DNA of 64,000 nucleotides, from contig OZ025656.1 of assembly GCA_964019335.1 (NCBI GenBank), positions 1 through 64,000 of the forward strand, in the 5' to 3' direction. The notes beneath the pieces were generated by a model. That model made no database searches and was not told where the DNA came from. It saw nothing but the letters and a program-made list of their open reading frames with translations. Source of the DNA: Diplonema japonicum. Its lineage: Eukaryota; Protista; Euglenozoa: Diplonemea. Position numbers and translations under genes: made by a program. Every line of letters begins with the position of its first letter. Within the stretch, counting starts at the first letter, position 1. Positions 1-64,000 of this stretch are shown here, piece by piece.

Positions 1-624
1 GGTTTGCGGGTTTGCGGGTTTGCGGGTTTGCGGGTTTGCGGGTTGCGGGTTTGCGGGTTTGCGGGTTTGCGGGTTTGCGGGTTTGCGGGTTTGCGGTTTG
101 CGGGTTTGCGGTTTGCGGGTTTGCGGGTTTGCGGGTTTGCGGGTTTGCGGGTTTGCGGGTTTGCGGGTTTGCGGGTTTGCGGGTTTGCGGGTTTGCGGGT
201 TTGCGGGTTTGCGGGTTTGCGGGTTTGCGGGTTTGCGGGTTTGCGGTTTGCGGGTTTGCGGTTTGCGGGTTTGCGGGTTTGCGGGTTTGCGGTTTGCGGG
301 TTTGCGGGTTTGCGGGTTTGCGGGTTTGCGGGTTTGCGGGTTTGCGGGTTTGCGGGTTTGCGGTGTTTGCGGGTTTGCGGGTTTGCGGGTTTGCGGGTTT
401 GCGGGTTTGCGGGTTTGCGGGTTTGCGGGTTTGCGGGTTTGCGGGTTTGCGGGTTTGCGGGTTTGCGGGTTTGCGGGTTTGCGGGTTTGCGGGTTTGCGG
501 GTTTGCGGGTTTGCGGGTTTGCGGGTTTGCGGGTTTGCGGGTTTGCGGGTTTGCGGGTTTGCGGGTTTGCGGGTTTGCGGGTTTGCGGGTTTGCGGGTTT
601 GCGGGTTTGCGGGTTTGCGGGTTT
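1..624 (+). repeat. (GGGTTTGC)n 8-bp tandem array, ~78 units, telomere-like or microsatellite
   Basis: Near-perfect GGGTTTGC units with occasional 7-nt GGTTTGC variants. The array runs off the left edge of the window. Confidence 0.98.
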
Positions 625-1355
625 TTTTAAAAAGGGGGACTTGAGAAAATAAATAAAAAGGGGGACTTGAGAATGTTTTTTTTTTTTTTTTTTTCTTCAA
701 AAGACACACAAGGCACGATAAATCTTAAGAGAAAATAAAAATATTCCAAAACAGACAATCAAGTTCCAACCTGGGAGGAAGGCATGGGTTTCTCTTTTTC
801 TTTATGGGAGGGAGAGGGGAAGAAGAAGAAGCAACTCCAAATGATAAAAATTCAAAAATAAAAATCTCAAAAAAGGCTTAAAAGAAGAAGAGGCAAATTC
901 AAAAACATACTAGGGAGGAATGAGTGGGGCAGGGGGTAAAATTTAGGAGGGGGAAAGAGGGAGAATCAAAAAAGGGGAAAGGGGCAGAGTGGCCAATGTC
1001 CATGCGAAAAAGCATAGAGCGGGGGAAGAAGAAAATCAAAAACAGGAAAAACACATCACCACAAAAGAAAAAAGAAAAAAAAAAAAAAAACGTCGACCGA
1101 GATGGTTCCACTTCAAAAAGAAAAAGAAAAAGAAAAACAGAAAAATAAAAAAAAAAAAAAAAAAAGGAAAAACAAAAAGAAAAAAAAAAAAAGGAAAAAA
1201 AAAAAAAAAATCTAAGTGGTTCTATCTAGCCTGGCCGTTGTAGCACCTGTTCCCTATTCTTTTATTTTTCCCTTTTTTTTTTTTCTCAGAAAAAAAAAAA
1301 AAAGTTTCACATCTTCCTATGGCGGGGGAGAACAGCCCCCCACACCCCCGCTGGC

Positions 1356-4300
1356 CTATCTGGCCAGCGAGCCTTTGGACCTCTTCTTGTGGGGTATGGG
1401 CCCCACCCGTGCCCTCCCCGACTCGAGCTGCAGCCAAGCCACCGCACTGTTCACCGGGGCCCAGTTCTCCTTGTTGCGCACCTTGACCGCGTCCCGCACC
1501 AGGTCGTCGCTCCCCAGCTCTTCCATCAACCTGTGCTCCGCCAAGAACTTGAACTGGGGCCCGGTCATCCCCTTGAGCTCACCCCTGCATATGTTGGCTT
1601 CGACCACGGTGCCATCCGCCCCCGTACCCTTCAGATAGATGTAGCCACCCTCCACACAATCCGAGTCAGTACTGGCCGATCGGGCCCGGGCCCGCTTCTT
1701 GTCCTTCTTGCTCCACTTCAGCTCTTCCAGGGTGGGGAGGTCCGTGGCAACCACCTCAGGCCGCCTCTCCCTGTCTTCCTCCTTCTTCCGGGCCAACAGC
1801 CCAAGGTACCTCTCAAAGGAGACGTCCTCGAACAACCCCGGGACCGTCACCACCGCTGACTGCAGGTCGACCTCTTCAACACCCATCTTCCGCAGATGGT
1901 CCTGGACAGTGCGCCTCGTCTCCTTCTCGCAGGGCCCCCTCCCCTCGTAGACGTCGAGGGTGACCTTCCTTCCATCCCTCACCCACGCCTTCACTTTGAT
2001 CAGGTCCTTGACCTTTCCCACTGGGGCCCTTATCCTTGCGTCGCACCTCTCCAAGAACTCACGTAGTGTCACCTTGGTAGCGCCGGCTCCCGCCGCAATG
2101 CCCACTACCCCTTCCTTCCCCGGTGTCGGGTGGTGTCTGCACCCCCGGGTCTGCAACTTGACCACCCCCCATGCCGTTTCCAGAGTCCCCTTGAGCACGC
2201 CACCCTTGAAACGAACAGGTTGCACCGCCGAACACCCACACGCGTACGTGATCTGGAAATCCTGGACCGTCCTCGGGAACTCGAACTCGCGGTATGTTTC
2301 CGACTTCTGCACCTCACAACCCACAATGCGGCTGCGGCGCTCTCCGTCCGACCCACCTTCCAAGCTTGCGAAGTACTGCTTTACCATCATGTATCCAAGT
2401 CCAGCGATACCAATCTGGCCAGCCATAGCCACCTCCAGTGGAACACCCAGCGACTCGGCCTTCGCAAGAAGCATCTCCTCAGTCCTCTCCCTTCCAGGGT
2501 CCGTTCCTTCTTCAAGGATGATCTCCACCCGGCCCTCGAACTGGATGATGAACTTGAGCAGTCGGTCCCCCGGCCTCGCCCTCAGTGGCACCATCGCTCT
2601 CGGAATTGGGATGCCCATCACCACATCAATCGGGTCAAGCTGAACGAAGTCTCCCCCTACTTCCACCTGCTGTTCCCTTTCCGGTGCCCCGACTCCCATC
2701 AGCTGATCTCCCTCCGGCGTCTGGATCCCACCCCTAGGTGTGTCAGGCCCCGACTGGCTGCCTCCGCTCGGTGCGTTCCCGCCCTCTTTGGTCCCTTCGG
2801 GGGCGTCATCCGCCTGCGGCTTCAGAGTCCTCCCACCGCCCTGTCTCTTCGCAGCTTGTTCCCTACAGAATTCGCTCACGGTCATCTTCCTCGTAGCAGT
2901 TGTCGCACTCTGGTCCCCCTTGTTCGAGTCCCTCTGGGCCTCCGTATCCCCCTTAGGACACTGGTCCAAGGTCTGGTTCACCGCAGCGTCAGTCGCCCCT
3001 TGTCTCTTCCCATCTTCCTGGGCCTTCGGGTCAAGCTCCCCTCCCTGCCCAGCCCTCTCGCTGGATCCTGTTCCGACCATCTCCGTGTCTTCTCCTCCCG
3101 GCGAGGCTGCTTCGAGTCCTGCTCCCGCTTTCCCTTGTGTTCCACCCTCCACCGGTTCCGCCTTTCGCTGCTGCTGCATTCGGGCGTCCAGGTCCTTCTT
3201 CGTCTGCTCCAGAAGGGCATCCAGCTGGTGGGCCACCGTGATTGGGGGTCCGCCTCCCTGTCCCTTCACTTCCCTCTCGGACGACTCCTCAGCTTCGGTG
3301 GTTTTTTCATTGCCGAAGGAGTCCTCTGTGAGGTCAGTGTTGGATTCAGTGTTGGGTTCGTTGTTCGCTTCCTCGTTGTCCTTTTTTTCCTCTTCGCCGT
3401 CCGGTACCGGGGGCCCTGGATCCAACTGTACAGGCCCTTTGACTAACAGCGCCCCTGCTATCGATCTCATCATGGCCGTTGACACCTCTTGGACCACACG
3501 CCTGTGTATCGAGACTCTGTCCCCGTGAGCCCGCGCAGCTATGCTCCTGGACAGTTTCTTCGTGAGGTAGACTGCTGCCTCCCCGAACCCCCCAAAGGTC
3601 TCCATCGCGAAAGGTACAAAGGCCACGCGTGTCTTGGCGAGCTCCGCCTCATACTTCTGGCGCTTGTAGTGTTCCGCCTTCGCCGCTGCGTATCCCGCAG
3701 TCTTCGCCGCCTGGTTGACACAAGACTCGTTCCTCGGGTGCACGATGACCACGTCCATAGCCATTGGGCGGGAACCCCCCACCCCACCTGGGAAGAACAC
3801 GTCCGCCGGGCGCTGGGACGACCCCGGGATCAGCCCCGTCTTCTCCATCGTTGCGCTCACCCCGGCCCACTGACAGTGTCTGTGGATGGTCTCCTTCACC
3901 CGGTCGTGCCTCGCAATCCTGGCGTTGCCGCATCCCTGGGCATGGTCACCCCATACGTCCATCCCCTCAGTCTTGCACCTCGGGTCGTGGCAGCTCTCAC
4001 CCTGCTTGTAGACCGGAGCCCCCAACCACCACTTGATCAGAGCCCCAAACTCGTTGTCCGACAGCTGGTTGTAGAAGTCAGGCGTCGCCGTCAACCACGC
4101 TCCCGCATAGTGCATTGACTCCGACATCAACCTCGCTCTCGAGCGTGCATCTGCTTTCGCCAAGAGGTCCTCCAGCGCCTTCTCATCAAGCACCCTAGAG
4201 AGCCACCTCTGGCTGCAGATGTGGGGGGCCTTGGCCACCATGTCGGGTGTAATCTGCATGCCGCCCTTCGTCCTGTTGAACCACTCGAGCCAGCTCCCCC

Positions 4301-7300
4301 ATACACCCCCTTCCAGCCCATGTTCGTATTTGGGATCCAGCTCCTTGCACAGCTTCATCGTCGACGCCCTCGAAGCCATGTTGGCCGCGCGCAGGTGCTC
4401 CTGGCAGCTCCTCATCCCAAGCCCACCGACTTTTACGGACAGTTTCGCCTGCTGCCATTCTTTCGACCCGTTCTCGAACTGCATGCCGCACACCTTCGAC
4501 ATCGTCTTCCGCACCATCTCGTCGAACCTGTGCATGACCCCTCCCACATGCGAGTCTGGGACCACTCTCATGTAAAACACCAGTTTGCTGTATGAGCTGC
4601 AATACCGGAGAAGTGTGTACCCTGTCTGCCTCCCCACCTTGGTCAGCATGTCGAAGTTCTCTTCCAGCGCGTCCAAGCGTTTGTTCAGAAAGGCTTGCGT
4701 GTACTCCGGCGATCCTATCGGCGCCCCCAGGAGCATGAAGTTCCTCTCTTTGTGGAAATTCTCTTCTGTCAGGCCATCGAAGCCTGTGTCCTCCACTGTC
4801 TGGGGGAGGTCGCCACTAACCCATATGAGCTCGCACTTCTGGGGTTTCACTTTCAGCCCTATCATTCCGCTCAGCTCACACAAGATGTTGTACGCCTTTC
4901 TCACTTCATCCACATTCCCCACAAGGACGCCATCGTCCAGGTAGAACTGGAGGATGTCCAGGTTGCAGTCTTCACTTATCTTGTTCACCAGGGGTTGGAT
5001 GGCCAGAGAGAACAGCAGCGGTCCCATCGGGTCCCCCTGTTGCACCCCTTCCTGGGACTTAATCACCTTTCCGTTGTAGTATAATTGGGAGGGCACCCTG
5101 TAGCACCAATCGGCCCACGCATACAGCCCCGACGCTTGCTCATAGGCCTGTGAGCACAGCTGCCTCCGACAAACACTGTTGAAGGCGTTGGCGTAGTCGA
5201 TCTTGAGGATCACCTTGTTTTCCTGCTTGTTGCCCCGTTCCCTGTCCACATACTGCCTGATGGTGTGTATAGCCGCCTCCATTCCAGCAGGGACCGATAC
5301 CCCCACCTGGCCGCCTTTCTTCAGGTACGAAGAGGCCACTTCCGGAGCGATCTTCTTCACAAGGGATTTCCCCACCAGCCGACGCAGCACATCCCCAACG
5401 GCTATGGGCCGCACGTCCCTGTCGTTCTTCTTGAGGGCCACAAGGTTCGCCCCTGCCATCAGCGGAGCCATCTCCCTAGGGGCCGTGCCTCTAGCTAATG
5501 CGTTGACTGCCCTCGTCACCGACATCAAACAGCCTTGAGACTCAAAAGCTCCGTCCACCGCGTCCTTGATGTGCTGGGCTCTCAGACCAGTCGGTCCCGC
5601 AGCAGTCCCCCTCGGGAAGTCCCTGATTGCGTCCAGCACTTCTTCTGGCAAGACTTCTACCGCTTCCTTCGTCTTCGCCGGGTTGTCCCATTGGGGGTGT
5701 AGTGGCTCTGGATGTTTGCTCTGCAGCGCTCTCCAGCAATCCTCATTGTCTTCTGCCAGCCCCTGGGCTACAAGCGCCGCGTTTCCTGCCGAGAACCTCC
5801 CTTTGCTGCACAGTTCCGTGGCCCTGGCGACCTTAGAGACCTCGTCGTTCTTAGGTTCCCCCTTCTCACCTGATTCCAGCTTATTCCAGAGGGCCATGTA
5901 ATTTCCCTTCTCCCACTCCTCCAATCTGGCCTGGACACTCAGCTCCGTCTCCTTGTCCCGCTTCTTCCCTCCCCTCTTCTTCCACAGGCAGGCTTTGGGG
6001 AGCATCGCCACCAGCAGCCAAGCCTCTTCTGTGTTGTCCTTCACCGCTCGGCCCAGAGTGTGCTTAAGGGTAAGCCCCCACAGTCTTTGAAGGCTCGTCG
6101 GGATCGACCCCATGGTCGTGACGTTCATGGCGGCTATGGTTTCCAGGCTGGGTAACTCGGTCCTCGTCGGGGCCGGCGGGGGGGTCGTGTATTCCCCTTC
6201 CCTTCGCACCGCCTTTTTGCACTCGTCGTGGCACCCCTGACCCTTCCACACACAGCCCCTGCACACCAGGCACCTCTCGAGGTCCAGTCTCCTCAGAACG
6301 CTCTCCGGGATCTCATCACTCTCCAGGTGCCCATCCAGGTGACACTTCCATACCCTTGTCGAGTTGAACGGGGTCGTGCTTTTGCACTTCGACCTAGCGC
6401 AGTTCGCCACCGGACAGTACAGGAATTGCTGGTTCCTTGCCCCCATCTGGTCCAACACCCCTGCCTTCCCGTATCCAGGGATCGCACGGTCTATTATGTC
6501 CCACTCCCCGATGTCCTCACCCGGGGCCTCGGAGGGTTGCTTACCTGCCTTTTGTAGAGCTACCGATTGGGACTCATCAAGGAGCATCATCATCGACTCC
6601 TCCTCTCCGACTGCATACTCGTAGTGGTTGCCGTTGTACGCCAGCACCACCACCTTCTCGTGGTCGGAGTTGTACTCCCCTATCATCAGGACTGGGTTGT
6701 TCCCCCCAGCAACCACGAGTATCGTGCGGCCAAACGCTTGTGCTGCGGCTGCCAGGCACAAGTGGTCTCCCCACGTCGCTGCTGTGCCCATCCCTTCCAA
6801 GTACCGGTCCCAACCCTCACTGCAAAACGGGGCATAGTGCTCCTCCCGGTGTTTCATCCATTCTACAACCTCGCTCCTGATGTGGGTGTGGTCGCCGTAG
6901 GCTTCCCCGAGCGAACCGGCCAGGGCGTGGAACATGCAGTTCCCGTCCTTCTCCGTCGATCTCCTCGTCAGCTTGAAGCTCTTCATGATCTCGTCCACTG
7001 ACTTGCCGGCCCTGGGTTGTTTGTCGGGGTTCCACAGATTCCGCTGCCTGTGTAGTGCACAGTGCGTCTGGTTCGACGAGCACGCCGCAGCACACGTTCC
7101 ACAGAGGTTCACCTTCATGCTCCTCGCCTGCTCTTGTTTCACAAAATGATGGTGGACCGCATTGAGGTGTTTAACTAGACAGCTTGCCACACTGGTGCGG
7201 AAAGAGCAGTCTTCCATCCGGCATTGATGTTTGTCTGATCCTTCTTTTTCCCCCTCCTTCTGCGCCTCCATGTGCTCATCATCCAAATCCATGGGGGGAG

Positions 7301-9770
7301 GGTCACCACCTCCTTGCAACGCGTCCCCTGCCAGCGTCAAGTCCGCAAAGGGGTCCAGGTGTTCGGCCTGAAAGAGCTTATCCTCCGTCTCGGCTCGTTC
7401 CTTCGCCGCTTGCTTGGCGTCTTCCTTCTTTTTTCTGCGTCTTGAGCTTCTAGGCGGGCCCAAGTACACCGGCAGGTAGTGACCTCTCGATCCGCGTCTT
7501 GTCTTCCTCAGCTTTACCGGTCCGAATCTCTGGGTCGGGTCAGCACCAGCTTTCCACACCATCACTTCCGACATGGCCCAGAGCGACATCAGCCCCCCTA
7601 TCCAAACTGAAGTGCTTCCCACCAGAGTGCCCCCTACTGCTAGCCAAGCGAGCTCCCCGGCGGACCATTCATCCCCTCGGGGCCCCACCTGTACCCTTGA
7701 CCTGCGGGTGGTCCTCCTGTCGCTCCCCGGCCTCTTCCACAACACTGCCGCATGCAGGAAGGAGGGGGCCATCCCGATGCCCGCCCCCAGCACCTGCCTC
7801 ACCCCTGGGATCAGCAAGAGGGAGACCAGGGCGACCCAGGCCCACACCCCCAGGTGCTCCCATCTCACCCCTTCCTTGCTGTGTCCCGTCCGTCTGCGGT
7901 GCCTCCTTGTGCCGGTTGCAGCCCCAGGTGCCGGGATTCTGGGTGCCAGGGGTTGGGCTCCAGGCGTTCCCACCTCGGTCCGCTTCAGCCCCATTGCAGG
8001 GTCATCTGGCTTCTGTTCCAGGGCGGCCTCGTGTTCCTCTCTGCGGGCCCTCCTCCTCCCTTCTTTCCTCGCACGACGGTGCCTTTTCTTCTCCTGTCTG
8101 GCAGCCTCCCTCGCCCCCTCCCTCGCCTTGGTCCTCTTCTCCCGACGCCTCTGAAGGGCCGTTTCGCTCCTGTGCCTCCTCCTGTTCTTCTTCCGCTTGG
8201 GCGCTGGCTTAGGTTCCCTGCCACCCATGGCAATCCAGGGGGCTCTTTTCTGTCTTCTCACAAGGGTGTGCAGTGGTGCTCTCACGTCGCTCGCAGCCTC
8301 CGCCCCAACCACACCTAGGCGGGCGGTGGGGGTGGGTGCTGGGTCCCCCTGGTTGTTTGAAAAGAAAAAAGGTTCCTCCTTGTTTGTTTTTTTTTTTTCT
8401 TTCCCTTCCACCCTCAAAAAAAGCCCCCGGCCCTTGGGGACCAGGGTGTACACCTCCGTAGAGGGTCCAGAAAAAATGGGGGGCAGAGAGGGAGGGGCAC
8501 TACCTTCTCTCGGGCGTGCTGTCTCTCCCTCTGCCTTTTTTTCCTCCGAAGAGGGTCTGTTTTTTACCTCCGTGGAGGGTTCCTCTGGAGAGGGCTCTAA
8601 AAATGAAAAAGGGGGGGACAAATGGGGGGGAGGAGCACCACCCTCTCTCGGGAGTGCCACCTCTTCCCCTTTCTCTCTATTTTCCTCCGAAGAGGGTCTG
8701 TTTTCCTCCGAAGAGGGTTCTAAAAAAAAAAGGGGGGCGGGTGGGGCACTATCCTCTCTTGGGAGTGCCACCCCCCCTTGCCCACAAAAAAGGGGATCTA
8801 AAAAAGGGGGTTCGTCTGTTAACCCAGGGGATGGGTCTTCCTGGGGTGTGCGGGTGAGCTTGGGGCCTACCGCACGCAGGGTGATCGACACCCTGACACC
8901 AGTGGACATCCCGGACGGGATGTGGTGCGTCCACTGGTGTCTCGCTTCACCTTCCAACAATGCCCATGAGAAGGGGGGCACCAGGTATTTCGCCACCCTG
9001 TCCCCCCTCCTCATGACCATTGTGGTCTCGGCTCCGTACGAGAGGACTAGGACAATCGGTCCCAGCCTCGCGTCGTCCTTGTGGGCGGCAATCCCACAAC
9101 CAGACTTGTACTTGTTGACAAGTACCTGGTTGGGGACCACCTCGAGCCCTGCGGCGGCGGCCACCTCCCTCACCCACCCCTCCGCCCCCCCTGGGATCCC
9201 CGTGGTGGGGCGCACCTTGGCGTTCGTCCCCTCCCACCGGTACCCGTATTGGAGGGTCTCCCTCCCTGAGTTCCCAGACAGGGCCTCCCACTTTCCTGAA
9301 AGCAGGGCTTTCGGGAAGGCAGGGGCCGGGCCCGTCCTCAACCCGGGAGGGTGTTCACCATACACCAGTACCCACCCCTTTTTTTCTCCCTCTTTTCTTC
9401 CCTCTTCAACAATAGCAGGGTCGGCTGCAGGGGTCGTGGTCGCGGCGGTCGTGGCTGCGGCAGGGGCGGCTGCGGCGGTCTCAGTTGCGGCGATTAGGGC
9501 GGCAGGGTCGGCTGCGGCGTTCAGGGTGGCTGGGGCGGCCGTGGTTGTAGCAGCGGCGGTCAAAACCGCGGTCTCTGTGCCCAACCAGATTGCCTGGTTT
9601 TTATGTTTTTTATTATTTTTGACGACATCTAGAGGGGATCTAAGGGGAGGGGAGGGGTCATACTGCCCGGCCAGATTTCGGTCTGGTCGGGTGGTCGGCT
9701 TGGTCGGCGTCTCTCGTAGGCGTTCCTCCTGCGGGCGGCGGTCTCCGACGACGTTTCGTCTAGGGTCCAT
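1356..9770 (-). CDS. Retrotransposon polyprotein, 2804 aa from the first ATG: AlkB dioxygenase, zinc fingers, OTU, RT, RLE, C-terminal repeats
   Basis: AlkB (~8870-9265): NQVLVNKY..GIAAHKDD...WTHHI...RVSITLR. C2H2 (~7150-7225): CRMEDC..HLNAVH. OTU (~6615-6960): DGNCMF..WGD..NHYE. RT (~4710-5640): RPIAVGD, KIDYANAFNS, QQGDP, FYLDD, LLGAPIG. CCHC plus RLE (~3580-3995): RHD, RPAD, MDV, K..KY, FVPFAMETFG. The ATG at 9770 follows an A-tract. Confidence 0.93.
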   Translation of the reverse strand: MDPRRNVVGDRRPQEERLRETPTKPTTRPDRNLAGQYDPSPPLRSPLDVVKNNKKHKNQAIWLGTETAVLTAAATTTAAPATLNAAADPAALIAATETAAAAPAAATTAATTTPAADPAIVEEGRKEGEKKGWVLVYGEHPPGLRTGPAPAFPKALLSGKWEALSGNSGRETLQYGYRWEGTNAKVRPTTGIPGGAEGWVREVAAAAGLEVVPNQVLVNKYKSGCGIAAHKDDARLGPIVLVLSYGAETTMVMRRGDRVAKYLVPPFSWALLEGEARHQWTHHIPSGMSTGVRVSITLRAVGPKLTRTPQEDPSPGLTDEPPFLDPLFCGQGGVALPREDSAPPAPLFFLEPSSEENRPSSEENREKGEEVALPREGGAPPPHLSPPFSFLEPSPEEPSTEVKNRPSSEEKKAEGETARPREGSAPPSLPPIFSGPSTEVYTLVPKGRGLFLRVEGKEKKKTNKEEPFFFSNNQGDPAPTPTARLGVVGAEAASDVRAPLHTLVRRQKRAPWIAMGGREPKPAPKRKKNRRRHRSETALQRRREKRTKAREGAREAARQEKKRHRRARKEGRRRARREEHEAALEQKPDDPAMGLKRTEVGTPGAQPLAPRIPAPGAATGTRRHRRRTGHSKEGVRWEHLGVWAWVALVSLLLIPGVRQVLGAGIGMAPSFLHAAVLWKRPGSDRRTTRRSRVQVGPRGDEWSAGELAWLAVGGTLVGSTSVWIGGLMSLWAMSEVMVWKAGADPTQRFGPVKLRKTRRGSRGHYLPVYLGPPRSSRRRKKKEDAKQAAKERAETEDKLFQAEHLDPFADLTLAGDALQGGGDPPPMDLDDEHMEAQKEGEKEGSDKHQCRMEDCSFRTSVASCLVKHLNAVHHHFVKQEQARSMKVNLCGTCAAACSSNQTHCALHRQRNLWNPDKQPRAGKSVDEIMKSFKLTRRSTEKDGNCMFHALAGSLGEAYGDHTHIRSEVVEWMKHREEHYAPFCSEGWDRYLEGMGTAATWGDHLCLAAAAQAFGRTILVVAGGNNPVLMIGEYNSDHEKVVVLAYNGNHYEYAVGEEESMMMLLDESQSVALQKAGKQPSEAPGEDIGEWDIIDRAIPGYGKAGVLDQMGARNQQFLYCPVANCARSKCKSTTPFNSTRVWKCHLDGHLESDEIPESVLRRLDLERCLVCRGCVWKGQGCHDECKKAVRREGEYTTPPPAPTRTELPSLETIAAMNVTTMGSIPTSLQRLWGLTLKHTLGRAVKDNTEEAWLLVAMLPKACLWKKRGGKKRDKETELSVQARLEEWEKGNYMALWNKLESGEKGEPKNDEVSKVARATELCSKGRFSAGNAALVAQGLAEDNEDCWRALQSKHPEPLHPQWDNPAKTKEAVEVLPEEVLDAIRDFPRGTAAGPTGLRAQHIKDAVDGAFESQGCLMSVTRAVNALARGTAPREMAPLMAGANLVALKKNDRDVRPIAVGDVLRRLVGKSLVKKIAPEVASSYLKKGGQVGVSVPAGMEAAIHTIRQYVDRERGNKQENKVILKIDYANAFNSVCRRQLCSQAYEQASGLYAWADWCYRVPSQLYYNGKVIKSQEGVQQGDPMGPLLFSLAIQPLVNKISEDCNLDILQFYLDDGVLVGNVDEVRKAYNILCELSGMIGLKVKPQKCELIWVSGDLPQTVEDTGFDGLTEENFHKERNFMLLGAPIGSPEYTQAFLNKRLDALEENFDMLTKVGRQTGYTLLRYCSSYSKLVFYMRVVPDSHVGGVMHRFDEMVRKTMSKVCGMQFENGSKEWQQAKLSVKVGGLGMRSCQEHLRAANMASRASTMKLCKELDPKYEHGLEGGVWGSWLEWFNRTKGGMQITPDMVAKAPHICSQRWLSRVLDEKALEDLLAKADARSRARLMSESMHYAGAWLTATPDFYNQLSDNEFGALIKWWLGAPVYKQGESCHDPRCKTEGMDVWGDHAQGCGNARIARHDRVKETIHRHCQWAGVSATMEKTGLIPGSSQRPADVFFPGGVGGSRPMAMDVVIVHPRNESCVNQAAKTAGYAAAKAEHYKRQKYEAELAKTRVAFVPFAMETFGGFGEAAVYLTKKLSRSIAARAHGDRVSIHRRVVQEVSTAMMRSIAGALLVKGPVQLDPGPPVPDGEEEKKDNEEANNEPNTESNTDLTEDSFGNEKTTEAEESSEREVKGQGGGPPITVAHQLDALLEQTKKDLDARMQQQRKAEPVEGGTQGKAGAGLEAASPGGEDTEMVGTGSSERAGQGGELDPKAQEDGKRQGATDAAVNQTLDQCPKGDTEAQRDSNKGDQSATTATRKMTVSEFCREQAAKRQGGGRTLKPQADDAPEGTKEGGNAPSGGSQSGPDTPRGGIQTPEGDQLMGVGAPEREQQVEVGGDFVQLDPIDVVMGIPIPRAMVPLRARPGDRLLKFIIQFEGRVEIILEEGTDPGRERTEEMLLAKAESLGVPLEVAMAGQIGIAGLGYMMVKQYFASLEGGSDGERRSRIVGCEVQKSETYREFEFPRTVQDFQITYACGCSAVQPVRFKGGVLKGTLETAWGVVKLQTRGCRHHPTPGKEGVVGIAAGAGATKVTLREFLERCDARIRAPVGKVKDLIKVKAWVRDGRKVTLDVYEGRGPCEKETRRTVQDHLRKMGVEEVDLQSAVVTVPGLFEDVSFERYLGLLARKKEEDRERRPEVVATDLPTLEELKWSKKDKKRARARSASTDSDCVEGGYIYLKGTGADGTVVEANICRGELKGMTGPQFKFLAEHRLMEELGSDDLVRDAVKVRNKENWAPVNSAVAWLQLESGRARVGPIPHKKRSKGSLAR

Positions 9771-9913
9771 TTTTTTTTTTTTTTTTTTTTTGTGTTGAGG
9801 GGGGAGGGGATCCTTTGCTAAACGGCAGGCGGGCCGGGCCGAAACAACCCCCCCAGACGACGACGAACGGACACCGAGCGGACGCAGCAGGCACCAACAA
9901 AAACACAGACGAC

Positions 9914-9952
9914 CAATAAAGTACAGAAACTGTAGCTTTAGAATCGTTGGTT
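9914..9952 (-). other. Complete 39-nt spliced-leader exon at the 5' end of the long element
   Basis: Minus strand reads AACCAACGATTCTAAAGCTACAGTTTCTGTACTTTATTG. It matches the euglenozoan SL pattern (39 nt, AAC start, CAGTTTCTGTACT core, ATTG end) and is near-identical to the Diplonema SL as I recall it. Confidence 0.92.
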
Positions 9953-10974
9953 GCACAGAAGAAGCAACTCCAAATGATAAAAATTCAAAAATAAAAATCT
10001 CAAAAAAGGCTTAAAAGAAGAAGAGGCAAATTCAAAAACATACTAGGGAGGAATGAGTGGGGCAGGGGGTAAAATTTAGGAGGGGGAGGGAGAATCAAAA
10101 AAGGGGAAAGGGGCAGAGTGACCAATGTCCATGCGAAAAAGCATAGAGCGGGGGAAGAAGAAAATCAAAAACAGGAAAAACACATCACCACAAAAGAAAA
10201 AAGAAAAAAAAAAAAAAAAAAACGTCGACCGAGATGGTTCCACTTCAAAAAGAAAAAGAAAAAGAAAAACAGAAAAATAAAAAAAAAAAAAAAGGAAAAA
10301 CAAAAAGAAAAAAAAAAAAGGAAAAAAAAAAAAAATCTAAGTGGTTCTATCTAGCCTGGCCGTTGTAGCACCTGTTCCCTATTCTTTTATTTTTCCCTTT
10401 TTTTTTTTTCTCAGAAAAAAAAAAAAAAAAGTTTCACATCTTCCTATGGCGGGGGGGGGGGGGAGAACAGCCCCCCACACCCCCGCTGGCCTATCTGGCC
10501 AGCGAGCCTTTGGACCTCTTCTTGTGGGGTATGGGCCCCACCCGTGCCCTCCCCGACTCGAGCTGCAGCCAAGCCACCGCACTGTTCACCGGGGCCCAGT
10601 TCTCCTTGTTGCGCACCTTGACCGTGTCCCGCACCAGGTCGTCGCTCCCCAGCTCTTCCATCAACCTGTGCTCCGCCAAGAACTTGAACTGGGGCCCGGT
10701 CATCCCCTTGAGCTCACCCCTGCATATGTTGGCTTCGACCACGGTGCCATCCGCCCCCGTACCCTTCAGATAGATGTAGCCACCCTCCACACAATCCGAG
10801 TCAGTACTGGCCGATCGGGCCCGGGCCCGCTTCTTGTCCGGGGAGGGGATCCTTTCGGTAAGCGGCGGGCAGGCCGACGGGCAAAACAACCCCCCCGGAC
10901 GACGGCGACGACGGACGACGGACGCAGCAGCAAACCCAGGCAGAGGCGGCAGGCACCAGCAGAACACGAACGAC

Positions 10975-11013
10975 CAATAAAGTACAGAAACTGTAGCTTT
11001 AGAATCGTTGGTT
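10975..11013 (-). other. Second complete 39-nt SL exon (5' end of the short element)
   Basis: Identical to 9914-9952 and also followed by GTCG. Confidence 0.92.
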
Positions 11014-11015
11014 GC

Positions 11016-11042
11016 ACAGAAACTGTAGCTTTAGAATCGTTG
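11016..11042 (-). other. Partial SL duplicate (SL nt 4-30) upstream of the full SL
   Basis: Minus strand reads CAACGATTCTAAAGCTACAGTTTCTGT, then GC, then the full SL. Confidence 0.9.
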
Positions 11043-11076
11043 TTTGCGGGTTTGCGGGGTTTGCGGGTTTGCGGGT
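11043..11076 (+). repeat. Residual (GGGTTTGC)n, ~4 units, on the far side of the element pair
   Basis: tttgcgggtttgcggggtttgcgggtttgcgggt, in the same orientation as 1-624. Confidence 0.95.
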
Positions 11077-11639
11077 CTGCTCATCCCCTTGAGCTCACCT
11101 TACTATTACTAGGCCAAGTATAGGTACCCTTAGTGAAAAAATATTTTGTTCTGAGGTAAAATATCACTTTTCAGGTGTTTTTGACCACTTTTTTGTGAAA
11201 AAATTTTTCTTTGGGCACTTTTTTTGTGAGGAAAAACAATTTTTTTGGACACTATATTTTTTTTTTTCCAGCACCCCATGCACCAAACCTTACCTTACAG
11301 AAGGGTTCCACGTGCCCAAGCTTCCACTTGCTTGTGGGTGCGAGTCTATTTTTCACCTTCGGTAGGTAATCTTGCAGAGCATGGCTTTACAGCAAAGCAA
11401 ACGACAGCTTGAGAAGGAGCGCTCAAGTATGTGTGCAACATTTGTACTTGTATTGATGTAAATATTGTGATGAGTGTGTGGCATGATTGAAGAAATTATG
11501 GATCAAGAAAAAACCTAGATCCGATAGTCAGGCGACAGTGGCTGGGTATGTTTTCATGGTACTTCTTCTCTCGGTATAAAACACAGGTAGTTTAACGTCT
11601 TATCTAGGACTCTATATTCACTCCCTCACCCTCTGTCTT

Positions 11640-12045
11640 CTATGCTAGTTGGTCAAAGCGTCTGCAGTACTTCATCTCCCTGCACACCTATGAAGATGAA
11701 GTTATAGGCACTGAGTCTTCTAAAGATGACTTGGAACTCACCCTTTCAAGACAAAGCAGGAGCAGTTCTGGCTGATAGGTTTAAAACACTGAAGTAGCAC
11801 TGGTTCAGATACACCACCGAGCAGTTATGATGCCTACTTTTGCTGAAGAGGTTCACGTAGTCATCTTGCTTCTTGTCCAGCATGATGTCGTCAAGCACCA
11901 CAAGGTTCTGTTTGTCTGAGTCGAAGGCGTCCATGTCCAGGTCAGCCACATCGGTGTGGAGCTCGATGGTTGGTGAGAGCTGCTCGTCAAGGATGTCTAT
12001 GGCTTCTTCCACCTTGTTCTTCCCCTTCAGTCGATGACATACATG
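11640..12045 (-). pseudogene. Decayed A32/FtsK-HerA-type viral DNA packaging ATPase fragment (Polinton/virophage/NCLDV-like)
   Basis: Walker B LVVLDD, then NLFSKSRHHNCSVVYLNQCYFSV. Frameshifted continuations read KPISQNCSCFVLK, EF..YNFIFI and RRFDQL. No Walker A is visible. Confidence 0.72.
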
Positions 12046-13094
12046 TTTTGTTGGCTAGCCCCTCCTGTAGGTATGTGTTTTGTCTTGATTGTCTGTAAGA
12101 GTCGCGGTTGTTGTGTAGCTTTAGAATTGTTGCGCTGGGCATTCTAGCGGGTTTTTTTTGGGTGCAGGGTCTGGTCCGGGGGGGGGGGGGGGGGGGGGGG
12201 GGGTTAGGAGGACTGCGGACTCAGAATGAGAGGGGTTAGGGACGAATCGCTCAGGGGTGGGGTAGGTCGGGGTGCCACGTTTCGTGGGGTCCGCTTCGCT
12301 AAAGGAAAAAGTGCCTCGACAGTCAACTAGATCATCCAGCCACCACCCATCACGTGAACGTTCTTTTCTCCTTTTTTTTTTTTTTTTTTAATTCAGTATT
12401 TCTCGAAAAACGTCATGAGATTCTTGGGTAAAACAATAAATTGAATCTACTTCATCCACTGTCCCCTCTGATAGTCATGCATGAGCTTGCAGTTCCTTTC
12501 AGCCATGTACAACGCATTTCCACCTGGATTTTGCCACTCCGGCTTGTACTGTATTGTCGCTAAGCATGCACCTACCTGTGGAACTGGGGCTTCTCATGGT
12601 TGAATCTGGTGGTGAATTAAAGCAGCACGTGGTTATCAAAAGAAATGAAATAGAAAAGGGGGAAAAGGGAGGTGCAGAAAGGGGTGGATAACAATAGGGA
12701 AATAGGAAGCACTACATTTCCGAAAGCTGATATCATTCCGATACCAAAAAAGGGTGAACAACCTTTGAAAAAGTGTGGTGCAGATCTAACAAATGGAGGG
12801 TTTGGGCACATGTGGAGACTAAAGTGTGAAGGACAGGCACTTATCTACAGCGCCGGTCTCTTAGCCTGTAACGTTGGGGTGCTCATGCCCCAGCGCCTAG
12901 AAGGAGAACCGTTTTGGTGGAAAGGGGGGTAAAAATATCTAAGGGACTCTTCATTACAAATAAAAAAAAAAAGAAAATAACAGACCACATCGTTGGAGAG
13001 GGAAAATGAAAGGCGAAAGACTCTGAATGACGGCAGAAGTGTTAGCAACAACCCTCAAAAAGATTCTTTTCGTGTTTCTCTAAGGTATTGCTGC

Positions 13095-14118
13095 TCAGAC
13101 CAACGAGGAGACACGGCACCTCTTCTCCTCGCTGAACCTTTTAACTGTTGCCTGCAGGTTTCCAGACTTAATAGTTTTGGCGTTTGAGACAAGCTTGGCG
13201 GACAGTTCCTGTGGTGTTGTTCGAAAGACACAATGCTAGATACCTCAATGTCATTAAGTGAGTACGTGCAAAGGGACGCCAAACACTCAGGCCACACAGG
13301 CTCTTGCTCAGTGATGGTGCGAGCTGCGTGGACAGCGGAGGCCCCAAGCAATGACGGCTGTGTGATGAACTAATTAAAATACTTGTCCATACCACATGTT
13401 CCAGGTACAGCTTCAGGTTCAGCATCGCGCACTCAGAAAGGAAGACTGTCGCATGGCGAAGCTTCTTTGCATCCGCGTTCTCCGGGACACCAGGCTCCTT
13501 CAACTCGATCAGATATCTGGAGATGAAGCTGAAAGGGGTGGGAGTGGTGAGTGTGTAGTTCAAAGCGTGCAAAATAGAATGCTCGTATCTCAACATGTCC
13601 TCCTGAGCGAAGGCGTCGGCAGAGATGTGGATGAATTCCTTGATGGAAGGTGGGTAGATCTCCTCGTACTTGGAGGCAATGATGAGGGACACCATGGTCA
13701 CAAGCTGCATCCTCTTCCTTTGGATGGGCTTGATGGCAAGGAACCTGTCTAGTACATTTGCTGTGAGAAACAACGTCTCAGGAGCCATCTTGAACCTGTT
13801 GGCACACTCGATGATCCAGTCGAGGCACACAGCACGCATCTCAGATGTAAGCTCCGGCTGTGTGGTCATGTAGGTGGTAGACGGGAGCAGTAGGGACTCT
13901 GTCTTCATAAAGTGTCCCATGATGTCGTCCACGTAGTCCCTGGCCTCCATGTCGGCCCTGGGGTTCACTACCGTCTTGTCTTTGCTCTCCAGCCTAGGGC
14001 TGATAGCACCGCTCTGCTCGTGCTTAATGTCCTGCAGAGACCCCTTCTTGCCTCCCATGCCACCGACATTGCCAAGGTCACCCAAAACCTGCCTCCCCTT
14101 GCTTGCGATCTTCGCCAT
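13095..14118 (-). CDS. Mitotic (A/B-type) cyclin, 3 exons
   Basis: Cyclin box MRAVCLDWIIE..ETLFLTANVLDRFL..IIASKYEEIYPP. Introns 13358-13392 and 13209-13243 (35 nt each) restore PSLLGASAV and the C-terminal ATVKRFS. Confidence 0.9.
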
Positions 14119-14442
14119 TTTAACGTGGAAGAGGGAACTGTATTTAATGAAGCTTGGCAACTATAAAAGCGCATAAATACGGAGCGAAGAAACAGAACAT
14201 AGCGAAATGGGAAGGCAGAACACTAGCGAAGGAAAGAAGACACACGAGAATCGTCGGATAAGCACACAGTTATATTTGGTCATTCTTTCATTCTAACTCT
14301 CAACTAAAACCCCAGCCAAAGCAGAAATTGACAGAGGTGTTTAACTAAGCTCTTACTACCGACACCTGAAAACAGAACCAGTTTGGTTCAATCAATACAT
14401 TCTTTTTTTTTTTCTTCTTCTTTTTTTCCCTAGTGTTTAATT

Positions 14443-16620
14443 CTATGGCTGTTTGGATGTGAAGGAGTGAGCTTGATGTTTTGTCTTAGCAAGCCACGAC
14501 GACGGCTGCTGATTTTTGTTGAACGTGTTCATCTGCAGTGGTGTTTATTTTGATATATGGCATACCTGCTGCTGCATCGAGCTGGCTCCCATCGAGTAGA
14601 ATGCCGTCACAAGCTTTTCCATCTCTGTTTTGCTTTGCTTTTGGATGTCTTCGATCTTCTGCTTGAGTTTCTTCTCTTTTTCTTTTGTTGCGTTGCTGGT
14701 TGTGCTGCTCTGCGGTGACGAGTACTTTCCGGCCGTCTTGATGTCCGACTCCAACTTAACCTTCTGCTTAAGAGCATTGTCACGCGTTGCTTGCACCGCA
14801 CCGAGTTCGTTCTTCAGTGTAGTGATCTCCGTTTCTAAGTTCTGCACTGTTGTGGTGAGAGTGTTCACCTTGCTTTCGGAAAGACGCAGCTCAGATACTC
14901 TCAAGCATAGCTGGTCTTCAACCTGCTTCACAGCTGCAACTGTCACCAAAGTTTCCGAGTCATTCTGCTGCGTCTCGGCCAAGAGGTGTGTCAGCTCTTT
15001 CACCTTGTCACTCAGCGAAGTGATGCTCGTGTCTTTGCTTGCGGCGCTGGACAGAGCGGTCTCCAACCTCGTGGTCATCCTCTGGAGCTCGTCTTCCTTG
15101 TCCTCAAGGTCACCTTTGACCGTAATAAGCTCTTTCTTAACAGACAGGATTTCGTCCCTCCCCTGCTGTCCCACGAGTTCGTCGGCCAGGTTACCACCTG
15201 TATTCTCAGCATCCCCGGCAATTTCCAACTCTTCCTTCAAAGAGTTGTTTTCTGTGGTCAGCTGTCGGATCCGGTTCTGTGCTGCTGTGGCCTCAGATCT
15301 AGCTGTTGTTGAGATGACCTGCTCAGCGTTCAGTTTGTTTTGCAAATCAGACAGCTGCACGTCAATAAGCAACTTTTCGGCCTCTGTCTCTTCAGCCTTC
15401 TTTGCCTTCTGTTCAGCTCTGTCGCACTGCGCTTGCAGTTTTGTGGATTTTTGTATTTCTTCGGTCAGCTTAGCCTCTATTGTGTCCATGTTGCTCTTGT
15501 AAAAATTCCGTTCCTGTGTCACCTTCTCTCTTTGTTCTCTAATTTGCTCGACCTTGGCAACTTCCTTCCTCGCTTCGGCAAGCTCGTGTTGCGCAATCTG
15601 TAGCTCGTCAGATGTGACGATCCATTCTTCTTCCTTTACTCTGAATTCTGTGGTGTGTCTACGTTGGTATGTCAATGTGGTACCTTGCAGCTTGTTTTCC
15701 AACTCTGCAATAGAGTCGTTTTTGTCTTCGAGCCCTTTTTTCAGTTTATCAAGCGCTGCCCTGTATTCGGTTGTGTTACCTAAGCTACATACTTAGAACC
15801 CCCGCCCTCTTCTTGGACACTTTTTGACTGTGTGAACTGCTTGTCATATATCAGCTGGTACTTTACATTCGTTTCATGAGCTTCTTCGCGCAGCATACGG
15901 TTTTGCTGTACAATGTGTTGTTACTATTTTCTTTTTTATGCATACCATCTCTAAGCCAGTTAGCTCCTCGTCTTTGCTCTTCAGGGTTTCTTTTAAAGAA
16001 GCTAACTCTGCTTCGTAGTCAGCTGCGGTGTGCACATGACTCAGCGAGGTGCGTCCCTGGGCTTGTGTTGGCGGCGTGGGTGGCGAGTACCCATCGTAAC
16101 TAGGGACTTCTTCGTCTTCTTCTTCAGGTAGGATCTCTGTGGGGTCTAAGTCGTACGTCTCCTGCACTTCTGTCATGATAGACATCAAGACTTCAGGAAC
16201 CTCTTTTGTTTCTTCCTCTGTTGTAAGTGGTGTAATCTGAGCTCCGAGCTCTTCAGCTCTGGAAGACACGAACATCGAGGTCAGCAAAAACTTCAACATC
16301 GTTATGATGCTCTTCTCATCAGCTTTCTCAGCTATAGCAGCCGTGTCGATTTTATTGATGCCCTCCCTAACCCCGTCGTTGGGGAACCTCCTGTACACCT
16401 TGTCAAGACTGCTAACAACTAGTTCTAAGTTCCCCTCCTGCAGCACCCAGTTGCTTGATGTGCACACTTCCCGTTCGTCTACGGCGTGTTTCGGGTGCAT
16501 TTCAGAGAAGATGCCAACAAGATGAACACCACTGCTCAACTGCTTGAACTCTGTGACATCCTTGCATCCATCGAATAAGCGCACCCATGCAAGGAGGGCA
16601 GTCTCCATGTTGGCTTCCAT
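14443..16620 (-). CDS. HOOK-family dynein adaptor-like coiled-coil protein, 4 exons
   Basis: Hook-type N-terminus (ALLAWVRLF..KQLSSGVHL..SNWVLQEGNL), long coiled coil, and C-terminal EMEKLVTAFYSMG..SWLAK. Introns 15906-15945, 15761-15792 and 14533-14565. Confidence 0.75.
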
Positions 16621-16801
16621 CTTTTAGCCTGCGAAATAAATGATGAATAAGAGGTAACTGTGAGGCTCACAGGGTATTCTTACATTTGTACTGTACCACT
16701 GCTTAAAAAGAGACCATAGTACTACATGCGTGTTGCAGAAGCCAAGGCGAGACTACGGTCTGATTCTAGAGCTTCTTATATAAACAAGGTTCTAGTCTAA
16801 T

Positions 16802-18454
16802 CTACGAACGTGGGCGGCTGAAGGAGCTGTTGCCGATGGAGTGGTGGATGCTACGATGGCTATCCATGGAGAGGGACGCCATGACCCGTGCTGTGTTGAG
16901 GCGGTCCATCGTGTGGTACGGGTAGTCGGGCTGGGTCTTCAAGCCTTCTATCCGTTGTTGTTCGATCATCTCCTTCAGTCCTGTGGTCTGCGATTTAAGC
17001 TTTGTCACGAACTGCAAGATGGGGTTGATGTGGTTCTCTCTATTTGCCTTATTCTTCTCCTTCAGTCGCTGGTTTAGCTGAAGCAAGTCCAAGGTGGACT
17101 CCGCAAGCTTGCGCGGCCCTTTCGGTTCTTCGACATCGGAGTCACTTTCTTCTGCTTCAGGCTCGTCTGACTGACCGACAGGTTCCGTTGCTGCCGGCGA
17201 AGCAATGGTGACCGGTGTGTTTATCACATCAGGGGTGCTCTTCTTTGCCTGGGGGATTTCTTCGGCCTCAGGTACCTCTTTATCCGTTTTTTTAGTCGGA
17301 TCGGTAGGCGTAGCAGTTGTATCGATACGCTCCTGCAGTCTAGCAATGAGTGCATTTGCATTTTTCAATTCCTTTTCTAGACCCACAACATTACTAAGTT
17401 CCTTCGTCTGCTGTTGTTTAAGTTTTCGGTTTTCTTCCGCGAGATTGTCTCTCTGTTCTTTGAGCTTCTTCACGCTCCCTTTGTCTCGCTTCCCTTCTTG
17501 GCACAAGGCCTCATGGAGCTCTTCCTCCTTTTGAGATAGCACTGCTTGTGATTCTGTAGATGTTGTTTACTTGTGTGATGTGCATACCCTTCAACTCCTG
17601 TTCCAGTGTGGTGATTTTTTTGTCCTTCAACTTCAAGGCATCGGTAAGGATGCTGGTGTCGAATCTGTGATGGTGTTCTTGTTGCTACTGCTGCATACAT
17701 TGGTGACTTCGGGCTCACGAGAGGAGTGTCCGTGCCGTTCTTGTATGTGGACGGCGCTTCTGCTTCCATCAACTCTGCATTTTCCTATTTTGTGATAACA
17801 AGATACTGATGTGCATACCCTCCAAAGCCTTGAGTTCTCCTCCTTCAAGGCCTCTATTGCCCGCTGTTGTTGTTCTATCTTTCTCTCGTAGTCTGCAGGT
17901 TTTGAATAGAACGACCTCCGAGGTGATCCCATAGAGGCCTTTGACCTTCTTGAGCTCAGCATGCCGTTGGTATCGCTGAGGTGCTCGTTCAAATGCAAGT
18001 CGTACTCTTCATAGAGATTCATCAGCAGCACCTGCAGCACTTCGTCGTCGTCCGGGTACTCGTTCACTAAAATGGTTTTGATCTTGACGTCGACTCTTGA
18101 CCCCGGGAGGGTTATTAATAGGAATTTGAGTAATTTCTTTATCTCATCCTTGTCGCCGCTTTCAGCTATCTTCTGTGCATCCACCTTGTCTGAGATGTCA
18201 AGGTCGTCGCTGTGCTTCTTAAGCACCACCGTCAGCCGCTTCATAACCTCCATCACAGTGTTCTGGCACAGCATCCAGTTGCTATGCTCGTTCTCTGTTG
18301 TTTCTCTGATCGTGCACTTCGGGTACATAGCAGAAAATATTCTCGAAAAGTGTACACCGCTTTTTAACTGCTTGAACTCCGTGACATCGTCACACTTATC
18401 GAACAGCCGCACCCACACTAGAAGGGCAGTCTCCACGCTGTCCTCGTCAGCCAT
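16802..18454 (-). CDS. HOOK-domain paralogue with a shorter coiled coil, 4 exons
   Basis: ETALLVWVRLFDKCDDVTEFKQLKSGVHF closely matches the neighbour. Three 34-nt introns (17785-17818, 17665-17698, 17554-17587) join the ORF pieces in frame. Confidence 0.72.
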
Positions 18455-18531
18455 ATATGATGCTGTGTAGTTTCTGTGATGTTAAACACGTGTTACTTTG
18501 CAATAAACTGATAACTCAAATCACACAGTAG

Positions 18532-19971
18532 TCAACGAGGTTTGGAAGCTACTTGAAAGCAGTCTACATGGGTGCTTAACTGAGCAACTTCTTTTTTTGT
18601 ATGTTTTTTGGCTCTCTCCACCTTACTTTTGAATTCGTTCAATTTTATCTGGGTTCCTTCCCGATACTTTTTGAGTGTTTCGTCACTCTTGTGAAGATCT
18701 TTCTTCAACAAGGCTATGGTGCGCCGGTGCGTGTCTTTTTCGTCTCGCAGCTGAGTTACATTCCTTGTCAACATGTCTATCTCATGAAGCTTCTCTGCTG
18801 CTGTCGTATCTTGTGTGCCGCGTTCTATTTTGAGCTTCTCGATGCGCTTCCTGTAATTATCCAGTTCAACGGCGTGCAGCTCCTCCTGTGCTTTGAGTTC
18901 TTGATTCGCAGCATGCCAGCTCCTCGATGTAGCAAGATCCTCTCTCAGATTTTTATGTGCACTCCTGTACCTCTCAGCCTCATCGTCGTAGGTGTCGCTC
19001 AGCTCTTCATAAAGTTGGCGCTGTGCCTCCAACTCCACCTGCAGGCCCTCGAATGCCTGCCGTACAGCAGCCGAGTCAGCTTTCAATAGGTCCGTTTTAA
19101 TTTTGTGTGTTTCCACTTCTTTGGCGTAGTCCGCCTCAAGGTCTTTGAACAGCGCTTCATGTGTCATGAGTTCCTTCTGAACTTGGTGGTAGGCCTCTTT
19201 GTAATTAGAAAGCTCATCTGCCAGAGACGGACACGACATTTCTTCATCGCTGACGGACGGCGTGCTGCGTCTTGCGAGTGTTTCGCGCAGGCTGTTTCTC
19301 TCCACTTCCAGGCGCTGTATTGTGCGCGCCATATCACTGTTCTGAATGTAGCATTCATTCAGTCTTTTATGCAGGCTAGACACCTCCAGCTCAAGGAGGA
19401 TTTTGGCAGCAGTCAAATCTTGTAACTTATAACTTTTGTCCTCTATTTTTGCAGTACTCTTTCGGAGCTTTTCCCGCAGGCTGATATCTTCATCCAGTTG
19501 CACTTCCAGTGAACGTATTTTCTCCAACGTGAAAGCATGTTCCTGTTCCAGTGACGTGTGGCGTGCTTTAATATTCCTCACCACCGCAGCCTCGTCACGC
19601 AAATCAGATAACTGTTCTTCGAAATCTGTCGCTGCCGCTTGGTATATTGAGCCCAGGTCTTGCCATATACGCACCTGACTTTTGTAGTTACTCACCTCTT
19701 TCCGTAGGGCTTCAAGCTCCTCGTGTGGGTTGAAGTCAGCGAAGGAATGCGGCATCGTCACTTGTGTAGGACGTCTCTGTTCTTTACTGAACTGCTGGTC
19801 ATAAAGCTGCAGGTATTTCCGTTCCACGTCAGCCTTTTCCCCTTTGCATTGGTTCAGGTCCCATTCTAAGATCTCCAATTTCTCGTTTCCTTCCTTCAAG
19901 CTCTCTTGCAGTCTCAAGATTTCTTCTTCCAAGTCAGCTTGGCAGGTTAATGATGCCAACATCTCTGCCAT
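18532..19971 (-). CDS. Coiled-coil protein, probable HOOK-related paralogue lacking the N-terminal domain
   Basis: 479-aa heptad-rich ORF. KYLQLYDQQFS resembles KYQLIYDKQFT, and LADEL is shared, with the 14443-16620 gene. Confidence 0.65.
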   Translation of the reverse strand: MAEMLASLTCQADLEEEILRLQESLKEGNEKLEILEWDLNQCKGEKADVERKYLQLYDQQFSKEQRRPTQVTMPHSFADFNPHEELEALRKEVSNYKSQVRIWQDLGSIYQAAATDFEEQLSDLRDEAAVVRNIKARHTSLEQEHAFTLEKIRSLEVQLDEDISLREKLRKSTAKIEDKSYKLQDLTAAKILLELEVSSLHKRLNECYIQNSDMARTIQRLEVERNSLRETLARRSTPSVSDEEMSCPSLADELSNYKEAYHQVQKELMTHEALFKDLEADYAKEVETHKIKTDLLKADSAAVRQAFEGLQVELEAQRQLYEELSDTYDDEAERYRSAHKNLREDLATSRSWHAANQELKAQEELHAVELDNYRKRIEKLKIERGTQDTTAAEKLHEIDMLTRNVTQLRDEKDTHRRTIALLKKDLHKSDETLKKYREGTQIKLNEFKSKVERAKKHTKKEVAQLSTHVDCFQVASKPR

Positions 19972-20037
19972 ATTAGCTGTGCTTGTGATGAGGATAAGCT
20001 ACAGGTAAACAAGCGATAAAGGAAAGAGTACATCTGG

Positions 20038-20646
20038 TCACTTCTTCATGGGTATCGGGTTTGCCTCCATGGCATGTGTCAGGCGCACGGCCATGTCGTC
20101 GAAGGCTTTCTGCTGTGCTGCCACTGTCTTGACATTTGAGGAAATGACAGCCATCTTGAAGGGGATGGTGTCCGCAGAAGCGATGCGAATGGAGGGGTGG
20201 ATTGTGAGCTGTGTGTTGTTGTACTGTGTTGATAAGCACACCTGCTTCTCCGAGCTGGCTAATGGCGTTTCTGTGCCTGATATCAAGGAGCTCTTAGATT
20301 GTAGATGTTTTATCGCCTTTCGAATTGTGTCATCGTGTTTGGTGCCTTTCAGGATTGCTCGTGTTGTTGTGAGACATTGCTTAACAAGAAAGGACCCTGT
20401 GGTTTCCAGGTCCGCCGCGAATGCATTCAACTTACCCCCGTGCTCTGCTAATAACTGTTTCCTTCTTCCTTGTAAATGCAAGGCAATGTTCTTCCCCAAC
20501 TCTTGCTCTAAAGGCAGTTCTTTTTCCGCCGCTAGTTTTTGCTGCTTTAGTTCCTCAGCCGCTTCAACACCTGGAGTCTCAACAGCAGCTATTGTCATGG
20601 CTGCTGCGGCGGCCGCGTCTACTGGGCTAGTGGCGGTTGCCGACAT
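20038..20646 (-). CDS. Hypothetical protein (~190 aa)
   Basis: ATG at 20646 follows a pyrimidine tract and AG. Probable in-frame 33-nt intron at 20209-20241. Confidence 0.6.
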   Translation of the reverse strand: MSATATSPVDAAAAAAMTIAAVETPGVEAAEELKQQKLAAEKELPLEQELGKNIALHLQGRRKQLLAEHGGKLNAFAADLETTGSFLVKQCLTTTRAILKGTKHDDTIRKAIKHLQSKSSLISGTETPLASSEKQVCLSTQYNNTQLTIHPSIRIASADTIPFKMAVISSNVKTVAAQQKAFDDMAVRLTHAMEANPIPMKK

Positions 20647-20954
20647 TACTGTGGTGTCTAAACTGACAAACGAGAAAACAAACACTCTGGTGCTATCGGC
20701 AAGGCGGCCTCTACCTGATGCACACAAAAAGAAGAAAAAAAAAAAACGTTCATATATTACGAACACTAACAACTCAGATCACAGGTGCCAGCAGTGCTTG
20801 AGAGAATTGTCTCAACAACGAAGGCAGCTATGCATTGAAGCCATTGAAGCGTTATTTTTCGTTTTGTGTAGATATGTCAACCAAGCAGCGTAGCAACAAC
20901 GTAGAGACAGCTGTATCCTTCTACAAGTTTGAACGTTAACAATGGTTCACCTTC

Positions 20955-22858
20955 TTAATTGTTGAGTTCCGTGCAGAATTGCTGTGTTTCTTTATACGTT
21001 GCTTGCTTGCATACCATCAACTCGAGCTTCAAGGTCTCCAGGGATTTATCGCATGTCCTAGGCGGTGTGGGCGGCTTGGGCGCGTTTACAGCCGCAGACA
21101 GCGCACGAGGGACCTTCGCAGATGTCCTTTTCGTCAGATTCTCGTACACGGCGGTCACGTCATAGGTGCCAAGCGAAGGCGCTGTCTTCCCGTCGAGACC
21201 CTGAAGCGTGTGAACTGTAGTAGTGAGCATACCTCCTTCACTGCGTCTGGGAACTTGGCGAAGCTGGCGGTCGACGCTAACAAAATCGGGATCACGTCTG
21301 TTTTTTTCTTGTAGTCATTCATAACCTTGTAGGCCACTGCCGTATGGGTATCCAAGAGATAACTGTTGCCTTCCTGCACAGCTTTGATTGTCGCCAGGCA
21401 TTCTGCCTCTGTACAGAAACCCGCAGTGAAGTCCTCCTGCAACTTTGCAAATAACTCTTGAGGCAGCTCAAAGAAGCCCTTGCTGTCCAGATCAGCCATG
21501 AGGCCCTTCACAACCTCCGTATCCCCGTCACAGAGGAGGAACAAGAAGCGCTCTACGTTGGAAGACTTGAGGATGTCAATGCTAGGCGAAGCCGTGAGCT
21601 TGAGCCCACGCGACCTTGTGTCGTACACGCCAGTGGTGATGAAGTCAGTCAGGACGTTGTTTTCGTTCGATGCGCACACAAACCTCCTGACAGGTAAGCC
21701 TGCGGCTTTCGCGAAGTAAGCGCTGAGGATGTTCCCGAAGTTACCTGTGGGCACCACTACATCCACTTTGTCACCCACTTTGATGACCTTCTTGCCTAGC
21801 AGTTGGCAGTACCCGTAAATGTAGTATACGATTTGCGGCAAGAGCCTTCCCCAGTTGATGGAGTTTGCCGATGACAGCACAGAGTTGGCCCCCTTAAGCA
21901 GAGTTGCTTTGTATTCGCCGTCATTGAAGATCTGTTTCACTGAAGTCTGGCAGAAGTCGAAGTCGGCATCAACACCGAGCACACGGACGTTGCCACCTTC
22001 GCATGCCAGCATCTGCGCCTTCTGCACTGCACTCACACCGTCCTTCGGGTACAGCACCATGACAGCAATGCCCTGCTCTTGCATGAAGCCACTAATTGCT
22101 GCAACACCAGTGTCGCCACTCGTTGCTGCCAGAATTACATACTGTGACTTTTCATTGGTCACAGATTTGGTAAAGAACTTGGGGAACAGCTGCAGCGCGA
22201 AGTCTTTGAAGGCTGCAGTAGGTCCATGGAAGAGCTCCAGAACGTGGACGTTGTCCTCAACATTCGTGATAGGGCACACACTGGAGGCTTCCCACCGCTC
22301 AGGGGAATAGGCCTTGGCAATAAGTTCCTTGAGCTCTTGTGGGCTGATTGTCAGTCCCGGTGAATATTGGATGAATGACTCGAGAACATGTTGTGCTGTA
22401 TTTACGTAAGAGAGGCCAGAGAGGTACTCAAAGTCCGACGAAGTGAAGGAAGGGATTGACTGCGGCATGAATAGGCCACCGTCGGCGGCGATACCCTTGC
22501 GCACCACCGAAAGGAAGTCATGCCCTTCGCCACCAGCACCCCGCGTCGATCTGAACCATCTTGAGAATGATAACCTCTTTGCTACTCTGTCTTCGACTGA
22601 CGCATCCCCCTCGCCTTCCCATCTCATCACTTTCACGTCGTAGGTCTGTTCGTATGTAACATTTACTTCGCAGCCGGCTACATAGACAACAGGACCCCCG
22701 TACTCTTTCAGGGTCGTCAGATCAATTTCTCCTTCCACCTCCACAACAGCGTCTGCCAATCCCTTCTTCACAGCAGTGTGCTTGACGTACTGCTTACCTA
22801 ATTTCTTCGCAAGGCCCTCGGCCACTTTCGTGTATCCTACAAGAAATACGTTCGTCAT
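20955..22858 (-). CDS. Threonine synthase (class II / THNSL1-like) with an N-terminal extension
   Basis: GIAADGGLF, LELFHGPTAAFKDFAL (PLP lysine), ATSGDTG, SANSINWGRL, VPTGNFGN. Introns 21201-21232 and probably 20982-21014. Confidence 0.92.
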
Positions 22859-22946
22859 TACTTAACTTACCTATATGTTGGATTCACGTTTGAAGCAATT
22901 GTGAGTCATAAACGGAACCAAAGACGAGAGAAAAAAAGGTTCGTAG

Positions 22947-23888
22947 CTAATCTAATCTGCTGTATGCGCCGCACCAGAAGTCTATAGATGCGACTTCCTC
23001 ATGAGAGATGCCCAGCTGTTCCAGAACATGCTTTGTATGGCACGTTCGTGGTTGTGGCAGATCAAGGTAGTTCTCTATGGTACGGGTCTCGACATGGCCC
23101 GTTTTATAGTGTATGTGCACGTCTCGTGTGGCCCTCGGTTGGGAACCTTCGGAAGATAGTGAATAGCTACCGCTGGGGGTCTTCTTGAGAATCCATATCT
23201 CGCAGTTGTTAGGGTTGTAAACAGTGTGGAATGTATCGGGTGACCACGCCATCTCAGCAGAGAGCAGCAAACGCATGGTAAGGCCGTGCGAAACAACTAG
23301 CACGTTATCAACTTTCGGTCTCGTTGGCCGCTTGTTAATGTTCTTAATAGCTACAAGCACAGAAGCTGCCCTATCATATACGTCTGCCCCGCTCTCCCCT
23401 TCGGGGAACCTGTACCAAAACCTCCCAACCTTTGTCTGTATTTCGCGGTATTTTTTCATTGTATCTGCTGCTTGTGTGTTGCCAAATTCCTGCTCCCGCA
23501 CGCGAGGGTCGATCCTAGTCTCTATGACCTGCTCCGGGAGCTCTTTGTGGATATTACGCATTGTCATGTTTGTTCTCCAGAACGGTGATATCACTGCAAC
23601 AAGTTTCTGGTCCTTCACGATTTTTTTGATGGTTTTCCCTGCTTCGCGTGCTTGCTGGCAGCCCCTTTCTGTCAGCTCTATCATGTTGTCGGGTTTCGAG
23701 CTCCACACAGCAGGGTTCACATTAGCCTCGCTTTCGCCATGCCTCAGCAATATGATCCTTTCGGGCATATCGCGGATCTCTGCTTGGAGGAGCTGTGCCT
23801 TCAGCATGTCTTGCAGCGGATTTTTGCAACACCATAGAGCACCAAGTGTGGTGGTTGCACCCAACAAAAAGCCACTTGAAGCATCCAT
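22947..23888 (-). CDS. Histidine phosphatase / phosphoglycerate mutase family (Det1-like)
   Basis: LLRHGES, SPFWRT, REQEFG, RFPEGESGADVYDR, VSHG. Confidence 0.9.
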   Translation of the reverse strand: MDASSGFLLGATTTLGALWCCKNPLQDMLKAQLLQAEIRDMPERIILLRHGESEANVNPAVWSSKPDNMIELTERGCQQAREAGKTIKKIVKDQKLVAVISPFWRTNMTMRNIHKELPEQVIETRIDPRVREQEFGNTQAADTMKKYREIQTKVGRFWYRFPEGESGADVYDRAASVLVAIKNINKRPTRPKVDNVLVVSHGLTMRLLLSAEMAWSPDTFHTVYNPNNCEIWILKKTPSGSYSLSSEGSQPRATRDVHIHYKTGHVETRTIENYLDLPQPRTCHTKHVLEQLGISHEEVASIDFWCGAYSRLD

Positions 23889-23944
23889 AGCTTGCGTCCT
23901 TTAGTGATGTGGTCAAGGGAGGCAAAGCAGCTGCGTTACTAATT

Positions 23945-25774
23945 TTAGTACAAGAATGTCTTACAGAGCGGCACGTGCTTTGAAGCACGTGGTTTCATGC
24001 CATGCAGAGTGGCTTGTACTGGGGCAATCCTTATAAAATGCGGTTTTTCTTCCTCAGGGGGTAGAGGAGCACCAACCCACATCCAGTGGGAGGATTCATG
24101 GGTTGGTTGATCAGGGCAATATTTGCATTTGTGCGACAAGTGGCCCACTTGTGCTTCGGGATGAGCTAGTCTGCGTCGCCCGTCTGTAAAGACAGGTCGC
24201 CGCAGTCCCATCTTAACGTTGAACAAAGGGTCATTCTTTCGCTTATCCTGCACCTCCATCATCATTAAGTAGCGTTCAGTAAAAGGTGCCATGGAGTACT
24301 CAGAGACAGGGTCGCCGTCTTCCACTCGCTGGCGGATGATCTTCTCGTGCAATTTCCTCTTTGTTTCTAACATGGCTTCCCATTCGGCCTTCCGCCGACA
24401 CACCTCGTGGTACTTCGCGTCCCGTTTGCTGATATGCTTGCGATGTTCTTTTTCAATAGTCCAGAAAATCAGTCGTATGGAACTCTCGCGATACTGAAGC
24501 TCGCTTTTAGCGATACAGTGTGCATGCAAGAGGCGGTCTCGTTCCAAAGTACACCGGCAATCATATTCGCATCTGTCCATCTTGGATCGCATGCTTTTCT
24601 CGCCATTCTCGAACCATAGTCTGTCCAGCTTGTGCTCAAACTTAATATTCTCGCTCAACAGTAACTTCTTCTTCATCTTAACAGGCACAGCTTTTGAGAG
24701 TTGTCCACTGTAGTCATGAACCAGGTCCCGTATCCTTTGCCAGTAGAACCTTGATGCTACATATGTTTGTGTGGGCATCAACCATATCCTGCGAATTGCA
24801 CAAGTCACTTTCTGCACTTCAAGTGAGTTGATTTCCACACTCATGTCCGTGAAGTTATAAGCACCTACACCACTGGATGTCATCACGAACGACGTGCCCC
24901 CCTTCCCCTTCCGTGATGCCCGCTCTATGCTCTGTGTCTCTTCTTCGTCGTACGACACCCACGTGTTATTTTCTTCGTATTGCCACAGAAGACATCCCTT
25001 TTCAACAGAGAAAGGCGAGGAGATCGCTTCGCTACATTGTAGATTCGCTGGTGGCGGTCGCAAGTACATCAATAAGGCATGCACCTTCCACCTCAAGATT
25101 GCTGTCTCAACTGTATAATTACGAGATGATGAATCGTTGTGTTTAAGTCCGTCGAGGATGCGTCCATCAGCGGACTGGACGGGGCGTGTCATGATTATTT
25201 TGTAAACGGGGTCCAACACATCATCCGGGATCGAGACGCCACCTGCCTCCAGACGCTGTTGGATCAGTAGGTTCTCATGGCTGACAACCGAGTAGTTGTT
25301 GTCGATGGCATGTTCCCAGATCTTGAAGAGTGCATATGAAAAAGACTGCGGTGCCCGATCGTTTATTTCGCTGTTGCCTTTCCCTCCTGCTTCGTTTTCA
25401 GCTAGCTCATCTTCCTGTCCTGTCACCCACTCTAGCATGGCACTTCCCCGCATGGTCGCAACGTCGGGGAAGTCCTGTGTGTTCGAGTCGAAGGTCACGA
25501 CTATCTGCACCTGTCTGTCACGCTTGCCAACTTTGTCTACTATCGCTGAGATCTCTTCCTTCAGCTGAGACTGCCTGCGTTTGCCACCTTGTGCCCTTTT
25601 CCCTCTTTGTTGCGGTGCATCGTGTACGGTAGATCCTTCTCCTTCCTTCTTGAAAGTGTTCAAGACTCCTAAGTCGCTTTGGCCTACATTGCCAAAGTTC
25701 AAGGCACGCACCGCTTGCTGCATCTGCGACAGCACATCGCCAGGAGTCCATTCCTTGTCATCTGGCTGACTCAT
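23945..25774 (-). CDS. Hypothetical protein with a WWE-like domain
   Basis: 609-aa ORF. LWQYEENNTWVSYDEEETQSIERA...YNFTDM...AIRR fits a WWE domain. Confidence 0.65.
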   Translation of the reverse strand: MSQPDDKEWTPGDVLSQMQQAVRALNFGNVGQSDLGVLNTFKKEGEGSTVHDAPQQRGKRAQGGKRRQSQLKEEISAIVDKVGKRDRQVQIVVTFDSNTQDFPDVATMRGSAMLEWVTGQEDELAENEAGGKGNSEINDRAPQSFSYALFKIWEHAIDNNYSVVSHENLLIQQRLEAGGVSIPDDVLDPVYKIIMTRPVQSADGRILDGLKHNDSSSRNYTVETAILRWKVHALLMYLRPPPANLQCSEAISSPFSVEKGCLLWQYEENNTWVSYDEEETQSIERASRKGKGGTSFVMTSSGVGAYNFTDMSVEINSLEVQKVTCAIRRIWLMPTQTYVASRFYWQRIRDLVHDYSGQLSKAVPVKMKKKLLLSENIKFEHKLDRLWFENGEKSMRSKMDRCEYDCRCTLERDRLLHAHCIAKSELQYRESSIRLIFWTIEKEHRKHISKRDAKYHEVCRRKAEWEAMLETKRKLHEKIIRQRVEDGDPVSEYSMAPFTERYLMMMEVQDKRKNDPLFNVKMGLRRPVFTDGRRRLAHPEAQVGHLSHKCKYCPDQPTHESSHWMWVGAPLPPEEEKPHFIRIAPVQATLHGMKPRASKHVPLCKTFLY

Positions 25775-26455
25775 CTGCGTTTGTGAGACGGTTAAGAATT
25801 AAAGAGGCAAAAATTAAAGGGGGGGGCAAAAAAGGAGAATGTTCACAGCGTTCCTTCAGTAGCGAAAGAGTGAAAAATAGAGAAAATCGAGAACTGCAGT
25901 ACTAAACGTACGTTGTTAACGTGTTCACTGGTGGGAGGAGACTAATGGGGACTGCACACAGAGAAAATAATAAGCAAAGGAAAGGGAACAAGGGGGGGGG
26001 GAAGGAGACAGCAAAGGGTCGCTTGACACTTCACTTTATTCTCATTAACAGCCTAACTACATAAAAGTGCTGATCTCGCAAAGGGAAGAATGGTGTATGA
26101 AGCGCGTGTTACAAGATGTATGGCGCTTGGTGGCAGCGGCATGTGAGCTATGATTACCCTAGCCACGAACAGACATGTTGTTGCAGATTGTTTTTTTTTT
26201 TTTTTTTTTTTTCTTTTTTTTTTCTTCTCGTTGTTTTATACTGATCTTATCATACGTTGAATAAACAATGGGAGGGTGGAGGAAGGGAGAGATAGAAACA
26301 CCCCACAGACAGTGGGGTGACGTGGCGTACTCTACGTAGAAGCACTGTAAGTCTCGCTTTCGCGTTTCTTTTGCAAGCTTGAGATAGGGAAGAAAACATC
26401 ATTTAAAAAAAAAAAGACAGAAATAAGAAGAAAAGCAAGGCATCATTCATAAAGA

Positions 26456-29400
26456 TCACAGCATGTCTTCTATGCCGTCCATCGGATTCTCTTTTTGTAT
26501 CTTCACCCTGTCGTCCATATTCTGCATTTCTTGACCGTCTCCGACAAAGTCGGGGTCCAGAAGACGGGCATCGAGCTCGTAGTCCTGTTGTGGTGTTATT
26601 GGCTGCCTTCTTTTTCACTTAATACCTGGAATTGCATGTTGTTCTTCAACTCGTCGAGTTCGCCCTTGGCCTGTCGCAGCTTTCTGTACATGAACAGGAT
26701 GATCAAAAGGAGACACGGAAGCGGCAGGAGCAAGATCCACCAGTACTTAAAGCCACCATCCGACTGGTTGATGACAACCGACGTAGGGGTAGCATTATGA
26801 ACAGCCCCGGGAATAGGAACTTCTATGAAAAATGAATCGCCGCCTTCCGCACGTGGGATTTTCTTGTACGTCTGCCCGCCATCGAGGGAGAGGCACACGT
26901 AGTGGTCCTCCTTGCCAACCCCGATGTCTGTAACCTCGAACATGGAATCTGCTGTGGGGCGCCCGTTACCCCCTGTGGCAAACGCAGGGTTCAAATGGTC
27001 GCAGCCATCAGGGCTGCCCGTAACGGCTATGTACGGGTTCTCTGGCGGGCAGACCATGTCGAGGGTCACGTTGAACGGCAGGCCTTCCACGGCATTGTTC
27101 CCGTCCACCTCTATCGTGAAGGCTGCCGAGGGAGACCTCAGTGGCAAAGAGAAAAAGTTGCCACTACCATCCATCAGATTGACTGCCGAAGGGTTATCAA
27201 GCGGGTTGTGCACGTAGCATAGATAGACCTTATCCAGGGCCTGCTTAGGGTAGAAAGTGAAAACCCCGTCACCGTCAGCGGGTGACGTCTCACAGAAGAT
27301 GTCTGTCTCGGATAGGGGCTGCTTGCACCAGACCTGCGTTTGTTTTATTTTGTTTCGTAATTCTCATACCTTCGTCGGATTAGCACACGGCGTTGAAGAC
27401 AATAGTTTGATCCCTACACCAGTACCACGGGTCACGATCTCCAGAGGCTGGTTGGCGGACGGGTGTGCTTGTGGCATGAAGCCCTTGCTCTGGACAATCT
27501 CAAAGGTAGTGTCACCAGAGCTAGGGAAACGTAGCTCTTCATAAACAACACCGTCTGTCGAGTAGCACACCTTGACGAAGCCTGATTCTTGCGGCAGCAC
27601 CACAAGCTCACGGAGTGCAATCATCGTGCCGGTGCCCATTACCGTTTGATCTCCACACGCAGCACTACTGGGGGATAGCATTACCTTTGATGAACCAGAG
27701 AAAGCCCCACCAACGAGGTGCAGGTTGAAGGCTTCTCCGTCAACTGGTTGGCTGTTAACCCCAGAGCTCACACTCACCGCTGGCACACCTGTATCAGCCT
27801 TTGCCACGAACCACGCGTTGAAGAGGCCTCGTAGGGAGCGTCTTTCGAGAAGCTGATAACTCTTAGTGCCTATCACGGCAGCGCACACGTACACCGCACC
27901 GCTGTACTTCTGGATTTTCATGTTCTCAACCGCATGGGCCACAGTAAGCGTGACCTGGGTTCCAGGCAGGGCAACAGGGCTAGTGCACGATGGTATCGAC
28001 GTCACCACCACGTTGTACTCCTCGTCAGAATGAAGAGCCAATTCCATGCCAAACGGCTGTCCACTGACCACAGTGCCTCTCGTCTTCACTGTGTAGTATG
28101 AGGCAGGTGTTACTACCTCGGGTAAGAACCCTGCCTGTGGTGACCCGTCTGAGGGTGAAACTGTTTTGAAGCCCGACGCTGTGTTTTCCTTTAAACACAC
28201 AAATACCTGCTGCGAACCCTGAGGCACAGACATTGCCACAATTGTGCGCACTTCACCCTGGAACCAAGTGTCTGTTGTCCCGGTTAAAGCAGTGTTGCAT
28301 GTGCTATCACTCGAGAAGGCCAACTGTGACCCTTCTGGAATAGACCCGTAGAGAGCTACATTAACTGACAATCCTGCTTTAGCAGGTGACAGCAGTGCAT
28401 ATGTGATATCAGGTGCATAAAGAGAAGCACTGTCCATTTGGAAAGTTGGACCAGTCCCGTCAGCATTAGCAACCCCCTGTCCGTGCCCGTCGCAAACCGT
28501 GATGGTCCCTATGGCATTTATTGTTATTTGTTGCGGTCCGACCACTGCTACATGTGAGAGCACGCTGGAATCAGAGCAATCGCCTGACAGTGTAAAAGCG
28601 AATAGCTCCGCGCCTTGCGGGACAGCACCATTCACGGTGAACGTGAATGGCGACCCCACTTGGGGCTTATCGACACTGAATGAAGGAACTGCACTGTCGA
28701 GTGAAGAAAACCAAGGGATCAGCGAAGTCTCTTTCTCAAGCAGGGCCCAACCGCTGCCGCCGTTGTAGCACACGTACATAGGACGCCCGTTCTCAATAGT
28801 GACGGTGGCCTTCCCGCCTAGCAGCGTGACTTGGGACGACCCCTTGGCTACATAGGTGGTGATCTCGTTCTCCCAGCACCCCTTCGGGTCGGTCAATATA
28901 ACAATATCACCCGCAGCATCGACCGACAACTCGACAGTGTTGGAAACAGGCCCGACAAAGCTGTAAACTGGTGGGCCAGCAACAACTGGTAATACGGTCA
29001 GAGTACTGCTACCACCTGTCGTACGTTCAGCCACGGCGCCATTAACGCATATTGTCAACACAAGACTCTGCTTCTGCACTGCCTCGGTGAAAACAAATCC
29101 TGTAGCAGAATTATACAGTACCCCCACGACACCGCTGCACGTTGATGCTTCTGTCTTTGCAATCGTCGCACCCTGAGTGTTCCCACTCAGCTTCACAGTG
29201 ATTGGGCTTCCAAACACAGAGGTGCTTGCCATATACCACCGCGGTGCCTGTGCTGCTTTAATGACGAAAGTTCCTGTGCTTCCTATTGCGCTTGCAACTC
29301 TATTGTTGAGGTCTCCATCAATGCACAATGAAGCGGTTACGTCAGCACTGCTGAACTGCGCTTGTAATGTGACTTTGTTGCTTGCGAGCACCATTGCATC

Positions 29401-32400
29401 ACCACAGATACCCACCTTGCTGCCCGCTTTGAAATGGAACAGTTCGATTTCAAAGTTCTGGCCCGCAACAGGTGCGGTTTTGAGGTAGAAACTTGCGGGG
29501 CGCACCCACTCCTCCTCTATTGAAAAGTAGTCACGGCTGCTCGAAGCAGGCGTAACCAAGCGCCAGCCTGCTTGTTGTGTGAAATAGCACACATAAACCT
29601 GCTGAGCAGCCTCTACAGGCATTGATGCACTTCCATCTGCCTGCTTCACGAAGGGGCTTTCAGGTGTCAAAGGAACAGTGCTTGTGAAGTTCACATGCAG
29701 AGGGTCATTGATGTCGGTCATGAAACTTGTTCCTGCTGATGTTGCAGTAGCTTTCTGTAAAACGGTTTTGCATTCTGCAGAATTAATATCAGTACATGAC
29801 AAGTCCAGTGATTGACACATAGCAGAGTTGGTAGACAGTACTACGCTGGGAGTGGCTCCTGGAGGGACATGAACCAACTCAAGTGTCATTGGTGCTTGTG
29901 CCGAAGGGACTCTTGGCCCGTCGCACTCGGCAGGGGGGACATGCACCCTGTACTGCACAGAGGCACAGGCATGGGCCGGATCAGTCGCAGGATCCTTGCA
30001 TTTATCACAGTTGTCCCCTGCATACATCGCTAGGCACAAGTTGCACCTCGGGCCTTTCCAGAAGTTTGTACAAGTGCACTGGCAACTACCATCCTCGATA
30101 AGCACAGCGCTTCCGTGGCTGTTGCATGTTGTTGAGTTAGGTCCAGTATGACACTCGCAGTCGGGGAAGGTCGAAAGCGAGTCAGCACATTTGTTGCATT
30201 GCTCGTCTTGCTCAAATATCGAACGACATTCAGTGCACTTTCCCTCGTCCAATGTCCATCCATTTAAACAGTTGCACTGACACCCAGCGCCAGGCGCAGG
30301 AGCGCCTTGTTCGGCAGTTCCGCACTGGCACTCGCATTTATCAGCCGCGCCACTAACACCTCTCACGAGGGTGTATCCTGGCAAGCATGTGTCACAGCTC
30401 TTGCCTGTGAACAAGTCGGCACACCTGTCGCAGTATTCGCCGGCCCAATTGCCTTCACACCTACAGGTGCACTTCAGGCTGACCTTCGAAGCAGTGCCTC
30501 TATTGTTGCAAACAGAGTTATCACATGCCTTACATGAAGGGAAGCTGTAATATTTCGAACTACACGACGCACAACTACTCTGATCGTAGCGGTCCTTGCA
30601 CTGGTCACATCTGTCACCCTCCCACTGGTTGTTGCAGCTACAGATGCATTCACCGTTCACAAGCATCGGGTCGCCATTTCCATTACAATGGTCCGCCTCA
30701 CATGAAGGCAGAAGACAGTCGTCAGAGAACTTAGCTTGAGGGTCTATGCATGTGTCACAATCACCTGTATCTGAGTTGACTAAGAAAGGAGGTGGACACG
30801 TAGCACAGTTGTCGCCAGTCCACTTTCCACTGCACACACAGGTGCATGTGCTTTTGTCACCGGCTAAAGTTGCTGTACCAAATCCATTACAAACATCCTG
30901 GCTGGTGCACGGGGCGCAGTTCGGATAATCGTACCTTCCATCGGCGCATTCATTACATAACGGGCCCGTCCAGCAGTCCGGACACACGTCACACTTCCCT
31001 CCGGACACCTCCCCGATAGGTGTCGTGCAGATGTCGCCAGCATCGAATATGCTCGACGTGAACATGTTTTTGCAAGTGCATATGCACTGGTCGTTGACGA
31101 CTTTGCCGTAGCCCGACAGCTGCTGTGCACTGAGAGAGCAGGACAGCTCATTGCATTGCTGGCATTCTGTTTGTAGTTCCTTGTTAAATCCGTACCAACC
31201 GGGAACACATGTATCACACTGTCCAGCTGATGAGTGCATCATGTTGTTTGGGCACACAGTGCACCTTTCGCCGGACCACGGGAACTTACAATGGCATTGG
31301 CACGCGTCTCCAACCACAGACCACCCGTCTGCGTTGTCATTGCAGTAGCTGGAGTCGCACGACATGCACGTAGGGAAATCAAACGATCCAATTGTACATG
31401 TATCACACGTGGACTGGTCGTATTTCATATGGCACACGTCACACATCTCACCCGTCCACAACCCTTTGCATGCGCCGCACGTGCATCGTGACACACCAAG
31501 AACAGTGTCCCCAACGGTAGCAACGCCATGCGGGCACATACTTGCATCGCAGACGCTGCAATCACCCCTTGATGCATCGCCAAAATAGCCTGGTGCGCAG
31601 CGATCACAGTTCTCACCCCTGAAGTGCGAAGGGCAATATTCGCAGCGTGCCCCTTGCCATCCACCGGAGCAGCTCCTGCACACGCACTCGCCGCCAACTA
31701 CTTCATGAATGCCTCGCTTGTGGCACCAGTTGGCGGTGCACTTGCAACCATGATTGATGTCAGTTGTGTTGCCAGGTGAGCACTGATTACAGTTAGCGCC
31801 CCCAAACTCAGGTGGACACACAGAACAAGCATTCGGACCTGTTCCACTTGGTTCCCAAAAGTTGGAACACGTACAGTTGCACTGGTGATTATTCTGTACC
31901 AAAGTAGCAGACACGGCATGTCCATGACACCAACCGCCTGCAGAAGTCGCATCACACACAAAACAATTTGGGAAGCTGGTCGTGCTTTGCACAGGCCAGC
32001 ACGAATCGCATGTGCCCGGAGGCCCGTAAGGTGCAGGGCATTCATCACAACGGTCGCCTGTCCACGGTGTGGAAGGATCGCACGTGCATTCGCACAGTCC
32101 AGTAGTGGGACTCAGTGCACCGGTGCCATGGTTGTTGCAGTACGATGTATCGCACAGAGTACAGTCCGGGTAGTTGAACCTGTTGGCAGCACACGCATCG
32201 CACGTCGCGTCGTACAATGTGGTGTCACACGTGTCACACGTTGTCCCTGTCCAAGAGTTGGAGCATTCACACGAGCAGGACGAACCACCCACAGCTTTTC
32301 CGTGATGGTTACAGAAGGCAGCACCGCAAACCGTGCACAATCCCTGGCTTCCGGCATATCCTTCTGCACAAGCAGCGCAGTCACCTGAGGCATCGAGGGC

Positions 32401-35400
32401 AAACGGAGATGTACACATATCACAACGTGAACCTGTCCACCCAAACCTGCATACGCACACACAGGTGTCTGTTGCTGTCTGGGGGATAGCACTTACAGCG
32501 TGTCCGCTACAGTACGTGTCAATGCCACAGTGTTTGCACAAAGGATATTCAACATGACCAGAGATGCACTCATCGCAGTTAGCGCCTCCGTATGGACTAG
32601 GGCAGTCTTGGCACCTCGTGGCGGGGTCCCAGTGTGTTCCGTGAGTGCACGTACACCCACAGTCATAGGCACCATTAACAAACCCAATTTCCTTTCCGTT
32701 ATTGCTGCAGCCTGACTTGCATTTGCAGGAGCACTCATTGTTGACAAGCACTGGGTACATCCCAAGAGCACCATACATCAAATTGCAGTACGCAGTGTCG
32801 CATTTAATACACCTGGAAGCAGGGTCTCTGATGTCAAGACCGAACCAACCACTCTCGCAGGTGTCACAGTTGACATCTGAAGTAAAGCCCTCGGGACATG
32901 TATTGCATGCAGACCCCGTCCAGTAGTTGGCATCGCATTGACATGTACAGCTTGTTCCATCAGTAGAGACACTAGCAGTTCCCTTGTTGTTGCAGTTAGT
33001 TGCCGTGCATGTAAAGCAGTCCGGATACAAGTACCTTCCTGCAGCACATTTAGCACAGCCAGAGCTATACTTAGTAAGGTCACACTGATCGCATGCAGAA
33101 CCTGTCCACATATCTTTGCAGCCCACGCATGTGCATATGGTAATTCTCGTGGAAGGAACAAAAGCAGAAGGATCACCCTGTACGACAACACGGGGTGTTC
33201 CATACACACAACTTGACCCCACGTGTCCTGATACACACGATGAGCATCCCAATGGCGAGGAAGGATTCCCATAGTGACCAGTAGCACATTTATTACAAAG
33301 ACTGTCCTGGTGGTATGTAACATCACACTCTGTGCATTGAGCCCCTGTCCAACCCATCCTGCAATTGCAGCGACAAGCCTGTCCATCAATCACAGCAGTC
33401 CCCCTGGAATTGCAGTATGAATCAATACACTTGCAATCGAACTCAGGGGTGGTGGCACCTGCAACAGAGGCATCACATGTCGAGCAAGTAGGGTCAAAGC
33501 CATTGGGACAAACACTACATGCGTTGCTGACAGCTCCTTGAGGGCCCCAGTAGGCATTGCACTTGCAGTTGCACCCAGTACCGGAGCTATCAGAGGTGCC
33601 ATGTCCATTACAGCATGGAGAGCATGTCGGATAGTCGTTGTTGCGGCCTTTTGCACATGAAGTGCAAGAAGGTGAAAAGAGTGAAGGACATACATCGCAC
33701 GCCTCCCATTCATTCTCGGGTGTTGGGGATCCTGTGGTTTGCCACTGACCGCGGCATGTGCACAAACACTTCGTTTTGTCATCATTTGATCGCACTGCTT
33801 GTGCATTGCCTTGGCAGTGAGTAGCAACACTGCATTTCTCGCAATCAGGATACCCCACGTAGCCCTCAGCACACTCGTTGCACGTTGACTGGTTGAATCT
33901 GACACGGCACACAGAGCAATCAGCACCTGTCCATTCGTCGGCACATTCGCAAATGCACTCGCTTTGCACAGTGTTTGTGCGCACGTTTACTGCTCTTCCG
34001 CTACAATGCGTAGCGCTGCTGCATGCAGTACACGTGGGAAAGTTTATGAAATTTGCAGCGCAAGTAAAGCAGTCGTTAGTGCTATTATATTGTGGAGGGC
34101 ATTGGTCGCAAATGGGACCGAACCAATGATCACGACAGGTGCACAGACACTCGGTTGATGTAGCTGAGGCAGTAGTGACAGCCGCTGCATGGTTAGAGCA
34201 GTGCGATTGGGTACATTTTGTGCAGCTTAAAGTCTTGGGCCCTGTCAGAGGTGTAATAACCTTGTACCCTGGTGCACACTCTCCACAATCGTCCCCTGCA
34301 TACTGCGGGAGACACTTATCACATGCAACACCACTCCACATGTTCCTGCAAGAGCAAACGCATGCATCCTGAGCTGGTGTAGTTGACACTCCGCCTGGGA
34401 TCGTGTGATTTGAGCAATGAGTCTCAGCAGTACACTGTCCGCACACAGGGTAATTGGTCGAACCGACAGCACATTTGTCACAGTCTGCGCCAGCAAATCT
34501 GGTAGCACATGCTTCACACTGCTCATTTTGCCACGAATTCCGGCATTCACAAAGACATTTAGTTTTGTCTCCATTGGCTTTGACCACGGAAGCATGACTG
34601 CTGCAGTGGGCTTCCTGGGTGCACCTAATGCAGGCTGGGTAGTCGACAAAGCCATCAGCACATGCAGCGCAGTCCAGCGACGCATCATATTGATCACCAC
34701 ATTGCGAGCAGCTGGCGCCTTCCCACTCATTCCTGCATTCGCACAAACACTCCGTTGCAGTCGGATTGGTAACCACCGCAACTGCATTGCTATTACAGTG
34801 CATTTGTGTAGAGCACAGCACGCAGCTCGGATAGTTGATCCTCCCTGTTGCGCAGCTGTCACACGAGTCTCCCGCAAATTGCCCAGGGCACACAGAACAA
34901 TCAGAGCCAGCCCATTGATCGGTGCACACGCAAGCGCACTGGGATTTTGTTGCATCGGACGTTACAGAAACAGCATTGCCGCTGCAGTGATTCACGACTG
35001 TGCATTCAGTACATTCAGGGTAGTTAATGTACCCTTCTGAGCAGTCCGAGCAGTTGGTGCTTCCTTGCGCCTTAATCGGACAGAAGTTACATGTTTCCCC
35101 GCTCCACAGGCCAGTGCACGCACACACACATGCGTCCTTGGCGTTGTTCGACTGGACTACTGCTGCGTTGCCGGTACAATGTTGCGCCACGTCGCACTGA
35201 ACACATTCAGGGTAGGTGATGTGTCCGGTACTGCAAGCCGCACAGTCAGAAGCTGCGTCGTACTTTACAGGGCACGAGCTACAATCCGCACCCTCCCATT
35301 GGTTCTCGCAAGCACAAGTACAGGCACTGCGGTCATTGGTGCTGCCTGCCGCTGAAGCATGACCGCTGCAGTGAATGTCTACGCTGCAGGGCAGGCAGTT

Positions 35401-38400
35401 ATCCATCATCGGGTCATAGTAGTACCCACCAGTGCACTCATTACAGTCTGAACCACTCCATTGGACTGGACACAGGTGACATTGTGACCCCTCCCAGTGG
35501 TTTTCACACTCACACACACAAGTAGTTCGATCACGCGACGAGTTAACCTTCAATGCATGGCCTGAGCAGTGCACGTCAGAAGTGCACGATTCGCAAGTCG
35601 GATAGCCGATGTAGCCCATCGCGCACAAAGAACACGTCGCTTGGTCGTATTGCTGGGGACAGACATCGCATGCACTGCCCTCCCAATTATTTAGACAAGT
35701 GCACACACAGGACACCTGGTCAGCAGTCACAGCACTAGCGTGCGAACTGTCAGTACAGTTAGCCAACGTGCAGAGTGTGCACTCATCACTAGTGGATGGT
35801 TTGACATAGTGTGTGGTACATTTGTCACAGAATGTGCCATCGTAACCTGTTTTACACGTGCACATGCAGACAGACTGTGAAGCATCAGTAGTCACATATT
35901 TCGCATTTTCATTGCAGTGCACATCGTTCAAGCACTGCGTACACGCAGGGTAGTTAATATAACCAGTTGCACAGCGACCACAGTCGTCCCCCGCAGAAAA
36001 TTGAGGAGAACAAGTCTCACAAGCTGCACCTGACCACTGATTGCGACACGTACATGTGCACTTATCGGTGCTTGGATCAGAGTCTACTGCCACAGCGTTA
36101 CCATGGCAGTTTACATCGTTTCTACACTCCGTACACGTAGGGTGTCCTATCCACCCGTGCGCGCACTGATCGCAATCAGTACCTGCATATCCAATTGGGC
36201 AGTACTCACACTTTGATCCCGTCCAGTGGTTTCTGCAAGTGCACAAACATCCTGTGTGGTCGCTGTTCTCAACAACATTCGACGCGTGCCCACTGCAGTG
36301 GCCTTGCGACGTGCAAGTATCACACACAGGGTAGCCCTGGTTCTGGGTCGAGCATTGGCCGCAGTCTTCATTTGGGTCGAACTGGCTGGCACATGATTCG
36401 CACGAAGAACCGTACCACTGGTTGCGGCATGAACACACACATGTAGCGCTCTTGGCGGCAGAAGCGGTCTCAGTGGTAGTTACACTTACAGCATGTCCTC
36501 CACAATGAGTGTCAACGCTACACGGCGTGCAGGTTGGGTAATCAATGCGCCCAAAAGCGCACTGGTCACAATCGGAGCCTGTAAACTGCGGAAAGCATGT
36601 GTCACAATTGTCACCTGTCCATTGATTCCTGCACACACACACGCATGATGTCTTAGCGGCATCGGTATTCACGCTGGCAGCATGCCCGTTGCAGTGAACC
36701 TGCTCATCGCATAGTTCACAGTTTGGGTAGTTGATATGATTCGCTTTGCAAGTGCCACAATCTTGTGTTTCGTCGTACTTGGTAGCGCAGCTGCTGCAAG
36801 TCGAACCGCTCCAGGAGTTCTTGCAGTTGCACAAGCAGATTGAGTTCGATGTGTCGGATGTGGTTGAAACAGCGTGGCCACTGCAGTGCGTGGTAGTTTC
36901 GCACAGGGTGCACAGTGGATAATTGATGCGGCCTGGTGCACATGTGTCACAGTCACCAAGTTGGCTGTACTTCGAATCACAAACGTTACAGGCTGTCCCC
37001 GTCCACGAGTTTCTACATGTGCATGAGCAGTTGCTTCCAGTTACATCAGAAATTACATGATAAGCATTCCCCGAACAGTGGTTGTTGATTGTGCACTGTA
37101 CGCAAGTGGGGTAGCCGACGTAGCCAACCTTACATGTGTCGCAGCTCGTGGAACCAAGCTTGCTCGTGTAACCTGGTTTGCAGGAACACGTACAAGTCAG
37201 TGAATCAGCGCTATTAGTAACAAAAAATGCGTTCTGCTCGCAATCTGAACTAATGCTGCACTGCCTGCATGTTGGGTACTGAACGTGTCCAATAGCGCAC
37301 TGGTTACACGCAGCACCACCGTACAGCTGTGGGCAGATATTGCACGTTGGCCCCGTCCACTGGTTGCTACACGTGCACTCGCAAGTAGACTGTGTGGAGT
37401 CGGGCTGAACATTAGTTGATCTGTGGCTACAATGGGCGTCCGTGCACAAGGTACATGTGGGGTAGTTGATCCGCCCAGCTGCGCAGACGTTGCAGTCAAG
37501 CCCTGAGTACTCCGTTGGACAGGTGCTACATGTATTATCTTTCCATTGATTTCTACATGTACATAAACACTTAGTGTTGTCCCAGTTAGAAGTGACACTG
37601 GTTGCATGGTTGTTGCAACTGACATCCAGTTTACAAGGAGTGCAGCCGTCGCCACGTACGGAACTGTAATTGATGAACCCAATGGCACAACTGTTGCAGT
37701 CAGAACCTGAATACTTCTGCGGGCAGACCGAGCATGCTGCTCCCGTCCACTGGTGTCGACATGTGCATACACAACCACTCTTATCCGCATTTGAAGCAGC
37801 ATTGATTGCGTGAGCGTTGCAATGGACTTTTGTTAAGCACATCAAGCATCCCGGATAGCCATAGTAGTCATCAGCACACGCTGCACATGTCGTACTTTCG
37901 TAGTTGGCAGGGCAAGAATCGCAAGTTGCACCTTCCCACTGATCGTCACAGAGGCACTTACATTCTGATTGCACGTCATTAGTACTGACGACGAGAGCTC
38001 TTCCATTGCAATGATCGACAGAGGTACACCTTTCACACGTGAAGTCATTCCCATTGTTGACGTAGATGTAGCCAGTGCTGCAAAGCTCGCACTGTGAACC
38101 GGAGTACCCCTCCTGGCACACGCACTGGCACGTTGTTTGTGCTACACTTGCAGTCACGAGTGATGCATGAGAGTTACAATGCACACCGGAAGTGCACTCG
38201 ATACAGTCAGGATACGTGATGTGATTGGTTGCACAAGCATCACATGCTTCTACATACAAGGTAGTGTTACACGCGTTGCAATCGTCACCTGTCCACTGGT
38301 GAGAGCATTCGCAGGTGCAAGTGCTGTGATCAGAAGAGGAGTTCACCACAAGGGCGTTGTTATTGCAATCAGCTTGCGTGCATAGCACACACGTAAGGGG

Positions 38401-41400
38401 TGAAGATACCGTTTGTCTGTACCCATTAGCACATGTGTCACAGTCCATGCCCTGGTACTGCTCTGGGCAATGCCCACAAGAGCTGCCAGTCCAGCTATTT
38501 CTGCAGTCACAATGGCAACTGGATCCCGATACAGATGAGGCGGTACCTCTGCTGTTACAGTGTATTGTGTCGTCACACGCATCGCAGACAGGGTACGGGC
38601 TTGCGCCGTGGCCAGGGGCACATGCATTGCAATCAGGAGCAGTCGAGAACATAGGATTGCAGATCTCACACTGCGCACCGGTCCAACTTGACCTGCATTT
38701 ACATTCACAATCCTCGTGGTTTGAGGTCACAAAGGTAGCATGACTGCTGCAGTGGGTAGTCTCACTGCACGCAGTGCACGTAGGCGGCACAGTGGCAGGT
38801 GATGATGGCACATAACCAATTGCACATCTCGCACAATCATATGACGCATCCCAGCTGCTATCACATGTACTGCAGCTTGCACCACCCCATTGGTTGCGGC
38901 ATGTACACACGCACGTGGTTTGGTCGGCACTGGCAGTGACCGATGTCGCATGCCCTGAGCATTGCTGCAGGACGTCACACCTAACACACGCGGGATACAG
39001 GATGTGTCCTGCGGCACACTGGTCACAGTCAACGCCACCAAACTGCGATGGACAGGTGGAACACGTATTACCAGTCCACTGGTTAGCACAGGAGCACACG
39101 CAACTCGTTTTTGATACTTCTGAAGTCACTGCAGCTGCGTGTGAGCTGCAATGGATGTTGCTGCTGCACGCAGTGCAGGTTGGGTAGTTAATGTAGCCTT
39201 CAGCACACTCGTCACAGTTAAGCCCTGAGAACTGTGAAGGGCAAAGATCACAAGCTGTCCCCATCCACTGTGCAGAACAAGTGCATGCACACTGCTGCGT
39301 GTAGCTTCCTATACTGGTAACACTAGTCGCGTGGTTGCTGCAGTGTTGTGCAACTGTGCATCGCGCACATGACCCTGCCGGTAGTGGATCGGCTAACTTA
39401 ATAAATCCAACACTGCACTCGCCGCACGTTGCTCCCGTGTAGCCAGATGTACACGTGCACACACACGAGTCGTGTGCAGCGTTTGAAGTCGTCGAGCTCG
39501 CGTGGCTGTTGCAGTCTGCTGCAGTGCACTGCGTGCAGGTTGGATAGTTGACGAAACCGATGGCACATTTGTCGCAATCAGCACCAGCCATGTGGGTGGG
39601 ACACGTGTCGCAAGTAGAGCCTGTCCATTGATTTGCACACTCGCACACGCATGCTGCCTTGTCAGCATTTGTTGCAACATGAGTGGCATGGTTGCTGCAA
39701 TGGGAAGCAACTGCACAACGCGTGCACACGGGGTAGTTAATGTGGTCCTCGGAGCACTGATCGCAGTCGGCAGAAGGTTGTGTGTACGCAAGGTAGACCT
39801 CTACGGTGCCGGTCATGGAATCGACAACACCGTTGCACCTGTCCTGCACTCGAAGAGGCGAGGACGTCAGACCTTGCAACCCATCAAAGATGCCGGTACC
39901 TGTACCCCCGGTGGGGCATTTTACTGCCGCTGACCCAGCTGCGCCCACAATACCCCTGTTAGTAATTGTCGTAAGACCTAACACATCTGAAGAGCCCCAC
40001 AACTTGTCAGAACCGCAAGTGAAGGGGCCCAACGCACTCAGCGAAGCGCACACACCAACTTTCGAGATGCTCGCATCTGACGCATACTGCCAAGTGGATG
40101 ATACTGGTTTATAAAACCTAGCAGTGGCATTGGAACCCGTAACTACCACTTTCAGCATCACATTCTCAATTCCGAAGCGCGTGAGTCGGGAGTTCATCTC
40201 TGCGTCCGACAGTTTGCATGTCCCAGTTGCACAGGAAGCGGTGCCCACTGTACCAGTGGGGACAGTTGGCTTTCCGTCGATGAGACCACTGCTTACTTCA
40301 AAACGTGCAATGCGCTCCCATTCAAGGGTGACCACAATATCGGTTTTGTCAGACAAGTAACTAGCCGGGCACGTGCCACACATCGATCCTGTCCACTGTT
40401 CATTGCAAGTGCAAAGACATTCTGTGTTGTCCACATTCGAAGTTGTTGCAGAGGCATGCCCACTGCAATGCTTTGTGATACTGCACGGCGTGCATGTCGG
40501 GTAGTTGATGTATCCCGTTGCACACATGTTGCAGTTCCCACCGTATTCTGGGGGGCAGGTTGAGCACGTTGAGCCTACCCACTGGTCACTGCACGTACAC
40601 CTGCAGTGCAGGTGGCTTGCGTCTGAAATAACTGCCGTTGCATGTCCACTGCAGTGGGCATCGACCGTGCACTGTGTGCAAGCTGGATAATGCACGTAGC
40701 CAGCTGCGCATGCAGCACAGTTTTCATTCTTATCATATTTTGCATCACACAAGTCACACGCCTCACCGTACCACTGACCTTCGCAAAGGCACTTGCACTG
40801 CAGGTGATCAGGTGAGGACGACACCGCCAGGGCATGCCCAGAGCAGTGCTGCCCTGTAGTACATTCAACACAGTCACTCCCTGATTTTACATAGTGTTCT
40901 GCACATTGGTCACACGTTTCTCCAACGTAGCCTTCCCTGCACAAACAGATGCAGCTAGTGCCCGCGGCATTGGCGTAGACACCTACATCACCACTATCCT
41001 CCACACGGCCCTGCGGGTCAGATTCGTTAACACCTGCATGGCTGTTACAGTGAGTGTCGATCCTGCATTCGATACAGCTGGGGTAGTTGATCCTATCTTG
41101 GCTGCACCTGTCGCAGGTTGTCTGGTCAAACTCTGATGGACACAATTCGCAGTTGCTCTCGGCAGTCCACTGGCCTTTGCAGGTGCACACACAGCCTGTG
41201 AAACTTGCATTACTCTTCACAGATCGTGAGTTGTAATTGCAATAATCATCACTACACTCAATGCAGTCATTGGGATCCACGGGGTCAACATAGTAGCCAT
41301 CAGCACACTGGTCACAGCCAACCCCACCAAACTGCGGTGGGCACGTCTCGCACTTGTCACCCGTCCAGTAGTTTGCACACGTGCACACACACGTCGAATA

Positions 41401-44400
41401 ATCCCACGAATGCGTCACTCCACCAGGCACGGCGTGGTTAGTACAATGGTCGACTACGCTGCAGGCACCACACACGGGGTACCCGATATTTCCACTAGCA
41501 CACTTGTTGCATACACCATCTTGGGCGTACCTTGACGCACATTGGCTGCAATCGCTGCCGGACCAGGCGTCCACACATGTACACTCGCAATGCGTGTGCG
41601 TAGGGTCAGAAGTGACTGCAGATCCCCTGTTGAAACAATGCTGCTCCACAGTGCATTGACTGCAGATAGGATAGTTGATGTATCCCACGGCACAGACATC
41701 GCAAGAAATACCGCCAAAGCTTTCAGGGCATTCGTTACATGTCGCGCCAATCCAGTTCCCATCGCACTGACACGTGCACTTAGCGTGCAACGCATCTGAG
41801 GAAGTAGCGGAAGCTCTGCCATTGCAATGCGTGTCCACATCGCATCGTATGCACTGAGGATAGTTGATGAAGCCATCAGCGCAGCTTGCGCAACCGGTTT
41901 GCTCATAGTTGAGGGGGCACACATCACACACAGATCCCGTCCACTGCTCGCTGCATGTACAGACGCAAGAGTCATCGAGGCACGTCGAGCTCCATTCGAA
42001 CACATGAGCACCATCGTCAGCATTTTTTGTCCCACAGACCCAAGTCCCATTGTAATTACACGAAGATTGCCGTATTACATTGCACCAAACGCTCTTGCCG
42101 TCTTCCCAGCCCCACTCAATCATTTCACACTCGCTTCCTAGCGCAATGCAGTGCTGCTTGCAAGCATCTAGATCACCGACATTTCCACTGGACACTACAT
42201 ACTTAGTGTCCTGGCAACATCCAGGACCAAGGTCAGTCCAGCAGCCCTCCTCCGTTGTGACTGCTGTGGCGTGCCCGTTGCAATGAACCGTGGTGTCGCA
42301 TTGTGTGCATAGTGGGTAATCAATGAAGCCTATTGCACATTCACCACAGTCGGCGGTTGAGTCAAACTGCTTGGGGCAAACTTCACAAGACGCACCTGTC
42401 CACTGATTGACGCACGTGCATTTGCACGCTGTGTTGTCAAAGTTGCTTGTAACAGCGGTCGCGTGGTGGCTGCAGTCAGCCAGGGTGCACTGCACACAGG
42501 CAGGGTATCCAACGTAACCTGGTGCACACAGTTCACACATCAATCCTTCAAAACCTGGAATGCATGTACAGTCACACGTAGTATGTGTGAGACTAGAGTG
42601 CACCGACGACGCATGCCCATTGCAATGGTCAGCTGTTGTACATTTCGTGCAGGAAGGGGTGGTAGGCAGGATGTAACCAGTGTCACATGAATTGCAGTCA
42701 GTGCCTCCATAGCCAATCGGACAGACTTCGCATGCCGGGCCTGACCAAAAGTTGCGGCAAGTACACTGACAAGCTGTGTTAGTCGGGTTTGAGGTGACGG
42801 ACGTCGCGTGCCCCGTACAGTGCTGGTCGACGTTACACGGGAAACATGTGGGGTATAAAATGTGGGAAACAGCACACGAGCCACAGTCATCAACAACAGA
42901 GTACTTCAGTGAGCAATTACTGCACGTAGGACCTGTCCATTGGTTGATGCAGTGACAAACACACAAAGTGTGTGACACATCTGATGTAACGTGCATTGCG
43001 TGACCAGAGCAGTGGTTGGCCACCGTGCACTTGTCACACTGGGGATAGTTGATATGTCCTAGCGCACACATGTCACAGTCTGTTCCGCCGTATTTTGCAT
43101 CACAAGTCTGACATTGAGACCCCCTCCATTCATTTCTACAATCACACATGCACATCGTGTTGTTGTGGTTGGACGTCACATCAGCAGCATGGGACGAGCA
43201 GTGCACATCCACATCGCACTCGTCACAAGCAGGGTAGTTGATATTGCCCGAAGAACAAGCACTACACGTGATTTGCTCATATTTTTCTGGGCACAAATTG
43301 CAAGTAGGACCAGTCCACTTATCCGTACAACTGCACGTACACATTGTTGCCCCTTGATTGGCACCAACAGCAGAAGCATGGCCGTTGCAGTGAGCTGCCA
43401 CAGTACACAGAATACACGTTGGGTAGTTGATGTGGTTAGGTGCACAGCTGTTACACGTGGTGCCAGCATACTGTGCTGCACACGTGCACGTGCATGTAGA
43501 TTGCTGGATATCAGTACCAACTGCTGTACTGTGCCCACTACAATGCATGTCGTTCGTGCACTCTGTGCACGACGGGTAGTCGACGTGGTTCGCTGCGCAT
43601 TCATCACAATCCGATCCACCGTATTGGTCAGGGCATGTGTTGCATGTAACGTCGTTCCATTGCTGATCGCAAGTACAAACACAAGACTTTCCGTCGACAC
43701 TGCTTGTTACGAAAGATGCATGGTTGCTGCAATGCGTCGGTATCTTGCACTCACTGCAAGCTGGATAATTTATGCGGTGTGCAGCACACTCGTCGCAGTC
43801 CGCACCTGCAAATTGGGAGGGGCAGGTGGCACACGCTGGAAGTGCCCATTGGTTCCTACATGAGCATTCACAGTATGTAGGAGAACCCAATGGCTTTGGA
43901 GTGGTGCTGAGTGCATGCCCATGACAGTGAGCATCGTTCGTGCATTCATCACAAATAGGGTAACCACTGTGCCCAGGTCCGCACGCGTCGCAATCGGTGC
44001 CGCCGAAGTGGGGGGGGCACGTCTGGCAGGATGGTCCAGTCCACTGGTTGGTGCACACGCACAGGCAGGAAGAGAAGTCGGGACTCGACGTGACGCTCAG
44101 CGCCTTGCCATTGCAATCATTGATGTTCGTACATTGCGTACATTGTGGATACCCAGTGAAACCTATCATACATTGGCCACAGTCTTGCTGAGGGTCAACA
44201 CCGCCAGGGCAAACAGAACAATCAAGAGACGTCCAAGAATTTCTGCAGGTACAGGCACAGGAGCTCTTGCCTGGGTTTGTTGTAACAGATGTGGCATGGT
44301 CGGAACATTGGCCCTTCAACGTGCACAAGGTACATGCCGGGTAGCCAATGCGGTTGGAACCGCACTGATCACAGCTTGATCCAGAGAATATTGCAGGGCA

Positions 44401-47400
44401 CACTTCGCACTTAGAACCAGTCCAGCTGTTCATGCAGACGCACTCGCACACACTATGAGCACTGTCACTATCTACAGACTTTGCATGGTCAGAACAGTGT
44501 GTTGCAGTATCGCACTGAATACACTGGGGGTAGTTTATGTGGCCGTTAGCGCATTGATCACAATTGTTAATCGAAGAATTAAACTGGATAGGACACGACG
44601 AGCAACTTGTATCTTCCCACTGATGCAGACACTCACATACACAACTGGAGCCTACAGCAGACACTGAGCTTGATCCTCGCGCATTACAATCACTAGAGGT
44701 AGTACACTGAACGCAGTTTGTCCCCTTCAGAACATAACCATCAGCTCCAGTAGGCCCACACGTATCACACGAGACACCAACATATCCAGTCTCGCATTCA
44801 CACGTGCATGATGTGTGGTCGGGTGATGACGTTACTGAGGTGGCTTTGTTGTTGCAGTGCACAGCAACATCACAAGCAACACATTCCACTGTCAGAGGGT
44901 CAGGGCTAATGTGGCCAACTGCGCATGAGTCACATTCAGTCGGGTCGTAAGCTGCAGGGCACACAGAACAGTCAGGACCAGTCCAACGCGCACTGCATTC
45001 ACAAATACAACTAGTTGTAAGACCCCCCGTTGATGTAACAGATGTCGCATATCCGCTGCAATGCGCCGCTATGGAACAAGCGATGCATCCAGGGTAGTTG
45101 ATATGACCCACCGCGCAACCGTCACAGTCACTAGGCGGCGAAGGGGTGAACTGCGGGCTGCACACCTCACAAGCCGCTCCTGTCCACGAGTTACGGCACA
45201 TGCAGTCGCAACCCGTCTTTGCAGAGTTCTGCGACGTGCTGACGGCATGGCTGTTGCAGTCGACATCAACGTTACAATTGAAACACAGTTCCGGTCTGTC
45301 CCTCTCGAAGACACCCTGGAATTCGCACTCATCGCAGTTGCCCCCATGCACAGCAGGGTCCTTAGCAGGGGGGTTGCACACCTCACACTTTGCTCCGTAC
45401 CAGTTAGTACTCTGATCACAAATGCAAGTACAAGCTGTTTGTGCCACATCTAAAATGGCGGTGCCGTGATTATTGCAGTACGCGTCGTCACAGACTTCAC
45501 ACGTAGGGAAAGCGAACCTGCCCGGTGCACACTTGTCACAGTGGTCGACCACTCGCTCTTGGAACTCGCTGGTGTAGAGCACAATCTTTGATATGTCCCC
45601 TCTGAACCATCTATTGTTGCGTCTCCCATCGTGACCCACCGACTCAGAACCCTCACCCACAAAGCCCCACCTCTGCCTGTGTGTCCCAAGACCAAGAGGG
45701 TGCCATTTTGCTTGCTCGATTTCGAGTTTTCCGTCGACAAAAATCTGTTTTTTCTTTGTTTTAGAATCGAATTTGAAAACAAGCCAATGCCATTGGCCAT
45801 CGTTCACCTTCTTTTTAGTACAAAGATCACGAAATCGTCTATCCTTGCCCGATGTTGAGAAACATGCGTAGCCCTTACCGTGGATGAACACGTTGAACCA
45901 CTCTGAGCGGTCGAAATCCAAAAGTGCCCAGTTGCACATAAAGTCCCGGCAGGTATAGTCTGTCCTGACGTAAATGCCTGCAGTCATAGACTGGATAATT
46001 TTCTGGTGGTCAGGGAAATAGAGCTCATGAAGTGGTATCCACCGCTTGTTGCCATCGAAGTGCCAGTGCGGGGGGTGATAAGTGTTTGCAGCACCCGAGT
46101 CGTCAACGTACGTAGGGACGCTTCTGTCACCAGAAGAAGACGGCTGCACATCGCCGTGGTGGTCCCACCCTGACTCGTCCTCCCACACTACGCTGCCATC
46201 GTAATGTGCTGCGTCAAGAAGGAGCTTGAGGCCACCATCTTCGTGGATGTACAAGAACACTTTTGAAATGTCTCCCGTGAAATGATGATTTGACTGTTGC
46301 ACGCCTGCCGTGTCTGCTTCGGAGCTAGCACCAAGAAACCCATATCTCCGCACACCTGTACCAAGTCCAGCGCTATGCCAGCCAGATACCTGTACATCAA
46401 CGACTCCATCAACGATAACCTTCTTCATAGTTGACACAGCGTCCCAGTTCACAGTAACGTAGTGCCACACATTGTTGGCTACGGGTTTGCTCCCACACAC
46501 TTTTTGTGCCACAATATCAGAACCTGTAGTCACAAAACAGACAACACCTGACACCCCATCGATATACACACTGAACCACTCCGAGTCATCGAAGTCGATC
46601 AAAGCCTTGTTACAGGTAGTGTTACCGCACAGATTATTCGTCCTGAAGTAAATAGCGACGTTGATGGCATGGATTTTACCGACGTTGTCGAAATGCAACG
46701 TGTCGATAGGGATTTTGTTCGACCCGTCGAACGAGAAGTGTGAGTGGTCCCCCATCACTCCTCCTACGTACGTTGGAGTCGCAGTGTTCCCATCGATGAA
46801 ACCATGATGGCCGTGACCGCTTTCGTCCTCCCAGTCACCACTGCCGATATAATGCCCGGCATCAAAGAGCACGACCAGGCCAAGGCTATCTGTCGCGTGG
46901 GCCAGTTCTTGATCTCTTGTTGTGAACACGTACTTTTCAGTATCACATGTCTCACAACGGGTTCCATTAAAGGCTGTTGTGCATGTACAGATACAAGAAT
47001 CCCCAACGACATTAGCCGCCCCTCTTTCATTGCAGTATGAGGTGCTGCAAGCTTCGCAAACAGGGTAACCAAAGTAGCCATCAGCACACATGTCACACTC
47101 ATTGGTGGCTGGGTTGATTGTAAAGCGAGACTCACACACATCGCAGCTCGCTCCAGACCAGGCTTGGTCACACTTGCAAGGGCATGTGTCACCACTGGGG
47201 ACTGCTTGTCCGTTTCCTGAACAGACTGTGTCGTTTGCAACCATCGTCCCATCTGGTAGGGTGGCCTGACACAGCCAACAGACGGGATACTCGACATATC
47301 CAGGTAAACATGCCCCACAGTCTTTTGTAGGGTCATAAGGATGCGGACATGTAGCACACAAGTCAGCATCATCCATTTGCTGTTTTGTCATCCCCATAGC

Positions 47401-50400
47401 ACTTGAGTTGAGGCTCCACATATTATTGCATTTGCACGTGCATGAGTGCCCTATCCTGATGTTCTGGCCGTGGCTGTGACACATGGCATCGCTGCAATCC
47501 TGATTACAAAGAGGATACTCACGCTTCCCATAAATGCACTCATCACAGTTTGCAGCATCCATCCAGGTGCCTCCCATGATGTACCCGTGCCTCCTCTTCC
47601 CTGTGAGATCAATCACCCAGTGTAGTTTGGTAGTATCTGCCTCGTTTAGCACTCCAGGCTTGTAGCCTCTCTTGCAGTTTGGAGAGATTGCAGTTGTCTT
47701 GCTTGATGACAAAGCTTCTCCACAGTTCCACGACAGTGGAGTCCCGTCACGAGCGTTCCCTTCGCCACGGTAAAGGACAAACAGGCCAGCCTCCTTGCCA
47801 GTGAGGGAATCCTTATCTGTTTCCCTTATCTTGCTGTCGCTTCTGTAGGTATAGAAGACAGCAAATTCAATGAGTTCGGCGTTGCTGACATGGCCATACG
47901 GCGACCCAAGCAGCACGATGTTCGTATGCAGCCCTGAGTAATAGCCGCCCATCAGGATCTGCGGGCTGGAACGGCCCTTGATACACGTGTCTTTGACACC
48001 GTCAACAAAGCCACAGAGCTCCCCATATCTGCTTCTGCTGTATCTCAGTGTGAGGAAGTACTTTGTTTTAGCGTAGATCCTAGTCTTCAGTACAAGAGGC
48101 GCATCCCACTTGCTCCAACCAGTAACCTTGTAAAGTTTTATTTGTATTTCCCCTGCGTCAGACCCAGGCGCAAAAACAACATTCGCATGTAAAACAGCAG
48201 GAGTAGCCGAATAACCTCTACTTGTCCCCCCCATGTTCATGCCAATGATGGGGTGAGTGCCTTCGGACTCAAACATCCTGAAAACTATTTCCCATGTTGC
48301 GTCATTAGCACGAACATAAGTGCGGTCACAGTTCTTGCTGTTGCAAAAGGACGGAACTTGTATGCCACGGATCCCATAATTCAGGCATGGTCCTTCAGGA
48401 CCGGGAATCAAGTCGCACCCTGCATTCTTGCTATTGTCGGGGTACAGGACAGGGTTCACATCGGCACGTGCAGGTTCTTCAACGTAAGGGGCCACACACA
48501 CGGAACACGTTGGCCCTCCGTACTTGGATCCGGCGGGACACTCACACCCGCAGGCACCGTAAATCCATGTATCACCATACCACGCCACGGCAGGGGGGTC
48601 GGTGTCCAAGCCGCCATACTCACAAATATAGCCCTGAATCCTGTAGTTGTCGTACTTGTAGTCATTCCACCTCCCAGCTGTGTAGAAGTGCGCGTAATTC
48701 TCAGGCAGATTCTGGTAATTATTCGGCTCCCTGTACGCCCAGTTGTTGTACTGGTTGTCAACACGTCGACCGTTCCACCCCCCTTGCCAGAATCGTCTGC
48801 CCTTGCCACCCTCTTCCTTACCCTCAGGGCCCTCGACCCACCTCCACTCGCCTTCTTTTCCAGCATCGCTGGCCCCCATCCAGCCAATACCATGTAATTT
48901 CGACGTAATATGCAAGTTCTCGTCTTCAGATGTTATAGTCGCCAAGTAGCCCTGCATCCCGAACATGTTGGTTGACGCGCATGCTGAGCGTGCATTAAAC
49001 CATGTGATCTTCCGGCTCGGGTAGTAGTGGTACAAGTGACCAGTTGATTTGATGTACACAGCGTCAGCAAACGTGTAAATAACCCTCCTTGGGTCTTTGT
49101 TTGAATTCGTTGAGACGAAGTAAACCTTTTTGAGCACCTCGCTCCAGTAGGTCAGGGTTTCCTTGCCGTTGTTCGACTTAGTCAGCTTGATAATGCCTCC
49201 TGCTGAGTCCCAGGAGGAGACGATGCTCGAGTCAATGCCGCCATAGACAAGGGTGTCGCCACTTGTGTAACCGTCGTCAATTTCGAGAGTCAAAGTGCCT
49301 GTCATGATAGAAGACGTCACGTTGCGATCATCAAACATAAAAACCTTAAGTCCTTGGCTGTACTCCGTAAAGTGCCCCTTACCCCCGTTGCTACAGTGAT
49401 CATCCCCACAAGACCTACACAGAGGATAATCATACAGCCCAGGAGCGCAGCTGTCGCAAGTCGCCTGGTCGTACTGCTCAGGACATATCTCGCAACGTGT
49501 TCCTTGCCAGTGGTCCTTGCATAAACACACGCACTCCGTTGCCTCCAAGGTTGGTGCCGCGTTGGGAACGCCAGTCCCATGTCCGCTGCAAGAGGACTCG
49601 TCGCACTTCACTTTGCAGTCCCTGTGTGGGCCGCCAATCCAGCCCTCCTTGCACTTGTAGCAAGACACGTCACAGAGATTGCATTCGCAAGTCTCGGACT
49701 TGCAGCTAGCACACTCCCCAAAGTTCTGCTTTACCTCGTTGTCTGTCAGTGGGTGGTCGTACACCCTCACGTCGATAAGGCACCCACTGAAAGGTAGGGC
49801 ATTGCCTGTGTTGGTAGCTGTATTCGCAGTCCATGATACTGCCGTCGTCACGTCAATTGTTTTCCCTATTGAAACAACGTCACTAACCTCACCGTTCTTG
49901 AACGTCATCGCCTTGTTGTCAGGGAGCTGCATGAAGCCAAACTGAAGAAGCTCGTGCTCTGAAACAGGCTGATTCAGGAGGGGGCTTAGGTTACCGCTAG
50001 CATCGACAGTGCGGATTGTCAAGTCGGTGCCGTCAACTTCAAAGCGCAGCAGAGTTCCTGCGGGGCCGACAATCCAGTTGAATGCGTTTTTTTGGCCAGT
50101 CAGCCAGACGGATGGCTGCACACGGTACTCTATCGTGTAGCCAGTGGTCAGATCGATGGATTTCAGTGCGTTAATGTTGAGGTTGATCGGAGATGGCGAC
50201 ACAGGTTCATCGGGATTAGTGTAGTAGGAACTGAAACACCCTTGGTGCTCGGGTGTCCACAACACAGGCGCCACTAGCGTTGCGTCATACTTAGTACCGT
50301 TGGAGATATCCTTCCATGTCGTTCCCACCGCTGGATATGAAGACCGGGACCTCGCGTCATAGTGAGCAACAAGGTCTCGCGTGACTATACCAAAACGCTG

Positions 50401-53142
50401 AATGTCATGGTCCCAGTTCTGTTTGAGGCAATGGTCATTAAGAAGAGACGAGTAAAGTCGGATGTTCACTGTTTTACCACGGAAGTTTTCTGGGTCCCCG
50501 AAACCTGACGGGACCGTGTCTTGCCTTGCATTCCAAATCCACCCGTTCAGCGCAGCAGTGGTAAGTGGACGCTCAACATTGTTGACCCAGTCAGAACATT
50601 TACCGTTTGTGATCATACACACCCGTTTGTTTTGCGCATCGTACTGAATGCCCAGCTGCATGACCTCATGGTCGTTGTAGGGCACCTCAGTGCCGCTGAC
50701 AGACTCAAGTGAGTAACTGGAATCCTGGGAGTTCTCCTTGCAGACATATGGCAAAGACTTGGTGCAATCAGCAGCGTAAATATTTGGGGAGTTTGCCTCA
50801 GCGTTGAGAGGGTTATTGACTTCTCTCATCGTTGCACACAAGTTCCCTGTCTGTACAGCCTCACGCCAGAAGGGATAAGCCTCCTCGTAACGTACCTTGA
50901 TTTCAGCATCAGAGAGTACACGTTCCCACAGAGCTACCTTTGCATAGATGCCTTTGAACGACGCTGTTAGCGCGTCTTCGCGTGACCTTCTGCCGAGTGC
51001 TAGGAAGTTTGAAGTCGCAGAAAACTGCCTAATGGTTGCCGTGGCTGTTGCGCCGTACATTTTGCCATTGTGATAAGCTGTAACTGTACCCGCGGAGTTA
51101 TACGTAACGGCTATGTGCACCCACTGCACGTCGTGAAGAGGAGGGCCGTTGAAGTTAGCACGCCCCACATCCGTTGAGGAGGTGCCGTACACGATGTTAT
51201 CGACTGCCGCCCAAGAGAAGCCATCATTTTCGCCAGGTGACAATCCATCGAAGACGGTGCTGCCAATATCGCCATTTGTCAGCACAATGAGACCCATGTC
51301 GTGGGAACGCATGCCGTCGATACCCTTCACCCACACCTCAAGTGTGCGATCAGTGAGCGACGCAGCAAGTGGTGCTAGCACAGCAGAGCTCCCATCAAGG
51401 TACAGGCCTGCGTCTGTGACTTGAGGGTTAGAAGTGCCCCATGGTTGGAAGCACATTGGCGTGGGAGCAGAGACAGCACTCCCTCCCGTGGGGCAGATGT
51501 TTGTAGCATCAACTATTGCACTTGAACCATACTGGACGAAGTTCCATTCCGCAAGCAAGCCCGAACGCCCACCCACGTTGTTGAAGGTTGCTGGGACTAG
51601 GGGGAAATAGGAAGACGGTGATAGAGGTGACCCGTCAGCAAAAATGAATTGCTCGTTCGCAGCCGATCGCTGCGCCCCTGCCCAGAATGTAGGCTGGTTT
51701 GCTGAAATTGCAAGCGACCTAATGAATGCAAATTCACTCGAGCTCTCGACAGATGCTATATTGGCACTTGTACCGTAACCTTTGCACGTTTGCACCGCAG
51801 ACGCAAAGTCAGCAGGTGTCGTGATCACCGAGTAGCAGTGGCCATCGTAATAATCCCAACCTGTTGCGCACTCACGGCTGCTGATTGTTTCGTTGCTGCT
51901 AGAAGGCCCGCTCGAGAGGGACAAGAGCTCGTTCCCGTTTGCATCGAACACGTTGCTCAAGTGATGCGAGCCTGAGGTGCGTGCGGCCGCAATGATCATC
52001 TCGATGGTGTAGCTACCAGTCTTCCCAATACCCCCCAACGCGTGGAGAGCACTGCCGTTGAGCTCGACGTAGTCGCTCTTTGGGTAGTCGGCCTCAGGGT
52101 ACGAGAACACCCCCCCATGGTACGGTGCCCAGTGGCTTGCCCCGTGCATCTGCCCATGGCGATCGTTGCCAGAGATATCTTTTATCTGTGTTGGGCAGGC
52201 GCCTGTGGCATCGCACCCGAGGTAGCTGCTCGCCAGTCCTGCATCGTAGTACAGCTCCAGATCACTCATGCAGATACCAAAATGATCGTTGATGTCTTTG
52301 AAATTCGACACGACCTCTGCTGGTGTCAAGGCTTTGTTGTATATTCTCACTGCATTCAGCCTGCCCTGGTAGGCTTCCTGTGCGTTGAACCCGCCGTTCA
52401 GTTTGTCTTGTTCTTGGTTCAAGACGAAAGCCGCACACTGCTTCAAATCAAATGTGCCCTTCGCGTCATGATCGTCAAGTGAGATGTCGTAACTCGCTTG
52501 GATGTGACCGTCTTTGTAGGCACTGAGCTGGTACATGAGGTCAGTTACACCAGGTGTGCATGAAGAGTCCCCCATCTTGCACCCTACAGCGTGCTTCTGC
52601 AGTGTGACTGTGAGGTGCATGGACTCGTACTGCCCGTAAGATATGTGGGGGAACCCTTTGCCCGAAGTGGTTGTCACGGCGTAGTCAGCGGAAGAGAAGT
52701 CAATGAAAGAGCTGCCGTCACTATCGGTCGCAAGGTACATCAGAAAAATGTCCTCGGCAGAGCTGCCTGTATCACGCACACATGATAGCAGCGAGAAGAA
52801 CCCGCCATGTGGTGTGGCTGGTGAGAAGAAAACTTCTATAGTCCACTCGTCACCCGTGAGGCCCATGGCAGCAGGGGGCGGTGCCTTCATCACGTTCTCG
52901 CTCTGTGCTAATGTGAAGTCGAAGTCTTTCTCGTTAGACCTGTAAATGCTTCCCCACTTAGGCCCCTCAAGGGACACGTCGTTTCCCTTCCCCGATAAAT
53001 CCTTCCACACGCTCTGTCCTGCGGTGTACGATCCCGTGGCGGCAGAGTCCACGTACATCAAGAGGTCGGTCGTCACGTACGTCGCATCGCACGCCGACAG
53101 CAGGGCAACAGCTAGAGCACACAGCGTGCTCTTGCAATACAT
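26456..53142 (-). CDS. Giant (~8870 aa) type I membrane protein: LamG-like, C-type lectin and many laminin-type EGF repeats
   Basis: Signal peptide, several LamG-like and two CTLD modules, a very long array of HCS.HA..C.C.C...W.G..C..CP repeats, a beta-rich stalk, and a TM segment WWILLLPLPCLLLIILFMY. Introns 27334-27369 and 26585-26625 join the C-terminal exons in frame. Confidence 0.9.
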
Positions 53143-54423
53143 TTCTTCTCGTGAGGCCTGTGTGAGTTAACTTGGAAATGGATAGTATGAAATAACATAG
53201 GCACGGCAGAAGAAATAATAGCCAAACAGGCCCTGTTTAACACAAATATTTAGCGCCTGCAAGAGTCAAGGAGTTGTGCTCTCGAGGCCGTTATTAAAAT
53301 ACCCCAGGAAGTAAAAAGTGTAGTTGAAAAGAGGTCGCTCGTTGCAACTATCTCCTGTTATCGAAGGAACACGGAGAAGGAAGAACTCGCTATTGTTACA
53401 AAGGAAATTGGTTCCAACTCATCTTCTGCCTACACTCCCGCCAAACCCATTTTCTACACCTTTTACTTCCTGTGTTCCAAATTAAATGTTCCATTCGAGG
53501 AACTTACACTTAAATTGTGTTGTGGCCTTACACTCAGCTGGTGCCATGACAGGTGTAAGAGTGCTCATCACCCTGGTGACCTCCTTGATGGGCACCAAGG
53601 TCGGCGTTCAGAGGGAAAGGTGTAACAAAAGTAACGAAGCAACCTATGTAAGAAAGGGGTGACTTACCAGCAAAAGACAGGCACTGGGTGAAGCCAACAA
53701 CACATGTAGCCCCACAGGGCACTATATCACAGAATCCCATGAGCTCTAATTGTTTTTTTTTAAGAAAAAAGATAAAGGAAAATAAAAGAGGGAAAAGGGA
53801 ATAAAGGGAAATAAAAGCTTAAAAAAAAAATAAAGAAATAAAAAATAATAAAAAAATAAGAAAGACTAAACAATGGAACAGACAGCTAAGGATGGTGTTT
53901 TCATGTTTTTTCTCATATGGCCCCTAACTTTCTAAAAGAAACACTAATTGGAGACGAGGAAAAGTGTCAGATTTTAAAACATTTATATTCTGGCCCCGGA
54001 ATGCTCAAAGTATAAAATATTGAGCACAGCACTTCAACAACACCGCAAGCCTACGACCCGACATCCGAAGGCCTAGAACGCGCAGACTTCCTCCGGTATT
54101 TGTAGAAAGCAGCAGAGCTCTGCCAGGGCAAGGGCAGGTGAGCACCCGAGCAATCGGGGGGGGGGGGGGGGGGGGATATTTGGTTTTCACATCACGACTA
54201 CCAGACTCACCTCCTTGGGGTGGCAAAGGGGAAGAAAAGGGTCCCGAGAGGCAGGTCAGTCCTTGGAGAGAACTGACAGGACTCCGAAGAAAAGGTTTAA
54301 AAACAAACTCGTGTACGACCTTTGGAAAGTGGGCCATAAAACGCTGGACGCTAATTCATAACAAAGACGTTCTGGTACTGTGTGTAGATCTAGGCATAAG
54401 CTTATAGGACATGGGTGCGCCGC

Positions 54424-55256
54424 TTAGGATCTGTAGATGTAATGACATTGATTGGTGGCATACGACATCAAGCCCCTTGCACCACTGAGGAAGGCATTGT
54501 AGTCACTGTCTTTCGAGTACTTCTCGTGAATCTCCTTGGCCTTCTCGTCGCCATTTTGAAGCTTCTCGCCGAAGTCTATTAACACCTGCTCCTCGTTTCT
54601 TTTGTCCATTTTAGTCTGTTTCTGCAACACTGTGTCTTTCTTTGTGCCACCCGACAGCAGTTTGGAAGCAGCAGCAGTGAAAGCCTCCATGTCCTTTGAG
54701 GTTGTGAACTCGTTGTGCACCTGTGTTGAAGTGCAAGGCAAAACGTATATCTGCATACCAGCTGTGCTTCCTCGTTTCCTTCCTGAAGCAAAGCACCGAA
54801 TCTTATCAGCACGTCCTCCTCGTCGTCCTTCGACAGCTTGTCGTGGCGCCCGTGACCACCATGGTGACCATGCCCGTGGTTGTACTCATGGTTTTCCTGG
54901 TAGTTCTGGTGTGCCTGTTGTATTACAATTCTCTAGTGTGCATACTCGTTGGGGCTTCTGGTACCCGCCCATGGCCTGCATGTTCATCATGGCTTGCACT
55001 GCGTCATTCCCTCCTCGACTGATGGTCACGTTGATGGCGCGAGGCCTCCCCGTGGTTCGGTCAGGTGAAACATCGAATCTTACCTACAAAATGTGATAAG
55101 GTGCATAACAAGGCATACCGCCTCACCTCCCTCAGGCCTCAGGGCGTTGTTGATGACCGAGTAGTGCAAAAATATGTCTTGAGCGCCGCCATCGGTCCTC
55201 ACGAAGCCATACCCCTTGTCCTTCCACCACTTCGTTATAGTCCCGCTTTGGGCCAT
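54424..55256 (-). CDS. Cold-shock domain protein with a duplicated C-terminal helical repeat (only fragments appear in the ORF track)
   Basis: Spliced reading MAQSGTITKWWKDKGYGFVRTDGGAQDIFLHYS...VRFDV...RAINVT. Introns 55084-55118, 54915-54945, 54721-54758 and probably 54431-54463. Confidence 0.85.
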
Positions 55257-55325
55257 GTTAACAAGAGCTAGCTGGATGCGGTGAGATTAAGCGAAAACCA
55301 AAAGCATAACGTAATACAAGGCATG

Positions 55326-57611
55326 CTACTTCCATGGGCACGATCTAGATTCTCTGTCTACTTGGCGTAGCACAAGTGACAGGCGTTTTGCATGTGTTGG
55401 GGTTTGGGTGGTGAGGGTGTGGGTAGTTTTTGATGGCGGTGAGGCAGGTGCGGGTGCAGGTGCAGGCAGGTGTATGTTGTGGAACACGTCAGCCGATGCT
55501 GCAATAGAATAGACTTGCTTCAGGATATTATGCGCGGAGTTCTGAGAACGTGGAAGCACAACTGATTGGACGACCACGCCGCAGTGCACGAGCAAATGAT
55601 TCCCCACTCTTGAATACATCACCTTCTTCACAGCAGCGCACGCATCCCCGTCATGGTAGTAGAGGACATTTCCCTGTAGTTGGAAACGAGCTGTTCTTGA
55701 CAGCACCACCCCACTTGAGGCGTAACCAGGACCACAGCAGACGGGTACTGGGGCTGCACAGGCAGGAAGGGGTTTCAGACAGCTCGTGAGTACGGGTATG
55801 ATTTCTTCTGTGACCTCTATACTGCTTTCCTCCCCTTCTTCGTTGCCTTGAGAGGCATCACTGCGTGCTGAGTCTTCGTGTTCAGAAGCCAAGTCAGTGT
55901 AGCTGGAGACGTCATCGACCGGAGCAGCATGCAACAGAGAAGCTACACTGGGCGACGGGGGTGGGGGTGGTGGCCTTCGTTTAGCTTTAGTGAGTTTCGT
56001 GTTTAAGAAGGCTTCCCAACGTGTAAAATATCTTAAAAACATGTCCAGGCGGACCTGCAAAGCAATGAATTCAAAAGCAGGTTGCACAGCGGCCCACAGT
56101 TGTCTGGAACGCTTCGCAAGGAGCCGCTGTTGTCCCTCATATGTTTGCTTGAACACAGATTCTTTTTTATGTGTGCACTGGAAACAGAGGATGCCTTTCC
56201 TCGCATTACAGTATGCCACGCCGAAGATACACCCCCCAGGCCCTTTGCTCTGGTTTTCTCTCATATCTTTCTCTACCAATTCCTTCAGAGAAGGCTCACT
56301 CTCTTCCTCTACCTTCGGACACGGGACGGGCACCCCGTAGCATTCGGTCTCTAATCTTTGCAAGAGGTCTTTCTCATTCCCTGTATTATCCTTGATGATT
56401 TGCTCTGCTTCGCCCGACGCTACTTTATCAGGATAGTACATTCTGAAGTATCTGCGAATGTCATCCAAAATAAGTTCTTCCGGTTCATATTCCTCGCGTA
56501 GTTCCCTTATCAACGTGTCTTCTTTTCCTTTGTAGTCTTCCAGAAGGTTGCCTAACCTCCTCAACCTTGGTGGGTCATGCATCGATAGGATGCGGTATAT
56601 CTGTGCCCGGTACTCGTCAATGATGCCGCGCGCTGCCTCAATCCCTAAATACTTCTTTGAGATGGGACCGTGTTTCGTGTTGACTGTTTCTGTGCTCTGC
56701 TGATATCGCGACAAGAGTTCTGCTTCTTGCTTCCTATTGTTGTGTCTTGACTCAAGTTCTCGTAAAGTTCGCTTCTGCTTCTCAAACACCTCCTGCTTAA
56801 GCTCGCCTTCCATCTGCTGCCAATCAATGGGTTCGTACTTCTGGCGCAGCAGCGCCAGCAGTTTGGCTTCGTCCATCTTGTGCAGTACCATCCACTTGTC
56901 GATTTTTTCAATGTGTGCTGGGTTGTGCTTCTGAAGGATTGCCACTATCTTCTGTCTGTCAGTGGTGCAGGTGGCTTCGCGATGTGATAATACTGAGAAA
57001 ACCGAGATGGTTGCCGCACCACAAGGTGCTGAAGGGCCTCCACCCTTGCTCTTGAACTTCCTGAGAACGCCAATCGACGAGATTGGCATATCAGGGGTAA
57101 AGGCCGACTCGTTATTTCTCTCTAATTTTTGTTTTGGGGGAATAATAGCCTGGTTACGAATCTCTTCATCTATATGTTCGTACGTCAGCGATACCTTGTG
57201 CAGCAACTCCTCCTCCCATGTGCAATACAAGCCTACTTCAGCCGAGCTGTAGAAGGGTCTGTCCTTCAGAAGGCTGTCTACCTTTGTGGCAACTTCTGTG
57301 TCTGTCAAGATCTGCTTGTTGTGATCTTTGATTAGCTTGAAGAGTTTCCTCTTCGTTGAAACCACTCGCTTGCGCTCTTCTTGTCGCTCGTATTCGTGCT
57401 GCTCATATTTCTGAAGCACTTCACTCAGAAGGGCTGACTCCCTTCCTGAGTGCTTGTCCAGCATTCTGTCTACATCGGCTAGCTTCCTGGGGTTATGGTT
57501 CTTGTACAGCTCTATGATTCTCGTACGGACATCACCCGGCTCCACTGCGCTCTCCTCACGCAACCAGCTCACATCTGCATCATTCATGGCCCCCAACTGC
57601 ATGCGTTGCAT
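55326..57611 (-). CDS. Hypothetical protein with four or more short helical repeats (Y..HNP.KL..VD.LL..Y.G.E..L...L..KY)
   Basis: 761-aa ORF in which the motif recurs visibly. Confidence 0.7.
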   Translation of the reverse strand: MQRMQLGAMNDADVSWLREESAVEPGDVRTRIIELYKNHNPRKLADVDRMLDKHSGRESALLSEVLQKYEQHEYERQEERKRVVSTKRKLFKLIKDHNKQILTDTEVATKVDSLLKDRPFYSSAEVGLYCTWEEELLHKVSLTYEHIDEEIRNQAIIPPKQKLERNNESAFTPDMPISSIGVLRKFKSKGGGPSAPCGAATISVFSVLSHREATCTTDRQKIVAILQKHNPAHIEKIDKWMVLHKMDEAKLLALLRQKYEPIDWQQMEGELKQEVFEKQKRTLRELESRHNNRKQEAELLSRYQQSTETVNTKHGPISKKYLGIEAARGIIDEYRAQIYRILSMHDPPRLRRLGNLLEDYKGKEDTLIRELREEYEPEELILDDIRRYFRMYYPDKVASGEAEQIIKDNTGNEKDLLQRLETECYGVPVPCPKVEEESEPSLKELVEKDMRENQSKGPGGCIFGVAYCNARKGILCFQCTHKKESVFKQTYEGQQRLLAKRSRQLWAAVQPAFEFIALQVRLDMFLRYFTRWEAFLNTKLTKAKRRPPPPPPSPSVASLLHAAPVDDVSSYTDLASEHEDSARSDASQGNEEGEESSIEVTEEIIPVLTSCLKPLPACAAPVPVCCGPGYASSGVVLSRTARFQLQGNVLYYHDGDACAAVKKVMYSRVGNHLLVHCGVVVQSVVLPRSQNSAHNILKQVYSIAASADVFHNIHLPAPAPAPASPPSKTTHTLTTQTPTHAKRLSLVLRQVDRESRSCPWK

Positions 57612-57660
57612 TGTATGTAAATTGCTAGTTAATATACAACACTATATGTCTGTTTAAGTA

Positions 57661-59482
57661 TTAGCAGAACTTCCAAGCATTGCCGCAGTTTACACAAGTC
57701 ACGAATGTGGTCATCGGCTCATCGGCGGATCGCGTCTGCATCTGGAAGTATGTCGTTTTGTTCTGGTTGCAGCGCCCGCAACGGAACTGGTCGGTGACAG
57801 CTGGCTTTGTGAAGTCAGTGCGCATGGCATCCCTGCAAATGAGTGGTGTCCGAGTTGTGCATACCTCATGTATTCGGTTGTGTCTTTGCGCTCCTTCCGC
57901 TTCTCAGGGTTCGCCATGTCTGTGACAGACATGGTGTTGACAAGGTAGTACGGCGAAGGCTTCGACAGCACACGGTGCCGGAAGTCAGCGTTTTTAGGAT
58001 CTTCTAAGTTTGTTAATATCTGTCTGTATTTTGTCATTTGCTGAGTTCGCTTCCCCGTCTCAGGGTCAAGAGGGTAGCTGATCTCCAGCTGGTTCACAAT
58101 TTCATGTGCGAGGTAATCCAAAAGGAGGCTTTCGCTAGCAAGTGGGATGGATTTGCCTTCTGGGTCCTTGGTCTTGAAGGCATTGACCAGCTTGGCATGC
58201 ATCCCAGTACGATAATCACCCTCAGGTCTCTTTTGAATCGTGACCTCCGTCTTCCCGTTCACGTCGATTTCCGAAAGCGTAGTCTGGCTTTCTTGGGATG
58301 GTTCTTCGGCCGCACTTGATCCTTGTGTGTCCACTGTGCTTTGCGTAGGGATGTTGATCTCTTGGGTGTCTGCCTCGGTTTGCGACTGAAGGGATGTCTG
58401 CGAGGGCATTTGCGTGAAAGTAGGCTTGCGGGCTTTGTTGGACGGCTCATGAATCAGAGTTTTCCACATCTGAATCAGGACTTTCGCAAGTGGCTGCAGT
58501 GGCGTGTTGATCAATTTCACCACAGTCTTGCCGATGCCGACGTCCTTTAGTTGGTCCAAGCGCGGGCCATAGAAGGCAAGCTCGGAGAGGATATCCCTCT
58601 GCCTGCTGAGGCATCCTGTGATGATAGCGTTCTCAAGGTCCTCATTCATCTCCATCAACTTGTCTGTTCGAATAGACTTCTTACCCGACTCTAGCCTTCT
58701 CCTCTCCTCTTGAGCCGATAAAGACTCCGTCTTTGGCTTCTTAGCTGTTGGTTTTTCAATGGGCACTCGTTCGGTGTCGCTTTCTGCCTCAACACTCTCG
58801 AGGTTGTCCATCTTACGCTTTGCATCCTTCTTTTCCTTCTCCTCTTTCCTTTCTTTCTTATCCTCCTTCTTTTTCTGTGTTTTTTTTTGTGGGGGTGCCG
58901 ATTCTTTTAAATACCTTTTTGTCTTCTTTCTTCTTCTTTTTATCTTCTTTCCTCTTCTTCTTGTCAGCCTTAGCCTTCGCCCGTAGATCATCTTCATCGC
59001 TTTCATCAGCATCATCCTTTGTGGCGTCCTCTGCAGCCTTCTCTGCAGCTTCCATTTCTGCCATTTCATCAGCGAAATCATCTCCTTTTTCCTCCTGATC
59101 TATGCAAATGTGTAAGCTCTCCTTCCATACCTTGGTTGACCTGCCCTAGGGCCACAAGATCCATAGTGAGGCCTAATTTGGAGTCCTCCTCGGCCTCCCC
59201 TAGTGCGACTTCTAACTCCTTTGCCTGAGCCTCGTCACCGACGTCGGAGACCTTTGCTTTGATGTTCTCATCTGTGAGGTCTTCCACTTTCAGGTCCTTC
59301 AAGAGGCTCTCTTCCGTGATGTACTCTATTGAGTATGATTGATAAAAGATCACCGTAGTCCCGCTGTTGGGGTCATGACCTCCTAAGTCATCAGCGCTGT
59401 GTCCCTCGATCACCTTACCTGGCCACCACGGCGAACCCTCACACTTCGCCCATACTTGCTTAACGTACTTAATCTCCGACAT
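57661..59482 (-). CDS. Transcription elongation factor TFIIS with an N-terminal PWWP domain, 4 exons
   Basis: VWAK..SPWWPG; GIGKTV..L...WK (domain I); [11 protein letters not shown] (domain II); zinc ribbon [32 protein letters not shown]. Introns 59100-59130, 58875-58914 and 57833-57864. Confidence 0.92.
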
Positions 59483-59627
59483 GTGCTGCCCCCCACGGTG
59501 CTTTAGTGAATGATAGCAAGACCTTTGCGCCAAGCGCAAAGTGCACATGATGAACCATGGCGAATGAAAAAAACTGATTCAAAAACGCTGTAAAGGCGGC
59601 CTTGGGCCGCCCAACAATCATAACTCT

Positions 59628-60118
59628 CTACGCAACCAGAGCCGAGGCGGTGGAAGAGTCGTACTTCCAGTTGGGGGGGAGCCTGTGGTGTGTTATCAAA
59701 ATAAAGGTGCATACATCCTCGTGCGGCGGTAGTAGCGGGCCAGCCTGTGGATACGGGATTCAATAAGGATAAGTCTGAACTTCTGATCCTTGTCCTTTCT
59801 GTTCTTCTCCATGTGCTTTCTCATCTGGACAGCCTTCTTGATCATGTGGTAGAGGTCCTCCGGTGTCTCGGGGGCAAGGCCAGCGTGCTTCAGGATACGG
59901 AGGATCTTTCGGCCTGTGATGTTCTTGACCTGTGCAATGCCAGCAGAGTCTCTGAGCTGGACACCAATCTGCGAAGGGGTCAGACCCTTCTTGGCGTACC
60001 TGGCGATCTGGTCAATCACCTCCTTCGAGGAGTGCTTCGCCGCCCATGCCGCGGGGCTCCTCTTGTAGGGCAGGCTGCTGTCAGCCATCCCCTTTCCGAA
60101 ACTGTGCATGCGACCCAT
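59628..60118 (-). CDS. RPS13: 40S ribosomal protein S13 (uS15), 2 exons
   Basis: MGRMHS.GKG...[19 protein letters not shown] 32-nt intron at 59683-59714 restores the canonical [17 protein letters not shown] end (151 aa). Confidence 0.97.
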
Positions 60119-61020
60119 TTTTTTATTAAAACTTGTTTAAAATATCACCTGTCAACGTGCAAGCCGCAAATAGTTGAACAAAATAAAACTTTCCATCTAA
60201 TGTGGCCTTGTAATCACAAGAATTTGGTTGTCTCCACCGTGCAGGGAGTCTAGGCACTCGCATGAAGGCGAAAAGTTTCTATCTCCTAAGTATGAAAGTG
60301 AAACAATGGGTTTTCAGCACCGCGGACGCGTCGCAGCCTGACAGGGGGATGGAACAGAACCATAACAAAAACAAAAAGAAAACAAAGTATAAAAATGTTT
60401 CATTAGAATGCAGTTCATAATAGTTAGCAGCAGCCTTCACGCAACGCATGAGGCATAGCTGACATGTGCATGGCAAGCAGCAGCTGCTCGCAGTGATAAG
60501 AATATAAACACGTTGGTTTTAAGCTCAGCACTGCAGCAAGCTGGGAATACCAGCACGGCGTGCAAATAATATTTCATTTCTCTCAAATTTAATGAGATTC
60601 GCTTCTTTCCTGTTCAAAAATAAGAGATCTCACGGAAGGTTCAAGACGGCTCAGCAAGCAACTTGCTACCGAATCAAGCTGCTGGGTTCGTTTACACAGT
60701 TTGGGGGAAACACCGAACGAGAATAAATCCACCTGTAAAGAGAGAAAATGTCACGAAAATACATGACTCGAGAGGGCGGGAGCTTGTTAGTGAATAATTT
60801 GAATAGGAATGCCTTGCTTTGTGTTTCTCTCTAAGTAGTAGAAGAAAAGATACTCCAACGAGTATCAAAGGTTGAGTGTGACGTTCGTATTTATTAAAAA
60901 AGTCGAGATCCAAACGCTGTGTTTCCACAAGCGCCATGCATGCAGTTCATGCATATGGTGATCCGTGTTGGGGATCGGTGATGGGGATCGGTGATGGGTT
61001 CGTGGGATGGTTGGGAGTGG

Positions 61021-61836
61021 TTACTGCGCAATTGAGTGGATGGCATCCCTACTCCTCCCGTAGACCGTTTCGGTCAAAGACTGTTGAGGAAGGAAGTCTT
61101 TGGGGATGAAGGAAGAGTAGTCCATGTTTGTGAATTGATGTTGCGGGTGGTGTCCGTCATAAAAACACTTTTGGCACAGATCATAATCCTCTGGCTCTTG
61201 ACACGCATTGCACCTGTACCAGCTCCCGGGGGTCACAACCGTCAAGCACGCCGCACAGTGGTGCGACCCTTTAGTCCTACCTACCGTGTAGATGTAGCCA
61301 GCATGGTTCTGCACCTTACGGTGCGAGGACACCACTACAGCCTCATCACCACACCACTCGCCGCTGCCATTGTTGTGGGTAAATGTTTTCCATGCCGTGA
61401 CGCTGTGTGGCATCTGCCCGCCGTGGGGGCCCCCACCGCTCATCAGGCAACCCAGGTTTTTATCTATTCCTTCACCCTTGACTACTTTCCACATATCACA
61501 CGAATCACTATACATAGTGTAATCCTCCTTTCTCCACATCGGCATCCCGAAGCTGCACTCCTTCACCAAAGTGTACTTTCCGTTTATGTCTTGGGTTGTT
61601 CCAGTTATCCACAGGTGAGGTGGGGCGTCTTTCTCGTCCGTGTCACGCCGTCTAACTGCACTTGCACTCATGCTAACATTTAGGCTCATGCTCGAAGCCC
61701 TCGCGTCAAATTTATCATCTTCGGTGGGTTCTATGAATGCAACTCTTGACCTTCTGGAATTGGAGCCCTCGCCCCTCACGAAGTGGAGTAGGAAGTCATC
61801 CGCAACACGGCTGGAACGCTTGTTCACAGTGACCAT
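61021..61836 (-). CDS. ZZ-type zinc finger protein
   Basis: CAAC..WYRCNACQ..DYDLCQKCF...HHPQHQF, preceded by a PPHLWI..GKY.LV..GMPMW module. Confidence 0.8.
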   Translation of the reverse strand: MVTVNKRSSRVADDFLLHFVRGEGSNSRRSRVAFIEPTEDDKFDARASSMSLNVSMSASAVRRRDTDEKDAPPHLWITGTTQDINGKYTLVKECSFGMPMWRKEDYTMYSDSCDMWKVVKGEGIDKNLGCLMSGGGPHGGQMPHSVTAWKTFTHNNGSGEWCGDEAVVVSSHRKVQNHAGYIYTVGRTKGSHHCAACLTVVTPGSWYRCNACQEPEDYDLCQKCFYDGHHPQHQFTNMDYSSFIPKDFLPQQSLTETVYGRSRDAIHSIAQ

Positions 61837-62803
61837 TTAACCTGTATGTTTGAAGTATAAAGAGGTGAACAGCAATAAGAAGAAAAACGATTTTGTGAGC
61901 AGCCTATCTAATCCCGTTTACCCCTAACTATCCAGCAGAAAAGAGAAAGTGTAAAATAAGAGGAGTACCATGAAAGAGACATTTAAGGGTACCTGCGGTA
62001 TGTGGCAGGACGCCGAAAAAAAAATTCAAATTAACATGCAAGATCCCTGAGACGAAAGCTGGATGCCCTAAAAAGGAGAAGGGGTATGGTCAGTACTAGG
62101 TATCTCAGTTTCGGATATCCATGCTACTAACTAATACTTAGTGAGCAGCAACCTTATTTATCGTCCTGGAAGAAAAAATGTAACCGTTGCAAGCCTTGTA
62201 GAAAAAGACCCTTCTTAAGGAAACGTAAGGAAAAGTTTCCGTTTCCGTTTCCTTTTTTTTTCAAAAAATGCATGGAAACACGTTTCCATACCAGCATAGC
62301 CTTAGGGAGGAAAGAAAGGAGGTACATATTATTTATTATTTCCCCCCTTTTCTATTGCATCCAAATACAACATTTGATGCGGAAAGCAGAAACAACAGCT
62401 TGGCTTAGGTGTGCGAAAAAATGTGAGAAGACAAGAAAAAAAGAAGGGGGGGAAAAAGGTAAACACATCATATATGTCAAAAAAAAATCAAGGTTTTTTT
62501 TTTTTTTCCTTTTTTTTCCCCCATTTTTTTTCCAAAATGAAAAAAAAAAAAAAAGTTGCAAAACTATCAAAAATAATGACAGTGTTGGGGAGAGTTCCGT
62601 GGAGTCCCGTGAGTCCCGTCCGGACCTGTATTCCGTTTTAGGGCACGGGACGGGACTGACCAACACTGCTTTTGAGGTGGTTTGGTGGCCAATTTTTGGG
62701 TGACCTGGGGTTGGCTACTCTGGCCCCCCTGGCCCCCCTGAGATTTTCAGGGGGGCTGTAACAACGCTGGTGGGGAGGAAAATATATGTGTGACAAACAG
62801 GCA

Positions 62804-63128
62804 CTGGGGTTGAGCTGAGCTGTACATCGCACACATTAAAGGCACGGTGCAAAAAGCAAGGAACCACATTAAGGACACGACGTGGAACACAGAAGAAGCT
62901 ACAGCTTGGCTGAGGCGCACCCCCTGTAATCAAGTGTTGTGGTGATATAGTCAACACTTTCGACCTTGATGATGCAAAGAGGAAAAAAATGTATGAGTTA
63001 AAGGAGGCCGGTGTTGGCGGCGCCCTGCACAAGAACTGTCTACTTGATTACAGGGGGCATGCCACGGCCGAGTTGTAGCTTCTTCTGCGTCGTGTCCTTA
63101 ATGTGTGCGGTGTACAGCTCAACCCCAG
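62804..63128. repeat. Imperfect inverted repeat (fold-back), possibly MITE-like
   Basis: 62804-62935 is the reverse complement of 63042-63128 apart from internal insertions (ctggggttgagctg..cacattaaggacacgacg..cagaagaagctaca..ccctgtaatcaagt). Confidence 0.75.
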
Positions 63129-63714
63129 CCGGTGCATCCTGGGTAACCAAGATTCTGCACTCATGCAGTTTGCTGCCTGTTCGTCACCCTGAGCATCTGC
63201 TTCTTCCACTCGGGTGCTACTGGTGATGACCGACGAGGAGGTCAACAGTGGATGTTTTTCTTATATTTTCATGTTATCCCCACCACCGAAAAAAAAAAAA
63301 ATGAAAAAATAGCTATTTACTGCCAACAAGTAATGACTTTACCATTACCTCGAGGTCGGTAAAGCATTACTTGGCGGTAGGTAAGTGGTTTTATTTCACG
63401 ACACTCAGAAATTACTTCACCACGAGGGGCACAACAGGGTGACAAGGGGTACAACAAGAGAGGGGTTACAAAGGTTACAATACAAGTTGTTTTCCCTCCT
63501 TTTGTTGACTAAGAGCTGCCGCTGTCGCTGGCATTGCCACTGTCACCATCTCTAATCAGGCCTTCCCATACCTGGCGCGGCCGCTGGCTCCTTTTTTTCT
63601 GCTGCTTCGGTATTTTGAAGTCATTTGGGGAGCTTGGGTAAGCTGACTAAGTTACCCTTACCCACAGAAGAGTTACCCCCAGAAACTGGGAACAAGGCCT
63701 AGCCAAAAGTGGGC

Positions 63715-63990
63715 AAATTGGGAGGAAAAAGTAGTCCAACTTGGAACTGAGCCGAGGCAAAAGTTGTCCAATTGAGCTGAACCTGGGGGGAAATAGCAAA
63801 CTGAGAGGAAAAAGTAGCCCCACTGGGAACTGAACCGAGGCAAAAATTGGCCTACCGAGGCATATTATTTAACGGGAACCCCCTATTACTTCACGGAAAA
63901 CAGGCCATTATTTCACCGTGAAGTAATGAGATTTAGTGTGAAGTAATGAGATTTAGCGTGAAGTAATGGGCCCCCCAGTGCATGAAGTAA
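63715..63990. repeat. Short tandem repeats: ~83-bp duplication and a 20-bp GTGAAGTAATGAGATTTAG(T/C) unit x ~2.5
   Basis: gaggaaaaagtag..ggaactga.ccgaggcaaaa occurs twice. The 20-nt period spans 63918-63968. Confidence 0.75.
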
Positions 63991-64000
63991 TTTCTGGAAA

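Follow-up and report, generated by a model that had tools for sequence, protein, structure and literature searches.

The start of contig C9 (C9:1-64000), a chromosome end of the marine protist Diplonema japonicum, raises the question of how the host's spliced leader (SL) came to be encoded at the head of a retrotransposon that lies in a terminal repeat. The window, as the whole 64,000-nucleotide stretch analyzed is called here, was originally predicted to hold an element that either carries the SL as a portable 5' module while targeting the repeat or lives in the SL array and reached the repeat through retrotransposition of an SL-initiated transcript. The evidence below makes another reading probable, in which the element is a chromosome-end-specific REL-type (CRE/SLACS/MoTeR-type) non-LTR retrotransposon templated by a trans-spliced, polyadenylated RNA. 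A leader at the start of the DNA copies suggests that finished mRNA was copied back into chromosome ends.

Layout of the locus

Read inward from the terminus, the locus consists of octamers, a full element on the minus strand, an SL-headed short unit, a partial SL, and 4.8 further octamers. The full element and short unit had been described as lying head-to-tail between octamer tracts, and all features of that description are present, with slight corrections to some coordinates. The full 39-nt SL said to start both units is exact at 9914-9952 and 10975-11013. SL and octamer matches in the window are not expected by chance, as 100 shuffles produced 0 matches. Features are listed by coordinates and strand, with the basis of the call in brackets where one applies.

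1..624, plus: terminal octamer array (GGGTTTGC)n, 78.6 units, 97% match (TRF)
625..9952, minus: full element, 9.3 kb, from poly(A) end to SL end
625..631, minus: A7 tail of the full element, abutting CCCGCAAA (sequence)
632..1355, minus: 3' UTR of the full element, with two 26-nt terminal repeats, CTCAAGTCCCCCTTTTTATTTATTTT
1356..9770, minus: intact full-element ORF of 2,804 codons, ATG at 9768-9770 and stop at 1356-1358 (translation)
9771..9913, minus: subfamily A 5' UTR, opening with GTCGTCTGTG immediately 3' of the SL
9914..9952, minus: full 39-nt SL, the first bases of the full element (exact match)
9953..9956, minus: 4-nt filler, GTGC on the sense strand, between the short-unit 3' UTR and the full-element SL (alignment end points, sequence)
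9957..11013, minus: SL-headed short unit, 1.06 kb
9957..10839, minus: 3' part of the short unit, comprising the last ~115 codons and a shortened 3' UTR without poly(A) (blastn)
10840..10974, minus: subfamily B 5' UTR, joined to the 3' part of the short unit
10930..10937: single inverted octamer unit inside that subfamily B 5' UTR
10975..11013, minus: whole 39-nt SL at the head of the short unit (exact match)
11014..11042, minus: filler GC (11014-11015) and partial SL nt 4-30 (11016-11042), upstream of the whole SL (32-nt tandem repeat, sequence)
11043..11080, plus: proximal octamer remnant, 4.8 units, oriented like the terminal array (tandem-repeat analysis)
11081..11099, minus: 19-nt exact piece of the element ORF (= 1565-1583), just inside the proximal octamers (blastn)

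On the sense strand of the element, the terminal array reads (CCCGCAAA)n and heads to the chromosome end. The genomic SL RNA genes have an exon identical to the SL that heads the full element. The octamers do keep the same register on both sides of the pair at this locus, as had been noted, with the proximal tract ending in ...CCCGCAAA and the distal tract opening with CCCGCAAA after the A-run. This shared register is weak evidence, because the poly(A) masks the exact 3' boundary and other copies have other 5' phases. The 19-nt piece of ORF at 11081-11099 is probably the remnant of an older truncated copy capped by octamers, since 3'-truncated elements at other places in the genome are likewise capped by octamer arrays.

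The short unit had been taken for a derivative of its full neighbor, a description that suits only its 3' portion. It shares 97% identity with the full copy (824-1704) over its 3' 883 nt, and its 3' UTR ends ~200 nt before the normal end. The SL and 5' UTR, 80% identical to those of the full element, come from a second subfamily (B), for which a separate ORF start exists elsewhere in the genome. The deletion junction, where CCCCTCCCC meets GGACAAG, is unique among the loci examined. Judged by these alignments, the short unit is an A/B chimera and no simple derivative of the neighboring full copy.

The element protein and its family at chromosome ends

The ORF stays open in frame through the SL, giving a 2,866-codon frame from 9956. 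Pfam and motif comparisons place in order an AlkB-like 2OG-Fe(II) oxygenase domain with an intact HxD/H/RxxxxxR motif, a low-complexity linker, C2H2-like fingers, an OTU protease (DGNC...H), a reverse transcriptase (RT; RVT_1 at E = 3e-16), an endonuclease, a disordered linker, and an orphan C-terminus. The YxDD box of the RT, whose only solved relatives are R2 proteins, is present as YLDD at residue 1672 of the 2,866-codon frame (1610 counted from the first ATG). All endonuclease motifs follow the RT in order, as C-X4-C-X10-H-X3-C-X6-RHD-X19-E-X10-RPAD-X15-D; this order agrees with the SLACS/CRE consensus, whereas the CCHC spacers and RPAD deviate from it (PMC12857005). Pfam detected no endonuclease/exonuclease/phosphatase (APE) domain in the element protein. 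The predicted identity as a non-LTR element with an RT and a restriction-like endonuclease is upheld by a motif order like that of SLACS, CRE, and MoTeR and by the best named match, "SLACS 132 kDa protein [D. papillatum]" (45% identity over 58% of the query). On these sequence grounds the element is a member of the REL-type group with a SLACS/CRE/MoTeR-type endonuclease.

The orphan C-terminal domain, about 430 aa long (434 aa), had no match in Pfam or the atlas, an exhaustive representative search returned only the element's own family, and single-sequence structure prediction gave no usable model (pLDDT 36.7). No long homologues of the AlkB-OTU N-terminal region were found in a search limited by length to long sequences, and no relatives were confirmed in JGI metagenome contigs. 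A literature search found no report of an AlkB-OTU pairing within a retrotransposon polyprotein, the setting in which the pairing is shown here.

At least 48 RT copies were scored in the genome, 99 to 100% identical in protein. RT-region matches at left ends comprise 22 loci, 22/22 on the minus strand, and the 21 plus-strand loci are all at high coordinates, with the right-end position checked for those on contigs of known length. The orientation rule is broken at only three loci, and there is one interior locus (C30). Searches with the 5' end and with the 3' end agree with this picture of terminal, oriented copies. The family thus lies at dozens of chromosome ends with its sense strand toward the terminus and colinear with the C-rich (CCCGCAAA)n, in one orientation and essentially only in or next to the terminal repeat, the habit of MoTeR/FoTeR/Cnl1-type elements. 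In other copies, poly(A) tails of 2 to over 60 A are joined mostly to CCCGCAAA. Copies truncated at the 5' end and joined to octamers were seen in independent runs, and the 26-nt repeat CTCAAGTCCCCCTTTTTATTTATTTT varies from 1 to 17 copies per element across the family.

The octamer in which the element had been placed proved to be the terminal repeat of the assembly's contigs, present at contig starts on the plus strand and at contig ends on the minus strand; TTAGGG x4 occurs nowhere in the genome. Octamer arrays also cap elements truncated at independent internal points, so that the repeat both occupies physical ends and caps broken sequence, as a telomere repeat does, and the genome contains a TERT-like ORF that has RBD and RT domains. 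The plus strand reads GGGTTTGC at contig starts and GCAAACCC at contig ends, and therefore the C/A-rich strand heads to the end, unlike a telomerase repeat, in which the G-rich strand runs 5' to 3' toward the terminus. The polarity of the octamer array is inverted for a telomere, an unusual chromosome-end architecture, and as a result the 3' end of the element faces the terminus, not the 5' end as in MoTeR/FoTeR. A literature search for the octamer returned only primer noise, and the D. japonicum genome note makes no mention of telomeres, transposons, or SL (PMC13598402).

Origin of the spliced-leader heads

Tabulating heads genome-wide bore out the claim that the SL belongs to the DNA copies and is inherited with them. 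Each of the 23 intact 5' ends has an exact SL-5'UTR junction (23/23), and a genome search for an SL-less master copy, in the form of the 5' UTR preceded by non-SL sequence, gave 0 matches. The genome contains 195 SL copies. Among 47 distinct retro-copies, SL nt 1 is heterogeneous (A26/T8/C9/G4) and nt 5-39 are almost invariant. Heads of the form SL+TTTCTGTACTTTATTG, joined via the AG at SL nt 22-23, number 7 genome-wide, two of them from the element's family; an internal AG at SL nt 16-17 is used in 1 further head, and one element copy has the SL joined after an AG at 5'UTR position 139. To judge from these joins, AG-relic heads are fresh SLs spliced into the older encoded SL of read-through transcripts. 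The marks of SL-relic retro-copies are therefore present, namely, a DNA-encoded SL, variable poly(A), and internal-AG relics (7 + 1).

From these patterns we infer that the SL was copied from the 5' end of an RNA and became the heritable head of every copy. Variable poly(A), 5'-truncated copies, and the heterogeneity at SL nt 1 argue for an RNA template, and the AG-relic heads argue for trans-splicing onto transcripts of SL-headed copies. The host genes for cyclin and threonine synthase, which begin 13 kb inward on the minus strand, the same strand as the element, are consistent with the proposed direction of read-through. Upstream units cut within their own 3' UTRs (in the window and at L013 and L018), SL fragments between poly(A) and SL or octamers (L004, L037, and L045), and the A/B chimera point to template switching or deletion at 5' junctions.

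Under this model, the element would be transcribed terminus-ward by read-through from the inward host gene cluster on the same strand, and its RNA would be trans-spliced and polyadenylated as any mRNA. The endonuclease would nick the G-rich strand at GGGTTT^GC, a site read from junctions only, and a T-run would prime on the poly(A), with the RT copying the RNA as far as its capped SL 5' end. The cDNA end could then join upstream DNA by A/AA microhomology, likewise read only from junctions, in a reaction that would often delete leftover proximal octamers and part of the older neighbor or follow an RNA-to-RNA template switch. The expected outcome would be head-to-tail stacks with no octamers between units, 3' UTRs cut short in the upstream unit, filler nucleotides, stuttered pieces of SL, and small chimeric units, of which the short unit is an example.

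A possible, if somewhat unlikely, alternative is that the SL in the DNA works as a portable 5' module, with transcription or 5'-end formation at SL nt 1 of the DNA copy and no need for trans-splicing; an internal initiator, like that of some SL RNA genes, or processing at an upstream poly(A) site would supply the end. The universal SL on intact 5' ends, the lack of an SL-less source copy, and the reading frame open across the SL all agree with such a module. Relic double heads, which the copied-template route predicts, are also rare (8 versus 195 SL copies) and far outnumbered by clean single heads, which are preceded by at least 8 different upstream contexts and so arose repeatedly. Because the boundary TTATTG/GTCG has no AG acceptor, a clean head could not be regenerated from SL-headed copies by ordinary trans-splicing, which counts against the copied-template model. 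However, nothing in the upstream flanks of retro-copies resembles the conserved flank of SL RNA genes, the 5' region has no significant structure (a fold for an anti-SL hairpin or other 5' structure was no better than shuffles, z = -0.36), and AG-relic heads show fresh SLs added to read-through transcripts. The copied 5' end of a trans-spliced, polyadenylated template appears to fit the data better than a functional portable module, which concerns how the clean head is inherited and is compatible with the copied-template explanation for the head's origin.

Near-identity among copies and tandem units of 10.66 kb (C24) and 6.02 kb (C99) indicate that recombination or duplication between ends also spreads copies. 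It is unlikely that the arrays stem mainly from recombination, break-induced replication, and segmental duplication of a few old insertions, in a family now not retrotransposing. The tandem units and the identical compound junctions on separate contigs (L017/L025) would suit such a history, and 99 to 100% identity could reflect homogenization, but the copies differ widely in poly(A) length, in the 3' junction, in 5' context, and in the point of 5' truncation, and the window copy has its uninterrupted 2,804-codon ORF and intact catalytic motifs. Quite doubtful is a wider proposal in which the SL head would let copies make leader RNA without normal trans-splicing, the AlkB-like dioxygenase would remove base methyl groups from the cap-proximal SL nucleotides and thus allow the RT to reach the first base of the leader, and inverted octamers and element arrays would jointly buffer or maintain the ends.

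That the window junctions are an assembly chimera of repeated terminal sequences is very improbable. The region is multi-copy sequence, and the read data, Logan unitigs, are short and stop at repeat borders, with none listed that bridges 9956/9957. The source assembly is nonetheless described as HiFi plus Hi-C with a QV of 59 (PMC13598402), and no part of the structure is more than 11.1 kb from unique sequence, a distance that a single HiFi read could span. The same junction classes occur at dozens of contig ends, and 53 to 83% of the window's words were found in runs from three studies.

Elements of the SLACS/CRE/CZAR type target SL genes; an insertion of the SLACS kind interrupts the SL internally, at a constant position, and does not put the whole SL at the element's 5' end. 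Genuine SL RNA genes in D. japonicum read ...GGTCCGGGAGGTT, SL, GTACCCAATC... with a conserved upstream flank, and the element reads SL followed by GTCGTCTGTG, which ruled out an SL intron behind the element's SL (the real intron being GTACCCAATC). Site-specific insertion in SL RNA genes, a CRE-clade trait, was not found. The predicted SL-array resident, driven by the SL promoter like CRE1/SLACS/CZAR and leaving telomeric copies as secondary retro-copies of an SL-initiated transcript, would match the SLACS annotation of the best named match and relatives listed as site-specific (PMC12857005), but for this assembly it can be dismissed as extremely improbable: the SL RNA genes keep an intact exon, intron, and upstream flank, no copy lies inside one and no element 5' UTR occurs in SL-gene context, all 23 junctions are of the telomeric type, and the whole SL stands at the element's 5' end.

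Comparison with known systems

Carlavirus-type replicases also combine an AlkB-like dioxygenase with an OTU protease, again within the polyprotein of a replicator that uses an RNA template (PMC6364481, PMC3689765); they are plant RNA virus enzymes, and the comparison covers those two domains. Oriented non-LTR arrays at chromosome ends are known from HeT-A/TART/TAHRE in Drosophila and SART1/TRAS1 in Bombyx, the latter described as nicking the telomeric repeat site-specifically (PMC5537684, PMC7265360). These telomeric LINEs belong to APE-type or jockey-type clades and have no spliced leader, unlike the D. japonicum element. The Drosophila elements fully replace telomerase repeats, whereas in D. 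japonicum a TERT-like gene and repeat arrays coexist with the element.

Dinoflagellate retrogenes carry a DNA-encoded DinoSL, and their re-expression splices a new leader to an AG in the old one, leaving a truncated relic (PMC5585692, PMC6050394, PMC12014239). The D. japonicum copies share the DNA-encoded leader at the 5' end of a retro-copied mRNA and the internal-AG relics. The dinoflagellate case concerns cellular genes copied in trans, whereas the D. japonicum leader stands at the head of a retrotransposon family that is autonomous, has relics only as exceptions, and keeps to chromosome ends. In diplonemids, the encoded leader serves as a natural tag of retro-copied RNA, through which retrogene formation, RT template switching, and chromosome-end turnover can be read from the genome. 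It also raises a testable question, namely, how the next clean leader-headed RNA arises from a copy that already carries the leader in DNA.

MoTeR1/MoTeR2 (Magnaporthe), FoTeR (Fusarium), and Cnl1 (Cryptococcus) resemble the D. japonicum element in an RT followed by a CCHC/RHD/E/R(P)AD/D-E endonuclease, in single-orientation insertion into a terminal repeat with the sense strand colinear with the C-rich strand, in head-to-tail arrays with shortened companions that have common ends, and in asymmetric junctions suggesting target-primed reverse transcription (PMC12857005). They point the 5' end at the terminus (PMC12857005), whereas the D. japonicum element points its 3' end there, the octamer array being inverted. 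Their heads are telomere-like repeats; no 5' end at the terminus with telomere-like variant repeats was found in the D. japonicum family, in which the 5' end is the host SL. The D. japonicum element further differs in its real poly(A) tail and in an ORF more than twice as long, which adds the AlkB-like, OTU, and orphan C-terminal domains.

CRE1/CRE2, SLACS, and CZAR share with the element a euglenozoan host, REL-type motifs, and a tie to SL sequence. Their insertions break up SL RNA genes at one set internal position and do not begin with a whole SL, whereas in D. japonicum the SL genes are untouched and the SL forms the element's own first 39 nt at chromosome ends. The two target habits of the CRE/SLACS/MoTeR group, SL genes and telomeres, are thereby tied to one family in a free-living euglenozoan, and a plain reason is suggested for the association with the leader: the template appears to be a mature trans-spliced mRNA.

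Layout of the element pair

The assembly comprises 62.5 Mb in 132 contigs, and the window is the opening 64 kb of contig C9. The published genome of D. japonicum YPF1604, assembled from HiFi plus Hi-C data, has 62.3 Mb in 118 chromosomes, and the paper makes no mention of telomeres, transposons, or the leader (PMC13598402). All element features in the window are carried on the minus strand, including copies of the 39-nt host spliced leader (SL; AACCAACGATTCTAAAGCTACAGTTTCTGTACTTTATTG), and are bordered by an 8-nt repeat (the octamer) that also terminates other contigs.

Features of the element pair and its flanking repeats
1-624, plus strand: octamer array at the window start, 78.6 units of GGGTTTGC
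625-631, minus strand: A7 tail of the full element
632-1355, minus strand: 3' UTR of the full element
1356-1358, minus strand: stop codon of the full element
9768-9770, minus strand: first ATG of the full-element ORF (frame open through the SL, 2,866 codons)
9771-9913, minus strand: 5' UTR of the full element
9914-9952, minus strand: complete SL of the full element
9953-9956, minus strand: filler GTGC
9957-11013, minus strand: short unit, with its own SL at 10975-11013
11014-11015, minus strand: filler GC
11016-11042, minus strand: partial SL (nt 4-30)
11043-11080: octamers, 4.8 units
11081-11099, minus strand: exact 19-nt fragment of the element ORF

Because SL and octamer occurrences in the window are far above chance expectation, the original prediction of an SL-headed pair in an octamer repeat stands as an observation, with the SL of the full element starting at 9952 rather than 9956 and with a short unit that is a chimera. 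Over its 3' 883 nt, the short unit matches the full copy at 97% identity. In its SL and 5' UTR, identity drops to 80%, and this part is that of a second subfamily (B, versus A for the full element) whose own ORF start is present elsewhere in the genome. Unitig word depth of the element versus unique flank was ~50-110x in two DNA-like runs; coverage in a third run was uneven and RNA-like. The read data are short unitigs that break at repeat borders, and the window junctions are given as assembled. The comparison set consisted of the window and 73 genomic loci.

Several smaller features accompany the pair. The subfamily B 5' UTR contains one exact octamer (window 10930-10937) oriented opposite to the flanking arrays, so that the sense RNA reads GGGTTTGC, the complement of the outward-running strand. 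This unit, also present in L002, L009, L017, L030, L042, and L059 and located in a segment absent from subfamily A, may be a chance match or a captured repeat. At the extreme 3' end of the element (3' UTR, window 632-690, and copies L032 to L057), a 26-nt unit, CTCAAGTCCCCCTTTTTATTTATTTT, varies from 1 to 17 copies among otherwise near-identical elements. Farther inside, an 88-codon ORF (11749-12012, minus strand) weakly resembles a poxvirus A32/Polinton-type packaging ATPase (Pox_A32 E = 3.7e-4, under the curated cutoff); a degenerate SL fragment beside a G26 run (12113-12133, minus strand) lies ~100 nt upstream in the sense direction, and the ORF could represent part of a virus-like gene that was retro-copied. 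An uninterrupted ORF of 8,592 codons (27364-53142, minus strand) has Laminin_G_3, Laminin_G_2, and pentraxin-like domains in its N-terminal half, and thus belongs to a very large gene for a secreted or surface-type protein, 27 kb inside the chromosome end.

Element protein and origin of the leader

Pfam domains in the element protein occur in the order AlkB-type 2OG-Fe(II) oxygenase (HxD, distal H, and RxxxxxR all present), OTU protease (DGNC and the downstream H both present), and RVT_1. C-terminal to the reverse transcriptase (RT) is the series C-X4-C-X10-H-X3-C-X6-RHD-X19-E-X10-RPAD-X15-D. Its motif order is that of the restriction-like endonuclease (REL) of SLACS/CRE and MoTeR/FoTeR (PMC12857005), although the CCHC spacers differ and RPAD replaces their R/KPD or RAD. 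Among named relatives, the best is a D. papillatum protein carrying the annotation "SLACS 132 kDa protein," followed by hundreds of unnamed protist and animal RT proteins at 30-37% identity. Relatives of solved structure were only R2 proteins, over the RT portion only, and a search of 1.84 billion representatives returned no homologues of the last ~430 residues outside the family. The putative CRE-like placement is based on motifs and one annotation. Purely as a hypothesis, the AlkB-like domain could strip cap-proximal base methylations and thereby make the leader copyable.

Genuine SL RNA genes read ...GGTCCGGGAGGTT/SL/GTACCCAATCTGATCC... and end in a T-run terminator, with some paired at ~350 bp spacing. 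The element instead reads SL/GTCGTCTGTG, a junction with 23 exact copies, and a genome search found no element 5' UTR without the SL. For this assembly, these findings rule out the alternative that the element is an SL-array resident. Evidence for an RNA template comes from poly(A) tails of 2 to over 60 A, followed mostly by CCCGCAAA; from 5'-truncated copies joined to octamers in runs of separate studies; and from variability at SL nt 1 (A26/T8/C9/G4 in 47 distinct retro-copied leaders, with nt 5-39 practically invariant), as expected if RT runs off or misreads a capped first nucleotide. The element leader would then be the copied end of an RNA rather than part of an SL gene.

Transcripts of SL-headed copies also appear to receive fresh leaders, as suggested by relic heads, in which a fresh SL is joined at an AG inside an older encoded SL, and by one copy whose SL is attached just past the sole 5' UTR AG. 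Relic SL+TTTCTGTACTTTATTG heads (AG at SL nt 22-23) number 7 genome-wide, 2 of them in the element family, and one further head uses the AG at SL nt 16-17. Against these 8, the genome has 195 SL copies, so that single clean heads are far commoner; the TTATTG/GTCG boundary has no AG, and there is no SL-less master. Ordinary trans-splicing therefore cannot fully explain how the clean head is inherited. Clean heads could arise if transcription started internally, at the encoded SL, if 5' ends formed at the upstream poly(A) site, or if duplicated SL segments collapsed while the RNA was being reverse transcribed. No significant fold was seen in the 5' region.

SL heads also occur elsewhere. At L063 (C2:150567), an SL copy whose first bases are TACC is followed by the SL RNA intron (GTACCCAATC...), and the unrelated upstream flank opens with a long A-run; this locus looks like a retro-copy of unspliced SL RNA itself. 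Several other SL-headed families (L062 to L073) are dispersed away from chromosome ends and continue GTATCGACCGTGCCAATAAAG..., GTGGTGG..., or otherwise, usually preceded by T-runs; in some of them, the head is closely followed by CAATAAAG, which is complementary to the 3' end of the SL.

Octamer arrays and chromosome ends

The octamer lies on the plus strand at contig starts and on the minus strand at contig ends (C1:1-384, C4:1-328, C3:999806-999965, window 1-624), and the genome contains no TTAGGG arrays. Octamers directly cap elements cut at independent internal points, with cuts within the OTU domain and at 190 nt and 90 nt of the ORF, and thus act as an end-healing repeat. This suggests that broken or eroded ends are healed by octamer addition. 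At C41:533-536 kb lies a TERT-like ORF that encodes both telomerase domains, RBD and RT. Capped truncated elements were seen at L017 (C44 right end), L025 (C2 right end), L041 (C75 left end), and L024 (C30:~335 kb), the last apparently inside its contig and possibly an interstitial telomere or old fusion. Healing junctions mostly have A, AA, or AAA directly before CCCGC, and the 104 canonical octamer units at the left end of C36 (L021) are followed directly on their inner side by a 10-nt variant repeat, (CCCGCACAAA)n.

The polarity of the terminal octamers is inverted for a telomere, since the terminus carries the 5' end of the G-rich strand, and the outward direction is 5' to 3' on the C/A-rich strand, (CCCGCAAA)n. 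To our knowledge, every known telomerase-made telomere has the opposite polarity.

For the RT region, the scored copies number at least 48, and their proteins are 99-100% identical. All 22 RT loci <14 kb from a contig start are on the minus strand, and all 21 on the plus strand are at high coordinates, with three loci violating the orientation rule; separate mapping of element 5' and 3' ends gave a matching picture. The sense strand therefore heads toward the chromosome end, colinear with (CCCGCAAA)n. Host genes for cyclin (13171-14160) and threonine synthase (21158-22858) share the element's strand, so end-directed read-through would be sense.

Proposed stack formation and known systems

Directly upstream of most SL heads in the family, another unit terminates with its 3' end and oligo(A), with octamers absent between, and others follow unrelated sequences that likewise end in A-runs. 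At three heads, including the window's full copy, the upstream unit is cut within its 3' UTR. SL 5'-part fragments stutter between poly(A) and SL or octamers (L004, L037, L045, and window 11016-11042). The simplest account, which we infer from these junction sequences, has five steps. The endonuclease would nick the G-rich strand at GGGTTT^GC, the T-run would base-pair with poly(A), and RT would copy the RNA up to the SL 5' end. The cDNA end (TT opposite the leader's AA) would then join the C-rich strand at its next A-run, often at the cost of whatever proximal octamers remained and of part of the neighboring older unit, or would first switch to another SL-bearing RNA. Repeated insertions into the terminal tract would stack outward. 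The distal full copy would be younger than the short unit, and its arrival would have deleted the last ~200 nt and tail of that unit. The short unit itself would be an A/B copy-choice product, with a deletion junction unique among the loci compared. Recombination between ends also contributes to stacks, as seen in tandem units of 10.66 kb and 6.02 kb and in identical compound junctions on different contigs.

The feature is real and well defined: a REL-type retrotransposon associated with a telomere repeat, in which the host SL is inherited by the copies. MoTeR/FoTeR elements have their 5' end toward the terminus (PMC12857005), so that their sense strand is the C-rich strand. Orientation relative to the repeat strand is equal in the Diplonema element, but its 3' end points outward, because the octamer array is inverted. 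Its relic heads show the relict-leader pattern of dinoflagellate retrogenes. The element resembles telomeric elements of the MoTeR/FoTeR kind, relatives of the SLACS kind, and leader relics as in dinoflagellates, and is unusual in its accessory domains and chromosome-end setting.
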